This document shows, in pieces, positions 1-64,000 of a DNA stretch of 64,000 bases. Location: the NCBI GenBank assembly GCA_965279515.1, contig CBDIID010000003.1:768001-832000 (forward strand), read 5' to 3'. Numbering within the stretch: the stretch's first letter is position 1; each line of letters opens with the position of its first letter. Both the position numbers and the translations under genes were made by a program. Source of the stretch: Turneriella sp. GTDB taxonomy: Bacteria > Spirochaetota > Leptospiria > Turneriellales > Turneriellaceae. Under the pieces are notes generated by a model that was given only the letters and a program-made list of their open reading frames with translations, made no database searches and had not been told where the DNA came from.

Positions 1-40
1 GCCAAACCAGCGATTATGGGAAAAAGTTGGGTTAGCCGAT

Positions 41-1210
41 TCACCCTGGAGGGTGCAGGTCGCGCGCTCCCTCGTAAATCACACGCGGGCGGAACAGGCG
101 GTTGTTTTCGTGCTGCTCGATATGGTGCGACACGAGGCCGGCCAGGCGCGAGCAGAGGAAGATCGGCGTATAGAGGTCGATCGGCACGTTGATGAGATAA
201 TAGAGCAGCGCGATCGGATAGTCGGCGTTGGGGTAAAGGCCCTTCTCGCGCGCCATCGTCTTTTCAATCGTCTGGTAGATGGAATAGAGATCTTTGCCAT
301 CGGGGCGCTGGTCTACCAGTTTCGGGATATAGTCTTTCATGAGAAAGGCACGCGGGTCATACTTCTTCATGTACACGCGGTGGCCAAAACCCATGATCTT
401 GTCTTTACGCGTGAGTTTGCCCATGATATAGCTTTCGGCAGTCGACGGGCCGCCGGTCTTATTGACCTCGAGGAACATCTGCATCGCCGCTTCGTTCGCG
501 CCGCCATGGAGGGGGCCTTTTAAAGAGGCAACTGCCGCTGCACATGAACCGTAGATATCGGAGAGCGTTGAGCTCACGACGCGTACGGCAAAGGTTGAGT
601 TAGGCATCTCATGCTCGATATAGGTTGTGAGAATTTTGTCGAGCGTGTCGGTTTCGACCGCAGTGGGTTTAGAGCCCTTAATCATGTGGACAAAGTTCTC
701 TGAATAACCCAGCGATTTATCCGGCTTCACAAAGGGCAAACCATTGATAGCGCGGTAGCTGTTCACAGCGATTGTGGGCGCTTTTGCGAGAATTTTGAGG
801 GCTTTTTCTTCGTTTGTTTTCGTCGACGTGTCCATCAGGAAGTCGTGTTCTTCGTAGCCGCCGAGAATAGAGATACCGGTGCGGAGTGCATCCATTGCCT
901 GCGTCTTCTTCGGCAGCAGCTTGAAGATTTCATACATTTCATTGGGAATCTCGGCCTGGTCCATGAGCTTTTGCTCGAAGGCCTTGGCTTCAGCATCTGA
1001 TGGGAATTTGTTGTAAATCAGCAGGTAAGCGACTTTAATGTATGAGGTCTTTTGGATCAGTTCGATGAGGTCGTAACCCCGAACGACGATCTGTTCTTTC
1101 GCTTCGTCGAGCAAGGAGAGTTTGGTGATACAGGCGATGACGCCGTCAAGGCCTGGTTTATAATCCGCGTGTTCGTTTGCCATAAGGCGCATAAATGGAT
1201 TTTGAGTCAT
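41..1210 (-). CDS. prpC: citrate/2-methylcitrate synthase (MmgD/PrpC-type)
   Basis: Motifs GLDGVIA, EHEMPNSTF, GPLHGGANE, IMGFGHRVY..DPR, YPNADY and C-terminal NNRLFRPR. Short (389 aa) dimeric type resembling Bacillus MmgD. Confidence 0.85.
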   Translation of the reverse strand: MTQNPFMRLMANEHADYKPGLDGVIACITKLSLLDEAKEQIVVRGYDLIELIQKTSYIKVAYLLIYNKFPSDAEAKAFEQKLMDQAEIPNEMYEIFKLLPKKTQAMDALRTGISILGGYEEHDFLMDTSTKTNEEKALKILAKAPTIAVNSYRAINGLPFVKPDKSLGYSENFVHMIKGSKPTAVETDTLDKILTTYIEHEMPNSTFAVRVVSSTLSDIYGSCAAAVASLKGPLHGGANEAAMQMFLEVNKTGGPSTAESYIMGKLTRKDKIMGFGHRVYMKKYDPRAFLMKDYIPKLVDQRPDGKDLYSIYQTIEKTMAREKGLYPNADYPIALLYYLINVPIDLYTPIFLCSRLAGLVSHHIEQHENNRLFRPRVIYEGARDLHPPG

Positions 1211-1301
1211 ACCGACTACTTTTTTGAGGCCATCCCCCCGATAAAGAGTTTACATCGCCGCGCAACGGCAGATTTAAATCCATGTTAGAGGAGGTCTTCC
1301 C

Positions 1302-2363
1302 ATAGCCGTTTCCGCGCAAGCGGGCCGCACCCTGATACTTCAGGATTGGTATGCGGAGAATGATCTCATTAACCCGACGCTCTTCGCCCTGCTCGAACTC
1401 TTCCCCCGCGCCGATGTCGGCTTCCTGAAGAACTTTGAAACGGCGCTGCCCATGCACCTGGCCGACCACCATGTCAGCTTCTTTGCCTCGCGCCTGACAC
1501 GGAAAAGCCTCGATGATTTGCAGAGCCTGATCGAGGTCGAGGCGCAGATTCCATGGCAAGACTATGACCTCGTCATCGCCAATACCCGGGGGTACCTGCG
1601 CCACCTGCGGCGGAGTCTCACGGGATCCACACGCTTTATTGTCTACCAGCACGACCTGTTACCTTTCCTGTGGCGGGCCGATGTCGAAGCGCTGAACGTG
1701 GCAGAATCGGCGGCGCTGCTGAGAAACCAGGAAATTGACCTGGAATTCGGCGCGGGGATCAACCTCACCATTGCAGCAAATTTTGCCCTCCGCAATACTC
1801 TCGCCGCGATGCTGAAACGCGATGTGCTGCTTGCCTACCCGCTCATTGACCAAAGCCTGTTTTTCCCCGAAGCGGATGTTCTGCCGGAATACTTTCTTGC
1901 CACCGACGCCGTCGACGTGCAGAAGCTGGTGCACCTGATGTCCTGCGTCTCCGATAAACTCGTGGTTCTGGGGGAATCCAAACCGGATAAACTCCTGCGC
2001 GAGCTGAAGCCCGATAATATCTTTTATACCGGAAAACTCGGCATCTATGACCAGGCATACTATGTCGCCGGTGCCAAGGCACTCATCTGCGGCGAGACCA
2101 AGAGCCTCACCCACCTGCCCCTCGCCGCGCTCAAATCAGGCATCCCGCTCATCTGCCATCCCTCGCAGGGCATGCAGGAATTTCTTTCAGACGGGGAGAT
2201 CGGCTGCGAACTCGAAACCGCATCGTCCGATGAAATTCTCGGCTATATCCGTAAATACCGCAAAGAGAAAAGCGATCGTGAAAAAATCGCCGCTTCCATC
2301 GACTGGCTCAACAAGGAATATTTCATGCGCCGTATGCGCAAGGCGTTCGAAAAGGAAAAATAA
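1302..2363 (+). CDS. glycosyltransferase family 4-like protein (degenerate catalytic motif)
   Basis: Frame is open upstream of the ORF-track start (1452) and encodes LILQDW..LLELFPRADV, typical of GT4 N-termini. C-terminal LPLAALKSGIPLI..G. SD AGGAGGT (1289-1295) lies 6 nt before an in-frame ATA at 1302. Confidence 0.65.
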   Translation: MAVSAQAGRTLILQDWYAENDLINPTLFALLELFPRADVGFLKNFETALPMHLADHHVSFFASRLTRKSLDDLQSLIEVEAQIPWQDYDLVIANTRGYLRHLRRSLTGSTRFIVYQHDLLPFLWRADVEALNVAESAALLRNQEIDLEFGAGINLTIAANFALRNTLAAMLKRDVLLAYPLIDQSLFFPEADVLPEYFLATDAVDVQKLVHLMSCVSDKLVVLGESKPDKLLRELKPDNIFYTGKLGIYDQAYYVAGAKALICGETKSLTHLPLAALKSGIPLICHPSQGMQEFLSDGEIGCELETASSDEILGYIRKYRKEKSDREKIAASIDWLNKEYFMRRMRKAFEKEK

Positions 2364-2368
2364 GCGGC

Positions 2369-3604
2369 GTGCGCATTCTGCCGATCATCGCGGCGTCGAT
2401 TATACTGACCACCATCGACGCTGGCCTTTTTGCCGAAGGTAATCCTACGCTGCGCCGCATCAGCATCACGGGGCTTAAACGCACAAACGACCAGGTCATT
2501 TTGCAATACGTCGACGCCAAAGAAGGCGACGCAGCAGACAAAATCGATACCGAGAAGCTGCGGGTTTTTCTCGAGCGCCTGCGCATCTTCTCCAGGGTGG
2601 ATGTACACCTGGGTGAAGCCGACGGCACGGCGTGCAGCAAGGATTGTGTCCTGACGATCGCCGTCCGGGAAAAGTGGAGCCTCTATCCGATACCCGTCTA
2701 TGTCAAATACCGCGATACCGAAATCGGCGGCGCTTTCCTGGTGGAATCGAACTTCATGGGCGAGAACAAGGGTTTGGCAGCCGGGGCGCTGCTCTCCAAC
2801 CGCGGCTGGCAGGCACTCTTTGGTTATACCGACCCGCATATCCGCTATAGTCGAATCTCCACAACGATGCGCTATCTCACCGGCCGGGTTTTTATTGAAG
2901 ATGCAACGCCCAAAGGGGAGATTCTGCGCAGCTATACGCTAATGCGCCACGACTTCCAGTCAGCCACGGGTTATAACTGGCGCAGCGGCTTCTTTTTGGG
3001 TGTGCTTGCCGGCTACCGTTCCGCCGAAGTTCTCGACCGCGCATGGATCCAGAGCGCAAGTGTCATGAATGTGGGAGTCCGCCTGAAATATTCTTCCGTT
3101 ACGCCCACAGATTTTTTCCAGACAGGGTTCGAAACGACGTTTGACAGCGAAAAGGGCATCGCCTTTTCCGGCGATAATCTGCACACGGTTTCGAGCGCGA
3201 GCGCCCTGCACGTGAAGACCTTCAAACAGCAGTTTGTGAGCTTCCTGTTTTCTTTTCAGTATTCTCACTATCCTGAACCCCTGGAACAGCGCCTCGGCGG
3301 CTGGCAGGGTACGCGCACATTGCCGGCGCTGCTCATACCTGCAGATAAGTTCACCGTGGGTGCTATCAATTACCAGGTCGCCTTGCTGCAGTTTTCATGG
3401 GCCACCTTCGCGGGACTCGCCTTCTTCGACGCCGGAACCGCGCGGCGCGACGGCGAAACACCGATTACGTTTTACGGACCCGGCGCCGGTGTGCGCATGT
3501 ACCTCACCGAAATCACCATCCCCGCGTTCGGCGTCGACATCGCCCGTGACATACCCAGCGAACAGATTCAAGTAAGTTTTTTCATTGGTTACAATCTGCA
3601 ATGA
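2369..3604 (+). CDS. Omp85/BamA-family outer membrane beta-barrel protein with one POTRA domain
   Basis: Signal peptide, POTRA-like ISITGLKRT..RIFSRV..VREKW, ESNFMG, FFDAG, YGPGAGVR, aromatic C-terminal strand. Confidence 0.7.
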   Translation: MRILPIIAASIILTTIDAGLFAEGNPTLRRISITGLKRTNDQVILQYVDAKEGDAADKIDTEKLRVFLERLRIFSRVDVHLGEADGTACSKDCVLTIAVREKWSLYPIPVYVKYRDTEIGGAFLVESNFMGENKGLAAGALLSNRGWQALFGYTDPHIRYSRISTTMRYLTGRVFIEDATPKGEILRSYTLMRHDFQSATGYNWRSGFFLGVLAGYRSAEVLDRAWIQSASVMNVGVRLKYSSVTPTDFFQTGFETTFDSEKGIAFSGDNLHTVSSASALHVKTFKQQFVSFLFSFQYSHYPEPLEQRLGGWQGTRTLPALLIPADKFTVGAINYQVALLQFSWATFAGLAFFDAGTARRDGETPITFYGPGAGVRMYLTEITIPAFGVDIARDIPSEQIQVSFFIGYNLQ

Positions 3605-4314
3605 AACCGGGTGTGCTTATTATTACCGGCGAAGCGGCGAAATATGGCAGCGGCCACAGCATGCGCATGCACGAGGTCGCACTCGAGCTCAAAAAGAGAA
3701 AGATCGACGTGCAGAAACTCTGCATCGCCGCCGACAGCGCCGTCGACGTACCGCTGCCCTTTTCTGTCGTCATTCTCGACCGGCGCGACACCGCATTTAA
3801 TCCCCCGCTCTTAGACCTGCAGGTCGCGAAAATTGCTGTGGATAACCGGGGAGCCGGTCGCAATGAAGCCGACACAGTGGCCGATCTTTTACCGCACCCC
3901 GAAATGGATAAAAAGGAATACGCCGCTGCGCTCGGAAATATCATTCTCTCCCCGGAGATTTCGGCCTTACCCTCAAGAACCGCGGCCAGCCGGATTACCC
4001 TCCACAACACCGCAGAAGAAGCGATCGCCGCTGCGGATTTTGTGCCGGGTAAAGAGCGGCTTTCGCCGCGTGAATTTATCCGGCAGCTTGCCGCCTCACA
4101 ACGTCCCGCGCTCTATTTCGGGCAGGCATTGTTCGAGGCGCTCTATCTCGGCCTCGATGTTCAACTTTACCCTGTGAGTGAATACCACAAGAAGCTCGCG
4201 GTGGATTTATTCTCGCGGCAGCTGATCGAGCCCGGTTTACTGGCGGCTCTCGACGGCAAGGGGCTCGGGCGTTTCACCGACCTGGTACAGAATATTTTAA
4301 AAAAGGCGGATTGA
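3601..4314 (+). CDS. PseG/SpsG-like GT-B fold protein
   Basis: N-terminal YGSGHSMR (GxGH..R), ILD and IAVD motifs, C-terminal LDGKG..R. Overlaps upstream stop (ATGA). Confidence 0.5.
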   Translation: MKPGVLIITGEAAKYGSGHSMRMHEVALELKKRKIDVQKLCIAADSAVDVPLPFSVVILDRRDTAFNPPLLDLQVAKIAVDNRGAGRNEADTVADLLPHPEMDKKEYAAALGNIILSPEISALPSRTAASRITLHNTAEEAIAAADFVPGKERLSPREFIRQLAASQRPALYFGQALFEALYLGLDVQLYPVSEYHKKLAVDLFSRQLIEPGLLAALDGKGLGRFTDLVQNILKKAD

Positions 4315-4315
4315 A

Positions 4316-5359
4316 ATGTTTCGACGGATTGTTTTTACGATAACGCTGTTTATCCCCGCCCTGTTCGCGGGCTTCGAGGCCAAAGAAAAGGGCAAGACGA
4401 TCACCATCAAGGCGGTGGGCGACATGGTACCGGGCACGCTCTACCCGGAACGCCGGGTACCGGAGAAGCCGTATGAAACCATCTTTGCGCCGATCCAGGA
4501 ATATCTTTCCGGCGCGGATGTCCTGTTCGGAAATTTTGAAAGCACGCTGACGAATTTCCCCAAAACTTCGAAGAACACATCTTCGAAACATGTCTTCGCC
4601 TTCCGCACGCCGCCCGAAACAGCGGCTGTCTTAAAGCGCGCGGGTTTTCATGTATTAAGTACCGCAAACAACCACTCGGGCGATTTCGGCACGCGTGGCT
4701 TCGACGATACGATGGCCAATCTCAAGGCGCAGGGCATCACCGCCATCGGCCGCAAGGGACAGATCGCCTATAAGACAATCTCGGGTGTTGATTTTGCCTT
4801 TATTCCATTCAGCTACCTGCGCGCGCACAGCAATGTCAAAGATTTAGACGGCATGCGCGAGCTGGTGCGCACGGCGCGCGAAAAGGCCGCTGTCGTGGTC
4901 ATCTCATGCCACTGGGGCGGCGAGGGTGAAAAATTCCTGCATACAAAAAACGAAACGGAAATGTTCTATGGCGAAAACCGCGGCAACCTGATTGCCTTTT
5001 CTCATGCGGCAGTCGATGCCGGGGCCGACCTGATTTTAGGTCACGGCCCGCACGTGGTGCGCGCGCTCGAACTTTATAAGAACCGCCTGATTGTCTATTC
5101 GTTGGGCAACTTTATCGGCTATGGCGCATTGTCTTCCAAAGGCAAAACGGGATTATCCCTCGTGCTGACGGTGAAAGTCGATGGCGAGGGAAAATTTCTG
5201 GGCGGCAAAATCACGCCGATGAACATGCCCGAAAAATCGCTGCCGCGCTATGATGCGTCGGGTAAGACGATTGAACTGATGCGCAGCCTCACCGAGGCGG
5301 ATTTTCCGCGGACCAAGCTGCAAATCAGTGATGATGGCTCCATAACGGTGACAAAGTAG
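4316..5359 (+). CDS. CapA/PGA_cap family metallophosphoesterase
   Basis: AVGD, GNFES, STANNHSGDFG, SCHWGGE, GADLILGHGPHV, YSLGNF. Confidence 0.9.
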   Translation: MFRRIVFTITLFIPALFAGFEAKEKGKTITIKAVGDMVPGTLYPERRVPEKPYETIFAPIQEYLSGADVLFGNFESTLTNFPKTSKNTSSKHVFAFRTPPETAAVLKRAGFHVLSTANNHSGDFGTRGFDDTMANLKAQGITAIGRKGQIAYKTISGVDFAFIPFSYLRAHSNVKDLDGMRELVRTAREKAAVVVISCHWGGEGEKFLHTKNETEMFYGENRGNLIAFSHAAVDAGADLILGHGPHVVRALELYKNRLIVYSLGNFIGYGALSSKGKTGLSLVLTVKVDGEGKFLGGKITPMNMPEKSLPRYDASGKTIELMRSLTEADFPRTKLQISDDGSITVTK

Positions 5360-5362
5360 GCT

Positions 5363-5498
5363 TTTGCCGTGGGGTTCTTACCAATGCCGCAAGCAACCGC
5401 AAGCCTCGCACTTTGCTGCGCAAAGTGCTGCTAAAGCGGCCGGCGATTTGATTACAAATCGCCTTGCCTGCTCGCGGTTGCTTTTTGCCTACGGCAAA
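5363..5498. repeat. Y-shaped multi-stem palindromic element (MITE/REP-like or structured RNA)
   Basis: Nested stems 5363-5373/5488-5498 and 5391-5404/5470-5483 enclose hairpins GCACTTTGC-tgc-GCAAAGTGC and GGCGATTTG-atta-CAAATCGCC. Confidence 0.65.
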
Positions 5499-5518
5499 TC
5501 CGCGGCTTGGTTCGAACC

Positions 5519-8101
5519 CTAAGCCGCCTTAAACTCGACCCCGTTAAATTTCCGTTTCGCCACGATCTTCTTCCCCTGTTCATACTTGCCCTCAAGCAGG
5601 GTCTGCGCGAGGGGGTTCAGGAGCAGAGTCTCGATCGCCCGCTTCATCGGGCGTGCGCCATAATCTTCGTCGAAGCCCTCTTCGATGATGAGTTTTTTGA
5701 CATCGTCAGAAACCTCGAGTTCGATACCCCGCGCACGGATCTTCTGCACAACCTGGTCGATCTGCAACCCGGCAATCTTTTCCAGGTGCTCCGCATTCAG
5801 GCGGTGGAACTGGATCACCGCATCGAGGCGGTTTAAGAACTCCGGCCTGAAAAAGCCGCGTACGGTATCGAGCACACGCACTTCCTGCTCCTCGGTGTTG
5901 AGGTCGCGGTTCGAGAGATGCTCCGAGCCGAGATTCGAGGTCATGATCAGAATCGTGTTGCGGAAGTTGACGAGCCTGCCCTTGGCGTCGGTCAGCCTAC
6001 CCTCGTCCAGAATCTGCAGGAACAGATTAAAGACATCGGGATGCGCCTTTTCGATCTCATCGAACAGAATCACGCTGTAAGGACGGCGGCGCACTTTCTC
6101 CGTGAGCTGCCCGCCCTCGTCGTAACCGACATAACCTGGCGGCGAACCGATGAGTTTTGCCACCGAATGTTTTTCCATGTATTCGCTCATATCGATGCGC
6201 ACCATCGCCTTGGCGTCGTCGAACAGGTATTCGGCCAGTGCCTTGGCTGTCTCGGTCTTACCGACGCCCGTGGGCCCCAGAAACAGGAAGCTGCCGATGG
6301 GCTTATCTTCGTCGGCGATACCTGCGCGATTGCGCCGTATCGCATGTGCGATCGCCTCGACGGCGTTTTCCTGGCCGACAACGCGCTCATGCAGAACACT
6401 TTCGATGCGTAACAGTTTTGTTTTTTCCGAGGTCAGCATCTTCGAAACCGGAATTCCGGTCCAGCGTGCGACGATCTCGGCGATATCCTCTTCGGTAACT
6501 TCTTCTTTCAGAAGACGCACCTCGGAGTTTTTCTTTTTCATGCCCTCGAGCGCCGCCTCAAGCTTCTTCTGCAGCCCGGGAATCTGGCCATAACGCAGTT
6601 CCGCGACACGGTTCAGGTCGCCCTTACGCTCGGCGGCGGCTTCTTCGGTTTTAACTTTATCAATCTCGGCCTTGATGGAAGAAACCTGGGTCAGATCCTT
6701 TTTCTCACTGTCGAGCTTCAGCTTCATACCCTGAAAATGTTCTTTCAGTTCGCTCAGCTCTTTTCTGACAACGGCTAGCCTTTCGATGCTCGCGGCGTCA
6801 TTTTCACGGTTGAGCGCCGTCTCTTCGATCGTCAGTCCAATAATTTTCCGGTTGAGGTCATCCAGCTCCTGCGGCATCGAGTTGCGCTCGATCTTGAGTT
6901 TCGCGCAGGCCTCGTCGATGAGGTCGATCGCCTTGTCTGGCAAAAACCGGTCGCTGATGTAGCGGTTCGACAGCGTTGCCGCTGAAACGATCGCGGCATC
7001 GGTTATTCGTATGCCGTGGTGCACTTCATAACGCTCGCGCAGGCCGCGCAGAATCGTGATCGCGTCTTCGACCGACGGCTCGTTGACATACACCGTTTGA
7101 AACCGGCGTTCGAGCGCGGCATCTTTTTCTAGGTGCTTCTGGTATTCTTTCAGCGTCGTCGCGCCGATGAGGTGGATCTCCCCCCGCGCCAGCGCCGGCT
7201 TCAGCATGTTGGCGGCGTCGAGTTGTCCCTCGCCCGCGCCCGCACCAACCACGGTATGGATCTCGTCGATGAACAGAATGAGTTTATCCTGGTTGGCACG
7301 CACTTCGTCGAGGACTGCCTTCAGGCGCTCTTCAAATTCGCCGCGGTATTTCGCACCGGCAATTAACGACCCCATATCAAGCGTTACGACAGTTTTATCG
7401 CGCAGGATTTCAGGCACGTCACCGGAGACAATCCGCCCGGCAAGGCCCTCGACAATCGCGGTCTTACCCGTACCGGGCTCGCCGATTAAGAGCGGGTTAT
7501 TTTTATTGCGGCGCGAGAGAATCTGAATCGTACGGCGGATCTCTTCATCGCGGCCGATCACAGGGTCGAGTTTGCCCGCACGCGCGAGCTCGTTCAGGTT
7601 TTTGCCGTATTTTTTCAGTGCGTTAAATTTGGCCTCGGGGTTATCAGAATCAGCCTTCTGGCTGCCACGCAGCTCTTTCAGAATCGGCGCGAGATTGCGG
7701 CGATCGAGCCCCAACGCGGCGAGCTCATTTTTCAGGGCGAAGCTGCCGTTGGTATAGGCGAGCAGCAGGTGTTCGAGCGAGAGATACTGGTCGTCGAGGC
7801 CGTTCATCTCTTTTTCTGCCAGCTGCAAGAACTTGCGCGCGTCGTTCGAAAGATTCTGCCCGGGTTCGAACTCCCCCTGCGCCCTCGGCAGGCGCGCGAG
7901 ATAGTTATCAAACAGCGCCACGGCGTCGGCGGAATTTTTCCCCAGGCGCCCCATAACCTGAGCCGGCAGACCATCCGACTCTTCGAAGAGCGCAGCCATA
8001 AAGTGTTCGGGTGTTAAATCAGCATGGCCCAGTTCGCGGGCCTTGTGCACCGCGGCCTGATAAACGGCGCGGGTTTTAATAGTCATATTTTCAGCGGTCA
8101 T
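5519..8101 (-). CDS. clpB: ATP-dependent chaperone ClpB
   Basis: Two AAA+ modules ([16 protein letters not shown]), coiled-coil M domain, Clp N-domain, 860 aa. Confidence 0.97.
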
Positions 8102-8119
8102 AGTTTTCCTTTTAGAGTG

Positions 8120-8146
8120 ATAGCACTCTTGCGTTAACAGTGCTAA
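8120..8146 (-). promoter_or_regulatory. CIRCE element (HrcA operator) upstream of clpB
   Basis: Minus strand TTAGCACTG-N9-GAGTGCTAT versus consensus TTAGCACTC-N9-GAGTGCTAA, 18 nt before the clpB start. Confidence 0.9.
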
Positions 8147-8189
8147 TATACTATACGCGGTTTAGCCCGGCTTTTTTTTAAATCAGGGT

Positions 8190-8999
8190 TTAGAGGTTTT
8201 CTTTCAGCCAGGCTGAGTCTATGCGCTTGGGAAAATACAGCCCGTCGCTGCCTAAATGCGGGCTGTACTGGCCACGTACCTTGAGCTCAAGGCAATGCAC
8301 ACCCTTCCAGGCTTCCATGTTACGGTAGAGCTGCTGAATCTGAAAGCGCAATGTCTGGTAGCTGACACCGGCGCCAAAGGTAGAATCAAAATTGACAAAG
8401 GCGCAGCGGCCTTCGACCCCTGCCCCGAGAATCCGCGGCTTACGGATGAACGAGTCGATATAATCCTTATCCTGCTCTCTCATGGTCGGCCCTTTAATGA
8501 GCTGCGAAACCATAGTCTTGAGGTCGGTTTTCTCTCCGAGATCACGCTTTACCTGCGACAGAACCGGATTTCCTTTGGCGTTGAGTTTATAAAACAAAAA
8601 GACGGCCGGGTTCGATTCCTCTTCGGGCGCGGCAGATGCGGCAAGGGGCTCTTCTTTTTCAGCCACCAGCGCGGGCTCTTCTTCCTGTAGCTCCTGGCGT
8701 TTTAAGCCTTTAGGCTCGGGCTCGAGGGGAATATTGCGTGAAACCGACTGCCCTTCGCCGCCCTTGACGCCTTCCGACGACAGCTTCTTCGTCAGCCAGT
8801 CGCGGACGGTCTTTTTCCAGCCTGCTTCCTGCCCCAGGGCGCGTCCCTGGATTTTATTAGCCTTGGGCCCCTGTTCCGACTCGGTCAGGCGATCGATCGC
8901 GAAAAAACCCCAGCCGATGATACCCAGGACGAAGAGAATGGTAACGAGATTTTGCCCGTTAGAGCTGGATTTTTTTGAGCCGCGCGCACTCCGGTTCAC
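8190..8999 (-). CDS. GerMN domain membrane-anchored protein
   Basis: N-terminal TM helix, acidic linker, C-terminal LIKGPT..E..AFVNF..QI GerMN pattern. Confidence 0.7.
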   Translation of the reverse strand: MNRSARGSKKSSSNGQNLVTILFVLGIIGWGFFAIDRLTESEQGPKANKIQGRALGQEAGWKKTVRDWLTKKLSSEGVKGGEGQSVSRNIPLEPEPKGLKRQELQEEEPALVAEKEEPLAASAAPEEESNPAVFLFYKLNAKGNPVLSQVKRDLGEKTDLKTMVSQLIKGPTMREQDKDYIDSFIRKPRILGAGVEGRCAFVNFDSTFGAGVSYQTLRFQIQQLYRNMEAWKGVHCLELKVRGQYSPHLGSDGLYFPKRIDSAWLKENL

Positions 9000-9053
9000 A
9001 TATGAATATCGACATCTTCACTACCCAGACTTGAAAACCGGGGCCCGTGGCGG

Positions 9054-9488
9054 CTATTCAGCTTTTTGCACGCGGTAAATCAGGTCCTTGACCCTCAGCC
9101 GGTAAGTGCCTTCAAAACCGCTCTCACCCTGGCGCTCAAAGACCACCCTCGTCCGGCTCTCCGCGAGCGATTTATAGAAAGCCCGCCACTTTTGGCGGGC
9201 GGCTTCGGCAACCTGTCCGCCTTTAATAAACTGCTGAAACTCGGGGTGGGTGCGGCGCTGGTAGGCTTCGCGGTCATAACGTTCTTTATACGCCACAAGA
9301 TCATCCAGCAGCCTGGCATCGCATGCCTGAAAACGGTTTTCATCGTCAGCGAGGGCACAGCGCACCTGGAAGGTATCGGTATCGAGAAACCCCGTCGCGG
9401 TATAGTTGCGCTCGACATCCTTAAGGACGGTGTCGCGCGAGGGCGAGCAAAACGTGGAAAGAAGGAGGACAAAGGATATTAAACGCAG
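9054..9488 (-). CDS. hypothetical lipoprotein (probable CTG start)
   Basis: Frame is open upstream of 9365 and encodes LRLISFVLLLSTFC (signal peptide plus lipobox Cys), then ATGFLDTDTFQV. GAGGT lies 5 nt before CTG at 9488. Confidence 0.6.
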   Translation of the reverse strand: MRLISFVLLLSTFCSPSRDTVLKDVERNYTATGFLDTDTFQVRCALADDENRFQACDARLLDDLVAYKERYDREAYQRRTHPEFQQFIKGGQVAEAARQKWRAFYKSLAESRTRVVFERQGESGFEGTYRLRVKDLIYRVQKAE

Positions 9489-9522
9489 AGTAAACCTCTG
9501 ATACCAGCACGCATTTTCTTGA

Positions 9523-9551
9523 CTTTGCGAAACTCTGCGGCCTTTGCGTTT
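9523..9551. repeat. periodic CTYTGCG repeat half-element downstream of rho
   Basis: ctttgcg-aaa-ctctgcg-gc-ctttgcgttt, closely similar to the right arm of the 16350-16428 element. Confidence 0.5.
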
Positions 9552-9558
9552 TCCCCTA

Positions 9559-11055
9559 CTAGCCCGTTTTCATCGAATCGAGGAAAGCCTTGTTGTTCTT
9601 CGTACCGCGCATCTTCTCGAGCAGAAGTTCCATGCTTTCGACCGTCGTCAGCGGCGCAAAAACCTTGCGCAAAATCCAGATACGGTTGATGTCTTCTTTT
9701 TCGAGCAAGAGCTCTTCGCGGCGTGTGCCAGAACGGTTCATGTCGATCGCCGGGAAGGTACGCTTCTCGACGAGCTTGCGGTCAAGGTGGAGCTCCATGT
9801 TACCGGTACCCTTGAACTCTTCAAAGATGACCTCGTCCATTTTACTGCCGGTATCAATCAGCGCCGTGGCGATGATCGTGAGGCTACCGCCCTCTTCGAT
9901 ATTACGCGCGGCGCCGAAAAAACGTTTCGGTTTATGGAGCGCATTGGAATCCACGCCGCCCGACAACACCTTACCCGACGAGGGAATGACCTGGTTGTAA
10001 GCGCGCGCGAGACGCGTAATGGAGTCGAGCAGGATAACCACGTCGCGCTTGTGTTCGACGAGGCGCTTCGCCTTCTCGATCACCATCTCGGCGACCTGAA
10101 CGTGGCGGTTCGCAGGTTCATCAAACGTCGAAGCCACGACTTCGCCGCGCACGCTGCGCGCCATGTCTGTCACCTCTTCGGGACGCTCGTCGATCAGCAG
10201 CACCATGAGCGTCACTTCAGGATGGTTTACAGTAATTGCATTGGCGATATCCTGCATCAGCATCGTTTTACCGGTGCGCGGCGGAGCGACAATGAGGCCA
10301 CGCTGGCCCTTGCCGATCGGCGATACGAGGTCGACAACGCGCATTGAAAGTTTTTCCGCAGTGGTCTCAAGCTTGATATGCTCCTCGGGATAGAGCGGCG
10401 TCAGGTTATCAAAGTGAACGCGGCGCATTGCCTCGCCGGAAGGGACACCGTTGATGGTGTCGACCTTCATGATCGCGAAGAAGCGCTCGTTGTCGCGCGG
10501 CATACGGATCTGCCCGTAGACGGTGTCGCCCTTTCTCAGCGCGAACATGCGGATCTGCGCCGGTGAGACATAGATATCGTCGGGGCCTGCGAGGTAGTTA
10601 TAACCCGCTGATCTTAAAAAGCCGTAACCGTCAGGCATAACCTCGAGAACACCCTCGGCATAGACCTGGCCTGAATTATCCGATTGTTTTTGCAGGATCG
10701 AAAAAATCAGGGCTGGTTTCTTGAGATCCGCCGGATTCTCTACACCTAAGGATAACGCCATTTCAACGAGTTCATTCATCGATTTGTTTTTGAACTCGCT
10801 GATCTCCATTTTTTTGCCCGTGCCGTTCATCGGCGGTGGCGGATTGTAGGCAGCCTTTTGCGGTGGGGCGGCAGGCGTGGACGCAGGCTCTGCGGATGAC
10901 TCTTCCTTGAAGTTACCTTCTTCGTCTTTGCGCGTTTTCAGCTTTACTTTAACTCTTTCATTGCTTTCTGCAGCTGATTCCTGTTGACCGTCGGCATCGG
11001 TGCTGGCGGTTGCTGCTTCCATTGTTTCTTCTTCAGGCGTTTTTTTACGGGCCAT
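9559..11055 (-). CDS. rho: transcription termination factor Rho
   Basis: [11 protein letters not shown]-binding domain, [41 protein letters not shown]. Confidence 0.98.
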
Positions 11056-11206
11056 TTTATCCTCTTTTGGTTGTGAATGCCGGTATCCGGCAGGTATTAA
11101 ATTTGCGGGTTTAGTTCAGGGGAGTGAGTTTCACTCCCGGTTCTACGATGTTTCTGTTGGAAATTTTACAATCGCCGCTGAAGTCCAGCGGCGCGTTTCA
11201 GAACCT

Positions 11207-12541
11207 TTATTCTCCTTTGCTCTTTTTAGGCGGAATTTTGAATACTTGTCCCGGGTAAATCAGGTCGGGATTCTTGATTTTTGCTTTGTTCGCGCGGTAG
11301 ATTTTCGGCCACAGGCGTGCATTATTATAAATCTTTTTGTAACCAGCGATCTTCCAGAGGCAATCACGGTTTTCAGGGATCAGGCGAACTTTATAGGTTT
11401 TCCAGCCGGCCTGATCTTCTTCTTCACCGTCTTTGCCGAGTTTAGCTTCGCCGTCTTTCACGGGCTTCTTATTCTCGATACCGGCACGGTCTTTCGCCTG
11501 CGCCAGCAGAACTTCGGTTTCGGGCAGAGAATCGCTGAGGATTTTCGCCAGACGGCTTGCTTCATCAGATTGCGTGGCAACTTCGCCGTAAGCCTGATTT
11601 TTATCCGCTTCACGGGCTGCTTTCAGGGCTTCTTTCGCCGCTGTCAGGTTATCGTCCGCTGTTTTCAGGGATTGCTGCGCTTCTTCTGAAGCTTCGAGCG
11701 CCTTTTGTGTGTCTGCATCGCTCGCACGACCTTTGAGGTCATTGAGTTTTGCTTCGGCAGCCGCCACATCTTTTTCGGCTTTAGCCAGTTTCGTTTTTGC
11801 AGATTGTTTCTGCGCGACACCCAAAGCTTCTTTAGAAGATGCTTTGGCAGCCTGCAGATTGGTATATGCTGATTTGAGTTTCTTGTTCGCGAGGTCGCCG
11901 CGGGCATTGCCGGCATCGGTCTTGGCTTTTTTCAGGGTATCGGGAGCATTTTGATCTGCGCCTGCACGCTCTGCTGCGGCGATGGTTTCATCGACTTCGT
12001 TAAGCTCGCGCTTCATCACTTCAACCTGGGCTTCTGAAGTTGTCAGGGCACGCTTGGCTTTTTCACGTGATTCTTCGAACAGGTGGTATGAGCTCAGGTA
12101 ATCTTTGGATTCGTAGTACTTATCGCCCTGAACGAGGCTGGCTTTAGATGCTGCAAGTTCATCGGTTGCAAATTGTTCTGCATTTGACTCTTCTGCAGCG
12201 CGGATAGCGAGTTCAGCCTCGCCGCGGGTGTCTTGCGCCAGTTTAGGCGCTGATTCGTCGTATGCGGCATCAGCCTGCTTTTTCGCTTCGATCGCCTTTT
12301 CTTTGGCGTCGCTCATTTTACCTTTTTCTACGAATTCATGAGCAGAAAGGAGTGTTTTCTGCGCATCTTCGAAATTCTTGGGAGAATACTTTGCGCTTTT
12401 CACTGTCTCGGCACGGGCAATCGCCACTTTTGCGATACCCATCTCTTCCATCGGAATCGGATCACCGCAACCGACTGCAATGACCGTGACCGCTGCCATA
12501 AGTGCTAAGAGCGTTTTTTTTGTTTTTATCAGACTGGACAT
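11207..12541 (-). CDS. LipL71/LruA-like lipoprotein with C-terminal LysM domain
   Basis: Lipobox IAVGC, Ala/Lys-rich coiled coils, LysM DCLWKIA..WPKIYRANK..IKNPDLIYPGQ. Confidence 0.8.
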   Translation of the reverse strand: MSSLIKTKKTLLALMAAVTVIAVGCGDPIPMEEMGIAKVAIARAETVKSAKYSPKNFEDAQKTLLSAHEFVEKGKMSDAKEKAIEAKKQADAAYDESAPKLAQDTRGEAELAIRAAEESNAEQFATDELAASKASLVQGDKYYESKDYLSSYHLFEESREKAKRALTTSEAQVEVMKRELNEVDETIAAAERAGADQNAPDTLKKAKTDAGNARGDLANKKLKSAYTNLQAAKASSKEALGVAQKQSAKTKLAKAEKDVAAAEAKLNDLKGRASDADTQKALEASEEAQQSLKTADDNLTAAKEALKAAREADKNQAYGEVATQSDEASRLAKILSDSLPETEVLLAQAKDRAGIENKKPVKDGEAKLGKDGEEEDQAGWKTYKVRLIPENRDCLWKIAGYKKIYNNARLWPKIYRANKAKIKNPDLIYPGQVFKIPPKKSKGE

Positions 12542-12566
12542 ATTCTCTCCGTATATTTAAAGATGA

Positions 12567-12902
12567 TTACTTAAACTTGGCGAGTGCTTCGCCTTCAGAT
12601 TCATAGATTTCGAAAAAGCTTGTGAGCTTGGTGAGTTCGAAAACTTTTTTAACCGACGCATAGACGTTGATGATCTTGAGGCCACCCTGATACTTTTTCA
12701 GGTTCGAGAGGCTTGAAATCAGGGCACCGATACCGGAGGAGTCGATATAAGAAACTTTTTCCAGGTTGATGATGACATTGTATTTTTGCGCCTCAATCAG
12801 TTTCTGAATGATATCTTTAATTTCGGGCGCATTGTAGAGGTCAATCTCCCCCTGAATGTCCAAAATCGTAATACCGTCTTTTTCTCTCTGGCTGATTTCC
12901 AT
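12567..12902 (-). CDS. STAS domain anti-sigma factor antagonist
   Basis: GEIDLYNAP, VSYIDSSGIGALI, VKKVFELT. Confidence 0.92.
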   Translation of the reverse strand: MEISQREKDGITILDIQGEIDLYNAPEIKDIIQKLIEAQKYNVIINLEKVSYIDSSGIGALISSLSNLKKYQGGLKIINVYASVKKVFELTKLTSFFEIYESEGEALAKFK

Positions 12903-13008
12903 TTTATTCGCTCCGGCTGGTTTGGTTAACCTTAGTCTATCGAAAACGCATCCTTAAGGCTTTCTTTATCGTCAATCAAAAAACAGGTTTTTTCTGGGCT
13001 TAATCGCA

Positions 13009-14397
13009 TTATGATTTTGTCAGCTCGCTGATGGCGCGCTGCAACTGAACGTCAAACTCCAGATCGATAACTGGTCGCGTTTCCGCTTTCGTCAGCTCAT
13101 CTTTGAGAGCCCGCTTCGCCGCAAAATCGGAAAGGGTCAGCCCTTTCGAAGACAGCAGCTTCTGAAACTTCTTCACCGCTTCGGGGTTATAAACCTTGTT
13201 CTCTTTCGTGAACTCTTGCACGATTTTCTTTTCCCGAATCTCTTTATAGTGGCGTCGGTCGTCTTTGTTAAAGTCGAGCGCCGGCACATTGATATCGGGC
13301 TCTATCCCCTTTTTGTGGATCGAAACCCCGGACGGAGTATAATACTTCTGGATGGTCAGCGCCATCGATGTGCCGTACATCATGCTGATCACGTTCTGTA
13401 CCGAACCTTTACCGAAAGTCTTCACCCCGATAAACTTACCGCGTTTATGGTCTTTGATCGCCCCGGTCACAATTTCACTCGCAGAAGCCGACCCCTCATT
13501 CGCGAGTACGATGAGTGGAATATCCGCAGCAATCGCCGCAGATGGTTCGGCATTGAAGACTTTATCGAGTTCTTTTTTCCGGCCGCGCGTCGATACAATG
13601 ACACCCGACTTGATAAAGAAGTTACTGATACGGTGCGCGGCGTCGAGCAGCCCGCCCGGGTTCCAGCGCAGGTCAAGAATCAGGCCTTTGGCTTTTTTCT
13701 TTTTAAACTCTGTAATTGCCTTCGCGAGATCTTCGGTCGCGGTCTGGTTAAACTGTTTCAGGCGCACATAACCCAGCTTTTCTTTCTCGAGAAACTGCGA
13801 CGTGACGACCTGTATTTTGATGACTTCACGAACGAGGTCAAAGTAGAGGATTTCATCCTCGCCTTCGCGCACGACGCTGATATTGACGGAGGTTCCGGGT
13901 TTACCGCGCAGTTGTTTTACGGCTTCGGAGAGCGACAGGTCGCGTGTGGATTTCTTATCGATTTCGATGATTTTGTCGCCAGGCTTGATACCCGCGCGCA
14001 TCGCCGGCGTGTCTTCAATCGGCGAAACGACAGTCAGCACATTATCGCGCTGTGAAATTTCGATACCCAGGCCGCCAAAGTTACCGCGCATCTCTGTCTG
14101 CAGTTCATTCGTCTCTTCTTGCGTCATGAAACGCGTGTGTGCATCGTCGAGTGCGCCGAGCATGCCGCGTATTGCACCGAATAATAATGCCTGGCGCGAC
14201 ACTTCGTCGACATAGTCGTTGCGCACATGGAACAGCGCGGCGTTGAAGAGTTCGGTTAAGCCCTCTTCGGAAATTTCTTTTTTGGAATTCGCTTCCATCT
14301 GGCCGGCGGTCGCGGCGGTGAAGACAGCGAGGCAGATGATAAGGCCGAGAAATTTTTTGCGGCGGTCACCTTTCGCCGATGGAATCGTGTTGCTCAT
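13009..14397 (-). CDS. ctpA: S41 carboxyl-terminal processing protease
   Basis: PDZ domain (GGLGIEI), LDLRWNPGGLL, SASASEI, TFGKGSVQ, KGIEPD. Start MSNT chosen over the longer ORF start at 14439. Confidence 0.92.
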   Translation of the reverse strand: MSNTIPSAKGDRRKKFLGLIICLAVFTAATAGQMEANSKKEISEEGLTELFNAALFHVRNDYVDEVSRQALLFGAIRGMLGALDDAHTRFMTQEETNELQTEMRGNFGGLGIEISQRDNVLTVVSPIEDTPAMRAGIKPGDKIIEIDKKSTRDLSLSEAVKQLRGKPGTSVNISVVREGEDEILYFDLVREVIKIQVVTSQFLEKEKLGYVRLKQFNQTATEDLAKAITEFKKKKAKGLILDLRWNPGGLLDAAHRISNFFIKSGVIVSTRGRKKELDKVFNAEPSAAIAADIPLIVLANEGSASASEIVTGAIKDHKRGKFIGVKTFGKGSVQNVISMMYGTSMALTIQKYYTPSGVSIHKKGIEPDINVPALDFNKDDRRHYKEIREKKIVQEFTKENKVYNPEAVKKFQKLLSSKGLTLSDFAAKRALKDELTKAETRPVIDLEFDVQLQRAISELTKS

Positions 14398-14534
14398 GGA
14401 GGGTCTCGGTTGGCATCGGTAGTTAGGATTGTCGGTCAATCACTTTTGACTTAAGGCAGCGCGATGAAAAGGCGGGTGATATTCATTGACAGCCTGTTTC
14501 GGAAGCCGAATTTTCCGGCCAAATACGGCAAAAA

Positions 14535-15227
14535 ATGCGAAAAATCACCCTGCTCCACTACACTTTCATTGGCTCAGCACTGCTTTTAAGCCCGGTATCC
14601 GCCGACAGCTTCACGCATCCATCCGACGTTGCCCGTCAGATGCAGTCGAAATTCAAGTCGCTGAAGAGCTACCAGGCGGATTTCTCCCTCAGCATCAAAG
14701 ATCTCAACAAAACAAAAGTCAGTTCTGGCGTCGCCACCTACGGTGAGGGCGGCAAACTGAATTTCACTTTCAGCCAACCCGCAGGAGACATGATTGTCTC
14801 GAATGGCCAGATGCTCTTTGTGTATGTATCGCGGCTGAAAGCCGTAGGCAAACAACCGCTGAAAAGCAAAGACAAAGACGGCAAGTCGCTCTATGCTGCC
14901 GGCACCGCCGAGGGGTTATCCAACCTCTTCCGCCGCTACCACTACCGCTTCGATAAACCCGAACAACCGCGTGAAGTCGAGGGCGGCAAGTTCTTCATTC
15001 TTGACCTCAAGGAAAAAGAGATTACCGGCGGTTACGACAAGATTACTCTCTATGTGCAATCTGAAACTTATCTCATCGAAAAAATGCGTGCTTCGAGCCC
15101 TTCGGGTCGCACGGTCGAGCTGACGTTTTCGAACATCAAGCTCAACCCGCCGGTCGACGCCAAACTGTTCCAGTTCAAGGAACCCGAGAACGTGAAAATA
15201 GTGGATAACCCACTGACGACGGAGTGA
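14535..15227 (+). CDS. lolA: outer-membrane lipoprotein carrier LolA
   Basis: Signal peptide, YQADF, IVSNGQML, FSNIKLN..LFQFKEP, located before rodZ. Confidence 0.8.
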   Translation: MRKITLLHYTFIGSALLLSPVSADSFTHPSDVARQMQSKFKSLKSYQADFSLSIKDLNKTKVSSGVATYGEGGKLNFTFSQPAGDMIVSNGQMLFVYVSRLKAVGKQPLKSKDKDGKSLYAAGTAEGLSNLFRRYHYRFDKPEQPREVEGGKFFILDLKEKEITGGYDKITLYVQSETYLIEKMRASSPSGRTVELTFSNIKLNPPVDAKLFQFKEPENVKIVDNPLTTE

Positions 15228-16339
15228 ACATGACTGCAGGGGCTCTCTTAAAAAAAGCGCGCGAAGAACGCCGCATCAGCTTACGCCAGGCGGCCGACGA
15301 CACTAAAATTACGTCGCGCCACTTGCAGGCGATTGAAGACGACAACTATATGGTCTTTCCCGGCGAGACGTATGCGCTGGGCTTTCTCGCCAGTTACGCC
15401 GTCTATCTTGATGTTGATCCTGATGAGGTCAAACGCCTCTACAAGGGCTCGCAGCTGACCGAAACCGAGACGCCGCTGCATGAGCTCATGCAGCCGACGA
15501 TACAGATGAGCGACTATCTCGAACGGTTTGCAAAACCGCTGATCGTCGTGCCTATCATCGTCGTCGTCGTCGCAGGCATCATCTTCCTCGTGACGCATCT
15601 TTTGGGCGATAAAACCACCGTCAAATCGGGCGGCGATAACTCGTCGAGCGCGGTGACAAATTTCACCAAGAACTCGAATACCATCCCCGAAGTCGAATCC
15701 GATCACGTCAAACTCTCCCCCGGCCGCCCCAGCCCGCAAATCATCAAGAAGGGCCGCGCGATCAACTTCTCTGTCCAGAATACAGAGGTCTATATTGTGC
15801 TGCGCGACATCATATCCGATGACAAGACCGGTGCATACAAGGCCGATCTCGAACTTTTCCCGGGTAAGAAAAAATATACACTGAAAGAAGAAGAGCCGAT
15901 CGATATCGAAGACCCGGCGATTCCCCGCAAGTTCAAAATCACGCTGTCGGGTATCACGGCAACCAACGCGAAACTCGTGATCGATCTCGGTGAAGAGGTG
16001 GCTCCCACTGACGGCGGCGCGGCCAATGAAGTGCGCGTGTCGAACCCGGACAACTTTCTGATTCGTCTCGAAGGTACACTTACCGGTGATACCTATATCG
16101 AATATTTTGTCGACGGCAAGCCAGGCAAGCGCGGCCTTTTCAAAAAAGACACGCCACTGTTGCTCGAAGCCAATGACAGCATACAGATCAAGATCGGCGA
16201 TGCAGGCGACGTGAAGCTCACGATCAACGGCAAACCCGAGGTTCTGGGCGCCAAGGGCCATGTCGCAAATAAGATCATCCGCAAGATGCGCGACCCGGTA
16301 GAACAATCGAAATTTAAAGTCGTCATAAAGGACGCTTGA
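15224..16339 (+). CDS. rodZ: RodZ-like HTH membrane protein (DUF4115)
   Basis: N-terminal HTH LKKAREE..YALGFLASYAVYL, TM helix, C-terminal IGDAGDVKLTING. Confidence 0.8.
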   Translation: MNMTAGALLKKAREERRISLRQAADDTKITSRHLQAIEDDNYMVFPGETYALGFLASYAVYLDVDPDEVKRLYKGSQLTETETPLHELMQPTIQMSDYLERFAKPLIVVPIIVVVVAGIIFLVTHLLGDKTTVKSGGDNSSSAVTNFTKNSNTIPEVESDHVKLSPGRPSPQIIKKGRAINFSVQNTEVYIVLRDIISDDKTGAYKADLELFPGKKKYTLKEEEPIDIEDPAIPRKFKITLSGITATNAKLVIDLGEEVAPTDGGAANEVRVSNPDNFLIRLEGTLTGDTYIEYFVDGKPGKRGLFKKDTPLLLEANDSIQIKIGDAGDVKLTINGKPEVLGAKGHVANKIIRKMRDPVEQSKFKVVIKDA

Positions 16340-16349
16340 TTCCCAAGTG

Positions 16350-16428
16350 AACCGCAAAGTGCGCAGAGTTACGCAAAGGAAGAGGTCAGGCAAATCTTAC
16401 TTTGCGACACTCCGCGTCCTCTGCGTTT
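16350..16428. repeat. periodic imperfect palindrome (3x CGCARAG / 3x CTYYGCG)
   Basis: accgcaaagtgcgcagagttacgcaaag ... ctttgcgacactccgcgtcctctgcgttt, between rodZ and rimO. Confidence 0.65.
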
Positions 16429-16433
16429 GATCC

Positions 16434-17789
16434 ATGTCATTTCCTCTGAAAAAAAAATCATCAACCGATATGACTTTTCATATCGAAACACTCGGCTGTC
16501 CCAAAAACCGCGTCGACTCGCGGCGCATGCGCACTTCGCTGCTGAATCTAGGCTACAGTGAAGCCAAAAAACCCGAAGCGGCGGATATTTTTCTCATCAA
16601 CAGCTGCTCGTTCATCCGCGAAGCGCAGGAAGAGACGATCCAAACCGTCTTCGACACCCTCAAAATCAAAGACAAAAAAGCCCCGCACATGAAAGTCGGC
16701 CTTGTCGGCTGTTTTGTAGAGCGCTTCTCCGATGCGGTAAAGAATGATATCCCGGAACTCGACTTCACCATCGGCACGCAGCGCTACCACGAAGTCGGCG
16801 CCCTCATCAGCGAAAAATTCGGCGTCGAGACAGCCGGGCATGTCGCCAACCTTGCAATGCAAAGCGGCAATCCCGATTCTGCGAAACCTTTTGCCTGGCT
16901 GCGTATCGCGCAGGGCTGCAACCGCAGCTGTGCGTTCTGCATTATCCCGACGATCCGCGGCGAGCTGAAAACCTATGCCCTGGACAATATCGACAAGCAG
17001 CTCAGCGACGAGTTTGCGCTGCGCGGCGCTGATGGCGTACCCATGCGCGAAGTTGTGCTCGTGAGTCAGGATACCATCAGCCAGGGCGTCGATGAACTCG
17101 AACGCATCATCGCACATCTTTCCAGCAAAGAAGAAATTGACTGGATCAGGTTGCAGTACCTCTTCCCCGACCGCCGCGTGCTCGACCTGCTGGGCCTTTG
17201 GGAGAAATACCCCAAACTCACGCCCTACCTCGACATTCCCTTCCAGCATGTGTCGCCGAAAATCCTGAAGGCGATGAAAAGGCCTTCCGATACCGGGCTG
17301 TTCCGCGAGATCATCGAGCGCGCGCATGCCATCACTCCCGACTTCGAAATCCGTACATCTTTTATAGTGGGATTTCCCGGCGAGGATGAAGCCGATTTTG
17401 CCGAACTCGAAAATTTTACCGAAAACAACCGCATCGACAAACTCGCGCTGTTCCGTTATTCGCATGAGACCGGTACGTCGGCGGGTGACAAACTCGACGA
17501 AACCGTCAGCGATGAAGAGAAATACCGCCGCATCAACCACCTGCGCGACCTGCATCTCGAAACCCGGAAAAAATATGCACTGGGCCTCATCGGCCGCCGC
17601 GAGAAAATGCTCGTGGACGATATTACTGGCGGCGAGATTATTTTACGCCGCGCCCACGACGCACCGGAAAGCGATGAGATTGTTACCGTACCGCTGGGAA
17701 AAAACAAGATTGTGATCGGGGCAATGCCGCTGGTAGAACTCAAAGCCTACACGGAATATTCCTTTCTCGGCGAAATCGTGAATCCGTGA
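16434..17789 (+). CDS. rimO: ribosomal protein S12 methylthiotransferase RimO
   Basis: LGCPKNRVDS, NSCSFIREAQEE, radical SAM CNRSCAFC, YLDIPFQH, SFIVGFPGE, APE TRAM motif. Confidence 0.9.
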   Translation: MSFPLKKKSSTDMTFHIETLGCPKNRVDSRRMRTSLLNLGYSEAKKPEAADIFLINSCSFIREAQEETIQTVFDTLKIKDKKAPHMKVGLVGCFVERFSDAVKNDIPELDFTIGTQRYHEVGALISEKFGVETAGHVANLAMQSGNPDSAKPFAWLRIAQGCNRSCAFCIIPTIRGELKTYALDNIDKQLSDEFALRGADGVPMREVVLVSQDTISQGVDELERIIAHLSSKEEIDWIRLQYLFPDRRVLDLLGLWEKYPKLTPYLDIPFQHVSPKILKAMKRPSDTGLFREIIERAHAITPDFEIRTSFIVGFPGEDEADFAELENFTENNRIDKLALFRYSHETGTSAGDKLDETVSDEEKYRRINHLRDLHLETRKKYALGLIGRREKMLVDDITGGEIILRRAHDAPESDEIVTVPLGKNKIVIGAMPLVELKAYTEYSFLGEIVNP

Positions 17790-19762
17790 CGCAGCTGAAG
17801 ATCTTCATCGAGGGTGAATATCCGGTCATCACGGATGCAACCTCAGAAGACAACGCCGACAAATTTATCGGGCACCGTTTCGCTTTAGAAATTCACGGCG
17901 AAAAAAAAACAGCCGTTGTTCTCGGAACATCTACCCAGCCACCGTCATCCAGAATTATTCCCGCAGGCAGCTTTGCCCATGCGTATCCTGTCCTTAACGA
18001 CGAGACAATCCGCCATGCCGAAGCCGTGGCAGAGTATTATCTCGCGCCGCTCGCGGACGTGCTGGCACTGATATTACCCCCCGCGCCCAAACGGAAACCA
18101 TCTAAACTCTTGCTAAACGAAGCTACCGATGCCCCACTTCCGGGCGAGATCAGTGAGAAACAGAAAGAAATCCTTTCCGCAATTGTCGCCGCGCCGGCCG
18201 ACGCCTATGCGGAACACCTGATCTGGGGCGTCACGGGTTCGGGTAAAACCCGCATCTACGAACACCTGATTGCGGCAGCGCTTGCGCGCGATGAACAAAC
18301 GCTTTTGCTCGTGCCTGAAATCGCGCTCTCGGGCCAGGTCATGGACGTGATCACTTCGCGCTTTCCCGGGGCGACCGTGCTTTACCACTCGGGCCTTGCA
18401 GACGGCGAACGCGTTGAAAATTACCGGCGCTTTCTCGCCGGCTCAGCGCAGATCGCCATTGGCACCCGATCGGCGGTTTTTCTGCCCGCTAAAAACCTCA
18501 CGCAGATCATCATCGACGAAGAACACGATGCCTCTTTCAAAGACCAGAGGAAGATCCGCTTCGATACACGCACCGTGGCCCGGCTGCGCCTCACCGGCAG
18601 TACGAAACTCATTCTGGGTTCTGCCACGCCGTCGCTCGAATCGCTCGGCCGGGCGAAAACCGGCGCGGCCAAACTGCACCGGCTGCGCGTGCGCGCCACA
18701 GGGCAACGCATGCCCGATGTCTTCGTGCCCGAATACAAAATCCAGCACGGTATTATATCCCCCTTTCTTGCCGACAAAATGCGCGAACATTTGGCGGCAA
18801 AAAACCAGGTGCTTTTGCTCATGAACCGGCGCGGGCACAGCACACACGTGCATTGCAGTATCTGCGATACATTTGCCGAATGCCCGCGCTGCACCGTCGC
18901 ACTCACCTACCATAAAGATGGTATGCTGCGTTGCCATTATTGCGGTTACCGTGAGAGTTTTTCCCCGCAATGTCCCAAGGACGGCAGCGAGCGCCGGCTG
19001 TCGGGGCGCGGCATACAGCGCGTGGAAGAGATTCTCGAAGCGCAGTTTCCTGAATATGAATACGCCCGCCTCGACCGCGACACGGCGAGCCGCAAGGGTT
19101 TTACGGCGGAAGTTTTGGCCGCGATGCGCTCGGGGAAAATACAGATTCTCATCGGCACGCAGATGATCGCCAAGGGTTTTGATATCGAAGGGGTAACGCT
19201 CGTCGGCGTGCTGGCGATCGACCAGACGCTCAATGCCCCCGACTTCCGCGCCGGCGAAGCGGCGTGGCAGCTGCTCGCGCAGGTGACCGGGCGCTCGGGT
19301 CGCCACAGGCCCGGCGAAGTTGTTATCCAGACGATGGCGCCCCACCATGCGGCAATCCGCGCGGCGGCAGAGCATGATGCCGATAGCTTCTACGCCTCAG
19401 AGGCGGAGTACCGCCGGCTGACGAAATATCCGCCGTTCGGGGCATTGGCGCGCATCGTGCTGATCGGCGAAAACGAAAGTATGGTATTTGCGGCTGCAGA
19501 TAAACTCGCCGTGGAAATACAGCCTGAAAACAACACAGATCTGTTTGTATCTGACGGTGCCGGTATCACCCTATTGGGGCCCGCCGTCCCGTCCTTGGCA
19601 AAAACGGAAAACGAATACCGTGTGCATTTTCTCATCAAAGCCATCACCGAAGAAGGCCTGCGCCGTTACCTGAAGCTCATCCATTCACGGCTGGCAAAAT
19701 TTACAGGCAGTACCAACGGCATCCGTGCCATTTTAGATATCGATCCGCGCGACGTCTCCTGA
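17786..19762 (+). CDS. priA: primosomal protein N' PriA
   Basis: GVTGSGKT, DEEHD, GSATPS, Cys-rich zinc motif, GTQMIAKG, QVTGRSGR, DIDP C-terminus. Confidence 0.95.
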   Translation: MTQLKIFIEGEYPVITDATSEDNADKFIGHRFALEIHGEKKTAVVLGTSTQPPSSRIIPAGSFAHAYPVLNDETIRHAEAVAEYYLAPLADVLALILPPAPKRKPSKLLLNEATDAPLPGEISEKQKEILSAIVAAPADAYAEHLIWGVTGSGKTRIYEHLIAAALARDEQTLLLVPEIALSGQVMDVITSRFPGATVLYHSGLADGERVENYRRFLAGSAQIAIGTRSAVFLPAKNLTQIIIDEEHDASFKDQRKIRFDTRTVARLRLTGSTKLILGSATPSLESLGRAKTGAAKLHRLRVRATGQRMPDVFVPEYKIQHGIISPFLADKMREHLAAKNQVLLLMNRRGHSTHVHCSICDTFAECPRCTVALTYHKDGMLRCHYCGYRESFSPQCPKDGSERRLSGRGIQRVEEILEAQFPEYEYARLDRDTASRKGFTAEVLAAMRSGKIQILIGTQMIAKGFDIEGVTLVGVLAIDQTLNAPDFRAGEAAWQLLAQVTGRSGRHRPGEVVIQTMAPHHAAIRAAAEHDADSFYASEAEYRRLTKYPPFGALARIVLIGENESMVFAAADKLAVEIQPENNTDLFVSDGAGITLLGPAVPSLAKTENEYRVHFLIKAITEEGLRRYLKLIHSRLAKFTGSTNGIRAILDIDPRDVS

Positions 19763-19805
19763 AATCTCTCCTTGACGGCATACGCGAGTGAACCCGGCGT
19801 ATGCC

Positions 19806-21356
19806 ATGAAATATCTCCGCATTATTTCCGGCGCCATCATCCTTGCCATCGGCAGCTACGCGCTGTATTTTTTTACCGGCAATGGCGAAGCCGTCACAAA
19901 AGTCGAGTTTCCCGAAACTTTTGTCTCAGCCGCGGATTACTGCCGCGACAAAAAGAAAACCGAACTCAAATTTGCTGCGGGGGATGAAACAAAACTGCAG
20001 GAAGCAGTCAATATGCTCGAAGACTGCACAACACTCAGTATCGGCGCCGGGACCTTCCGGTTTACTAACGCCATTACCATTGCCAAAACCAAGGGACTAA
20101 CGCTCGAGGGCGCGGGAAAAACACAGACGATTCTGCAATTCAACCGCACTGGTAATTATAACGGCGTCGATATTGAAAATGCCAGTTCGCTGACGATCCG
20201 TAACCTGACGATCGCCGATTCACCGAAAAACGGCCTCGAGATCCGCCTCTCACAGCAGATTCATATCGATGGCGTGCGTACGACATGGTCGGTGACCGAA
20301 GGCCCCGGCAAAAGTAAAAATGGCGCATACGGTATTTACCCGGTCAATGTGAAGAACATCCTGCTTGAGAATTCAGAGAGTTTTTACGCCTCTGATGCCG
20401 GGCTCTATGTCGGGCAGTGCATCAATGCCGTTGTGCGCAACAATCTTGCCGAGAACAATGTCTTCGGCATTGAAATCGAAAACACCATCAACGCCGACGT
20501 CTATGACAATATCTCGCGCAAAAATACCGGCGGCTTCCTGATCTACGACCTGCACCGCAACTCCATCGTCGGCCGCAACGTGCGTTTTTTCCGCAACCTG
20601 TCAGAGAATAACAACCAGGAGAATTTTGCGCACAGCGGCATCGTCAAAGCCGTGCCTGCCGGCACCGGTATGGCGATCGTCGCGCAGCGCGACGTCGAGG
20701 TTTTCGCCAACCGCTTCCAGAATAACAACACGCTCGATATCGGCATCGTCCACGGCCTCGTCGCCGAAGTGCCTGAAATCTCGAAGTGGCCCAACAAAAA
20801 TTACTCCAACCATGACATCTACATCCACGACAACACTTTCGGCAACGAGAGCGGCGATGCCGTAGATAACGGCAAGGTCGACGGTAAAACCCGGCCGCTG
20901 GGTTTTCTGATCGATATGGTATTTAAAGAGGTAAACCTTTTCCGTAAAGAAAAGAACCTGCTCGCCGTTCCGGTGCAGAATATTCTCTTCGACGGCGTCG
21001 ACGACCACCGCACTATTCTCGCCCTCACCAATACTTTTCTCGGCAACCGCAAGGGGAACCGCATCCGGCTTTGCCTCAAAAACCTCTCGGCGTCCACGTC
21101 GCGGCCATCGCTGGTCGATATGAACCTGCCGGCGCTGCTCGATAACAGCGAAGAGCCGACAAAGGCTTCGATTCGCAAAGCTGTCGAAAAAGACGATTTT
21201 ATCCTGTACTCGGGGCTCGGCGAGCCGCTCTATGGTGGCGATACACCGCAGGGTTTTAATTGCACAGGGAAGAGCGGCACCGGCGTTCCCGTCAAAGGTT
21301 TGGGCGAAGACGGCAAACTCAAGGCGGACAGAATCCTCAGCGAACTGAAACTCTGA
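19806..21356 (+). CDS. parallel beta-helix repeat protein (partner of SO2930-type cytochrome)
   Basis: NGAYGIYPV, ASDAGLYVGQ, NNVFGIEIEN, NTGGFLIYDL, VPAGTG. N-terminal membrane anchor. Confidence 0.85.
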   Translation: MKYLRIISGAIILAIGSYALYFFTGNGEAVTKVEFPETFVSAADYCRDKKKTELKFAAGDETKLQEAVNMLEDCTTLSIGAGTFRFTNAITIAKTKGLTLEGAGKTQTILQFNRTGNYNGVDIENASSLTIRNLTIADSPKNGLEIRLSQQIHIDGVRTTWSVTEGPGKSKNGAYGIYPVNVKNILLENSESFYASDAGLYVGQCINAVVRNNLAENNVFGIEIENTINADVYDNISRKNTGGFLIYDLHRNSIVGRNVRFFRNLSENNNQENFAHSGIVKAVPAGTGMAIVAQRDVEVFANRFQNNNTLDIGIVHGLVAEVPEISKWPNKNYSNHDIYIHDNTFGNESGDAVDNGKVDGKTRPLGFLIDMVFKEVNLFRKEKNLLAVPVQNILFDGVDDHRTILALTNTFLGNRKGNRIRLCLKNLSASTSRPSLVDMNLPALLDNSEEPTKASIRKAVEKDDFILYSGLGEPLYGGDTPQGFNCTGKSGTGVPVKGLGEDGKLKADRILSELKL

Positions 21357-21361
21357 TTTTC

Positions 21362-22453
21362 ATGCGTGCATATCTGCCATTTCTTGTTTTATTTGCCCTT
21401 ATTCTTCCCGGCTGCAAAAAAGCCGGCAAGGTTCGGCCACGCACTGACAATGTCGCGATCCACAAAAAATTGTCGGATTTCCACTTGTTCTCAAATATGC
21501 CTGCGCACCAGGGAACTCTTTCCCCTGCCGTGCCGTCGCTGGCATATGATCTTGTCAGCCCGCTATTCTCGGACTATGCCTTGAAATTCCGTACCATCCG
21601 CATTCCTGCAGACGAAGCCGCTGTCTATGACGGGAAAGCAGTCTTTGATTTGCCGGTAGGCACAATTATCACCAAAACCTTTTCATTTCCCGAAGATTTC
21701 CGCAAGCCGGGTGAAAAGATCAAACTGATCGAGACGCGGCTCATGATACGCCAGAGCGACGGCTGGGTTGCCCTGCCCTACATCTGGAACGAGGCCCAGA
21801 CCGAGGCGGTGCTTGCCCCTGCGGGGAAGACAATCCCCGTTGCTTTCACAGATAACGCAGGTAAACCTGTGCGCTTTGCCTATACCGTGCCAGCGAAGAA
21901 CCAATGCGGCTCATGCCACCAGGTCTATGAAAACGGTGAGCAGATCATCAAACCGATCGGCATCAAGGCGCGGCACCTGAACCGCGATATGGCCTACCCT
22001 GACGGTGCAAAAAATCAACTAACGTATTGGGTAAGCCTCAAAATGCTTGATGAGGCCGGGGATGCTAAAAATAAATCCGCCGATTACCATGACGCATCAT
22101 TACCGGTTGAGCGCCGTGCGCGTGCCTACCTCGATATCAACTGCGCACACTGCCATGCATCCGGCGGTTCGGCGGGCATCGATTCGAAACTCGAACTCGA
22201 TGTCTACACGACTGACAAAGATAAGTTAGGCTTCTGTAAAATTCCGGGTTCAGCAGGCAAAGGCGGCGGCGGGCTCAAATTCGATATTGTGCCGGGCTCG
22301 CCTGAGAAATCCATTCTCTATTTCCGTACCGCCACCGACGAAAGCGGCGCGATGATGCCGCAGATCGGCCGCGCACTCGTTCACAAGGAAGGTGCGCAGA
22401 TACTTTATAACTGGATTAAAGAGATGCCGGCAGAGAATTGTTCAGGCAGTTAA
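21362..22453 (+). CDS. SO2930-family diheme c-type cytochrome lipoprotein
   Basis: Lipobox LPGC, PLFSDYALKFR, IETRL, CGSCH, RARAYLDINCAHCH, MMPQIGR. Confidence 0.88.
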   Translation: MRAYLPFLVLFALILPGCKKAGKVRPRTDNVAIHKKLSDFHLFSNMPAHQGTLSPAVPSLAYDLVSPLFSDYALKFRTIRIPADEAAVYDGKAVFDLPVGTIITKTFSFPEDFRKPGEKIKLIETRLMIRQSDGWVALPYIWNEAQTEAVLAPAGKTIPVAFTDNAGKPVRFAYTVPAKNQCGSCHQVYENGEQIIKPIGIKARHLNRDMAYPDGAKNQLTYWVSLKMLDEAGDAKNKSADYHDASLPVERRARAYLDINCAHCHASGGSAGIDSKLELDVYTTDKDKLGFCKIPGSAGKGGGGLKFDIVPGSPEKSILYFRTATDESGAMMPQIGRALVHKEGAQILYNWIKEMPAENCSGS

Positions 22454-22478
22454 TCGAGAATCGTCGGAATATCCAAAA

Positions 22479-22527
22479 AAACACGGCGCTAAAGTGCGAA
22501 CGCCGTGTTTGCCGTGTCGCCGTGGTT
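22479..22527. terminator. hairpin plus triple GCCGTG repeat between convergent genes
   Basis: AAACACGGCG (22479-22488) pairs with CGCCGTGTTT (22501-22510), with an A-tract flank. Likely terminator for the rplI operon. Confidence 0.5.
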
Positions 22528-22531
22528 AATC

Positions 22532-22975
22532 TTATTCAGCAACAACGTGCAGCACGATCTGTGCTGAAACGCCGTCGTGGAGTTTTACCTGGAGTTTATA
22601 ATTACCGAGAGCTTTGATGTTTTCATCGAGCATGATAGAGCGGCGCTCGACATGGAAGCCCATCGCTTCGAGTTCTTTGGCGATCTGGATGTTGGTGATG
22701 CTGCCGAAGAGTTTGTTGTCTTCACCGACTTTTGCCTTGAGCGTAACTTCTTTGCCATTGAGCTGGCCTGCCTGCTCTTCTGCTGACTTTTTGCGCTTGG
22801 CAACTTTGCGCGCCTGAACCTGTTCGAGGAAGGCTTTTTCTTTCACCGAGCGTACGTTTGCGCTCATCACCAGGCCCCGTGGAAAGAGATAGTTACGGGC
22901 ATAACCGTCGCGGACTTCTTTAATGTCGCCGGCACGGCCGAGAGTCGAAATATCTTGCTTGAGAATAACGCGCAT
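22532..22975 (-). CDS. rplI: 50S ribosomal protein L9
   Basis: LGRAGDIKEVRDGYARNYLFP, KLFGSIT. Confidence 0.97.
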   Translation of the reverse strand: MRVILKQDISTLGRAGDIKEVRDGYARNYLFPRGLVMSANVRSVKEKAFLEQVQARKVAKRKKSAEEQAGQLNGKEVTLKAKVGEDNKLFGSITNIQIAKELEAMGFHVERRSIMLDENIKALGNYKLQVKLHDGVSAQIVLHVVAE

Positions 22976-24015
22976 CAGCCCTCATTGATGTCTGTGACAG
23001 GCCGTAAAGACCTTTTCCTTAAGGAAAGCCAGACTTCCATAAGACCCAGGATCGTAAAAAGGATCGCGATCAGGGTAATGAGCTCGGGTAGCCAGATACC
23101 CAAAAGCAGCACACCGAGGGTTACCCAGTGCGCAGGGAAAAGCCGCACTTCGAAAAACAGGGAGATAATGCCAATACCCTGGAGCATGTAGAGGAAGAGT
23201 AGTATATAGAGGCCGTTCTTCACAAGGAACATCAAGGGTTTGAGTTGCGGCAGCTTCAGTGCTGCTACGTAAAACCCGGCAAAACCGACAAGCGCCCAAA
23301 CCCAGCCGTCGGGAATCCTAAAGAGGCTCATGTGCCCCTGGACAATATTCTGCTTAAAGCGGATGCGCGCGAAAATGCGCAAAAACACGCCGAGACAGAG
23401 CACGCCGACAAAGCTCGAGATGAAAAAAATCGTCGGGCTCATCTCGATCAGCTGGCCGCGGAAATCCACCGTTTCAAGTCCTGCAGCCTGCATGCGTGCC
23501 GTCACTTGTTTCTGTACGTCGTCCAGAATCTGTTGCAGCGCCTTCGAACCAAAATAATCGTAGGCCGCAACGCTGAACGATAACATTGTTGTGAGAATCG
23601 TGAAAATCATCAGTAGCGCAGAATTATAGCCCGACAAAAAGGCATCCCGCTTTTGCCAGATCTTCTTGAGCTGTAGTGTCAGCGCGAGGTACTTCTGCAG
23701 CCTGCCTTCGGTATCGGGAATTTTTTCGATTTCAGCCTTCAGCTCTTTGCGCGACGGCAAAGGCATGTTGAGCAGTTTGAAAATGGAACTCGTGGGGTTT
23801 AAGGCGACAACCCAGATGCCGGCGACGAAAAAAAACAGCGCCGCACCGCCGGGCATAAACGCTTCGATACGCATCTTTGCCGGCAGAAATAAAAAAAGGC
23901 ACGTCACTGCGAACGTGCCCCATAACCACAACCGGCGGTTAAAACTCGCGCGGTAGAGGTAGACGGGAATCAGAGCAAATGCCAGGCTTAAAGGAAAACC
24001 CAGCAAAAGCTCCAT
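22975..24015 (-). CDS. DUF2232/YybS-like membrane protein
   Basis: Multi-TM protein with FRIPDGWVW and YMLQGIGI, between rpsR and rplI. Confidence 0.7.
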   Translation of the reverse strand: MELLLGFPLSLAFALIPVYLYRASFNRRLWLWGTFAVTCLFLFLPAKMRIEAFMPGGAALFFFVAGIWVVALNPTSSIFKLLNMPLPSRKELKAEIEKIPDTEGRLQKYLALTLQLKKIWQKRDAFLSGYNSALLMIFTILTTMLSFSVAAYDYFGSKALQQILDDVQKQVTARMQAAGLETVDFRGQLIEMSPTIFFISSFVGVLCLGVFLRIFARIRFKQNIVQGHMSLFRIPDGWVWALVGFAGFYVAALKLPQLKPLMFLVKNGLYILLFLYMLQGIGIISLFFEVRLFPAHWVTLGVLLLGIWLPELITLIAILFTILGLMEVWLSLRKRSLRPVTDINEG

Positions 24016-24021
24016 TGCCGT

Positions 24022-24315
24022 TTAGACGCTGAAAGGCATGAAGCCGGCGTTGCGTGCTTTTTTGATCGATTTTGCGACAAGGCGCTGGTGGAGCGCACAT
24101 GTACCGGTCAACCGGCGTGGCAAAATTTTTCCTTTGTTCGAAACCAGTTTCACAAGAATGTCGACGCGCTTATAGTCCATCAGCAGGTCTTTGTTCTCGC
24201 AGAAGCGGCAGGTTTTCTTTTTGAAACGCGGGCCGCCGCGATCACCGCCGCGCCCTTTGCGCTCGCCGTAATCGCCTTCTTCTCTTCTTGGTTCTCTTTC
24301 TTGACGTTCTTCCAT
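24022..24315 (-). CDS. rpsR: 30S ribosomal protein S18
   Basis: CRFC, DYK, GKILPRRLTGTCALHQR, IKKAR. Confidence 0.96.
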   Translation of the reverse strand: MEERQEREPRREEGDYGERKGRGGDRGGPRFKKKTCRFCENKDLLMDYKRVDILVKLVSNKGKILPRRLTGTCALHQRLVAKSIKKARNAGFMPFSV

Positions 24316-24327
24316 ACTATTTCTCCA

Positions 24328-24768
24328 TTAAAACGGGATATCATCGTCGCTCATCGCGCCGCTGTCAAAGGCCGCTGCGTTACGCGCGCCGCCTTCCGAG
24401 GGGGCGTTTTCCCGTGGGCCGCCCTCGCCTTGTTTGGCATCCAGAAACTGGAAGCCCTCTACATTGATCTCAACCTTGCTGGCTTTTTTACCGTCGGTAC
24501 CTTCCCATGAAGACCAGCGCAGATTACCTTCGACGCAAATGCGGCGGCCCTTCTGCAGGTATTTGTGGATTGTCTCGGCGGATTTACCCCAGGCGACGCA
24601 ATCAAAAAAACCGACTTCGTCGCGGCTTTCGCCCGTCTGCCGGTTATAGATGTTCCGGTTTGACGCCAGCGAAAAGCGGCAGAAGTAGTTTCCTGAGTTG
24701 GTCGATTTAAGTTCCGGATCGCGCGTCAGGCGCCCGATCAGGATAACGCGGTTGATGTCGCTCGCCAT
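24328..24768 (-). CDS. ssb: single-stranded DNA-binding protein
   Basis: NRVILIGRLTRDPE, C-terminal DDDIPF. Confidence 0.97.
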   Translation of the reverse strand: MASDINRVILIGRLTRDPELKSTNSGNYFCRFSLASNRNIYNRQTGESRDEVGFFDCVAWGKSAETIHKYLQKGRRICVEGNLRWSSWEGTDGKKASKVEINVEGFQFLDAKQGEGGPRENAPSEGGARNAAAFDSGAMSDDDIPF

Positions 24769-24783
24769 ATGGGCCGTAGCCTG

Positions 24784-25071
24784 TTAGTCGAGCACCGTAA
24801 TCATCGCTTTCAGCACGCCCGCGTTGACACGCAGGTCGCCGTTGATTTGCGGTATTGCAGCACCTTCGGATTTAAATCCGTAGTAAAAGTAGTGACCGCG
24901 GTCTTGTTTCTTAGCGAGATGATAGAGACGGCGAGCGCCCCAATCTTCTTTTTGCGCCACTTCGGCGCCACGCTTTGTCAGCGAAGCTTCGACTTCGTCT
25001 TTCGCGCGTGTTTTTTCGTCTGCATTCTTGTCGGAGAGGACAAGAACCAGTTCGTAGTTCTTCTTTGCCAT
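24784..25071 (-). CDS. rpsF: 30S ribosomal protein S6
   Basis: YELVLVL, EDWGARRLY..K..GHY, first gene of the rpsF-ssb-rpsR operon. Confidence 0.92.
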   Translation of the reverse strand: MAKKNYELVLVLSDKNADEKTRAKDEVEASLTKRGAEVAQKEDWGARRLYHLAKKQDRGHYFYYGFKSEGAAIPQINGDLRVNAGVLKAMITVLD

Positions 25072-25197
25072 GTTTCCCCCTATGGTTGTAAAGGATAGGT
25101 ATCAGATACTTTGCTATGCAAAGCAATCGTCCCATCCAGAAGGCCATCCAACTTAGGCTTTTCAGACAGGGTGGAAAGCAAAAACAAACCTTACCCC

Positions 25198-25995
25198 ATG
25201 CGTGTCGCCGTCATACAGATGAATTCCCAGAGTGACACGGGGCATAATTTTGAATCGGCAGAAATGCTGCTGACGGGGGCCGCGAAACAGGGAGCCGAAT
25301 ACGCGCTGTTGCCAGAAAACTTTGCCTTCTTTGGCGGCGAGCAGGAAAAAATCGCCAAGAGCGCCGAGATCGGCTCAGCCGTCACTGCGTTTCTCGCCAA
25401 AACCGCACAAAAACTCAAGATGACGATCACGGGGGGCGGCTTCCCCGTGCCCGCAGAATCAGGTAAAGTCTATAATATCGCGGTGACTTTCTCACCCGAG
25501 GGCAAAGAAATACACCGCTACGACAAGCTGCACCTCTTTGACGTTTCACCCGGCGACAATGTCAGCTACCAGGAATCGCGTTCGACAAAATCGGGCGAGC
25601 TCAAACTTTCGCTTTTAGAATTGCCCCCTTTCCGCTTCGGCATGACGGTGTGTTACGATGTGCGCTTCCCTACCCTGTACCGCGAATACGCGCGCATGGG
25701 CGCCAACGTGCTCTGCGTGCCCGCTGCTTTCACCAAGCTCACAGGCGCGGCCCACTGGCATTCGCTGTTGCGCGCACGCGCCATTGAAAACACCAGCTAC
25801 GTGCTGGCCGCAGCGCAAAGCGGTACTCACTTTGGTGGCCGGGAAACTTTTGGGCACAGTCTTATCATCGATCCGTGGGGTGAAATCATCGCGGAGTTAC
25901 CGGAGCGCCCGGGCTTTGTCACGGCAGAAATTGATTTTGCCCGCGTCGCAGATGTGCGTACGCGCATGCCGTCTTTAACACACGATAAAATCTAG
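25198..25995 (+). CDS. carbon-nitrogen hydrolase (Nit1/deaminated glutathione amidase-like)
   Basis: LPENF, YDKLHLFD, VCYDVRFP, GAAHW..LLRARAIEN, GHSLIIDPWG. Confidence 0.92.
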   Translation: MRVAVIQMNSQSDTGHNFESAEMLLTGAAKQGAEYALLPENFAFFGGEQEKIAKSAEIGSAVTAFLAKTAQKLKMTITGGGFPVPAESGKVYNIAVTFSPEGKEIHRYDKLHLFDVSPGDNVSYQESRSTKSGELKLSLLELPPFRFGMTVCYDVRFPTLYREYARMGANVLCVPAAFTKLTGAAHWHSLLRARAIENTSYVLAAAQSGTHFGGRETFGHSLIIDPWGEIIAELPERPGFVTAEIDFARVADVRTRMPSLTHDKI

Positions 25996-26000
25996 GCGGC

Positions 26001-27479
26001 CTAAGGCGCCAGAAATTCGCGCATTTCCGCTTTGAGCGGAAAATGCCAGTGCAACTTGCGTTCTTCGAGCGGCGCCGTTGCCAAAGCCGGCTCTTCAGCA
26101 GGCAAGGACTGGAGTTGAGCTGATCCGGACGCGTCAAAAATTCCCGCGAGGTTATCGACAATTTGGGCTGAGTGCGTTATGTTTGTCGAGATATCGTGGT
26201 TGAAGACGACAAAATAGGCGGGGCCGGCGACGATCGTGAGTCCCGCGCCGTTCCCCGAATTAAAATTGGTGTCTGTATATGTGCCATTGATTTTCATCAG
26301 CTTCGGTGCATAGCTCTGCAATGCACCGGAAATCTGCGAGCTACTCGCTGCATATGAACCCGCGATCAGGCTATTCGTCAGTTCCTGTGAATAGGATGTC
26401 GTCGCTGGCCGCAGCGCATAGCTGTAGTTTGATCCCGCTCCCAGAGTAAATGCGGTGGCATTGCTGTTAAACCGTATTTTGGCGGTTGTCGGCTGATCAC
26501 CGATACTGCCGCTCAGGAGCGCAGCCCACATATAACGGTAGCTGCAGGAAAAATGCTGGTAGGTAATACCCGATGTCTCATTACAAAGCGTCATGCCCGT
26601 CAAACCGCTGTCGACAGACTGCAGCGCCAGATTGACCCCCGCCGCGCCCGTCTGGTTATTTTTGAAAACCGCCGCAATGCCGCCGAGCCCGTAGACATCC
26701 GCTAGGTAACGAAAATAGACATATGAGGTAGCATAATTATCGAGCAGAAACGAATTCGTTTCTTTGACGAGCGATGTGTTATTGAGGAGAGCGCTGCGGA
26801 AGTTATTCGCCCGGCCCGTCTGCGGCCCGAAACCGGTCAGGTCTGAGCTGACTTCGGCGAGCCCCTCATCGACCCAGGCAGGTTCGACGTCGCCCTGTTC
26901 GCCGCGGTAATATTTCCCGAACTGCAGCAGGTGCTGGTATTCATGCGCGAGCGTCGCATAGAACTGCGTCAGCGTATTCTTGCGGAGTGCATCATCGAGG
27001 CCCGGGTAAGTATCGAGATAAAGCATCTCTGCATGGTTACTGTGGTATTTGCTGTTAGCCGCGCTCACCGCGGCCTCGCTGTAATGGTTGATCGGATCAA
27101 AATAGCCGGCGATATAGCCGCCCCCGGTCTTATAGCCATCCTGGATGTCGAGCAGCAGCAGGATAACCTTGCCGTTGCCGTCGACATCGGTCGGGGTTGT
27201 ATACCAGAGATGTTCCACTGGCACGATATTGTTCTCAAATGCTGACAAGAGACCGTCTATGGCCGACTTCGGCACATCTCTCTTCGCTTCGGTATAGATT
27301 TCGGCGTTTTTAGATGAGGCGGAAAACATCGCGGTGGCCCTGTAAAATGTAGAATCGCCCGAAGTCAGGTCGCTGCGGCGCGCCCAAAAACCTTTTCCGC
27401 CGGGGGGATCATAAAGTGCATCGCTGCCGACGCAATGCAACGTCAAAGCAGTAAGGGCTACAGAGAAAAACAGCCGCAT
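26001..27479 (-). CDS. M30-like zinc metallopeptidase lipoprotein
   Basis: Lipobox LTLHC, DVDGNGK, AGYF, TLAHEYQHL, WVDEGLAE. Confidence 0.75.
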   Translation of the reverse strand: MRLFFSVALTALTLHCVGSDALYDPPGGKGFWARRSDLTSGDSTFYRATAMFSASSKNAEIYTEAKRDVPKSAIDGLLSAFENNIVPVEHLWYTTPTDVDGNGKVILLLLDIQDGYKTGGGYIAGYFDPINHYSEAAVSAANSKYHSNHAEMLYLDTYPGLDDALRKNTLTQFYATLAHEYQHLLQFGKYYRGEQGDVEPAWVDEGLAEVSSDLTGFGPQTGRANNFRSALLNNTSLVKETNSFLLDNYATSYVYFRYLADVYGLGGIAAVFKNNQTGAAGVNLALQSVDSGLTGMTLCNETSGITYQHFSCSYRYMWAALLSGSIGDQPTTAKIRFNSNATAFTLGAGSNYSYALRPATTSYSQELTNSLIAGSYAASSSQISGALQSYAPKLMKINGTYTDTNFNSGNGAGLTIVAGPAYFVVFNHDISTNITHSAQIVDNLAGIFDASGSAQLQSLPAEEPALATAPLEERKLHWHFPLKAEMREFLAP

Positions 27480-27672
27480 CCCGCGGAGTGCCCGATAAAG
27501 CCGGGTTGTCAATCTAAAATAAATGAACATGAATAGTTTCCAGAGTCCGTTTGTTCTACGATTGAACACGCGAAATAGCAGCGTTTTCGTAATTTTCTCG
27601 ACGCCTCAGGTACCCCTGTTCAGTGCTGCGCGAGCTAGATAGCAATAACCTTTTATTTAAGGAGAGCTTTTC

Positions 27673-30600
27673 GTGACCGAACTTTCGCGACGGAGCCTTT
27701 CTCTTTCTAAGTTTTGCGATTTTGCGCGCATTCTGTGCGTGGCGGGGATTGTCATCCCTGCTCTCCATTGCTCTAAACTCAAAACCGACACAAATTGCCT
27801 GAATCCTGCCTCGAGTTGTTTTGTCGCCGACGTCACACGACCGCAAGTGAGATCGCAATCGCCGATGGGAACGGTAAGCAAACTCGATTCCCTGACTGTA
27901 ACCTTTTCAGAAGAATTAAAAAATATCACAGATACCACCGTGTGGGAAATTTCCGGTGACGGTAAAGGCCAGCTGCACCTGAAGGATATCCAGCGCGTTG
28001 AAGGTACCTACACTTACGTGCTCAACTTCGACAATCCTTACGTGAGTAATGGTTCAATTATTTTTACTCCCAAAACGACGGATTACAATGGTAACACCTT
28101 GTCTTCAGCGCCACCGGGCCTGACCGGCAGCACCGTGATTGGCATCACTTTTTCAAACGTGACGCATGATTTTATCACGCAGGCCGGCGGCTTCACTTCC
28201 ACAACGGTAGACTTTGTGCACGACCTGCCCGTCGATCCGCAGGATGCCACATCGACGCAGAATAGCTGGATAGCGTATTTAAATTCCGCAGATTGCAGCG
28301 GCACACCAGTCGCCCAAGGCACCGGTAATGTTGCGGGCGGTGTGGTGCAGCAGATCACCGTAGATACGTCCGCGGGCGCCGATGCCACGCCCAACAACCA
28401 GATCGTTTCTCTGAATACCATCGGGGCAAATCTCATCCGCATCTGTTATTCGAACCCGGCGAAGAACCGTTACGGCAGCGCCGCAATCAGCATCACGCGC
28501 GACGACTCGGCGCCGTATGCATGGGCAAGTCCCGCAGGCGGCGCATTCGGCACGCCCGGCACGATCTCGCTGTTCTGCGACGACAATTGCCTGCGCATTG
28601 CTTATACGACGGACGGATCGCCCCCTGCAATGGATATGGCGGGGGCGATAACCAATGGAAACGCTTACACCGCGACAATTGCGATGCCGTACATCAGCGA
28701 CCCGACGAATACGACGTTGCAATTTCTTGCCGCAGATAAGGCGGGTAAACTAACCTCGATCACGACGCATAATTTTACGGTCGATACCCGCATTCCGCAG
28801 ATTACCGTGACTGCGAACCCGTACACATATCTGACCGACGGCACAGGAGTGACCGCAAGCCCTGTAAATACCCTGCATACATCGTCGACCGTGCTGTGGC
28901 AGACGAATATTCCCGCGCGCTCCGAATTCCGCATTGCCGCAAATTGCGGCGGTGCAACGTGGGGTGCGGCTCCCGGAACCAGTAACAGTTCTGCGATCCT
29001 CGTAACCGCGCCGCTGGCGGTTGGGGCAAATCCGGTAACGCTCTGTGCGCGCGAATCGGCGACCAATACACATATCGGTTCAAACACGCTGACATTTTTC
29101 CGCGATGATACCAACCCCGTCTTCGGCGGATTACTCTCCGTGTCGAATACGGCAAGCGGGCAAGCCCTGCTCAGTTGGATCGCAGCGACGGATGCTTCAC
29201 CAGTAGAGTATATTATCTGCCAGACGACGACGCCTACGGGATGCGATAACGGGGCTTTCACCGCAACGTATGGCGGCGATGGTTCGATTACCGGTACAAG
29301 TTATACCATCTCCGGGCTCAATGTCAATCAAACCTACTACTTCGCCGTGCAGGCGCGCGATGCCACAGGCCGCGCGACGTATGGCGGACCGACACTGCAA
29401 TGGACATCTCCGCTGCTTAAGATTCAGCTGACGGGACTTCCCGGCGCCGGAAATTTGAATATCTCCCGCACGGGCAGCTCAAGCTCCGATTCGCTGAGCT
29501 TAACAGCAAACGGAACCTACGCGTTTCCCACCCCGCTCTTCATCGGCGATGTCTACAACCTCCAGATCACTTCCCTGATCCCCACAACAGGTTCCGTGTG
29601 TTCCATTGGGGCGGCGGCATACGGTCAGATCGCCAGCATGACGACGATCATCCCGGTAAACTGCGCGCCGGGTTATATGGTGGGGGGACTTTTCCGCGCC
29701 TTGCCGGCCGCGACGCTGAAATATCTCCCGTTCCAGGGTAAGGTAACGGCTTTCGCGGGTTCCGGAGCCGCGGGCTTCGCAAATGCAACACCCGCAACCA
29801 GCGGAACACTGAACGGCCCCGATCACCTCGTCAGCGACGGTACGAATCTTTTTATCAGCGATGTCAATAACCGGGCGATTCGAAAAATCGTACTTGCTTC
29901 AAACGCACTTTCGACCCACATTCAGGCGACCGGTGTCTGCACTGCCGATGCCCTCGCGACACAGGGGTTTATCCAACCTATGGCGATGGCGACAGATGGT
30001 ACAAGCCTCTTTATCGCCGATCATCAGGCACATATTATTCTGCGTGTACCCGTTGCCGGCGGCACTCTGACCCGCGTGGCCGGTACCGGCGCGGGATGCA
30101 GTTCGGTGAGCGGCGGTTCTTCGAACGACAATGATAATCCGCTGAACGCGACGTTTAACGGCATCCATGGTTTGGTATTCCATAACGGCTATCTCTATAT
30201 CTCCGAATATTACGGGCAAAAAATCCGGCGTCTGAATCTCACCACGGGGCAGGTTTCCACGGTATTAGCCGGCATGGTTGTCGGCGACATCGCAGTCATC
30301 GGCAACTATCTTTATTTCGCGAATACACCAAACAACCAGATTCGACGGCTCGATCTTTCATCGCTACAGCTCGACGGCGGCTTTAGCATCGGTTCAGGCA
30401 CAGTGGGATTCAGGGACGGTGCGCTCGCGTCAGCGCAGCTGAATAATCCGTTGTCGCTCGTCACCGACGGCCGGGATCTCTACTTCAGCGAATACCACAC
30501 AGGTACGGGCGGCCGCCGCGTGCGCCGCGCCGATCTCGTGCGCAACACGGTCAGCCTCGTTGCTGGCCCGGCATTCGAACTTGCGTCCGCCCCCGGCGCA

Positions 30601-33441
30601 CTCGTGGCGCAACCCGGTGCGCGCGCACGTTTCCGCAGGGCGCGTGGCCTTGCCATGGACGGCCGCAATCTCTACCTGGCAGATGCCGATGCCAACCAGG
30701 TAGTACGCATCTCAGACAACGCTCTTCACGGGCTGTGGCTGGTGAACCCCGGGGTCAATCCCTATGACTACAACAGCGACGGGGGCGCGGTGCGCCATGG
30801 CTCAGGCGTCGGCGGTTTCCTGGGTACAACCACGGATCGCTTTGCTGTCGCGGGCGGGGCATCGACCTTCAATGGCAGCAGCCAGTACTTTACCGCCGGC
30901 TCGGGTGGAGTGCCCGTCGATATGGACGCCGCCCTGACCCTCTCGGCCTGGATCAAAGTCACCGATCTCACAGCAGAGCATGCCATCATGGGAACCGGGA
31001 GTTTTAGATTCCGCTGGAATGTCGCTACTGACGGCAGCATCTATTTTCAGAATTGGTACGGCGGCGGCGCCAGCTCAAACCATCTCGTTTCCTCATCGCC
31101 GCGCCTGATCACCGCCGGCACCTGGGCACACGTCGCATACACGTACCGGCCGAACTCGCCTTCTCCCGGCGGCAGAATTTTCTTTAACGGCCATGAAGTC
31201 ACACAGGGTTCGACGAACACCGGCAACACATCCGATGCTGTTAACGTACCCCTGACGATCGCGTATTCGACAGCATCGGCTATCCAGACCTATCTCAAGG
31301 GTTCGGTTACCGACGTGCGTATCTACAACCGGGAACTGAACGGCGCAGAAATCAACGAACTCGCCCAGGACGCATCCGCCGCACAGGTTGCGGCATCCTA
31401 TAACAGCGGAGCGACAGGATTACTTGCTCACCACGATTTTATAAACTCAGGTCTGTCAGACACAGCGGCGCTTGGCCTCACCCTGACAAATACGGGATCA
31501 TCCGGCACGGTGATTGGCAAAGACAGCGACCCTGGAGGTGCGTTCTATTTTACCAGCACCAGCCAATACCTGCAAAACGCGGCAGCAGATGGCCTGCCGC
31601 TGGAGAGCCATCCGCGAACGATGTGCGCATGGATCAGGCCACATGCGCAACCGGCCCCCGGGTTTCGCTATCCGATTATCAGCTATGGTTCTGCCTCCAC
31701 TGCCGGCAACGCCTCAGAACTCGTTTATTATGACAATACGACAGGAGATTACCGGCTTTCGCTGACGAAAATCGGCAGCTCCGTGGATGCGTTGGTAAAA
31801 CTGCCGATCAACACGTGGTCGCATGCCTGTGTCAGTAACGACGGAGCAAACACCGTTATTTACTGGAACGGTATCGCTCAGCCGGCGATAACAGGTTCGG
31901 CACAGACGCTCACTACAACCGCAGGGCCGCTCTACATCGGTAAGCGTGTAAAATCGGGCGCGCCTGACAGTACCTATTTTTTCAACGGCGCTATCGACGA
32001 TCCGCGGATTTACAATTCTGCGCTGACCGCCGATCAGATCAGGCAAATCTCCATACAGGTTCCCAAAGGTCTCATGGCGCGTTATGACTTTGCCGGCGAT
32101 GCAAAGGATGTCAGCGGTTTTGGTAACCACGCGACGAATAGCGGAGCAACCGCCGCGGCAAACCGCCTGGGTCAGACTTCGGCCTTCTCTTACAGCACGG
32201 GGCAGTTCCACCGCGCTCCGGCGCAGCCCTACCTGTCGCCGACAGACATGACTATCATGGCCTGGATAAAACCCAATTCATTGCCGAATGCGGGCGATAT
32301 TTACCCGATCGCGGGAAACATGCAGGCCGATGCGTCGCGCGGCGCAGTTCTCGAACTCTACAACAACGCCGGAGTACAGTCCATCTACTGGCTCAATAAA
32401 ATCAACCTTACCACCAATAACGACTACATCGCATCTTATGCCATACCAGGAAATTTCAATCATATCGCCATCACGCGCAGCGGCACAACCCGGGCCGTGT
32501 ACCTGAACGGTGCCTCCTTGCCGTCATCTCCCGCGGGAACCAGCGGCGGCGATTCGACAAGCACTGAAGATTTTTTCATCGGTAAACGCATCGACTCGGC
32601 CACGGTAAGCCAGGTGAAATTTTTTGACGGCGTCATCGCCGATGTCCGCATCTATAACCGCGCGCTGTTGCCGACAGAAATTGCCGCGATCAGCGGCTAC
32701 CATCCTTTACAGGCGAGTACCGGCGTTTCGAGTGTTGCGCTGCACGTTCAGGCAGATACGGTTGCCGCTGCAGACGGCGCGAGCGTCGGCACGTGGACCG
32801 ATAGCGGCCCCGCGGGTAATACACTCACGGGTGGAGTTCTGCCGACGGGTTGTACCGGCACTTGCAATCCGCAAATCAATCCGACATTCCGCGCAAGTAA
32901 CCTTAACGGCAAACCCGCGATTCGGTTCGACAGCGGCAATGACATCATGACGAAGCTGGCGCCAGCAGGCGTAACGCAGAACAGCAGCGTTTTTTCGGTC
33001 GGAACGCCGATTGTGGTCGGAGGCACGCTCATGCTGGCGGGAAATCCGCTGAACGGCATCTCTGTATATTTTACCGGTGGTAGCCTTGGTATGGACTCCC
33101 GGCTGATTCCGCCAATCTGCCTTAAAACCACATCGACGTTCTCGGCCGGGAATCCCTGGCTCACGGGTTATTCATTTTTAACTTCGCCGGTGACCCGACA
33201 CACTTATACAAACGGCGTCGATGATACATCGGGGGCAGGCCCCTTCTGTGGTTCACCGAGTTTCGGCTTGGTTACCAGCAGCATCACCGTGGGTTCCGAT
33301 GGCGCCAATGCCGGGCACTATGATCTCAACGAGCTCATCTATTATAATGCGCAGGTGTCAGCGGGAGATGCGCTCCTCATCCATTGTTACCTGTCTTCGA
33401 AATACGGATTGCCGCTGAGCAGCAGCGCCATCTGCCCGTAA
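27673..33441 (+). CDS. large surface lipoprotein/adhesin (Ig-like, FN3, NHL propeller, LamG repeats)
   Basis: 1922 aa. Lipobox ALHC, YTTDGS domain, FN3 (ISGLNVNQTYYFAVQARD), NHL repeats (TDGTSLFIAD), three LamG-like domains (DVRIYNRAL), C-terminal LNGKPAIRF..YLSSKYGL. Confidence 0.8.
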   Translation: MTELSRRSLSLSKFCDFARILCVAGIVIPALHCSKLKTDTNCLNPASSCFVADVTRPQVRSQSPMGTVSKLDSLTVTFSEELKNITDTTVWEISGDGKGQLHLKDIQRVEGTYTYVLNFDNPYVSNGSIIFTPKTTDYNGNTLSSAPPGLTGSTVIGITFSNVTHDFITQAGGFTSTTVDFVHDLPVDPQDATSTQNSWIAYLNSADCSGTPVAQGTGNVAGGVVQQITVDTSAGADATPNNQIVSLNTIGANLIRICYSNPAKNRYGSAAISITRDDSAPYAWASPAGGAFGTPGTISLFCDDNCLRIAYTTDGSPPAMDMAGAITNGNAYTATIAMPYISDPTNTTLQFLAADKAGKLTSITTHNFTVDTRIPQITVTANPYTYLTDGTGVTASPVNTLHTSSTVLWQTNIPARSEFRIAANCGGATWGAAPGTSNSSAILVTAPLAVGANPVTLCARESATNTHIGSNTLTFFRDDTNPVFGGLLSVSNTASGQALLSWIAATDASPVEYIICQTTTPTGCDNGAFTATYGGDGSITGTSYTISGLNVNQTYYFAVQARDATGRATYGGPTLQWTSPLLKIQLTGLPGAGNLNISRTGSSSSDSLSLTANGTYAFPTPLFIGDVYNLQITSLIPTTGSVCSIGAAAYGQIASMTTIIPVNCAPGYMVGGLFRALPAATLKYLPFQGKVTAFAGSGAAGFANATPATSGTLNGPDHLVSDGTNLFISDVNNRAIRKIVLASNALSTHIQATGVCTADALATQGFIQPMAMATDGTSLFIADHQAHIILRVPVAGGTLTRVAGTGAGCSSVSGGSSNDNDNPLNATFNGIHGLVFHNGYLYISEYYGQKIRRLNLTTGQVSTVLAGMVVGDIAVIGNYLYFANTPNNQIRRLDLSSLQLDGGFSIGSGTVGFRDGALASAQLNNPLSLVTDGRDLYFSEYHTGTGGRRVRRADLVRNTVSLVAGPAFELASAPGALVAQPGARARFRRARGLAMDGRNLYLADADANQVVRISDNALHGLWLVNPGVNPYDYNSDGGAVRHGSGVGGFLGTTTDRFAVAGGASTFNGSSQYFTAGSGGVPVDMDAALTLSAWIKVTDLTAEHAIMGTGSFRFRWNVATDGSIYFQNWYGGGASSNHLVSSSPRLITAGTWAHVAYTYRPNSPSPGGRIFFNGHEVTQGSTNTGNTSDAVNVPLTIAYSTASAIQTYLKGSVTDVRIYNRELNGAEINELAQDASAAQVAASYNSGATGLLAHHDFINSGLSDTAALGLTLTNTGSSGTVIGKDSDPGGAFYFTSTSQYLQNAAADGLPLESHPRTMCAWIRPHAQPAPGFRYPIISYGSASTAGNASELVYYDNTTGDYRLSLTKIGSSVDALVKLPINTWSHACVSNDGANTVIYWNGIAQPAITGSAQTLTTTAGPLYIGKRVKSGAPDSTYFFNGAIDDPRIYNSALTADQIRQISIQVPKGLMARYDFAGDAKDVSGFGNHATNSGATAAANRLGQTSAFSYSTGQFHRAPAQPYLSPTDMTIMAWIKPNSLPNAGDIYPIAGNMQADASRGAVLELYNNAGVQSIYWLNKINLTTNNDYIASYAIPGNFNHIAITRSGTTRAVYLNGASLPSSPAGTSGGDSTSTEDFFIGKRIDSATVSQVKFFDGVIADVRIYNRALLPTEIAAISGYHPLQASTGVSSVALHVQADTVAAADGASVGTWTDSGPAGNTLTGGVLPTGCTGTCNPQINPTFRASNLNGKPAIRFDSGNDIMTKLAPAGVTQNSSVFSVGTPIVVGGTLMLAGNPLNGISVYFTGGSLGMDSRLIPPICLKTTSTFSAGNPWLTGYSFLTSPVTRHTYTNGVDDTSGAGPFCGSPSFGLVTSSITVGSDGANAGHYDLNELIYYNAQVSAGDALLIHCYLSSKYGLPLSSSAICP

Positions 33442-33480
33442 TTTTCTTTTCGGCGTGCGCAAGTTCGCAGAGTTACCCCT

Positions 33481-33735
33481 ATGAACTTCCGTGAAACCCA
33501 GCAAAATCTCGAAAACCAGATAGCCCAATCGCTCGACTCGCTTGAAAGCCTGCACCGCATGGCAGCAGGTTCGCTCTTTGAACAGGCGGGCCAGGTTGCA
33601 CCGATCGCATCGCTTGCCGAGAGCGTGCGCCCCGTCTATGAAAACGGTGCCGCGCAGGTCTTTGAGCTGGGGCGCAGTCTCAACCGTTCCGGCGGCGACC
33701 TGACGCGCGCCCTGCTCGACCGCATCGGTATGTAA
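33481..33735 (+). CDS. small helical hypothetical protein
   Basis: 84-aa ORF with ATG start, ending 4 nt before the SDR gene. Confidence 0.6.
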   Translation: MNFRETQQNLENQIAQSLDSLESLHRMAAGSLFEQAGQVAPIASLAESVRPVYENGAAQVFELGRSLNRSGGDLTRALLDRIGM

Positions 33736-33739
33736 TTCC

Positions 33740-34558
33740 ATGGCCCACCAATTCACCCACGGTACGTATCTCATCACCGGCGCCTCGAAGGGCATCGGCC
33801 GCTCGATTGCGTTCGGCCTCGCCGCGCATGGCACAGAGCTGATTCTTTTGGCGCGCGATAAAAAGGCGCTGCAGAAGACCGAGCTCGAAATCAAAAAAGC
33901 GCATGCGCGCAGCAACGTCTCGATTTTTCCCTGCGATCTTTCGGACCGCAAAACCATCGAACGCACGGTGAAGGACATCCGCAAAAAGCATAAGAATCTC
34001 TCGGGGATTATCCACGTGGCCGGTTATGCGCGGCCCGGCTATTTCGGCGCATTGCCCCCCGAAGAATTCGAAAAAGCGGTGAAGACCGATTACCTGGGTG
34101 CCGTCTTTCTAACGCATGGCCTGCACGACATCGTCGACGCAGGCGGCCTGATCAGCTTCACCTCTTCCGTCGTGGGTTACATGGGCGTGTTCGGATATAC
34201 CTCGTATGCAGGTCCGAAATTCGCCCTGATCGGTTTTGCCGAATCGCTCAGGCAAGAGATGATTTCGCGGAAGATCCAGATCACTGTGCTCTGCCCGCCT
34301 GACACCGAGACCCCGGGTTATGCCGAAGAGAACAAGACGAAACCCTATGAGACCCAGGCGCTTTCAGAAAGCGCAAAACTCATGACTGCCGATGCCGTTG
34401 CGGAAAAATTTATCCGCGGCGTCAAAAAGGGAAAATTTATCATTACCTGCAACGGCGAATCGACGATGCTTTACCGCCTGCACGGCATCTGGCCATCCCT
34501 GGTCTTTTGGATCATGTCGGGCATGATCAAAAAGGCGCAAAAGAAACGAGGAGCTTAA
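33740..34558 (+). CDS. SDR oxidoreductase, 3-ketodihydrosphingosine reductase (KDSR/TSC10)-like
   Basis: TGASKGIG, YAGPK (YxxxK), FAESLRQEM, PPDTETPGYAEENKTKP. Confidence 0.8.
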   Translation: MAHQFTHGTYLITGASKGIGRSIAFGLAAHGTELILLARDKKALQKTELEIKKAHARSNVSIFPCDLSDRKTIERTVKDIRKKHKNLSGIIHVAGYARPGYFGALPPEEFEKAVKTDYLGAVFLTHGLHDIVDAGGLISFTSSVVGYMGVFGYTSYAGPKFALIGFAESLRQEMISRKIQITVLCPPDTETPGYAEENKTKPYETQALSESAKLMTADAVAEKFIRGVKKGKFIITCNGESTMLYRLHGIWPSLVFWIMSGMIKKAQKKRGA

Positions 34559-34600
34559 CCCCACCTAATAGGGGAGGGGTGCCGAAGGCGGGGCGGGGTT
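34557..34600. repeat. G/C-run REP-like palindrome between convergent genes
   Basis: aaccccacctaataggggaggggtgccgaaggcggggcggggtt. Similar start to the 48826 element. Confidence 0.4.
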
Positions 34601-35432
34601 AAGTCACCAGCACGTTGTCAATCAGCCTTACGCCTTCGACAAAGGCTGCAACCGCGATGAGCACCTGCGGCCTGACCTTGCTGAAATCGTCGAGTTCTTC
34701 GAGCGAATGCGCGTCGTAAAATGACGCGTATTCGACCTCGAGCGGCTTCAGGTCAGAGGTGAGCTGATTCTTCAAAAACGGTAAATTCTGCGTGTAACGC
34801 GAGAAATCCCGCTTGGCTTTCAGTAGCGCCTGCGAAATTTTCAGCGCCTCTTTGCGGCCCGCGCTGCTCAGCCGCACATTGCGTGACGAAAGCGCCAGCC
34901 CGTCGCTTTCGCGCACCAGCGGGCAGCCGACAACATCGACCGGCAATTCCAGGTCGCGCGCCATTTTCTGGATTAACAGAAACTGCTGATAATCTTTAAG
35001 ACCAAAGTACGCTCGCTGAGGCGCAACCCACATGAAGAGATTATGCACAATGAGCAGCACGCCTTCGAAATGCCCGGGCCTAAAGGCACCGCACAGGCGC
35101 CCCATCAGCGCATCATAACGCAGCGTTAAGAGCGGCACACCGTGCGGGTAAACCTCCTGCCGCGAGGGCAGAAACACGGCGTCGACACCCTCGGCTTCCA
35201 GCAGTTTCGTATCGTGGCTGAGATCCACGGGATATTTTTCAAAGTCCGCAGGGTCGTTGAACTGCGCTGGATTGACGAATATCGAGACAACCACGCGCTT
35301 ATTCTCCGCCTTCGCCCGGCGCACCAGCGAGAGATGTCCCTCGTGCAGGTAGCCCATAGTCGGCACAAAACCGATGTCCTGTTCGGCCCGGCTATAGGCG
35401 AACATCTCTGCTTTCGTTTCAATGCGGTGCAT
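34599..35432 (-). CDS. panC: pantoate--beta-alanine ligase
   Basis: FVPTMGYLHEGH, SIFVNPAQF, RPGHFEGV, FGLKDYQQ, DGLALSSRN, RLIDN. Confidence 0.97.
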   Translation of the reverse strand: MHRIETKAEMFAYSRAEQDIGFVPTMGYLHEGHLSLVRRAKAENKRVVVSIFVNPAQFNDPADFEKYPVDLSHDTKLLEAEGVDAVFLPSRQEVYPHGVPLLTLRYDALMGRLCGAFRPGHFEGVLLIVHNLFMWVAPQRAYFGLKDYQQFLLIQKMARDLELPVDVVGCPLVRESDGLALSSRNVRLSSAGRKEALKISQALLKAKRDFSRYTQNLPFLKNQLTSDLKPLEVEYASFYDAHSLEELDDFSKVRPQVLIAVAAFVEGVRLIDNVLVT

Positions 35433-36294
35433 TAACTAAAAACCTATCGATCACCCGGGCCACTTCGGCGGCGCTGTCCATATGCAGGTGGTGGTGGCCC
35501 GGCAATGTTTCAACGACTGCATGCGGGAAAAATTCTTCTTTTTTATCAACCGCAGTCCTGAGCTGGGGCATTCCCTTATCGCCGAGAACGACGAGCGTCG
35601 GCACAGAAATCTGCGAGAGAATGGTTTTCACCTGCGGAGAAGTCATGCGCACCAGCGACGGCGCGCGCAAACGAAAATCGGCGCGCCATGTGTAACCATT
35701 CTTGGTTTTCAGCGACGCCCGTTTGACAAGCGGTATAGCCGCCTCTTCGCTCAGGCTGTTGATCCGCATGCGCACCTTGACGGCATCGGAAAAATTATCG
35801 TAGTGCGGCTTCGGCAGGTTCTGCGCTTTTTTGAAATCTGCAATGCCTTCACCCAGAATCTTTGCCGCATCTTCAGTTTCTGCCGTCATCGGCGCAAAAC
35901 CCTCGATCAGGATCAGCTTCTGGATGCCGCTCACGGAAGAAGCACCGGCATAGAGAGCGCAGGCGCCGGCCCCCATCGAGTGCCCGACGAGTATCTTTTT
36001 GTCACTGTGTACCTCGGCGAGAGCCGCGTCGATAAAAGGTACGAGATCGATATAATGGTAACGCTCGCCGAGGTGCCTGTGCTCGCTTTTACCATGGCCT
36101 AAAAAATCCCAGGCAAAAATTTCAAAATCACCCAGGTGTTCGGCAAGCGGAACGAACGAGGCGGCATTGTCGAGCCAGCCATGAAAACAGACCAGGGTCG
36201 CGCGCGGCTTTTTACAGCTATAATGCAGGTACTGGGTGCGGTAGCCGAGTAACCTGGTGGTCTTCTCGCGGGCTTTACGTTTGAAAGTTGCCAA
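35419..36294 (-). CDS. alpha/beta fold serine hydrolase
   Basis: HGWLDNAASF, GHGKS, GHSMG nucleophile elbow, GHHHLHMD. Confidence 0.9.
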   Translation of the reverse strand: MATFKRKAREKTTRLLGYRTQYLHYSCKKPRATLVCFHGWLDNAASFVPLAEHLGDFEIFAWDFLGHGKSEHRHLGERYHYIDLVPFIDAALAEVHSDKKILVGHSMGAGACALYAGASSVSGIQKLILIEGFAPMTAETEDAAKILGEGIADFKKAQNLPKPHYDNFSDAVKVRMRINSLSEEAAIPLVKRASLKTKNGYTWRADFRLRAPSLVRMTSPQVKTILSQISVPTLVVLGDKGMPQLRTAVDKKEEFFPHAVVETLPGHHHLHMDSAAEVARVIDRFLVNAPH

Positions 36295-36305
36295 TGTTGC
36301 CGCGC

Positions 36306-37004
36306 TTATGATCCTGCGAACTTTTTCGCGCGTTCGAGCAGCTTGATCGCCTTGGCTGCAGCGGTGTGGATCGAGGCAAAATCCGGGTTCTGGTCCAGGA
36401 ATGCCTTATATTCGTCGAAGCCGCCCAGGTTACTGAACGGATTCACGCCCAGGTGCTTGAGGGAAAGTTCGGCAAACCAGGGAATGGTACAGTAGGCAGC
36501 GCAGTCGGCAGCAGTGATTTGGTTACCCGCGATATAGGGTGAAAATTTTGCTGCACGATTCAGGCTCTCAATGCCCTGCCCGACTTCGTCGAGCACCAGG
36601 CTTTTCAGGGTATCGGATGTATCTTTGCGGCGGCTATGAAAATCGCGCAGCACACGTAACGGCTTATCGATGTGGATATCAATGTAGTTGACGATCTGGC
36701 GTACACGATGACGCCCGAGAGCATCTTTCGGCATCAGCGGCATCGTTTCGGGAAAGGCATCATCGAGGTATTCTATGGTCGGATGCGTTTCTGCGAGAAA
36801 AATACCGTCGATCTCCAAGGTTGGAATCACCCCCAGGGGATTCATTTTCAGGTAATCGGATTCGCGCGACGGCGCGGCGCGCACCTCTTCGAAGGCAAGT
36901 CCCTTCAGCCGCAACGCCATCTTGATGCGGTTATAATAGTTGCTGATGGGGAAACCATGCAGGCGAAGCACTTGTGGTGAGTCGCCTACGGCATATCGAA
37001 CCAT
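36306..37004 (-). CDS. glutathione S-transferase family protein
   Basis: SNYYNRIK, NPLGVIPTL, LAET..IEYLDD, YIAGNQITAAD. Confidence 0.88.
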   Translation of the reverse strand: MVRYAVGDSPQVLRLHGFPISNYYNRIKMALRLKGLAFEEVRAAPSRESDYLKMNPLGVIPTLEIDGIFLAETHPTIEYLDDAFPETMPLMPKDALGRHRVRQIVNYIDIHIDKPLRVLRDFHSRRKDTSDTLKSLVLDEVGQGIESLNRAAKFSPYIAGNQITAADCAAYCTIPWFAELSLKHLGVNPFSNLGGFDEYKAFLDQNPDFASIHTAAAKAIKLLERAKKFAGS

Positions 37005-37080
37005 ATCGGGCGAACGATATGCTGACGTAAGGGGTCAATATTTTAATTGTCTGTACGTTTCGTGGGCGTCACTTGCCGCC

Positions 37081-37764
37081 ATGCGTTTTCGATTACTTGC
37101 TACCGTGTTCGCGGCTTCGGTGCCGTTTTTAACAGCGTGCCGATCTTCCGTCGCCGAGGCTGAAATCCGTCACGACGTCAAGTACCTGGCCGTGTTCTCA
37201 TCGCCCGCCCTGGTGACACTCGACGACGATAAGAAGATGAGCGCCGCGTTTCAATCGAAGTACAAAAGCCGCGTCGTGCTGCTGCGTCCCGTAACGGGCC
37301 TCGCCGCGCTGACAATGGCCGGTGCCAAAGCGTCGCTCTTTGCCATTATCAAAATCAACCCGCTGCGCGAGGCACGAGCAATTGCCCGCGAAATAGAACA
37401 GGCCATGGGCAATGCCTCACTGGCCGCTCTTTATCCCCTGGTAGAAACGCCCGGCTCACAGGATAATTTTTCAGGCACGATTTTTTACCTTGGCCTAGAG
37501 AAAAGAGCCAACTCTTTCACGCGCCTTTCGGGATCATCTAAACTTGAAACCTTCAAAACCGAGACAGACGAGTTCGGCAAAGACAGAAACATACTTTCTT
37601 ATTTCTCCGGTGCGCTGCTCAGCGACACGCCCTACCACACCGTACATCTCCTGGGTTTTTCCGGCGTTGCGGAATCGCAGTATGAAACCCTCGACGGTTT
37701 TTACCACCGCACCCTCAGAAAACTTGAGGGCGCCGACACCGTTTTAGTCGAGAAAATCCGTTAA
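37081..37764 (+). CDS. hypothetical lipoprotein
   Basis: MRFRLLATVFAASVPFLTAC lipoprotein signal. Confidence 0.6.
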   Translation: MRFRLLATVFAASVPFLTACRSSVAEAEIRHDVKYLAVFSSPALVTLDDDKKMSAAFQSKYKSRVVLLRPVTGLAALTMAGAKASLFAIIKINPLREARAIAREIEQAMGNASLAALYPLVETPGSQDNFSGTIFYLGLEKRANSFTRLSGSSKLETFKTETDEFGKDRNILSYFSGALLSDTPYHTVHLLGFSGVAESQYETLDGFYHRTLRKLEGADTVLVEKIR

Positions 37765-37817
37765 GGCCTGAAGGCCTTTAGCAATTTACCGTTTATTCCA
37801 TAATTTGAGGTTGTCGT

Positions 37818-38207
37818 ATGGCTAATATTCCCGCAGATCTGAAATACACAAAAGAACATGAGTGGATAAAGATGAATGGCACCACCGCGCGTGTCGGCAT
37901 CACACACTATGCACAAGAAGCCCTGGGCGACGTCGTCTACATAGACTTTCCCAAAGCGGGCGCGCAGATTAAGCAGAACGCTGTTGCGGGCACCATCGAA
38001 TCGGTAAAAGCCGTATCTGAAATTTACCAGCCGCTTTCGGGCACAATTGCTACCGTAAACACCGATCTCAATACATCGCCGGCTACGGTGAATACAGATC
38101 CTTACAGCGCCGGCTGGCTCTTTGAAATCTCGGGGATTGCAGACGCGGAAATTTCTGGCCTGCTCGACGCAGCCGGCTATGAAGCTCACCTGAAGACCCT
38201 CGCATAG
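37818..38207 (+). CDS. gcvH: glycine cleavage system H protein
   Basis: YTKEHEW, GITHYAQEALGDVVY, IESVKAVS lipoyl-Lys, NTDPY..GW. Confidence 0.97.
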   Translation: MANIPADLKYTKEHEWIKMNGTTARVGITHYAQEALGDVVYIDFPKAGAQIKQNAVAGTIESVKAVSEIYQPLSGTIATVNTDLNTSPATVNTDPYSAGWLFEISGIADAEISGLLDAAGYEAHLKTLA

Positions 38208-38324
38208 CAGACGCAGCCATTCACTCAGGCGGCTTTGTGGGCAAAGCCGTAGCGCTTTCTTCTCGACGAAATACTGTAAGTTTCCGACCTTCCATACGAC
38301 TTATCCACAAAGGGGACCAAACAC

Positions 38325-38657
38325 ATGGCAAATTATTTTGAAAGCGAAGACCTGAAAAAATTCGGCAACATCGGACGCGTGAATAAAGAACTCGCCGACA
38401 AGTTTTTCGACTACTACAATTCAACAATGAAGGCCGGTGCACTGACCGAACGCGAAAAAGCCCTCATCGCCCTGGCAGTGGCACATGCAGCAAAATGCCC
38501 TTACTGCATCGACGCATATTCAAACACCTGCCTCGAAAAGGGGGCCGATGAGGCACAGATGGCAGAGGCTGTACACGTCGCCGCGACGATGCTTGCCGGT
38601 ATCACGCTTGTACACAGTGTGCAGATGATGAACCATATCGACAAAGTATCCGTATGA
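38325..38657 (+). CDS. AhpD/CMD-family peroxidase-like protein associated with ArsS
   Basis: KFFDYY, GALTEREKALIALAVAH..CPYCIDAY, EAVHVAA..LVHSVQM. Confidence 0.85.
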   Translation: MANYFESEDLKKFGNIGRVNKELADKFFDYYNSTMKAGALTEREKALIALAVAHAAKCPYCIDAYSNTCLEKGADEAQMAEAVHVAATMLAGITLVHSVQMMNHIDKVSV

Positions 38658-39640
38658 AAATCGCGGCGGGGGAGCAACTCGCACTTTTAGGGGCCAAAGC
38701 CCCGGACTTTTTTACGCGCACCGGCGCTGACGCCTCTTACCTGAAACCCGGCGAGCTGAAAACATTCCAGATCAATGTCGGCAAATGGTGCAACCAGGCC
38801 TGCCGGCATTGCCACGTCGACGCTTCGCCCACGCGCACAGAAATCATGAGCCGTGCGACAATGGATAAATGCCTCGCCATCATCGGCGCGGTGCAAAGTA
38901 TTGAAACTGTCGACATCACCGGCGGCGCCCCTGAAGGCCATCCGCATTTTCGTGAATTTGTGCGGCAGGTGCGCGCGCTGGGAAAACATGTCATCGATCG
39001 CTGCAACCTGACGATTCTTGAAGAACCGGGGCACGAAGATCTTGCCGAGTTTCTCGCGGCGCAGCAGGTTGAAATCGTGGCCTCGCTGCCACACTTTGCC
39101 CAGCACCGCACCGATCAGCAGCGCGGCGCCGGCGTCTTCGAAAAATCCATAACGGGTCTTAAGAAGCTCAATGCCCTGGGCTTCGGCTCACAGCTGAAAT
39201 TGAATCTTGTCTACAATCCCACAGGACTCTTTCTTTCAGGGGACCAAACCCAGCTCGAACGCGAGTTCCGCCAAAAGCTCGCTGAAGATTTTGGTATCGT
39301 GTTCCATAATCTCTACTGCATCAATAATATGCCGATCAACCGGTTTCTCTTTGCGCTGGAAAAGGCCGGCAAAACCGAAACGTACCTGACGACGCTGGTG
39401 AATGCCTTCAACCCACAGACGCTGCCCGGCCTCATGTGCCGCACGCAGATTTCGGTAAGCCATGACGGCAGCGTCTACGACTGTGATTTTAACCAGATGC
39501 TTGATATGCCCGCACAGGGCGTCGGCCATATCGACGAGTTTAACGCGCAGGCCTTTGCAACGCGGACAATCCGCACCGCAAACCATTGCTACGGCTGCAC
39601 GGCGGGTGCAGGCTCGAGTTGCGGGGGGGCCGTTGCCTGA
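38654..39640 (+). CDS. arsS: ArsS-family radical SAM protein with Cys-rich C-terminus (DUF3641)
   Basis: CNQACRHCHVDA, DITGGAPE, RCNLT, LNLVYNP, NMPI.RF, MCR, YDCDFNQML, HCYGCTAGAGSSCGG. Confidence 0.85.
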   Translation: MKIAAGEQLALLGAKAPDFFTRTGADASYLKPGELKTFQINVGKWCNQACRHCHVDASPTRTEIMSRATMDKCLAIIGAVQSIETVDITGGAPEGHPHFREFVRQVRALGKHVIDRCNLTILEEPGHEDLAEFLAAQQVEIVASLPHFAQHRTDQQRGAGVFEKSITGLKKLNALGFGSQLKLNLVYNPTGLFLSGDQTQLEREFRQKLAEDFGIVFHNLYCINNMPINRFLFALEKAGKTETYLTTLVNAFNPQTLPGLMCRTQISVSHDGSVYDCDFNQMLDMPAQGVGHIDEFNAQAFATRTIRTANHCYGCTAGAGSSCGGAVA

Positions 39641-40916
39641 AGTTGTCATCGTCGGTAACGGTATCACCGGCATCACCGCGGCGTTGGCTTTCCGCCGCGA
39701 GAATAAAAATGCAAAAATCACGGTCGTCTCCGAAGAGACCGAACTGTTTTATTCCCGCACCGCGCTCATGTATGTTTACATGCGGCAACTGACCTTCAAA
39801 GACACGGTCGTACACCCCCTACAATTTTACAAGAAAGCAAAGATCGACCTGCAATTTGCCAAAGTCGCGCGGATAGATTACAGCCAAAAGCAGATTCACC
39901 TCGACGGCGGAAACGCCGTGCGTTACGATTATCTGCTGATGGCCCCCGGCTCGCGCCCGCGCATGCCTGGCCTTGCCGGTGAAAATCTGGGAGGCGTACA
40001 GGGCCTCTATTCCAAGCGGGATCTAGAGCGTCTCGAAAGTATCTCGGCCGCCGGTATTTCACATGCAGTCCTTGTCGGCGGCGGTCTCATCGGTGTCGAA
40101 CTTGCAGAAATGCTGCACACTCGCGGAATTCCGGTAAGCTTTTTAGTGCGCGATGCGCTTTATTTCGGCGGCGTCTTGCCGAAAGAAGAAGCGACGATGG
40201 TAACGCAGGAGATCCAGTCCCACGGTATCGATCTGAAACTGGCGACGGAACTGAAAAGCATCACAGGCGATGGCAGCCAGATCACGGGTGTTATTACCGC
40301 GCAGGGTGAAAAAATCCCCTGCTCCTTTCTGGGAATGACCATCGGCGTCGAGCCCCGGCTCGAATTGACGGCGAATACGCCTATAAAGACGGCGCGCGGC
40401 ATTCTCACCGATGCGTATCTGCAAACCGGCGTTCCCGGGGTTTTTGCCGCAGGGGACGCGGCGGAAGTTGTTTTACCCGAAGGCAGCCGCAAGGTACAAC
40501 AGCTCTGGTATACCGGCCGCATGCAGGGTGAAATCGCCGGGTATAATCTCGCGCAGGCCGTGGCAGGCGGAGCACTGAAAACTTATGATCCGGGCATATA
40601 TTTCAATTCGGCAAAATTTTTTACGCTGGAATACCAGACCTACGGTACCGTGCCCGCCACTGCCTCAGCCGCCGACAGTATTTTGTGGCAGAACCCGGGA
40701 GCTAAAAAGTTAATCCGCATCGCCTTCGCGGCGGAAGGCGCACAGCGCGTCGTCAAAGGCTTCAACGTGCTCGGCGTACGCTACCGACACCAGGTGTGCG
40801 AGGCATGGATTCGCGGGCAGGCACCGCTCGAAAAAGTTTTGTCAGAACTCGACAGGGCGAATTTTGACCCCGAATTCTACCAGCATTTTGAAAATAACCT
40901 GAGGGGAATTGCATGA
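39633..40916 (+). CDS. NAD(P)/FAD-dependent oxidoreductase
   Basis: GNGITG, YSRTALMY, GGGLIGVELAE, AAGD, FNSAKFF. TTG start overlaps the arsS end. Confidence 0.88.
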   Translation: MPEVVIVGNGITGITAALAFRRENKNAKITVVSEETELFYSRTALMYVYMRQLTFKDTVVHPLQFYKKAKIDLQFAKVARIDYSQKQIHLDGGNAVRYDYLLMAPGSRPRMPGLAGENLGGVQGLYSKRDLERLESISAAGISHAVLVGGGLIGVELAEMLHTRGIPVSFLVRDALYFGGVLPKEEATMVTQEIQSHGIDLKLATELKSITGDGSQITGVITAQGEKIPCSFLGMTIGVEPRLELTANTPIKTARGILTDAYLQTGVPGVFAAGDAAEVVLPEGSRKVQQLWYTGRMQGEIAGYNLAQAVAGGALKTYDPGIYFNSAKFFTLEYQTYGTVPATASAADSILWQNPGAKKLIRIAFAAEGAQRVVKGFNVLGVRYRHQVCEAWIRGQAPLEKVLSELDRANFDPEFYQHFENNLRGIA

Positions 40917-41629
40917 AAAAACCGGTACTCGCAGCGACGCTGTTTTTCGGAGCCGCAGCCATGCTGTCAGCCGCGGAACCCGATTATGCCGCCTGGAACA
41001 GGGTGCTCGCGCGCCACGTCAAACCCGGCAGCAAAGCGGGTATCACCGCAAATCTCGTGAACTATGCCGCGCTCGCCCGGGATGCCGATTTTGCTATGGC
41101 GCAGAAAGACATCAGTGCTTTTAATCCTGCGGAACTCAAATCGCGCGCGGAAAAAATGGCATTCTACATCAACGCCTATAACATAGCTGCGGCGGCCAAG
41201 GTCATTAGCCGCTACCCGACGCCCAGCATCACCGCTCAGGGTGACGGTGTCTGGAAAGAGAATGCGATTACCCTGGGCGGTAAGACATTTTCTCTCGACG
41301 CGATTGAAAATACTGTGCTGCGGCCGATGGGCGATGCGCGCATCCATTTTGCCATCGTTTGCGCCTCGTTAAGTTGCCCCGATTTACGCCGCGAGGCCTA
41401 TACCGCGGCAAAGCTCGCAGGCCAGCTCGAAGCCCAGACCAGGAGCTTCATTGCAAATACTTCCAAGGGTGTCCGCATCGAAGGCAATAAAATCCATCAG
41501 TCTGCCATCTTTATCTGGTTTGCGAAGGACTTCAACGATGTGCCCGCTTTTCAAAAGAAATACCTGAAAGCGCTTCCGGCCGCTGGCGAAAGGATTGAAA
41601 TCCCCTATAATTGGTCGCTGAATAACTAG
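40913..41629 (+). CDS. DUF547 secreted protein
   Basis: Signal peptide, AFYINAYN, SLDAIEN, DARIHFAIVCASLSCP, IFIWFAKDF, YNWSLN. Confidence 0.88.
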   Translation: MKKPVLAATLFFGAAAMLSAAEPDYAAWNRVLARHVKPGSKAGITANLVNYAALARDADFAMAQKDISAFNPAELKSRAEKMAFYINAYNIAAAAKVISRYPTPSITAQGDGVWKENAITLGGKTFSLDAIENTVLRPMGDARIHFAIVCASLSCPDLRREAYTAAKLAGQLEAQTRSFIANTSKGVRIEGNKIHQSAIFIWFAKDFNDVPAFQKKYLKALPAAGERIEIPYNWSLNN

Positions 41630-41643
41630 GCAGGTGAACGCAT

Positions 41644-41669
41644 AAAAAAAGCGGCCGAAGCCGCCTTTT
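41644..41669. terminator. bidirectional rho-independent terminator
   Basis: AAAAAAA-GCGGC-CGAA-GCCGC-CTTTT between convergent genes. Confidence 0.75.
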
Positions 41670-41687
41670 ACAAACCTGTAGGGGAAA

Positions 41688-42137
41688 TTACTTCTTTTCG
41701 AGGTTTGAAACTGAAACTGTACCGTCGCCGTTAAAAGTAACTTTTTTGCTTTTTGCAGGAAGAGTCACTTCTTTCGCCTGGCCCTTGGCCTGATCATAAA
41801 CTACATCGCCGCGGACTTCTTTGCCCGCTTTGTCGTAGATTTTCACTTCTTCTGGCTTACCGTCTTTGAAAGAAACAGTTTTTGTTTTAGCGCCGTTTTT
41901 GTCGTCGAAATATTCGACCGATGTGAGTTTCTTGTCTTTGTAAGACGTTACTTTCTCATTCACACCGTTCTGGTTGGCGTCAAACAGCGCTTTCGCTTCG
42001 CTGTCATTCATGGTATCATAACGGCCGATAACTTTACCGGATCCGTCTTTGAGCTGCTGGGTTTTTGCAGATGTTCCGCAGTTCAGCGAAACCGCCGCCA
42101 CTGCGATAGTTGAAATAATAAACGTTGATTTTAGCAT
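41688..42137 (-). CDS. hypothetical lipoprotein
   Basis: Lipobox SLNC, Lys-rich beta-hairpin repeats, AGGAG RBS. Confidence 0.75.
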   Translation of the reverse strand: MLKSTFIISTIAVAAVSLNCGTSAKTQQLKDGSGKVIGRYDTMNDSEAKALFDANQNGVNEKVTSYKDKKLTSVEYFDDKNGAKTKTVSFKDGKPEEVKIYDKAGKEVRGDVVYDQAKGQAKEVTLPAKSKKVTFNGDGTVSVSNLEKK

Positions 42138-42213
42138 GGTATAGCTCCTCTCTTATATGTGTATCGTCAAGTCTTATGCCGATAGTTGAGTTTCCCGGGG
42201 AAACCCGGGCATT

Positions 42214-43653
42214 TTAGAACCGGTAAACCCATGACAGCGACCCGGTAAAAAACAGCCCGGGAGCGGTCTTATCGAAGATGTACTGTGTATGCGAGTTGAG
42301 GCTGATACCCCACTTCGGTCCGAAAAAGATCGCATAGGTAATACCTGCGGAAACCGAGGGTAAATAGAAGGTGATACTGGTAGCAGTATTCTTAATTACC
42401 CCCGCCATGACTCCCCCCATCACATACGGGGTCAGCGCCATTGTCGACCCGGAGAACAGAAACGTATAACCGAAACCGCCCGAGAGGCTGGCGCCGGTCA
42501 GATAATTCACCGGATCTTTTTTGAGGACATAATAGCCTTCGAGTTTAACCTGTGGCTGCAGCCACGGCTTCCAGACTTTCATACCAAATTGCACGTTGAG
42601 CCCCGTCAGTACCCCGAGATTCGTACCGGCGTCGAGAATCCCCTTGCCGCCCAAGACGCCGATGTGCAGCATCGTTACCGAGGCCGAGGTGAGCGTATCT
42701 TTTTTCAGTTCGACTTTCTCGCCTTTGGGGGTGACATCCTGCGAGGCCTTGGCGATACTTTTACGTTTTTCTTCGGGTTTTGCGGTAACCGCATAGACAA
42801 CAGCTGGCGCAGCTTTACCCTGGGCAACCGGGGTGATATTCACTTTTTTATCGCTGACCAGGACAATGAAGGCATTCTTCACACCATAGGCCTCTAGCCA
42901 GTTAATAATTTTGTCCCGCTGCCGGGTTTTTGCATAACCAGTTGCTTTATCTTGCTCTTCTTTGGTTACATTATATTCTTTATAAAACTCGTAGATCGTC
43001 AGGTAACGACCACGGTACGTGGTGCTCAACTCGTCTCTGAGCACCTCAAGTTCCTTTACGGCCGCCTTCTCTTCATCGGCGGTCGTGTATGTAGGCACGA
43101 GAACCAGAATCTTCAGCTCGTTTTGTTTGCTCTTTTCTTTTTCTGCAGCCAGGGCAAAGGCATAGATCTTCTGCACAATATCGCCCGACATACGGTCGAT
43201 GGCCTTGAAAATTTTCGCATCGAGGCTTGAACTGTCTTCAACCACGCCGATAATCTTTTTGCCCTGGGCATTGTAAATAACTGCCTTCATCAGCAGCTGA
43301 TCGCGGGTATCGTTGAGGCGAAAATTCCCGTAAATGAGGATATCTGACTGGGATTCGCGGGCGATTTTATCGGCATCGGCCTGCTGGTATTCACCGCCAA
43401 CATGTTTATACTTGTCTGCCGATGCGCGGACCTTATTCTCATCTTGCCTGACGAATTCGAAACGCGCGCGCATGGAATCATTGATCGCATCGGGTAGGCT
43501 CTTTTCAACCCATTCATGGTTTGCGCTGTCAGAGGCGTTAATGAAGGTCATGATTGCGACGCGCGCCAGGTCTGAGCCCTTAGTTTCTGCGGGTGCTGCG
43601 AGAATCGGACTCAGCAACAGGCCGGAGAGAAAGAGGGCGAAAACGCGTAACAT
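42214..43653 (-). CDS. secreted protein, TolB-N/FlgO-like domain plus C-terminal beta-barrel
   Basis: Signal peptide, VAIMTFIN..W..SLPDAI..ILIYGNF, amphipathic C-terminal strands ending YRF. Confidence 0.55.
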   Translation of the reverse strand: MLRVFALFLSGLLLSPILAAPAETKGSDLARVAIMTFINASDSANHEWVEKSLPDAINDSMRARFEFVRQDENKVRASADKYKHVGGEYQQADADKIARESQSDILIYGNFRLNDTRDQLLMKAVIYNAQGKKIIGVVEDSSSLDAKIFKAIDRMSGDIVQKIYAFALAAEKEKSKQNELKILVLVPTYTTADEEKAAVKELEVLRDELSTTYRGRYLTIYEFYKEYNVTKEEQDKATGYAKTRQRDKIINWLEAYGVKNAFIVLVSDKKVNITPVAQGKAAPAVVYAVTAKPEEKRKSIAKASQDVTPKGEKVELKKDTLTSASVTMLHIGVLGGKGILDAGTNLGVLTGLNVQFGMKVWKPWLQPQVKLEGYYVLKKDPVNYLTGASLSGGFGYTFLFSGSTMALTPYVMGGVMAGVIKNTATSITFYLPSVSAGITYAIFFGPKWGISLNSHTQYIFDKTAPGLFFTGSLSWVYRF

Positions 43654-43815
43654 GACCGGCAGGAATGGACGCTGTGTTGAAATTTCAATCATAAATTTAC
43701 CAGCATTAAAAGGCACATTTTGGGGCCCAAAGGCTAACCGTTTGGTTAATACAAAAAATCGACGGGGTGGTTCCCGATTGTTATATTTTTTCTGAAAATT
43801 CAATAGAATAGCTCA

Positions 43816-44217
43816 GTGAAAACAAAAACAGTCAAAAAAGCTCCGGCCGGTACTAAGGCAGTCAAAGCAGCAGAGCCGATGTTTCAGCCGAAATGCCGCA
43901 ACTGCTCCGGTTTTGAAGAAAAACTCTCGGTTGTAGAGCAAAATCTCGTCAAAGAAGAAGTTTCACTGATGCATAAGCACGAAATCATTCGCCAGATGTC
44001 ATCGCTCATCGGCACAGATGCGCAATCGCTGACACAGGCAGAACAACTCTTCGAAAGCTTTAAGTACATGATCGCGGAGTATGTTGTGAAGCATGAATTT
44101 AACTGCGAAAGCAAACTCTCCGTGCAGATGGTCCTTTGGCTAGAGCAAAAATGCGAACCCGCGGCGATGCATCCTCTGCATGGCATCATCGGCCAGTATC
44201 TGCAGAAGCGCGCCTAA
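43816..44217 (+). CDS. hypothetical protein (CxxC-containing)
   Basis: 133-aa ORF with CRNC filling the intergenic space. Confidence 0.5.
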   Translation: MKTKTVKKAPAGTKAVKAAEPMFQPKCRNCSGFEEKLSVVEQNLVKEEVSLMHKHEIIRQMSSLIGTDAQSLTQAEQLFESFKYMIAEYVVKHEFNCESKLSVQMVLWLEQKCEPAAMHPLHGIIGQYLQKRA

Positions 44218-44262
44218 TCACCATACGGCGCAAGCGCCGATTCGGTCACTGAAGAGCTCGAT

Positions 44263-45228
44263 TCACCTACCCGTATCTGAAGCCTGCCACACCCACGTCA
44301 GTTCATGGCCGTTGTGCCAGAGATGGTAGATCTCAGAACCTGCAATCTGCGCAAAATCGCCCACCACTCTCTTATCTGACATGCCATGGACTTTTAAGGT
44401 GCAGATCATTGCCCTGAGCTTCGGCAGCTGTGTCCATTCACGCACCGAGTTCAAAAGTTTCGCAGGTTCGCAGGCCATATCACTTAAAATAACCGACGCA
44501 GTTTCCAGTAGCGCTGGCGCAGGATGTAAACCGTCGCCGGCGATAAACTTCAGGCGCGGAAACTTTTTCATGAGTTTTTCATCCGGCGCGCTGCGGTCGA
44601 TCATGGTGACCTGGGCACCGAGCGACGCGGCGACATAGCTCCACCCACCCGGCGTGGCGCCGAGGTCGAGCACATGCTCAGCTTTCGCCGGGTAAATGCC
44701 GGTGAGTGTAAGCGTCTCCCAGAGCTTGAGATAAGCCCGGCTCGGCGGCCCGGTTTTGTCTTCGACAAAAGCAATTTTGCCTCCGGCAAAACTCCCCTTC
44801 AGCGGCTGCAGAGTGTAGATGAGGCTCTTGTCGTTTTCAAGCGTAAAGGCTCCGCCCGTGGGATGTACCGCGGCGGGGGAAAACTCCAGGTTCTTTTTGC
44901 TTTTTACCCTGAGGGCTTCGGCAATGAGTTGCCCGCGCCTGAAATGTGCGCCGCCTGCATAGGCCCAGTGGCGGCCGAGGCTGCGCAGTTTTTTCGCCGC
45001 ATCGTTGATTGAATTAAAACTCAGCCGTTCGGCAGCGGGCCAATAGTCGAGAACCCAATACAGCCGCAGGTCACGTTCTGCCCAAAAGATGTTGGGATAG
45101 ATTTCCGCGGGGCGCGCTCCGCTTTGCCTGATCTCGTCGGTAAACTCTTCCCGCAGCTCATCGCGGATAAAATAGACGGCACCCAAATTATCCTTCAAAA
45201 AAGCCGCGGACCTTGCGCAGCTTTTCAA
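44263..45228 (-). CDS. RlmM/FtsJ-like SAM-dependent 2'-O-methyltransferase
   Basis: PPSRAYLKLWE, LDLGATPGGWS, LSDM, CTLK, HLWHN..ELT. Confidence 0.8.
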   Translation of the reverse strand: MKSCARSAAFLKDNLGAVYFIRDELREEFTDEIRQSGARPAEIYPNIFWAERDLRLYWVLDYWPAAERLSFNSINDAAKKLRSLGRHWAYAGGAHFRRGQLIAEALRVKSKKNLEFSPAAVHPTGGAFTLENDKSLIYTLQPLKGSFAGGKIAFVEDKTGPPSRAYLKLWETLTLTGIYPAKAEHVLDLGATPGGWSYVAASLGAQVTMIDRSAPDEKLMKKFPRLKFIAGDGLHPAPALLETASVILSDMACEPAKLLNSVREWTQLPKLRAMICTLKVHGMSDKRVVGDFAQIAGSEIYHLWHNGHELTWVWQASDTGR

Positions 45229-46258
45229 TCCAGCCCTTTTTATTGCCGCCCGGATTGAAGATGACCGGCTTCAGGTCGAAACCGCGCAGGGTGTCGTGGA
45301 CAAATTTGAGGATATAATGGAACACCTTTTCGCGCGCCAATTGGTGCGTCACCAGCACATGGTGCGTGCTCAGATTTTCATCCAGGCTAAACACAAAGGC
45401 GCGTTTTTCACTCGACGAAATCTTGCGGAAGATATAATGCATGTTCTCGATATGCACGGTCTGGTCGCCGGTCGCATGGATAAGACAGGTCGGTTGTTTG
45501 ATGCGGTAGAGCCGGCTCTTTACTTTTTGAATCCCCAGCTTAAACGAATGCAGCGCCGGCAGCGTATAGGCCTCGCCATAACCGACCCAGGGAATCATCA
45601 CCTTCTCTGAGACGCCGCCCTGCGCCTTGGGTATATGTGTAATAAAGTTCTTGAGAATGCCCGACAAGAACAGCCGCGGGTCGCGCACCAGCAGGCGGCC
45701 ATTGAGAAAACCATTGAGCATTACAGGGGCAGAAATACAGATCATGCCGGTGGGGGGCGAATGTTTCTGCACCTGCGTTGCGAGATTCAGGCAAAGATTT
45801 CCGCCCATCGAAAAACCAATCAGGAAAAAATGCCGGAAGCGCGGCCGTTCGCGCAGGTAGATCTCAAGCACGGCAGCGAGCCAGTGTTCGTAACGCGTCT
45901 TCGCGAAATCCTTGATATTGGTACCGTGACCGGGTAAGAGCGGCGCCACAACGGTATGCCCTTCGCGGTGCAACAGGTCGCCGATGTTGCGCATCGTATA
46001 CGGCGAATCTTCAAAGCCATGCACCAGCAGAAAACCGACGTCGGTCGTGCCCTGCAGCCTGAAAGGCTCGGCGCCCCGCATGATCTTGATTGCTGGCGGG
46101 GGTTCCTGAAAATCGCGCGGATTGACTTTTTCGGGCAGACCGTAATGGCCGACGATGAAGACAATGGCGATCAGTACCAGAAGCCAAAACACGAGGGAGA
46201 GAATCTTTTTCCCGCAGACGCGTAAAGAACCTTGCCACGTCCCTGTATCATGGTTCAA
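45188..46258 (-). CDS. membrane-anchored alpha/beta carboxylesterase/lipase
   Basis: TM helix, LVHGF..SP, LPGHGT, GFSMGG. Start is uncertain (TTG 46258, TTG 46315 or GTG 46372, all inside the 57-nt repeat). Confidence 0.8.
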   Translation of the reverse strand: MNHDTGTWQGSLRVCGKKILSLVFWLLVLIAIVFIVGHYGLPEKVNPRDFQEPPPAIKIMRGAEPFRLQGTTDVGFLLVHGFEDSPYTMRNIGDLLHREGHTVVAPLLPGHGTNIKDFAKTRYEHWLAAVLEIYLRERPRFRHFFLIGFSMGGNLCLNLATQVQKHSPPTGMICISAPVMLNGFLNGRLLVRDPRLFLSGILKNFITHIPKAQGGVSEKVMIPWVGYGEAYTLPALHSFKLGIQKVKSRLYRIKQPTCLIHATGDQTVHIENMHYIFRKISSSEKRAFVFSLDENLSTHHVLVTHQLAREKVFHYILKFVHDTLRGFDLKPVIFNPGGNKKGWIEKLRKVRGFFEG

Positions 46259-46424
46259 GCACAGACGACATCCTTGTCGGCTTGAACCTCCGTACATCCG
46301 TGTACCATGGTTCAAGCACAGACGACATCCTTGTCGGCTTGAACCTCCGTACATCCGTGTGCCATGGTTCACGCATAGATGACATCCTTGTCAGCGTGAA
46401 CCACGGCACATCCTTGTGCCATGG
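46236..46424 (-). repeat. 57-nt tandem repeat (3+ units) of GGA-loop hairpins, CsrA/RsmA-site-like
   Basis: CATGG recurs at 46249, 46306, 46363 and 46420. Minus strand has six ACA(A/C)GGATGT hairpins plus one ACAGGGACGT. Confidence 0.85.
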
Positions 46425-46894
46425 ATCAAAGAAAGCGTATTGCCCTTGTCGCGCATGATAACTGCAAACCGGATCTCATCGAGTGGGCCGAATATAACTG
46501 GAGCACACTCGCGAACCACGAACTCACCACCACCGGCACAACCGGCGCGCTGATTGAAAAGGCGATCCGCACGAAAAATGGGGCGACCGCCATGGACCAG
46601 ATCAAAATCCGCAAACTCAAATCGGGGCCGCTGGGTGGCGACCAGCAACTCGGGGCCCTCATCGCCGAAGAGAAAATCGACGCCATCTTCTTTTTTTGGG
46701 ACCCGATGCATGCTCAGCCGCATGACGTCGACGTCAAGGCACTGCTCAGAATCTGTGTGCTCTACAATGTTGTCAGCGCCTGCAACCGCGCCACAGCCGA
46801 TTTTGTCATTTCATCACCATTGTTTTCGGCGCAGTATAACCGTAAGGCCCCGGATTTCAGCGAATATACCGGTCGCTACAATAAGGAGAATTAA
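46421..46894 (+). CDS. mgsA: methylglyoxal synthase
   Basis: IALVAHD, TGTTG, SGPLGGDQQ, FFWDP, PHDVDVKALLR, ACNRATAD. Confidence 0.96.
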   Translation: MDQRKRIALVAHDNCKPDLIEWAEYNWSTLANHELTTTGTTGALIEKAIRTKNGATAMDQIKIRKLKSGPLGGDQQLGALIAEEKIDAIFFFWDPMHAQPHDVDVKALLRICVLYNVVSACNRATADFVISSPLFSAQYNRKAPDFSEYTGRYNKEN

Positions 46895-47336
46895 ACCACG
46901 GCCAGCGTGACCGTTGCGCGCGCGACGAGTTTTTTGCGCGTGCCTTGAAACGTGTAAACGAAAGAATCAGCGATAATCAGGGTCTTGCCGTTTTTTAAAA
47001 CAAAGGCTTCACAGTGTACCTTTTCGCCCTTCGCCGGGCGTAAAAGGTTTATCTTAAATTCTGCCGTTAGCACAATTTTGTCGGCAAAAATCAGCGTCGC
47101 TGCAGCGCCCCCCCCGTGTGATCGGCGATCGTCGCGAGAACTCCCGCGTGAATAAAACCGTTTTGCTGCTGATGTTTTCTCTGAATGATACATTCGGTGA
47201 CAGCACTGCCTGCGGCGACAGAAACCGGCAAAAGTCCCAGATCATTGATAAACGGCGCTGCGTGAAAAATACCGGCCACCCGCGCGGCGAAATCCGGGTC
47301 GAATGGTTTATAGGTTTCGTATTCGTAAGCGGGCAC
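46891..47336 (-). pseudogene. PaaI-family thioesterase split by a frameshift in a G8 tract
   Basis: 5' part APFINDLG..QQNGFIHAGVLATIADHT and 3' part AAAATL..VLTAEFKINLLRPA lie in different frames joined at C8 (47108-47115, + strand). Confidence 0.8.
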
Positions 47337-47346
47337 GGAGCCGTGC

Positions 47347-48780
47347 CTATTTTGCCAGTTCTTCGGCAAGCAGCTTGTTCGCCACCTGCGGATTCACCTT
47401 ACCGCGTGTCTTCTTCATGATCTCGCCCTGCAAATGTTTGAGCGCGCGGTCCTTGCCGGCTTTAAAATCCGCAACGGATGAAGGATGCTCACCGAGCACC
47501 GCGAGTACGATTTCGAGAATCGCCTTCTCATCGCTGATCTGTGACATGCCTTTCTCGTCGACGATTGCCTTGGCCTTTTTGCCGCTCTGTACCATCTCGG
47601 CAAAGACCTCTTTGGCAATTTTACCCGAGATCACGCCTGAATCAATCAGGTGGATTAACTCCGCGAGGTTTGTCGGCGGAAAAAGCGCACTGAGCGCTTT
47701 GTTTTTTTCTTTCACGATCGCCAGCATCTCTACCATCACCCAGTTCGATGCCTTTTTCGCGGGAGCGCCAGCCTTGAGGACTTCTTCAAAATAGAGCGCC
47801 GTATCGCGCTCCGATGTCAGAACGCCCGCGTCGTACTCGGGCAGGCCAAACTCCGTCACATAGCGCGAGCGCTTTTGGTGCGCGAGTTCGGGCAGATCTT
47901 TACGAATGCGCTCGATATCTTCTCTCTTTAAGATAAGCGGAACCAGGTCGGGATCGGGAAAATAACGGTAGTCGTGCGCTTCTTCTTTGCTGCGCATCGA
48001 TGCCGTTGCGTCGCGCGCCGCGTTGTAAAGCCGGGTCTCCTGGGTGACTTTGCCGCCCGACTCAATGAGTTCCGACTGGCGGACAATTTCATACTCGATG
48101 GCGGCTTTGACCGACTTAAAGGAGTTCAGGTTTTTAATTTCGACGCGCGTACCCAGCTTGTCGGTACCTTCAGGGCGCACACTCACGTTCGCATCGACGC
48201 GTAAGCTGCCCTGCTCCATATTACAATCGGAGACATCGATATATTCGAGAATTTTTTTGAGTTCCGTGAGGTAGGCTACTGCCTCGTCGGAGTTGTCGAT
48301 GTCGGGCTCTGAAACGATTTCGATCAGCGGTGTGCCCGCGCGGTTGAGGTCGACATAACTTTCATGCACCGAGGGATCTTCAGAGTGCATGAGTTTTCCC
48401 GCATCTTCTTCCATATGGATGCGCGTGATGCGGATCGTCTTCTTGCCGCTTTCGATTTCAATATCTATTTTGCCTTTGGTGCAATACGGTTCGAAAAACT
48501 GCGAGATCTGGTAGCCCTTCGGCAGGTCAGGATAAAAATAATTTTTGCGGTCGAACTTACTGCGCTCGTGTATCGCGCCCTCAAGCGCGAGGCCCGCGCG
48601 TACGGCCTTGACGACTGCTGCGGCATTCAAAACCGGCAGGGCGCCGGGAAGCCCCAGGCATACCGTCTGCACTTCGGTATTGGCGTCGGCACCAAAGGAC
48701 GTCGCTGCGGTAGAGAATAACTTGCTCTGGGTATTGAGCTGGCAGTGGACTTCGAGACCGATGGTGGGGACGAACTTCAT
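47347..48780 (-). CDS. gatB: Asp-tRNA(Asn)/Glu-tRNA(Gln) amidotransferase subunit B
   Basis: IGLEVHCQL, FDRKNYFYPDLPKGYQISQ, RIHMEEDAGK, DYRYFPDPDL. Confidence 0.97.
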   Translation of the reverse strand: MKFVPTIGLEVHCQLNTQSKLFSTAATSFGADANTEVQTVCLGLPGALPVLNAAAVVKAVRAGLALEGAIHERSKFDRKNYFYPDLPKGYQISQFFEPYCTKGKIDIEIESGKKTIRITRIHMEEDAGKLMHSEDPSVHESYVDLNRAGTPLIEIVSEPDIDNSDEAVAYLTELKKILEYIDVSDCNMEQGSLRVDANVSVRPEGTDKLGTRVEIKNLNSFKSVKAAIEYEIVRQSELIESGGKVTQETRLYNAARDATASMRSKEEAHDYRYFPDPDLVPLILKREDIERIRKDLPELAHQKRSRYVTEFGLPEYDAGVLTSERDTALYFEEVLKAGAPAKKASNWVMVEMLAIVKEKNKALSALFPPTNLAELIHLIDSGVISGKIAKEVFAEMVQSGKKAKAIVDEKGMSQISDEKAILEIVLAVLGEHPSSVADFKAGKDRALKHLQGEIMKKTRGKVNPQVANKLLAEELAK

Positions 48781-48825
48781 GGTTCAGTTTTACGCTTGAG
48801 ATAGGAAGTAAAATTGATTTAAGAA

Positions 48826-48900
48826 CCTAACCCCACCCCCTATCCCCCTCCCCATTAACATGGAGAGGGGGAAAAGAATTAGCTAAAAACCCTCTCCACG
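48826..48900. repeat. REP-like purine/pyrimidine palindrome
   Basis: cctaaccccaccccctatccccctccccattaacatggagaggggga...ccctctccac. Hairpin at 48843-48872. Confidence 0.5.
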
Positions 48901-48939
48901 TCAGGCGTCGGCCAAGAGGCCACCAGCCGATTGGTGGGG

Positions 48940-49836
48940 CTACGCGACTTTGTCTATCCGCGCATCAACCAGGCTCGCAAACTCGTCGAACAACGCCTTA
49001 TCGTCCATATCGGACGGGTGAAAATTGGGTTTGAAGTAGGTCACAAACGCGACTGCAAACTGCCGGAACATGCCATCCTTGTGGAAGGATTCATAACCAA
49101 GCGATCGGATCACCTGCAGCCAGTCGATGTTTTTCTCCTGGCGGAAAATGTGGGCAAAACCCCAGACCGAAAGCCCGCCAATCAGGAAGGCGGTAATGAC
49201 CATCGCGCCCGTGCGCAGGAAATAATTCGGATCGACCTCGCGCATCACGTCAAACGCGACATGCTTGTGCTCGATCTCTTCGATGGCATGCCAGTAGATC
49301 AGGTCTTTGATGCTCTGGCTGTCAAATTTCGCGAAAGATTCCGATTTCAGCGCCGCCGCGCCCCAGGTCGCAGTAAAATGCTCGGCGGCTGCGGTCACCG
49401 CCACCTCGAGCTTACCCCCGCCATACGGCATCAATTTTTCCGAGAACTTTTCGAGAAAGCCGAAGGCAAACCCGGTCCAGTTCTTCAGGAAGCTATCGAC
49501 ATCGTAGCGTGTTCCGAAAATTTCATTATTCAAAATTTCATGCTGGCGGCCGTGCTGGGCCTCCTGCGCGATAAATGCTTTCACGTCGACGCGCAGCTGT
49601 GGATCGCTCAGCTGATCGGCATAACGCTTCACCGCGCGGATAAAAAAGCGTTCACCCTCCGGGAAAAGCAGGCTGAGGCCCACGAGGTAGGCGCGGCGGA
49701 ATACGTTATTCTCCGTCGCTTCGGGATTGGGGGATTCAAAACTGAAATCCTTAAAATTCCACTGGGGGGAGCGCACTTTGGGGGGCGTCACGGTTTTGTG
49801 CCCTGCGGGCGGATTCTTCTCATCAAAAAAACTCAT
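48940..49836 (-). CDS. predicted metal-dependent hydrolase (ferritin-like di-metal family)
   Basis: FPEGERFFI, QEAQHGRQH, AAEHFTA, WHAIEEIEHKHVAFDV, FHP. AGGAGG RBS. Confidence 0.85.
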   Translation of the reverse strand: MSFFDEKNPPAGHKTVTPPKVRSPQWNFKDFSFESPNPEATENNVFRRAYLVGLSLLFPEGERFFIRAVKRYADQLSDPQLRVDVKAFIAQEAQHGRQHEILNNEIFGTRYDVDSFLKNWTGFAFGFLEKFSEKLMPYGGGKLEVAVTAAAEHFTATWGAAALKSESFAKFDSQSIKDLIYWHAIEEIEHKHVAFDVMREVDPNYFLRTGAMVITAFLIGGLSVWGFAHIFRQEKNIDWLQVIRSLGYESFHKDGMFRQFAVAFVTYFKPNFHPSDMDDKALFDEFASLVDARIDKVA

Positions 49837-49850
49837 AGTTCCTCCTATCA

Positions 49851-49902
49851 TGAACAAGCGTTCAACTTAAGCAATAGCCGGCAAACTTGACGCAAGCGTC
49901 AA
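49851..49902. promoter_or_regulatory. pair of palindromic operator-like sites
   Basis: TGAAC-AAGC-GTTCA (49851-49864) and TTGACGC-AA-GCGTCAA (49887-49902). Confidence 0.45.
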
Positions 49903-49967
49903 TAAAAAAACGAACGATGCTTCACCAAATACTTGCCAAATTGTATACATTGTGTATATTATCTGCC

Positions 49968-50267
49968 TTGATTAAAGCGTTTCAACGCCCTTTTGCTATC
50001 CTATCGCTCTTTTTCCTTTTGCACGCCATTACCCCAGGGGCATTTTTCGGGCTCAGCCTGATCGATGATGATTCGCGCACGGTTGCACAGACCTCAAACC
50101 CGATGGCTGAAGAAGAAGAAGATGAAAACAGCGACCTCAACCTGAAATTTCTGCAGCCCGTAACCAGCACAGCCCTACCCGTCCTCATCGTTTCTTTTCC
50201 CAAGCCTGACGAAATCCCCATCTCGGGTTTCGTCGAAGAAATCCCCACCCCCCCTCCCCTGAGCTGA
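49968..50267 (+). CDS. small hypothetical leader-like protein ending in PPP
   Basis: Hydrophobic N-terminus, acidic run EEEEDE, C-terminal IPTPPPLS, 42 nt upstream of the SulP-CA gene. Confidence 0.45.
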   Translation: MIKAFQRPFAILSLFFLLHAITPGAFFGLSLIDDDSRTVAQTSNPMAEEEEDENSDLNLKFLQPVTSTALPVLIVSFPKPDEIPISGFVEEIPTPPPLS

Positions 50268-50309
50268 GCTTCGGTTCAGTTTTTAATTTTTTTTCTGGAG
50301 GATTTATTT

Positions 50310-52481
50310 ATGCAAGGAATATGGAAACGTAATATACCGGCGGGTACCGTCGTGTTTTTTGTGGCCCTGCCACTGTGCCTCGGCATCGCTCTCGCCCAGG
50401 GCGCGCCACTGTTATCGGGATTAATTTCAGGAATCATCGGCGGCATCATTGTCGGCATTTTGGGTGCCTCACACGTGAGTGTCTCAGGCCCGGCCGCGGG
50501 CTTAACCGTCGTCGTCATCGGCGCCATCTCACAGTTAGGGGGATTTGCCGCTTTTACGCTCGCGGTCTTTCTCTCGGGTGTTTTTCAGATCGCCTTTGCG
50601 CTCATGCGTATGGGCATGGTGAGTAAGTTTATTCCGGGGTCGGTCATCCGCGGCATGCTGGCCGCAATCGGCATCATAATCATACTGAAACAGGTGCCGC
50701 ACCTTTTAGGTTATGACGCCGACTATGTCGGCGACCTGGGATTCTCACAGCGCGACGGCCACAACACATTTTCAGAACTGTGGCTGACATTTTCAAACCT
50801 GAATAAGACGGCAATACTCATCTCCATGGTCTCGCTGGTTCTGATTCTCTCGTGGGACAAGTACATCGCCCCGCGTGTAAAATATCTCGCAAGCATCCCG
50901 GGATCAGTACTCGCCGTACTCGCCGGTGTCGGCCTCAACCTTGTCGCGGCAAAGGTCGAGTGGCTGAAAGACCTCGGCGCCAACCACCTGGTGCAGCTGC
51001 CGACGAGCCTTGGCCTCAAGGATTTCACCAGCCACTTTGCCGCGCTCGATTTTTCATTGCTCATGAACAAGCAGGTCATCATGATTGCCCTCACGATCGC
51101 CATCATCGGCAGTGTCGAAACCCTGCTGAGCCTTGAGGCCGCCGACAAGATCGACCCGGGCCGGCGCATCGCCAATAAGAATAAAGAGCTTTGGGCGCAG
51201 GGCACAGGGAACATGCTCGCGGGCCTGCTCGGCGGCCTGCCGATCACGGCCGTTATTGTCCGCACAGTCACGAACGTGAACTCGGGTGCGACGCACCGGC
51301 TCTCTGCGATCTGGCATGGTGTGCTGCTCGTGATCGCGGTGTTTCTGATACCGCAGGTGCTGAATTTTATTCCACTCGCGGCGCTGGCGATGATTCTCGC
51401 GCTCGTCGGTTATAAACTTTCCAGTTACCGCATTTTTATGACCGAATGGCATGCGGGCAAAGAACAGTTCATCCCTTTTATTGTGACTGTCGTGGCGGTA
51501 ATCTTTACCGACATCCTTTTAGGCGTCGGCATCGGTTTCCTGGTCGCGATCGGTTTTATCATCTTCGAGAGCTACCAGAAGGGTTTTTTCACCTCGCAGA
51601 CCGATGGCAAAATGACGATCAAACTTGCCGGCGATATCAGTTTTATCCACCGCGCGAGTTTGGGTGAAGCGCTGCGGAAAATTCCGGATAATGCCCAGGT
51701 CGTTCTGCAGTCTGAGAACCCGCAGGAAATCCACCACGATATCGCCGAACTCATCAGCGAATTCAGGGAGAGCGCACCGCTGCGCGGAATTCAGGTCAGC
51801 GAAAAAGGCATGCCCTATATTGCGGACAAGAAGAATGCCCATACGAAAAAATCACCTACCTACCAGCGTTTGATCCACGGCAACCGGAACTGGGTCGCCG
51901 GCGTGCTCGAGCAGGACAGGTACTACTTCGAGAGACTGGCGCGCGGCCAGGCGCCGCAGATTTTGTGGATCGGCTGCGCTGACAGCCGTGTGCCGCCGAA
52001 TGAAATCACGGAAACCAAACCCGGGGAGATTTTCATCCACCGCAATGTCGCGAACCTGGTCGTGCATACCGATCTCAACATGCTTTCGGTCTTGCAATAC
52101 GCGGTCGAGGCCCTCAAGGTCAAACACGTCATCGTCTGCGGTCATTATGAATGCGGGGGCATCAGGGCGGCGATGGCGAACGTCGATCTCGGCCTTGCCA
52201 ATAACTGGCTGCGCAACATCAAGGAAGTCTATAATATGCGCGCGGTCGAATTGGATGAAATCGGCAGCCCCAAGGAGCGCGAGCGCATGCTCGTCGAATT
52301 CAACGTCATGGAACAGGTGCGCAATCTCGCGAAAACGTCGATTATCCAAAGGGCATGGAAAAAGCGCCAGATCGAAATCCATGGCTGGGTGGTCGATCTC
52401 GCGACAGGTTATATAAAGGAGCTACCGATCAAACTCGATGAACCGAAGGATTTGGAGCCGATTTTCAGGTATAAACTCTAA
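50310..52481 (+). CDS. SulP anion (bicarbonate) transporter fused to beta-carbonic anhydrase
   Basis: ALPLCLGIALA, VSGPAAGL, ETLLS, GGLPITAVIVR, then GCADSRV, FIHRNVAN, VCGHYECGG. Confidence 0.92.
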   Translation: MQGIWKRNIPAGTVVFFVALPLCLGIALAQGAPLLSGLISGIIGGIIVGILGASHVSVSGPAAGLTVVVIGAISQLGGFAAFTLAVFLSGVFQIAFALMRMGMVSKFIPGSVIRGMLAAIGIIIILKQVPHLLGYDADYVGDLGFSQRDGHNTFSELWLTFSNLNKTAILISMVSLVLILSWDKYIAPRVKYLASIPGSVLAVLAGVGLNLVAAKVEWLKDLGANHLVQLPTSLGLKDFTSHFAALDFSLLMNKQVIMIALTIAIIGSVETLLSLEAADKIDPGRRIANKNKELWAQGTGNMLAGLLGGLPITAVIVRTVTNVNSGATHRLSAIWHGVLLVIAVFLIPQVLNFIPLAALAMILALVGYKLSSYRIFMTEWHAGKEQFIPFIVTVVAVIFTDILLGVGIGFLVAIGFIIFESYQKGFFTSQTDGKMTIKLAGDISFIHRASLGEALRKIPDNAQVVLQSENPQEIHHDIAELISEFRESAPLRGIQVSEKGMPYIADKKNAHTKKSPTYQRLIHGNRNWVAGVLEQDRYYFERLARGQAPQILWIGCADSRVPPNEITETKPGEIFIHRNVANLVVHTDLNMLSVLQYAVEALKVKHVIVCGHYECGGIRAAMANVDLGLANNWLRNIKEVYNMRAVELDEIGSPKERERMLVEFNVMEQVRNLAKTSIIQRAWKKRQIEIHGWVVDLATGYIKELPIKLDEPKDLEPIFRYKL

Positions 52482-52504
52482 ATCTTCGGGTTGCTCAGCA
52501 GGCC

Positions 52505-52602
52505 GCAAAATGTAAAATCACAAGAAAAGTTGCGCGATTTTGTATCCAAAATCGCTCCATAAACGGGCTATCGCCCGCTTTTCTTGGATTTTAGCATTTT
52601 GC
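52505..52602. repeat. Y-shaped multi-stem palindromic element
   Basis: Long stem 52505-52529/52578-52602 encloses GCGATTTTG-tatc-CAAAATCGC and CGGGC-tatc-GCCCG. Confidence 0.65.
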
Positions 52603-52693
52603 TCATCTTAACAGATTAGATTCTCAGCGCCCTGCTGCGCCCCCCACTGGCTTTCGCTCGCCGCATTATGTCACATTGTGTGACTGACGCGCC

Positions 52694-54748
52694 GTGGCGT
52701 ATCCCCTCAACGCACTCCAGGAAACATGCGTCCGCCACGGTGAGGGGCCCCTGCTCGTGCTCGCAGGCGCGGGCTCGGGCAAGACCGGCGTCATCGTCAA
52801 TAGGATTACCCAGCTCTTAAAACGCGGTATCAAACCCTCCGCCATCTGCGCCGTGACGTTCACCAACAAGGCGGCGCGCGAGATGCGCGAGCGCGTCCGG
52901 GGCCTGACCGGCAAAAATGCCAAGGGCGCGGGCGGCCTCAGTATTAAAGGCATCTTCATCGGCACCTTTCACAGCCTCGGCCTCATGATTCTGCGCGAGA
53001 ATACCGACGAAGCCGGCATCCAGAAAAACTTTATCATCATGGGGCAAGACGACCAGCTCACCCATGCGCGCGAAATTCTTGTACAGAGTGGCGTCGACAT
53101 CGAAACCTTCAACGAGAAACATTTTATCAAAGCGGTTTCCGACTGGAAAAACTCGGGTGAGGCCCGGGCGGATTTCTTCGGCGACGACATCTGGAAGCTC
53201 AAGGTGCCGCCACGACCGATTGCGGAAATTGTCGGCGAATACGTCGAGCGGCTCGCGAACATGAACGCGCTCGATTTTGACGATTTGATTCTGATTCCCG
53301 AGCGCCTTCTGAGAAACAACGACGAGATTCGCAATAAATACCGCGAGCGCTTCGAATATTTTCTTGCCGACGAGTTCCAGGACACGAACCCCCTGCAGTT
53401 CCGCTTTCTGACCCAACTCATGCGGCCGCCGATGAATCTCTGCGCCGTCGGCGACGACGACCAGTCGATCTATTCATGGCGCGGCGCCGATACGCGCATC
53501 ATGCTCGAGTTCAAAGAGAGGTTTCCCGAAGCGGAGATGATTGCTCTCGAGCAGAACTACCGCTCCGAGCAATACATCCTCGATATCGCCAACCACCTGA
53601 TCGCGCATAACACCGCGCGCCACGCGAAGAATCTTTTCAGCGAGAATAAAACAAACAACCATGCCGTGATCTTTGAAGCCGAAGACGGCACGCTCGAGGC
53701 CGAGTACGTGGCTGACACGATCGTCGCACTGAAAATGCGCCACCAGCTCGACTACTCATCGTTCGCTGTACTTTACCGTACCAACTTCCAGAGCCGTTCG
53801 TTTGAGGAGATTTTACGCCAGCGCAATATCCCCTACCACGTCAGCGGCAGTTACCAGTTCTATGACCGCAGCGAGATCAAGGATCTGCTCGCCTACATGC
53901 GGTTCTTTGCCAACCATGCCGACGACCGCTCGCTGATGCGCATTCTGACAATGCCGAAGCGCGGCATATCAGAAGCTTCGATACAGCGGCTTTCACAGTT
54001 TGCCCAGCTCAACAAAAAACATCTCTGGGATATAATCTCAGAAATTGAGATGTGCGAAATCGACATCAGCGCCGCCGCGCTTTCGGGAATTCTCGAGTTT
54101 AAGGATTTTATCGCCGAACACGTCGAGGGCATGCGAAAACCCGGGCAACTCTCGAAGGCCGCGCAGAAGCTCATCGATGCGCTGCAGCTCGAGCGCGAAT
54201 ATGTGCGCCAGGGCCTCGATGCCCAGAAGATTACGAACAAGATTCTGAACGTGCGCGAACTCACGCGTTCGATCGAAGATTTTGAAGCGGGCGACCGGCA
54301 GATACCGGGCCTCGGCGAGGGCGCCGAACGCAGCATCTATACCTACCTGCAATTCGTGGCCATGCTGACCGCGGATGATAAAGAAAGCGAGAGCGATCTG
54401 CCGCGCGTGCAACTGATGACCATCCACCAGGCGAAGGGGCTCGAGTTCAACAGCGTGTTCGTCACGGGTCTTGAAGACGGCATTTTACCCCACCAGCGCA
54501 GTATCGACGGCGAGAACGAGGCGCATGCGATTGAAGAAGAGCGTCGCCTGATGTATGTGGCGCTGACGCGCGCCAAGGCGCGGCTTTATCTCACCCTGTC
54601 GCGCACACGCAAGAACCGTGGGCTCGTCACCGAATGCACGCCGTCGCGGTTTCTCGATGAGTTGCCGAAAGATTTACTCGATTGGGAAAACACCCTGCCT
54701 GCGGTGGCTGACCTCGCCGAGCTCGAAAATATGCTCGCGGGGATTTAA
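52694..54748 (+). CDS. UvrD/PcrA/Rep family DNA helicase
   Basis: AGAGSGKT, TFTNKAA, DEFQDTN, VGDDDQSIYSWRGA, LEQNYRS, MTIHQAKGLEF, EERRLMYVALTRA. Confidence 0.95.
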   Translation: MAYPLNALQETCVRHGEGPLLVLAGAGSGKTGVIVNRITQLLKRGIKPSAICAVTFTNKAAREMRERVRGLTGKNAKGAGGLSIKGIFIGTFHSLGLMILRENTDEAGIQKNFIIMGQDDQLTHAREILVQSGVDIETFNEKHFIKAVSDWKNSGEARADFFGDDIWKLKVPPRPIAEIVGEYVERLANMNALDFDDLILIPERLLRNNDEIRNKYRERFEYFLADEFQDTNPLQFRFLTQLMRPPMNLCAVGDDDQSIYSWRGADTRIMLEFKERFPEAEMIALEQNYRSEQYILDIANHLIAHNTARHAKNLFSENKTNNHAVIFEAEDGTLEAEYVADTIVALKMRHQLDYSSFAVLYRTNFQSRSFEEILRQRNIPYHVSGSYQFYDRSEIKDLLAYMRFFANHADDRSLMRILTMPKRGISEASIQRLSQFAQLNKKHLWDIISEIEMCEIDISAAALSGILEFKDFIAEHVEGMRKPGQLSKAAQKLIDALQLEREYVRQGLDAQKITNKILNVRELTRSIEDFEAGDRQIPGLGEGAERSIYTYLQFVAMLTADDKESESDLPRVQLMTIHQAKGLEFNSVFVTGLEDGILPHQRSIDGENEAHAIEEERRLMYVALTRAKARLYLTLSRTRKNRGLVTECTPSRFLDELPKDLLDWENTLPAVADLAELENMLAGI

Positions 54749-54775
54749 GCGGAATACCGCGATCTCTGGCCGATT

Positions 54776-55555
54776 TTATCTGCGTCCCCATATTTCGATA
54801 TGAGAACCTGCGCCCATACTATTTGTGGAAGCGAACACAGTTAACGATGTTATGTTTGAGCCCGTATTACTCCACGATGTCGCAACATTCTGAAACCCAC
54901 CGACATTTCCAGGCGTCACAGAATAAATCTGCTGGGCGATGAAAACGCGTGCGGCCCCTGTCTGAGCGTAAACCGTGCCCGTTATTTCACAACTGGTCGA
55001 CGCAAGCGCGCTGCAAATATAAAAACCGGGAGAGGTTGCGTTTCCAGAACCAGGTGGACCTCCACTGCCTCCAACAAATAGGTAACCGAAGGTGGCGTCT
55101 TCTCCATTGGGTTGTAAATAGTAACTCGCACCGGCTCCTGTGGTGTTTACGAATCGAGCAAGTACCATATATACCTTATCTGCATTGCCATTGAGACCAG
55201 TTACGTTAATATTGGTCGTGGCCGAGACGAGATCTGTTTCGTAAATAAGGCGCCAGCTTTTACCTTCCATGGCGGTCAAAGAATTTGCGATAGCGTCAAA
55301 ATTGGCATTCACATCCGCTGCAACGGTCGGAGTCCCTGCAACAAAAATATTAGGAACCGTAAAGGCGTATACAGCCATCGGTAGCAAAATTAAGCCAAAC
55401 AGAACCAACAAAACTATTCGTTTGTTCGCCTTAAGCTTGCGGATGGTCTTTTGCAGCCTCGACAACTTAAGTTCGGTAAATTCTCCCTTAAGCTGTTCAT
55501 AGTCGGCCTTAAGCGATTCGAATTCATCCCGGCTAACTTGAGATCTACCGTCCAT
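54776..55555 (-). CDS. hypothetical membrane-anchored protein with phage-tail-like C-terminal domain
   Basis: Coiled coil plus TM helix, FVAGT..AADVNANF motif, G/S/T-rich beta domain. Visibly more AT-rich DNA. Confidence 0.6.
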   Translation of the reverse strand: MDGRSQVSRDEFESLKADYEQLKGEFTELKLSRLQKTIRKLKANKRIVLLVLFGLILLPMAVYAFTVPNIFVAGTPTVAADVNANFDAIANSLTAMEGKSWRLIYETDLVSATTNINVTGLNGNADKVYMVLARFVNTTGAGASYYLQPNGEDATFGYLFVGGSGGPPGSGNATSPGFYICSALASTSCEITGTVYAQTGAARVFIAQQIYSVTPGNVGGFQNVATSWSNTGSNITSLTVFASTNSMGAGSHIEIWGRR

Positions 55556-55669
55556 TTACACTTGTAAAAAACTCCTCAGGCACAACGTCAATCCAAACAT
55601 GGTTTTGAACTTCCGCCTTTTGAAGGGGGATTCACCTTTGTGCCTGCACGATAGTCGGAGCTTTCGCGC

Positions 55670-56146
55670 TTATGGCACCAGCGTTTTCGCGTTTTTTTTA
55701 AGCAGAGCGAATTCCTGGCCTTTTTCCCCGGGAATATGGCAGGTTGTGCAAGTCAGCGCCTTTTTATTCTCTTTCTTGTAACGGCTCATGAACTTCATAT
55801 CTTTATGGGCCCGGTCTCCCGCCTTCGTCATATCAGAACCGCCGAGGTGGCAGTGCGAGCATTCAACCTTAAACTTTTCGCTGATCGGGAACATGTCTTC
55901 GTGGGCGAATTCGCCCTCTTTTGTTAAGAGAGTATAGTCGCCCTCTTTCAGGCCGCGCTCGGCATCAGTGTGGCAGTACTCGCATTTGACATCGAGTTGT
56001 TTGGAGATTTTCTTCATCTCGACGGCGATCTTTTCTTTTTCAGCAAATGATTTAGGCTCAGAGCCTGAGGTTTTCTTTTTGGTATCGGCTGCCGCAAGCG
56101 CCAGCGCAACTATGAGCGCGGCCAGTGGTATAGAAAGATTTTTCAT
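55670..56146 (-). CDS. secreted triheme c-type cytochrome
   Basis: Signal peptide, CEYCH, CSHCH, CTTCH. Confidence 0.8.
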   Translation of the reverse strand: MKNLSIPLAALIVALALAAADTKKKTSGSEPKSFAEKEKIAVEMKKISKQLDVKCEYCHTDAERGLKEGDYTLLTKEGEFAHEDMFPISEKFKVECSHCHLGGSDMTKAGDRAHKDMKFMSRYKKENKKALTCTTCHIPGEKGQEFALLKKNAKTLVP

Positions 56147-56147
56147 A

Positions 56148-56420
56148 TCAGGTGTTTGGTTTGATGCCCTCTAAAAGATCTTCGAGCCGTGTCAGGTGAT
56201 CCTGGTTACGCGCCTGAATTTTTGCAATTTCGGTAGAAATCATCGCATATTCCTCAGGATTCAGCTTTTCCCCGGAGCTCAGGCGGTCCATCAGGCGTTC
56301 GATCGGCAGGGCATGCTCGGCGCCATTCGAACGCCTCAGCTGCTCTTCGAGCGCGCGGCGCAACATCTCTTCGCGCTCCTTGTCGTTACCGCCGCCTTCT
56401 TCGGACACAACCTTGCGCAA
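56148..56420 (-). CDS. hypothetical protein
   Basis: 90-aa helical ORF ending 1 nt before the cytochrome start. Confidence 0.5.
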   Translation of the reverse strand: MRKVVSEEGGGNDKEREEMLRRALEEQLRRSNGAEHALPIERLMDRLSSGEKLNPEEYAMISTEIAKIQARNQDHLTRLEDLLEGIKPNT

Positions 56421-56493
56421 GTTTTTGCGGCCCGCTTGTCAATCCAAAAGTGCTTGTCCGCTTGTGAGGCGAAAAGGATTTTCTGATTACTCC

Positions 56494-57711
56494 ATGGAAA
56501 AACGCGGTTTACTCATCCCCTACGTGCTTGTATTCGCCGGTGCACTTTTGGGTCTCGTCTTTTCGGCGGTACTGATCTACGAGCATAACGGCTCAAAAAC
56601 CAGCCTCGGTTCGGCGGTCTGCGACGTGAACGACACAAGCTCCTGCGAAAAAGCCAAAGAATCCAGCTTCGGTAAAATTTTCGGCCTGCCGCTCGCGCTC
56701 TACGGGTTTATTTTTTACGGCGGCATTCTGGCGCTCGGTGTTTTTCTGCTACTCGCCCTGAACGATACGGCGATACGGCTATTATTCTGGGGGGGCGTCA
56801 CCGCCTTCGCCTTCGATATATTCTTACTTCTTTATTCTGTAACCGTGTTAGGCGGCATCTGCCGGCTCTGCGCGATTACCTATGTGGGTGGCGCCCTGAT
56901 CGCCGCTGGCGCGGCAATGATCAGCCGCCGGGGAGCAAGTATGATTAAAGCAGAAGCGGTGCCTGTGACGGCAAAAGCCGGATTTTCCCTGATACTGGCG
57001 GCGACAGTCGCCCTGGGCCTGTTTTTCCATAACAATGCATTGTCCTCGGCTACACCGGTTGCCGCCGGCGCAACAGAAGAAGAAAAGAGGCTGCGCGAAC
57101 AGCTCAACAATGAATTTTATAAACAATGGAAAGCGGCGCCGAAAGAAGCCCTCGATACGCCCAAGAGCGGCGCCAAAGGCGGAGCAAACCCTGTCCTCAC
57201 GATTGTCGAATTTGCAGATCCCCTCTGCCCGCATTGCAGAGATATGGGGCATGTGCTCGGCGAATTTGTGAAAAAGAATTCTGATAAAGTACGTGTGGTA
57301 TTCCGCCACTACCCTCTCGACATCCAGTGCAACGATGCCATGAAACGGCCCTTCCATGTCGGCGCCTGCGATCTCGCGCGCGCCATTGAATGCGGCGAAG
57401 CACAGGGCAAATTCTGGCAAATGCATGACGCAGTCTTTGCCCAGCAAGAAAGTTTCATGCGTAACCCTGTGACAGACAAGGGCATTGAATCTCTCGCACA
57501 GAGCGGTGGCCTCAACCCCGCCGGGGTCTTGCAGTGCTTCAAGAACCAATCGACGATGGCGAAGGTGAAATCCGATGTCGCGGCAGGTAACCGTATTAAG
57601 ATCACCGGAACTCCTACAGTGCTGGTAAACGATCGCCGCCTGCCGGGCATACCGCTCGAATACATCGGCGGAATTCTGGAAAAAATCCTGAGCGAAGAAT
57701 CGAAGCGCTGA
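56494..57711 (+). CDS. VKOR-DsbA fusion disulfide-bond formation protein
   Basis: VKOR C..SC, FGLP, CRLC in the TM region. Thioredoxin-fold EFADPLCPHC, FRHYPL, GTPT. Confidence 0.88.
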   Translation: MEKRGLLIPYVLVFAGALLGLVFSAVLIYEHNGSKTSLGSAVCDVNDTSSCEKAKESSFGKIFGLPLALYGFIFYGGILALGVFLLLALNDTAIRLLFWGGVTAFAFDIFLLLYSVTVLGGICRLCAITYVGGALIAAGAAMISRRGASMIKAEAVPVTAKAGFSLILAATVALGLFFHNNALSSATPVAAGATEEEKRLREQLNNEFYKQWKAAPKEALDTPKSGAKGGANPVLTIVEFADPLCPHCRDMGHVLGEFVKKNSDKVRVVFRHYPLDIQCNDAMKRPFHVGACDLARAIECGEAQGKFWQMHDAVFAQQESFMRNPVTDKGIESLAQSGGLNPAGVLQCFKNQSTMAKVKSDVAAGNRIKITGTPTVLVNDRRLPGIPLEYIGGILEKILSEESKR

Positions 57712-57717
57712 GCTGTC

Positions 57718-58110
57718 ATGCTTGTCGAGGTGAAACGCGAACTCGTCAAGCAGGACCACCGCTTTCTGCAGAAACGTTTTTTACAAGACGCGCATAACCG
57801 GCTGACGGTCTATATCTGGCAGTTACCCGACGACGATGAAGGCGAAATGCTGCGCTTCCAGGTTTCGTACAAAGAGATCGCCCTCGACTGGGCGGCAGAA
57901 CGCGGTATCCGGTTTGCCAGTGTCGACGACGGGGAAAATCCCATGGGCATGAAACGCTCGCCCATTCTGACCCAGGAACGATCCCTGAAGCACTCGCTTA
58001 TTGAAAAGCTCGTGATACTCCTGGATAATTATGCAGAAAAAAAATCACTGCAGTTTGTCCGCGACACCATCGTGCGCGACGCGCTGAGCGCCGGAACAAA
58101 CCAGCCATGA
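57718..58110 (+). CDS. hypothetical protein
   Basis: 130-aa ORF in the operon, stop overlapping the aroE start. Confidence 0.65.
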   Translation: MLVEVKRELVKQDHRFLQKRFLQDAHNRLTVYIWQLPDDDEGEMLRFQVSYKEIALDWAAERGIRFASVDDGENPMGMKRSPILTQERSLKHSLIEKLVILLDNYAEKKSLQFVRDTIVRDALSAGTNQP

Positions 58111-59045
58111 AGATCGATGCACAGACACAGGTGTTTGGCATCATTGGCAATCCCCTGAGCCATACTTTTTCGCCCGCAATGCACAATGCGGGTTTTGCCG
58201 CGCGAAAGACCAATGCCGTTTACCTCGCCTTTCCGATCAAAAACCTGATACAGCTGAAATATTCCATGAAGCAGTGGAATATACGCGGCCTCTCGGTTAC
58301 CATACCGTACAAGATAGCGATCCGCCGCCTGCTCGACCGCATTGACCCGCTGGCGCTGCAGATCGGTTCAGTGAATACCATTCTGTGGGGTAAAACCGGG
58401 CTGCTCGAGGGTTATAATACCGACGGCCCCGGCGCGATCATGGCACTCACCAAATCGAAAGTGACGCTTGCCGGCAAAAAAATTCTCGTCATCGGTTCGG
58501 GGGGCTCCGCGCGCAGCATTGCCTTTGCCCTCGCACGGGAAAAACCCTCTGAAATCGGCATTTTGGCCCGTAATCCGATGATGGCGATGCAACTCGCACG
58601 TAATCTGACGCTGAACAAAGATAACCCCAAAGTGACGCTTTACCTGACGGGCGTGCGGCAGACACTGCAGAATTCACTGGTGGAATTTATGCCGCAGAGC
58701 GGCCGCAAATGGACGAGTTTACGCTATAACGACCCCGATATGATCGCCGATTTTGACCTCATTATCAACACCACACCCATGGGAATGAAGGGTTCGCCCT
58801 CGGCGGCCCAAAGCCCTTTAAAAGCTGCCGAAATCAAAAAGCACCAGACGGTCTTTGACATAGTCTATAACCCGGCGCATACTCCTCTGCTTAAGATAGC
58901 AAAACAAAAACGCTGCCCCATTGTTTTGGGGCATAAAATGCTGCTCTACCAGGGCGTGCTGCAATTTGAGCTTTTCACCGGTCGTCCCGCGCCGGTTCTT
59001 GAAATGGAGAAAGCACTGATCGCAGAGATCAAAAAGGTTTCGTAA
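58107..59045 (+). CDS. aroE: shikimate dehydrogenase
   Basis: HTFSPAMHN, SVTIPYK, GSVNT, YNTD, GSGGSAR, INTTPMGM, DIVYNP, MLLYQG. Confidence 0.95.
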   Translation: MKIDAQTQVFGIIGNPLSHTFSPAMHNAGFAARKTNAVYLAFPIKNLIQLKYSMKQWNIRGLSVTIPYKIAIRRLLDRIDPLALQIGSVNTILWGKTGLLEGYNTDGPGAIMALTKSKVTLAGKKILVIGSGGSARSIAFALAREKPSEIGILARNPMMAMQLARNLTLNKDNPKVTLYLTGVRQTLQNSLVEFMPQSGRKWTSLRYNDPDMIADFDLIINTTPMGMKGSPSAAQSPLKAAEIKKHQTVFDIVYNPAHTPLLKIAKQKRCPIVLGHKMLLYQGVLQFELFTGRPAPVLEMEKALIAEIKKVS

Positions 59046-59659
59046 TGGCCGACCCAAGAAGATCCAGACCCCGCCGCGGGGGAGCTCCCCGGGGAGGAAG
59101 CCCCCGGGCGAAAATCCATCCGCCCAAAAAGCCGCGCATCGCGCTGATCGGTTTTCGTGGTGTGGGCAAATCGGCGATCGCGCGCCGCCTTGCCGAATAC
59201 TGGGAAATGCCGCTCCTGTCGCTCGATGAAAAAATTGAACGCGATGAAAACATGCGTATCGACGAAATCGTCAGGCAGCATGGCTGGCAGTATTTCCGCG
59301 ACCGCGAATGGTCGGCGCTCGCCGCGGCGGCAAATGCGGAACGCCTGCTGCTCGATTGCGGCGGTGGCATCGTTGAAGAAGCCGAAGGACTACGCAGCGA
59401 CCGCAAGATGCAGATACTCAAAGATAATTTTTTTTGTATCTATATCGCCATCAATGAAGATAAATTGATGCACCGGTTACAAAATCTTAACCGCAACGCT
59501 TCGCGCCCCGATCTTTCGCCCGGCGATTCACCGCAAAATCTTTTGCAGGTGTTTAAGCGCCGCGAACCGCTCTATCTTGAAATCGCGCATACTGTTGTTG
59601 ACATTTCAGACACCAATGTCAGCGAAAGTGCTTTTCGCATCACACAAATGTTTAAATGA
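59045..59659 (+). CDS. aroK: shikimate kinase
   Basis: IGFRGVGKS, GWQYFRDRE, CGGGIV, RPDL, REPLY. Confidence 0.92.
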   Translation: MADPRRSRPRRGGAPRGGSPRAKIHPPKKPRIALIGFRGVGKSAIARRLAEYWEMPLLSLDEKIERDENMRIDEIVRQHGWQYFRDREWSALAAAANAERLLLDCGGGIVEEAEGLRSDRKMQILKDNFFCIYIAINEDKLMHRLQNLNRNASRPDLSPGDSPQNLLQVFKRREPLYLEIAHTVVDISDTNVSESAFRITQMFK

Positions 59660-59666
59660 CCGTACT

Positions 59667-59730
59667 CATGGTCGACCAAAAAGACGGCATCCCTGTCGGT
59701 GAGCGACCCTTAGCCTCCATGCTCATGGTT
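59667..59730 (-). repeat. degenerate single copy of the 57-nt GGA-hairpin unit
   Basis: CATGG at 59667 and 59724 (57 apart). Minus-strand hairpins CGACAGGGATGCCG and AGCATGGAGGCT. Confidence 0.65.
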
Positions 59731-59765
59731 GACGCACTATGCGGCATCTGGAACGGGTCGAATGG

Positions 59766-61229
59766 ATGTCTCGGGTTCTCCTCGTCACAAAAAATCGCAC
59801 GTTAGGTGAATTCTGCCGAAAAAATCTGCCCGAAGGTTACCGGCTCAAGATCGTCACGCAGCTCAACCTGCGTACCGAATCTGCGCACAGCATCATCGTT
59901 TTTGATTCAGACTACCTGACAGGCGTTTCGGATTCCGTGATCCATGCCGCAGCGCAAAAGTTTGGCGCGAAAGAAGGTGCCGCCTCTCTCAATATCCTCA
60001 TGAACGAGGAAAACAAAGCGCGCACTTTTTCGCTGTTTCCCGAAAGCCTGCCGCAGATACAGGCGATCCTCCACTTCCGCAGCGAAGGCGGAAAAATCGC
60101 CGGCCTTGCCGCCTCAGAATGGCGCTGGTTTCTCGACACGCAGAGCCGTTTCCTGAAACAACTGAATGACCAGGCGCTGGCAGTGGGTGAAAATGAACTT
60201 CTCGCCGAACGGCTGGCACGCCTGAACCCTGCGGCACAAAATCAGCTGCAATTCCCTCCTTTCATGCAAGGCAAATCGCAGGCCATCATTCACTTCCGCG
60301 AACAGCTCTACGCCGCTGCATCGCGGCAACCCTACCTCTTTCTCACGGGCAAGGCCGATATACCGACACAGGAGTTTATCGAATACTACTGCTCGCTGCT
60401 GCGCCCTGAAGAACCAGTGCCCTTCCAGCATATTGATCTCGCCAAACTGCCCAAACACCTGCATGCACAGGCTATGCTGACCGCCAAGAAGAAGACAAAG
60501 AGCAATGGCCGGGCAGGCACGAACGTGTTATGCGTCGAAAACCTGCATCTGCTGGGATGGCAAAACCAGGCAACGCTTCTCACCTTACTCAAAAATCCCG
60601 CCGAGACGCGGTTACGTTTTGTTTTTTTAGCGCCGCATGAAATCGGACAACTGGTACGCCGCGGCTCTTTCCGCCAGGAACTCTATTCACTACTGCGCAA
60701 AGCCGCGGTAGAACTGCCGCCGCTCTATGACCGCACCGAAGATTTAAGCCAGATCGCCGCCGAATATATCCAGAAACGCGACTTCTCGTCCCTGAACAGC
60801 GATGTCAGCGCCGTCGCCGGAAAAATCCTCAGCCGTTTCGATCTTTCGAGCGGCTACCGCGGCCTTTTTATGACGATCGATCTGATGAATGACCTCGGCA
60901 AAAGCAAAGGGTTGCCGGTCTTCGAACTGATGAACACCGGGGAAGTATCCGAGGCTTTCGCCGCGGCACGCAGTTTCCTGCGAGAAGAAATCGAACCCGA
61001 CCCGGCAACGCTCTTCGAAAGTCTCGCCGCCGGGGCCAAAGAGACGCTGAGCCTGGACTTTGTTGAAAGCAATTATATCGCCGCGGTTTGCCAGCGCTAC
61101 GCATGGCAGGTGACCGATGCGGCGCGGCACCTCGGTATCTCGCGTAAGACTCTCTACGATAAAATGCGCCGCTATAAGATCGCCCGTCCGGAAAATCAGG
61201 CAAGGGGCAAGGCACGTAAGGCTTCGTGA
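59766..61229 (+). CDS. Fis-HTH regulator with degenerate sigma54-activator AAA+ domain
   Basis: GKSQAI..LFLTG, FRQELY, LPPLYDRTEDL, C-terminal AARHLGISRKTLYDKM. Walker A and GAFTGA absent. Confidence 0.75.
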   Translation: MSRVLLVTKNRTLGEFCRKNLPEGYRLKIVTQLNLRTESAHSIIVFDSDYLTGVSDSVIHAAAQKFGAKEGAASLNILMNEENKARTFSLFPESLPQIQAILHFRSEGGKIAGLAASEWRWFLDTQSRFLKQLNDQALAVGENELLAERLARLNPAAQNQLQFPPFMQGKSQAIIHFREQLYAAASRQPYLFLTGKADIPTQEFIEYYCSLLRPEEPVPFQHIDLAKLPKHLHAQAMLTAKKKTKSNGRAGTNVLCVENLHLLGWQNQATLLTLLKNPAETRLRFVFLAPHEIGQLVRRGSFRQELYSLLRKAAVELPPLYDRTEDLSQIAAEYIQKRDFSSLNSDVSAVAGKILSRFDLSSGYRGLFMTIDLMNDLGKSKGLPVFELMNTGEVSEAFAAARSFLREEIEPDPATLFESLAAGAKETLSLDFVESNYIAAVCQRYAWQVTDAARHLGISRKTLYDKMRRYKIARPENQARGKARKAS

Positions 61230-61849
61230 AAAATCCCGGGCTCAGAATCGGCTCCGGGAAGTTTAAACATTCCTCAATCGCCGGCGCCAAAGCGCACAAA
61301 CACCACCAGAACTCCACCACATCGCGCGTTAAAGAAGCGGCTTTCCAGATTATCCGCAACCGCGTCGACACCGACGCCGAATGGATTTTTTACGATCTTT
61401 TTGCAGGTAGCGGGCAAATGGGGATTGAGGCCTTAAGCCTCGGCGCGACGCATGCCACATTTGCGGAGCTCGTGCCCGAGCGCCTCAGTGAAATCCAGCG
61501 CAGCCTGACCGCACTCGACGTACCCAAAGAAAATTTTACCCTCGCACGCGCTCGCGCAAACAAAATCATGCAGGAAGCCTTCGAGCTGCCGGATCTCCCC
61601 TGTGTGATCTGGGCCGACCCGCCCTACAGTTATAATCATACGCCGTCTAACGATCCCGGGATACTGATTGCCCTGTACCGCGCCGCCGCGCGCGAGCGGT
61701 CGCAGAAAATGCCTCTACTGATGATCCAGGTACACGAAAAAAATCCGGTGCTGACGCAGGAATTTCTCGCGGCAAACCCCGATCTTGAAATTTACCGTTA
61801 CGGCTCGAACTGCCTTACGGTGCTTCAGGTGCCACCAGGCTCCACTTAG
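61226..61849 (+). CDS. rsmD: RsmD-family rRNA methyltransferase
   Basis: RIGSGKFK, RVKEAAF, DLFAGSGQMGIEALSLGA, DPPY, YG. Confidence 0.8.
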   Translation: MKNPGLRIGSGKFKHSSIAGAKAHKHHQNSTTSRVKEAAFQIIRNRVDTDAEWIFYDLFAGSGQMGIEALSLGATHATFAELVPERLSEIQRSLTALDVPKENFTLARARANKIMQEAFELPDLPCVIWADPPYSYNHTPSNDPGILIALYRAAARERSQKMPLLMIQVHEKNPVLTQEFLAANPDLEIYRYGSNCLTVLQVPPGST

Positions 61850-62876
61850 CGACGCTTCCGGCGCGGAAGGGAATCAGTTCGTCTTTGCCGAGCGCGAAGG
61901 CCGCAGGTATGGGCGTGGCAGTTTTTTTCAGTGCAATTTTGCCGCCGTTGACCGGCAGGGAATAAAACGCGGGGCCGAACAACGACATGAAGCCCTCGAA
62001 ACGATCGAGCGCGTTCGCCTCGTCGAAGACCTCGGCATAGAATTCTACGGCACCGAAAGCGGTATAGATTCCTGCGCAGCCGCAGGCATTCTCTTTCGTG
62101 TGCCGGGCATGGGGAGCGCTGTCGGTACCGGCAAAAAATTTCGCATTACCCGAAATCGCCGCCGCGACCAGCGCGAGACGGTGTTTTTCCCGCTTCAAGA
62201 CCGGCAGGCAATAGTGGTGGGGATTTATCCCCCCGGCAAATAGGGCATTCCGGTTGAGGAGTAAGTGGTGTGCCGTTATGGTGGCGGCGACGTGATGATC
62301 CGCCGCCAGGACAAAATCCACGGCCTCAGATGTTGTGATATGTTCGACGACCACCCTGAGCGCCGGGAAACTTTTTATGAGCGGCGCGAGCTCGGTTTCG
62401 AGAAATACCTTTTCCCGGTCAAAGACATCCACCTGCGGCGCGGTCGATTCACCGTGGACCAAGAGTGGCAGGCCGCACGCCTGCATCGCTTCAAACACGC
62501 CATAGAGCGCCTTAAGGCTGCTGACACCCGCTTCGCTGTTGGTGGTAGCTCCCTGCGGATAGAGTTTCACAGCATGGATCAACCCGCTCTCTTTCGCTTC
62601 GCGGATTATCGCGGGAGTCGTGGCCGAAGTCAGGTAAAGCGTCATCAGCGGCTCAAAGGTAGCTCCCCGCGGAATAGCCGCAAGAATACGCGCGCGGTAA
62701 GCCTCTGCGTCGGCGACGGTAACAACCGGCGGTTTAAGATTCGGCATGACGATCGCGCGTGCAAAGCGTTCCGCTGTATGCGGCAGCACGGCGCGCATAG
62801 CCTCACCGTCGCGCAGGTGCAGATGCCAGTCATCGGGCCTCGTGATTGTGATGATGGTTCCGTCCGACGCCGCCAT
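61815..62876 (-). CDS. pyrC: dihydroorotase (homodimeric, E. coli type)
   Basis: PDDWHLHLRDG, VMPNL, KLYPQGATTNS, VHGE, EHITT, YCLPVLK, GTDSAPH, CGCAG. Confidence 0.96.
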   Translation of the reverse strand: MAASDGTIITITRPDDWHLHLRDGEAMRAVLPHTAERFARAIVMPNLKPPVVTVADAEAYRARILAAIPRGATFEPLMTLYLTSATTPAIIREAKESGLIHAVKLYPQGATTNSEAGVSSLKALYGVFEAMQACGLPLLVHGESTAPQVDVFDREKVFLETELAPLIKSFPALRVVVEHITTSEAVDFVLAADHHVAATITAHHLLLNRNALFAGGINPHHYCLPVLKREKHRLALVAAAISGNAKFFAGTDSAPHARHTKENACGCAGIYTAFGAVEFYAEVFDEANALDRFEGFMSLFGPAFYSLPVNGGKIALKKTATPIPAAFALGKDELIPFRAGSVAKWSLVAPEAP

Positions 62877-62969
62877 GGGTATTGCAGGCTTTGTTTATGC
62901 CCGGCGGCGTAAATCCCTATGGGGCTTTGTTCTCCTTTACCCCCTGACTTTAGATACGGAAGGTTCCAT

Positions 62970-63752
62970 ATGCACTTCAAACTTTCCGACATCGGGTCGG
63001 CTAAAAAAGTCGCGCGGATCGTGGACATCCAGACCAATGAACAGAACTCACTGACGCGCGCCACGCTGCTCGAGCTCAAGGCGATTCTCGACGAAACGCA
63101 GGCCGACGAGAAATACTCCGCGCTGGTCTTTACCTCGACCAACCCGAAATTCTTTTCTAACGGCCTCGACGCTGCCAATGTCGGCAAAACGCCCGATGAT
63201 AAGCTCGCCGAAGAGGTCGGTGAAATTGTGCTGTTCTTCGGCCACCTGCTGAAATTCGACAAACCCGTGATTACGGAAGTTACCGGCTATGCAATGGGCG
63301 GCGGCGCGGTGATTACGGTCGCGAGCGACTATAAATACATGCTCGATGGTAAAGGCCGCATCTCGTTCAGCGAGGTGCTTGTCGGCCTGCCCCTGCCCGG
63401 CACCTTCATTGACAAAATCGTACGCACGATTTATCCACCGTATATTCACGGCATGTGCGCCGGTGAAAATTATAAGGCGGCTGAGGCGAAAGCAATAGGC
63501 CTCATCGACGAAATCGCCCCCGATCTCGAAAGTTTACGCAAGCTTACCGTGAAGAAACTGGACTACCTCAACCGGATTCCACTCTCTGCCCTGCAACGCA
63601 CGAAACAAGGCATCAATGCGCCGATTCTGGAGCGCGCCGATGTGGCACTCAAACACACCTATGAATCGTTCACGACGCCGATTGTGGTGAAAAACTTCCG
63701 TGAGGCGATGGCAGCACTTGCCGAAAAGCGCCGGCCGCAGTATTTTGACTGA
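62970..63752 (+). CDS. enoyl-CoA hydratase/isomerase family protein
   Basis: [31 protein letters not shown]. Confidence 0.88.
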
Positions 63753-63753
63753 A

Positions 63754-64000
63754 ATGCTGTCGACATGGAAGCCAGCGGAAATCGTCCGCCACTTAGACCA
63801 ATTCATCATCGGCCAGGGTGATGCCAAAAAGGCGGTCTCGATCGCGCTACGCAATCGCGAACGCCGCCTCGCACTCGGGGAACATCCCCTGCGCGAAGAA
63901 ATCCATCCTAAAAACATCATCATGATCGGCCCCACAGGTGTGGGCAAGACTGAAATCGCCCGCCGCCTGGCCAAAATGGCAAATGCGCCCTTTATCAAGG
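63754..64000 (+). CDS. hslU: ATP-dependent protease ATPase subunit HslU (5' part, truncated by the window)
   Basis: Manual translation [58 protein letters not shown]. Confidence 0.93.

Follow-up and report, generated by a model that had tools for sequence, protein, structure and literature searches.

The 57-nt tandem array between an esterase gene and mgsA in this Turneriella genome is a stack of a dispersed, mobile twin-hairpin repeat, rather than a dedicated regulatory sRNA. It probably arose by head-to-tail amplification of a structure-constrained mobile repeat with a TwoAYGGAY core, which would act as a diffuse sink for CsrA or as an incidental leader element. The mgsA/esterase locus alone is ordinary, being one among dozens; its value lies in the family to which it belongs and in the clean insertion sites of that family.

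Tandem Repeats Finder reported one tandem array in the window (the whole 64-kb stretch of DNA that was analysed), at 46240-46429, with a period of 57, 3.3 copies and 89% matches. This bears out the sequence-only reading of the locus, which had described three full 57-nt units and a partial one between divergent esterase and mgsA genes. Read along the minus strand, the units begin at 46424, 46367, 46310 and 46253, the last being a partial unit of 18 nt. Units 2 and 3 are identical at 56 of 57 positions, and unit 1 matches either of them at 47–48 of 57. The three full units match the family model, and the annotated features of the window are as follows.

46368..46424, minus strand: unit 1 of the twin-hairpin element, with its two loops at 46413 and 46387 and a 5′ CCAT that shares bases with the start codon of mgsA on the opposite strand
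46311..46367, minus strand: unit 2 of the twin-hairpin element, with loops at 46356 and 46330
46254..46310, minus strand: unit 3 of the twin-hairpin element, with loops at 46299 and 46273; the sole full unit kept in the run X7 contig
46236..46253, minus strand: partial unit 4, consisting of the first hairpin only, with a weak stem and a loop at 46242
46421..46894, plus strand: mgsA-like gene with an MGS domain; its start codon (ATG, 46421-46423) is the insertion point of the array and is overlapped by unit 1
45188..46192, minus strand: alpha/beta hydrolase (esterase-like) gene; the likely start is the GTG at 46192, aligned with the ATG of relatives
59664..59730, minus strand: a second, single copy of the element, antisense to a shikimate kinase gene (59045-59659, plus) and a sigma-54/Fis-type gene (59739-61229, plus)

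All seven minus-strand GGA motifs noted earlier are present as written, and the linkers hold two further GGA. Seven CANGGANG motifs fall within 190 nt, whereas 200 resamples of the window under a first-order Markov model gave four at most. The array is the largest such cluster in the genome, other tandem stacks holding six, five and four motifs. The placement of the GGA motifs in hairpin loops held up in part: folding of the minus strand gave a z of -6.1 (-8.6 for the plus strand, which leads into mgsA and is without GGA loops), but in the ensemble computed for the array alone only five of the seven motifs are predominantly unpaired. In the lower loops at 46330 and 46273 the GGA is mostly paired, with an unpaired probability of about 0.17 for the second G and the A, because the array units can pair with each other.

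A model built from 14 paralogues found at least 73 copies of the unit in the source genome at E<0.001, rising to 95 when E<=1 is allowed; both are lower bounds because 150 of some 2,250 candidates were scored. All 14 Turneriella genomes hold 20–73 copies each, whereas elsewhere in the order copies occur in two of 20 genomes (2–4 each) and are absent from the remaining 18. With a simple motif pattern, expansions were seen in a few distant spirochetes, and 1–3 matches only in ten genomes of the genus g19. The share of CANGGANG motifs that lie in hairpins is about fourfold that of control motifs (8.6% versus 1.9–3.0%), and the spacing of paired motifs peaks sharply at 26 nt (28 pairs versus 0–1 for control motifs). 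Folding of 35 motif pairs revealed a common architecture in which 2 nt separate a short hairpin from a long one that is bulged on its 3′ side. Units are 54–60 nt long, and their loops are of the type ANGGAN, or AGGAN/ACGAN; the GGA-less ACGAN loop is recurrent, and GGA in both loops could be parsed for only 53 of 91 copies. No description of this twin-hairpin family in Turneriella was found in the literature searched, which consisted mostly of open-access papers. Two further dispersed hairpin families are visible in a genome-wide census of loops.

The fold is maintained across very diverse sequences. Two-sided changes were observed at 14 of 18 base pairs among the 14 paralogues, and 92% of cells are paired, compared with 23–44% in slid controls; the paralogues were picked for equal length and the fold was derived from the same sequences, which favours the 92% figure. 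The stems also tolerate G-U pairs. The covariation that had been noticed between units of the array is thus real in its compensatory changes, but is a property of the whole repeat family and not of this locus. As the copies are diverse (mean column identity 49%) yet well paired, recent neutral transposition would not predict them, and a further process is needed, be it selection acting on every copy, correction of the palindromes or recombination between copies. Two clean cases of compensated change were found in copies shared between genomes, and any of these three processes could yield them.

Mobility is seen directly at the mgsA/esterase locus. Among seven genomes in which mgsA lies beside the esterase, a count that leaves out four genomes with split matches, the element is present in two, namely the source genome (3.3 units) and its closest relative, G001 (about two units), and the site is empty in five. 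The element is also absent from three more same-genus esterase loci that have no intact mgsA. The element entered the mgsA start codon in the common ancestor of the source genome and G001, and the number of units changed later. Three other family copies likewise have their start right on the ATG of a gene in antisense. A contig of sequencing run X7, from a near-identical strain that differs at two positions in about 530 nt, lacks precisely 114 nt, or two units, leaving 1.3 units, although this difference in copy number rests on a single contig and may be an assembly effect. In the same contig, a change at 46272 removes the GGA from the second loop of unit 3. Contigs of runs X1 and X4 span the array in overlapping pieces.

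Comparison with G001 at further sites extends this picture. At least 30 G001 loci were listed, of which 28 were used after two tandem neighbours were dropped, and 24 could be aligned on both flanks. Nineteen of these 24 sites are empty in the source genome, four are shared and one is unclear. The scattered presence of the copies makes gain seem a simpler reading than loss. Filled and empty sites differ in length by a multiple of three in 17 of 19 cases, mostly by 54, 57 or 60 nt, and the junctions, read by eye, show an overlap of about 2–6 nt at CC. At shared sites, L231 carries one compensated pair of stem changes and L246 two, with none broken, and L241, L245, L247 and L237 have 5–7 'broken' pairs, some of them from whole-stem replacement or truncation; these tallies are usable for two or three of the seven sites, because the predicted fold elsewhere is not the family fold.

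The possibility that stems are templated by the target was rejected as a general rule: the flanks of 76 single copies match on average at 7.5 of 15 positions, against a null of 6.6, and the overlap at empty sites is limited to the 2–6 nt above. A flank match of at least 10 of 15 was found in 12 of the 76 copies, where about 2% were expected. At one site, in the gene of L191, a 16-nt flanking repeat includes a stem arm.

The positions of the copies were surveyed for 91 of the 95 matches, omitting four that are partial or doubtful, with genes taken from the analysis's own gene finder. Forty-five copies lie inside called genes, with the GGA strand sense in 31 and antisense in 14 (p=0.016 for the sense excess). 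This bias suggests a role at the RNA level and is unexpected for a purely DNA-level element. Outside genes, 14 sense and 15 antisense copies lie between co-oriented neighbours, 11 between divergent genes and six between convergent ones.

Four genes with internal copies were compared with their orthologues, and each carries a 19-codon in-frame insertion that the orthologues do not have; two of the four insertions are antisense. For ThiC, seven of 11 orthologues are empty at this position, one has a different element at the same place, one has a degenerate-looking longer insert and two have 4–5 extra residues. Insertion of this kind is one way for 19-residue peptides to become part of conserved enzymes such as ThiC. 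Element-derived peptides were observed in ThiC, MurA and RecG (G000:C3:391097, 3546102 and 2971782, respectively), the orthologue comparison among these three covering ThiC only.

Units enter new sites in either orientation, with the short overlap at CC, and their targets lie between genes, on start or stop codons, or in frame within genes. Spread may proceed through a single-stranded DNA or RNA intermediate that is recognised by its fold and loops, not by its stem sequence, and insertions inside genes would survive where their length is divisible by three. In the case of mgsA, one unit entered the start codon, with copy-number change later giving about 1.3, 2 and 3.3 units; tandem copies could come from slippage or from insertion of multimers. 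The GGA strand is probably transcribed here by read-through from gatB towards the esterase, and each transcribed unit would bind one CsrA dimer with its two loops. At one dimer per transcribed unit, the family would form a diffuse, low-level sink, and the array an incidental leader element.

The closest known counterpart is the TwoAYGGAY motif. The Rfam TwoAYGGAY model (RF01731) gave six matches, the array not among them; four family copies aligned at model positions of about 45–113, and the best score was 24.4 bits against a cut-off of 43. Both TwoAYGGAY and the Turneriella unit consist of two hairpins in succession, with A(N)GGA(N) loops, a short linker and a bulged second stem, and the published consensus, in the portion available, has the same two hairpins (PMC2864571). 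The accessible text of PMC4333381 describes a poorly conserved basal stem and tandem G-A pairs in one stem, and proposes binding by CsrA/Rsm; no consistent enclosing stem was found in the 35 folded Turneriella motif pairs. Both are also dispersed, multi-copy families with strong variation in copy number. From such variation, a mobile-like expansion of TwoAYGGAY has been proposed in a preprint whose available sections state the link to Csr/Rsm as unresolved (bioRxiv 10.64898/2026.09.22.753630). Of the TwoAYGGAY matches in Pseudomonas, about a tenth fall within coding sequences, according to the sources cited here. In contrast with TwoAYGGAY, the Turneriella repeat is a 54–60-nt core with no extension, forms head-to-tail arrays, has about half of its copies in genes and occurs in the phylum Spirochaetota, and its filled and empty sites are shown directly.

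Other palindromic repeats resemble the family in part. Rickettsia palindromic elements likewise insert in frame into unrelated genes, adding a peptide, with about half of the copies intragenic; they are, however, about 150 bp long with a conserved peptide, compared with 54–60 nt and diverse stems and peptides in Turneriella, and CsrA-type loops are not mentioned in the accessible part of that account (PMC10969869). REP/REPIN sequences mobilised with RAYT are also short dispersed palindromes that form tandem arrays and often lie at stop codons. Unlike them, 45 of the 91 Turneriella copies are intragenic, and the Y1 transposase of the genome is not flanked by the twin-hairpin repeat.

The loops of the family correspond to the CsrA consensus, as the sequence-only reading had claimed, and csrA and fliW, whose presence it had proposed to confirm, are both in the genome and adjacent. 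CsrA is likely to bind the GGA strand, and such binding would make the family a distributed sink or an incidental leader but not a dedicated sRNA. In Leptospira, a GGA hexaloop in the flaB leaders is a binding site of CsrA (PMC8668096), and the array shares such hexaloop hairpins with the CsrA-bound flagellin leaders of Leptospira (flaB, same source) and Bacillus (hag; PMC13443453, in the part accessible). In those leaders one site lies over the ribosome-binding site, whereas none does so in the array. In the source genome, a flagellin leader at G000:C3:3984916-3984957 (L061) contains two ANGGAN hairpins at 26-nt spacing, the second over the ribosome-binding site, and is probably a true CsrA target; two of the three other flagellin leaders carry at least one ANGGAN motif.

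Across GTDB, in several phyla, csrA was found in 21 of 28 genomes with a model-fitting motif pair and in 19 of 49 without such a fit (Fisher p=0.004); this association draws on 80 of at least 117 loci, and on genomes that are incomplete and related to one another. A strict need for CsrA is opposed by the even strand distribution between co-oriented genes (14 versus 15), by the limited number of copies parsed with GGA in both loops (53 of 91), by the recurrent GGA-less loop and by the loss of a GGA in X7. It had also been stated that spirochete CsrA is generally described as antagonised by FliW rather than by sRNAs. The accessible part of PMC8668096 agrees in presuming FliW to be the antagonist in Leptospira, but a CsrA-like ncRNA has been computationally predicted in Leptospira biflexa, as the available text of PMC4863578 reports, and the statement holds in part.

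The alternative that fares best is a purely DNA-level, REP-like palindrome, in which the GGA loop is a recognition tag for a nuclease or recombinase and its likeness to CsrA sites is coincidental. This reading shares the mobile repeat with the explanation preferred here and differs solely over CsrA; it is possible, if somewhat unlikely. Its appeal lies in the same lack of strand bias between co-oriented genes, in the recurrence of GGA-less ACGAN loops, in a compensatory change that occurs in an antisense copy too, and in single hairpins with the same loop that keep constant distances to attC-like sites and, in 68 of 68 cases, share one strand regardless of the strand of the cassette gene. It is opposed by the sense bias inside genes, by a motif spacing equal to that of the flagellin leader, by the association with csrA across phyla and by the tolerance of G-U pairs in stems.

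Alternatively, CsrA might itself be used by the element. In this more doubtful proposal, the repeat is a selfish, minimal RNA-structure element: a CsrA dimer would clamp both loops and thereby protect, scaffold or mobilise the unit, any stem sequence would be allowed provided that fold and loops persist, and dozens of mRNA-borne copies would amount to a genome-wide sponge in a FliW-type organism without CsrB, the same loops also marking cassette ends in two large attC-like arrays that lack a neighbouring integron integrase. If true, one mechanism would tie together the TwoAYGGAY motif, in-frame peptide insertion and cassette assembly.

The remaining alternatives turn on the setting of the array. 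The region 44263-48780 of the window contains gatB, a short gene, antisense mgsA, the esterase and an FtsJ-like methyltransferase gene. In other genera no gene separates gatB from the esterase downstream of it, so that minus-strand read-through across the array is plausible and mgsA, which is truncated in G008, looks like a genus-specific antisense insert in the operon. Esterase identity across same-genus genomes is 70–91%. The 3′ end of the array on the GGA strand lies 43 nt before the likely esterase GTG, and the esterase frame stays open upstream through the array, to 46372. No terminator-like site was found between the array and the esterase start. The sole nearby promoter-like site (46860-46833, 9/12) belongs to a class that occurs at chance level, with three found and 3.3 expected. 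An Rfam scan of the array locus returned nothing at cut-off, the best Csr/Rsm match covering 16 nt of RsmV and scoring 11.2 bits against a cut-off of 100.

Co-option of the insertion as a CsrA-gated leader, acting on esterase translation through the GGA strand or on mgsA translation through the antisense hairpins, is decidedly unlikely. The GGA strand is sense to the esterase and could be reached by read-through from gatB, the element has been kept in two species, and three further copies also start at an ATG in antisense. The nearest GGA, however, lies about 50 nt from the esterase start and covers no ribosome-binding site, unlike in the flagellin leader, the copy number is unstable, and the plus strand entering mgsA has no GGA loops. 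An evolved esterase leader, one reading of the earlier suggestion of a multi-site CsrA leader, is not supported for a dispersed insertion element whose unit number differs between near-identical strains.

CsrB, CsrC and RsmX/Y/Z resemble the array in having several GGA motifs in hairpin loops, and the pentaloop variant CAGGAUG is the CsrB repeat; they are single-locus genes with their own promoter and terminator, whereas the Turneriella repeat is a dispersed insertion for which neither was found. A dedicated CsrB/RsmZ-like minus-strand sRNA that sequesters CsrA alongside FliW, first proposed as a locus-specific sponge, is highly improbable: the seven consensus-like motifs in the genome's largest cluster, the presence of csrA and the ncRNA predicted in L. 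biflexa (PMC4863578, as above) speak for it, but the repeat is scattered over the genome in at least 73 copies of both orientations, many of them intragenic, the site is empty in five of seven syntenic genomes and a near-identical strain retains 1.3 units there, short of one GGA, no terminator-like site precedes the esterase, the nearby promoter-like site is at chance level, and Rfam gave no Csr/Rsm match beyond the sub-cut-off RsmV piece. Screens that count GGA in search of CsrB-like RNAs in spirochetes will also catch repeat arrays.

Candidate mobilising enzymes were sought in the source genome and its relatives, and no mobiliser of the repeat was found. A Y1 (IS200/RAYT-like) transposase is encoded at L062:2096-2556; this sole Y1 of the genome is flanked by a different palindrome family, and was rejected as the mobiliser. 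Reverse transcriptase was likewise set aside as not common to the genus, being found in only six of 14 Turneriella genomes. The only reverse-transcriptase match in the source genome (G000:C3:1300966-1301818, L257) has, some 360 bp away, a single long-stem GGA hairpin like those of the cassette arrays. One integron integrase query against the 14 genus genomes gave no match at E<1e-40, and the control gave no match either. In a distant spirochete, G041, near-identical, longer multi-hairpin GGA elements occupy many intergenic regions (L180-L183, L189). They form a recent expansion, in which the mobiliser may be easier to find; no common neighbouring gene was found at ten loci with identical multi-copy elements in other spirochetes.

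For the mobile repeat favoured here, filled and empty sites with base-level junctions, a minimal unit of 57 nt and insertion in both orientations make mobility and CsrA binding separately testable.

Small gene cassettes, oriented either way, also form two large arrays in the source genome (G000:C3:93000-171000 and 3734000-3805000; L004, L005 and L006). The cassettes are separated by attC-like imperfect palindromes of about 200 bp, and 71 of the 72 cores share a strand. Long-stem ANGGAN hairpins that occur singly, the 68 of uniform strand mentioned above, lie 40–48 nt before or 237–240 nt after many of these cores. None of the genome's four tyrosine recombinases lies near the cassette arrays, and an Rfam scan of the cassette region gave nothing at cut-off. 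Contig C2 of the source genome (19.8 kb) has this hairpin at intervals of 6,626 bp, a periodicity which suggests that this contig may be a small plasmid assembled as a trimer.
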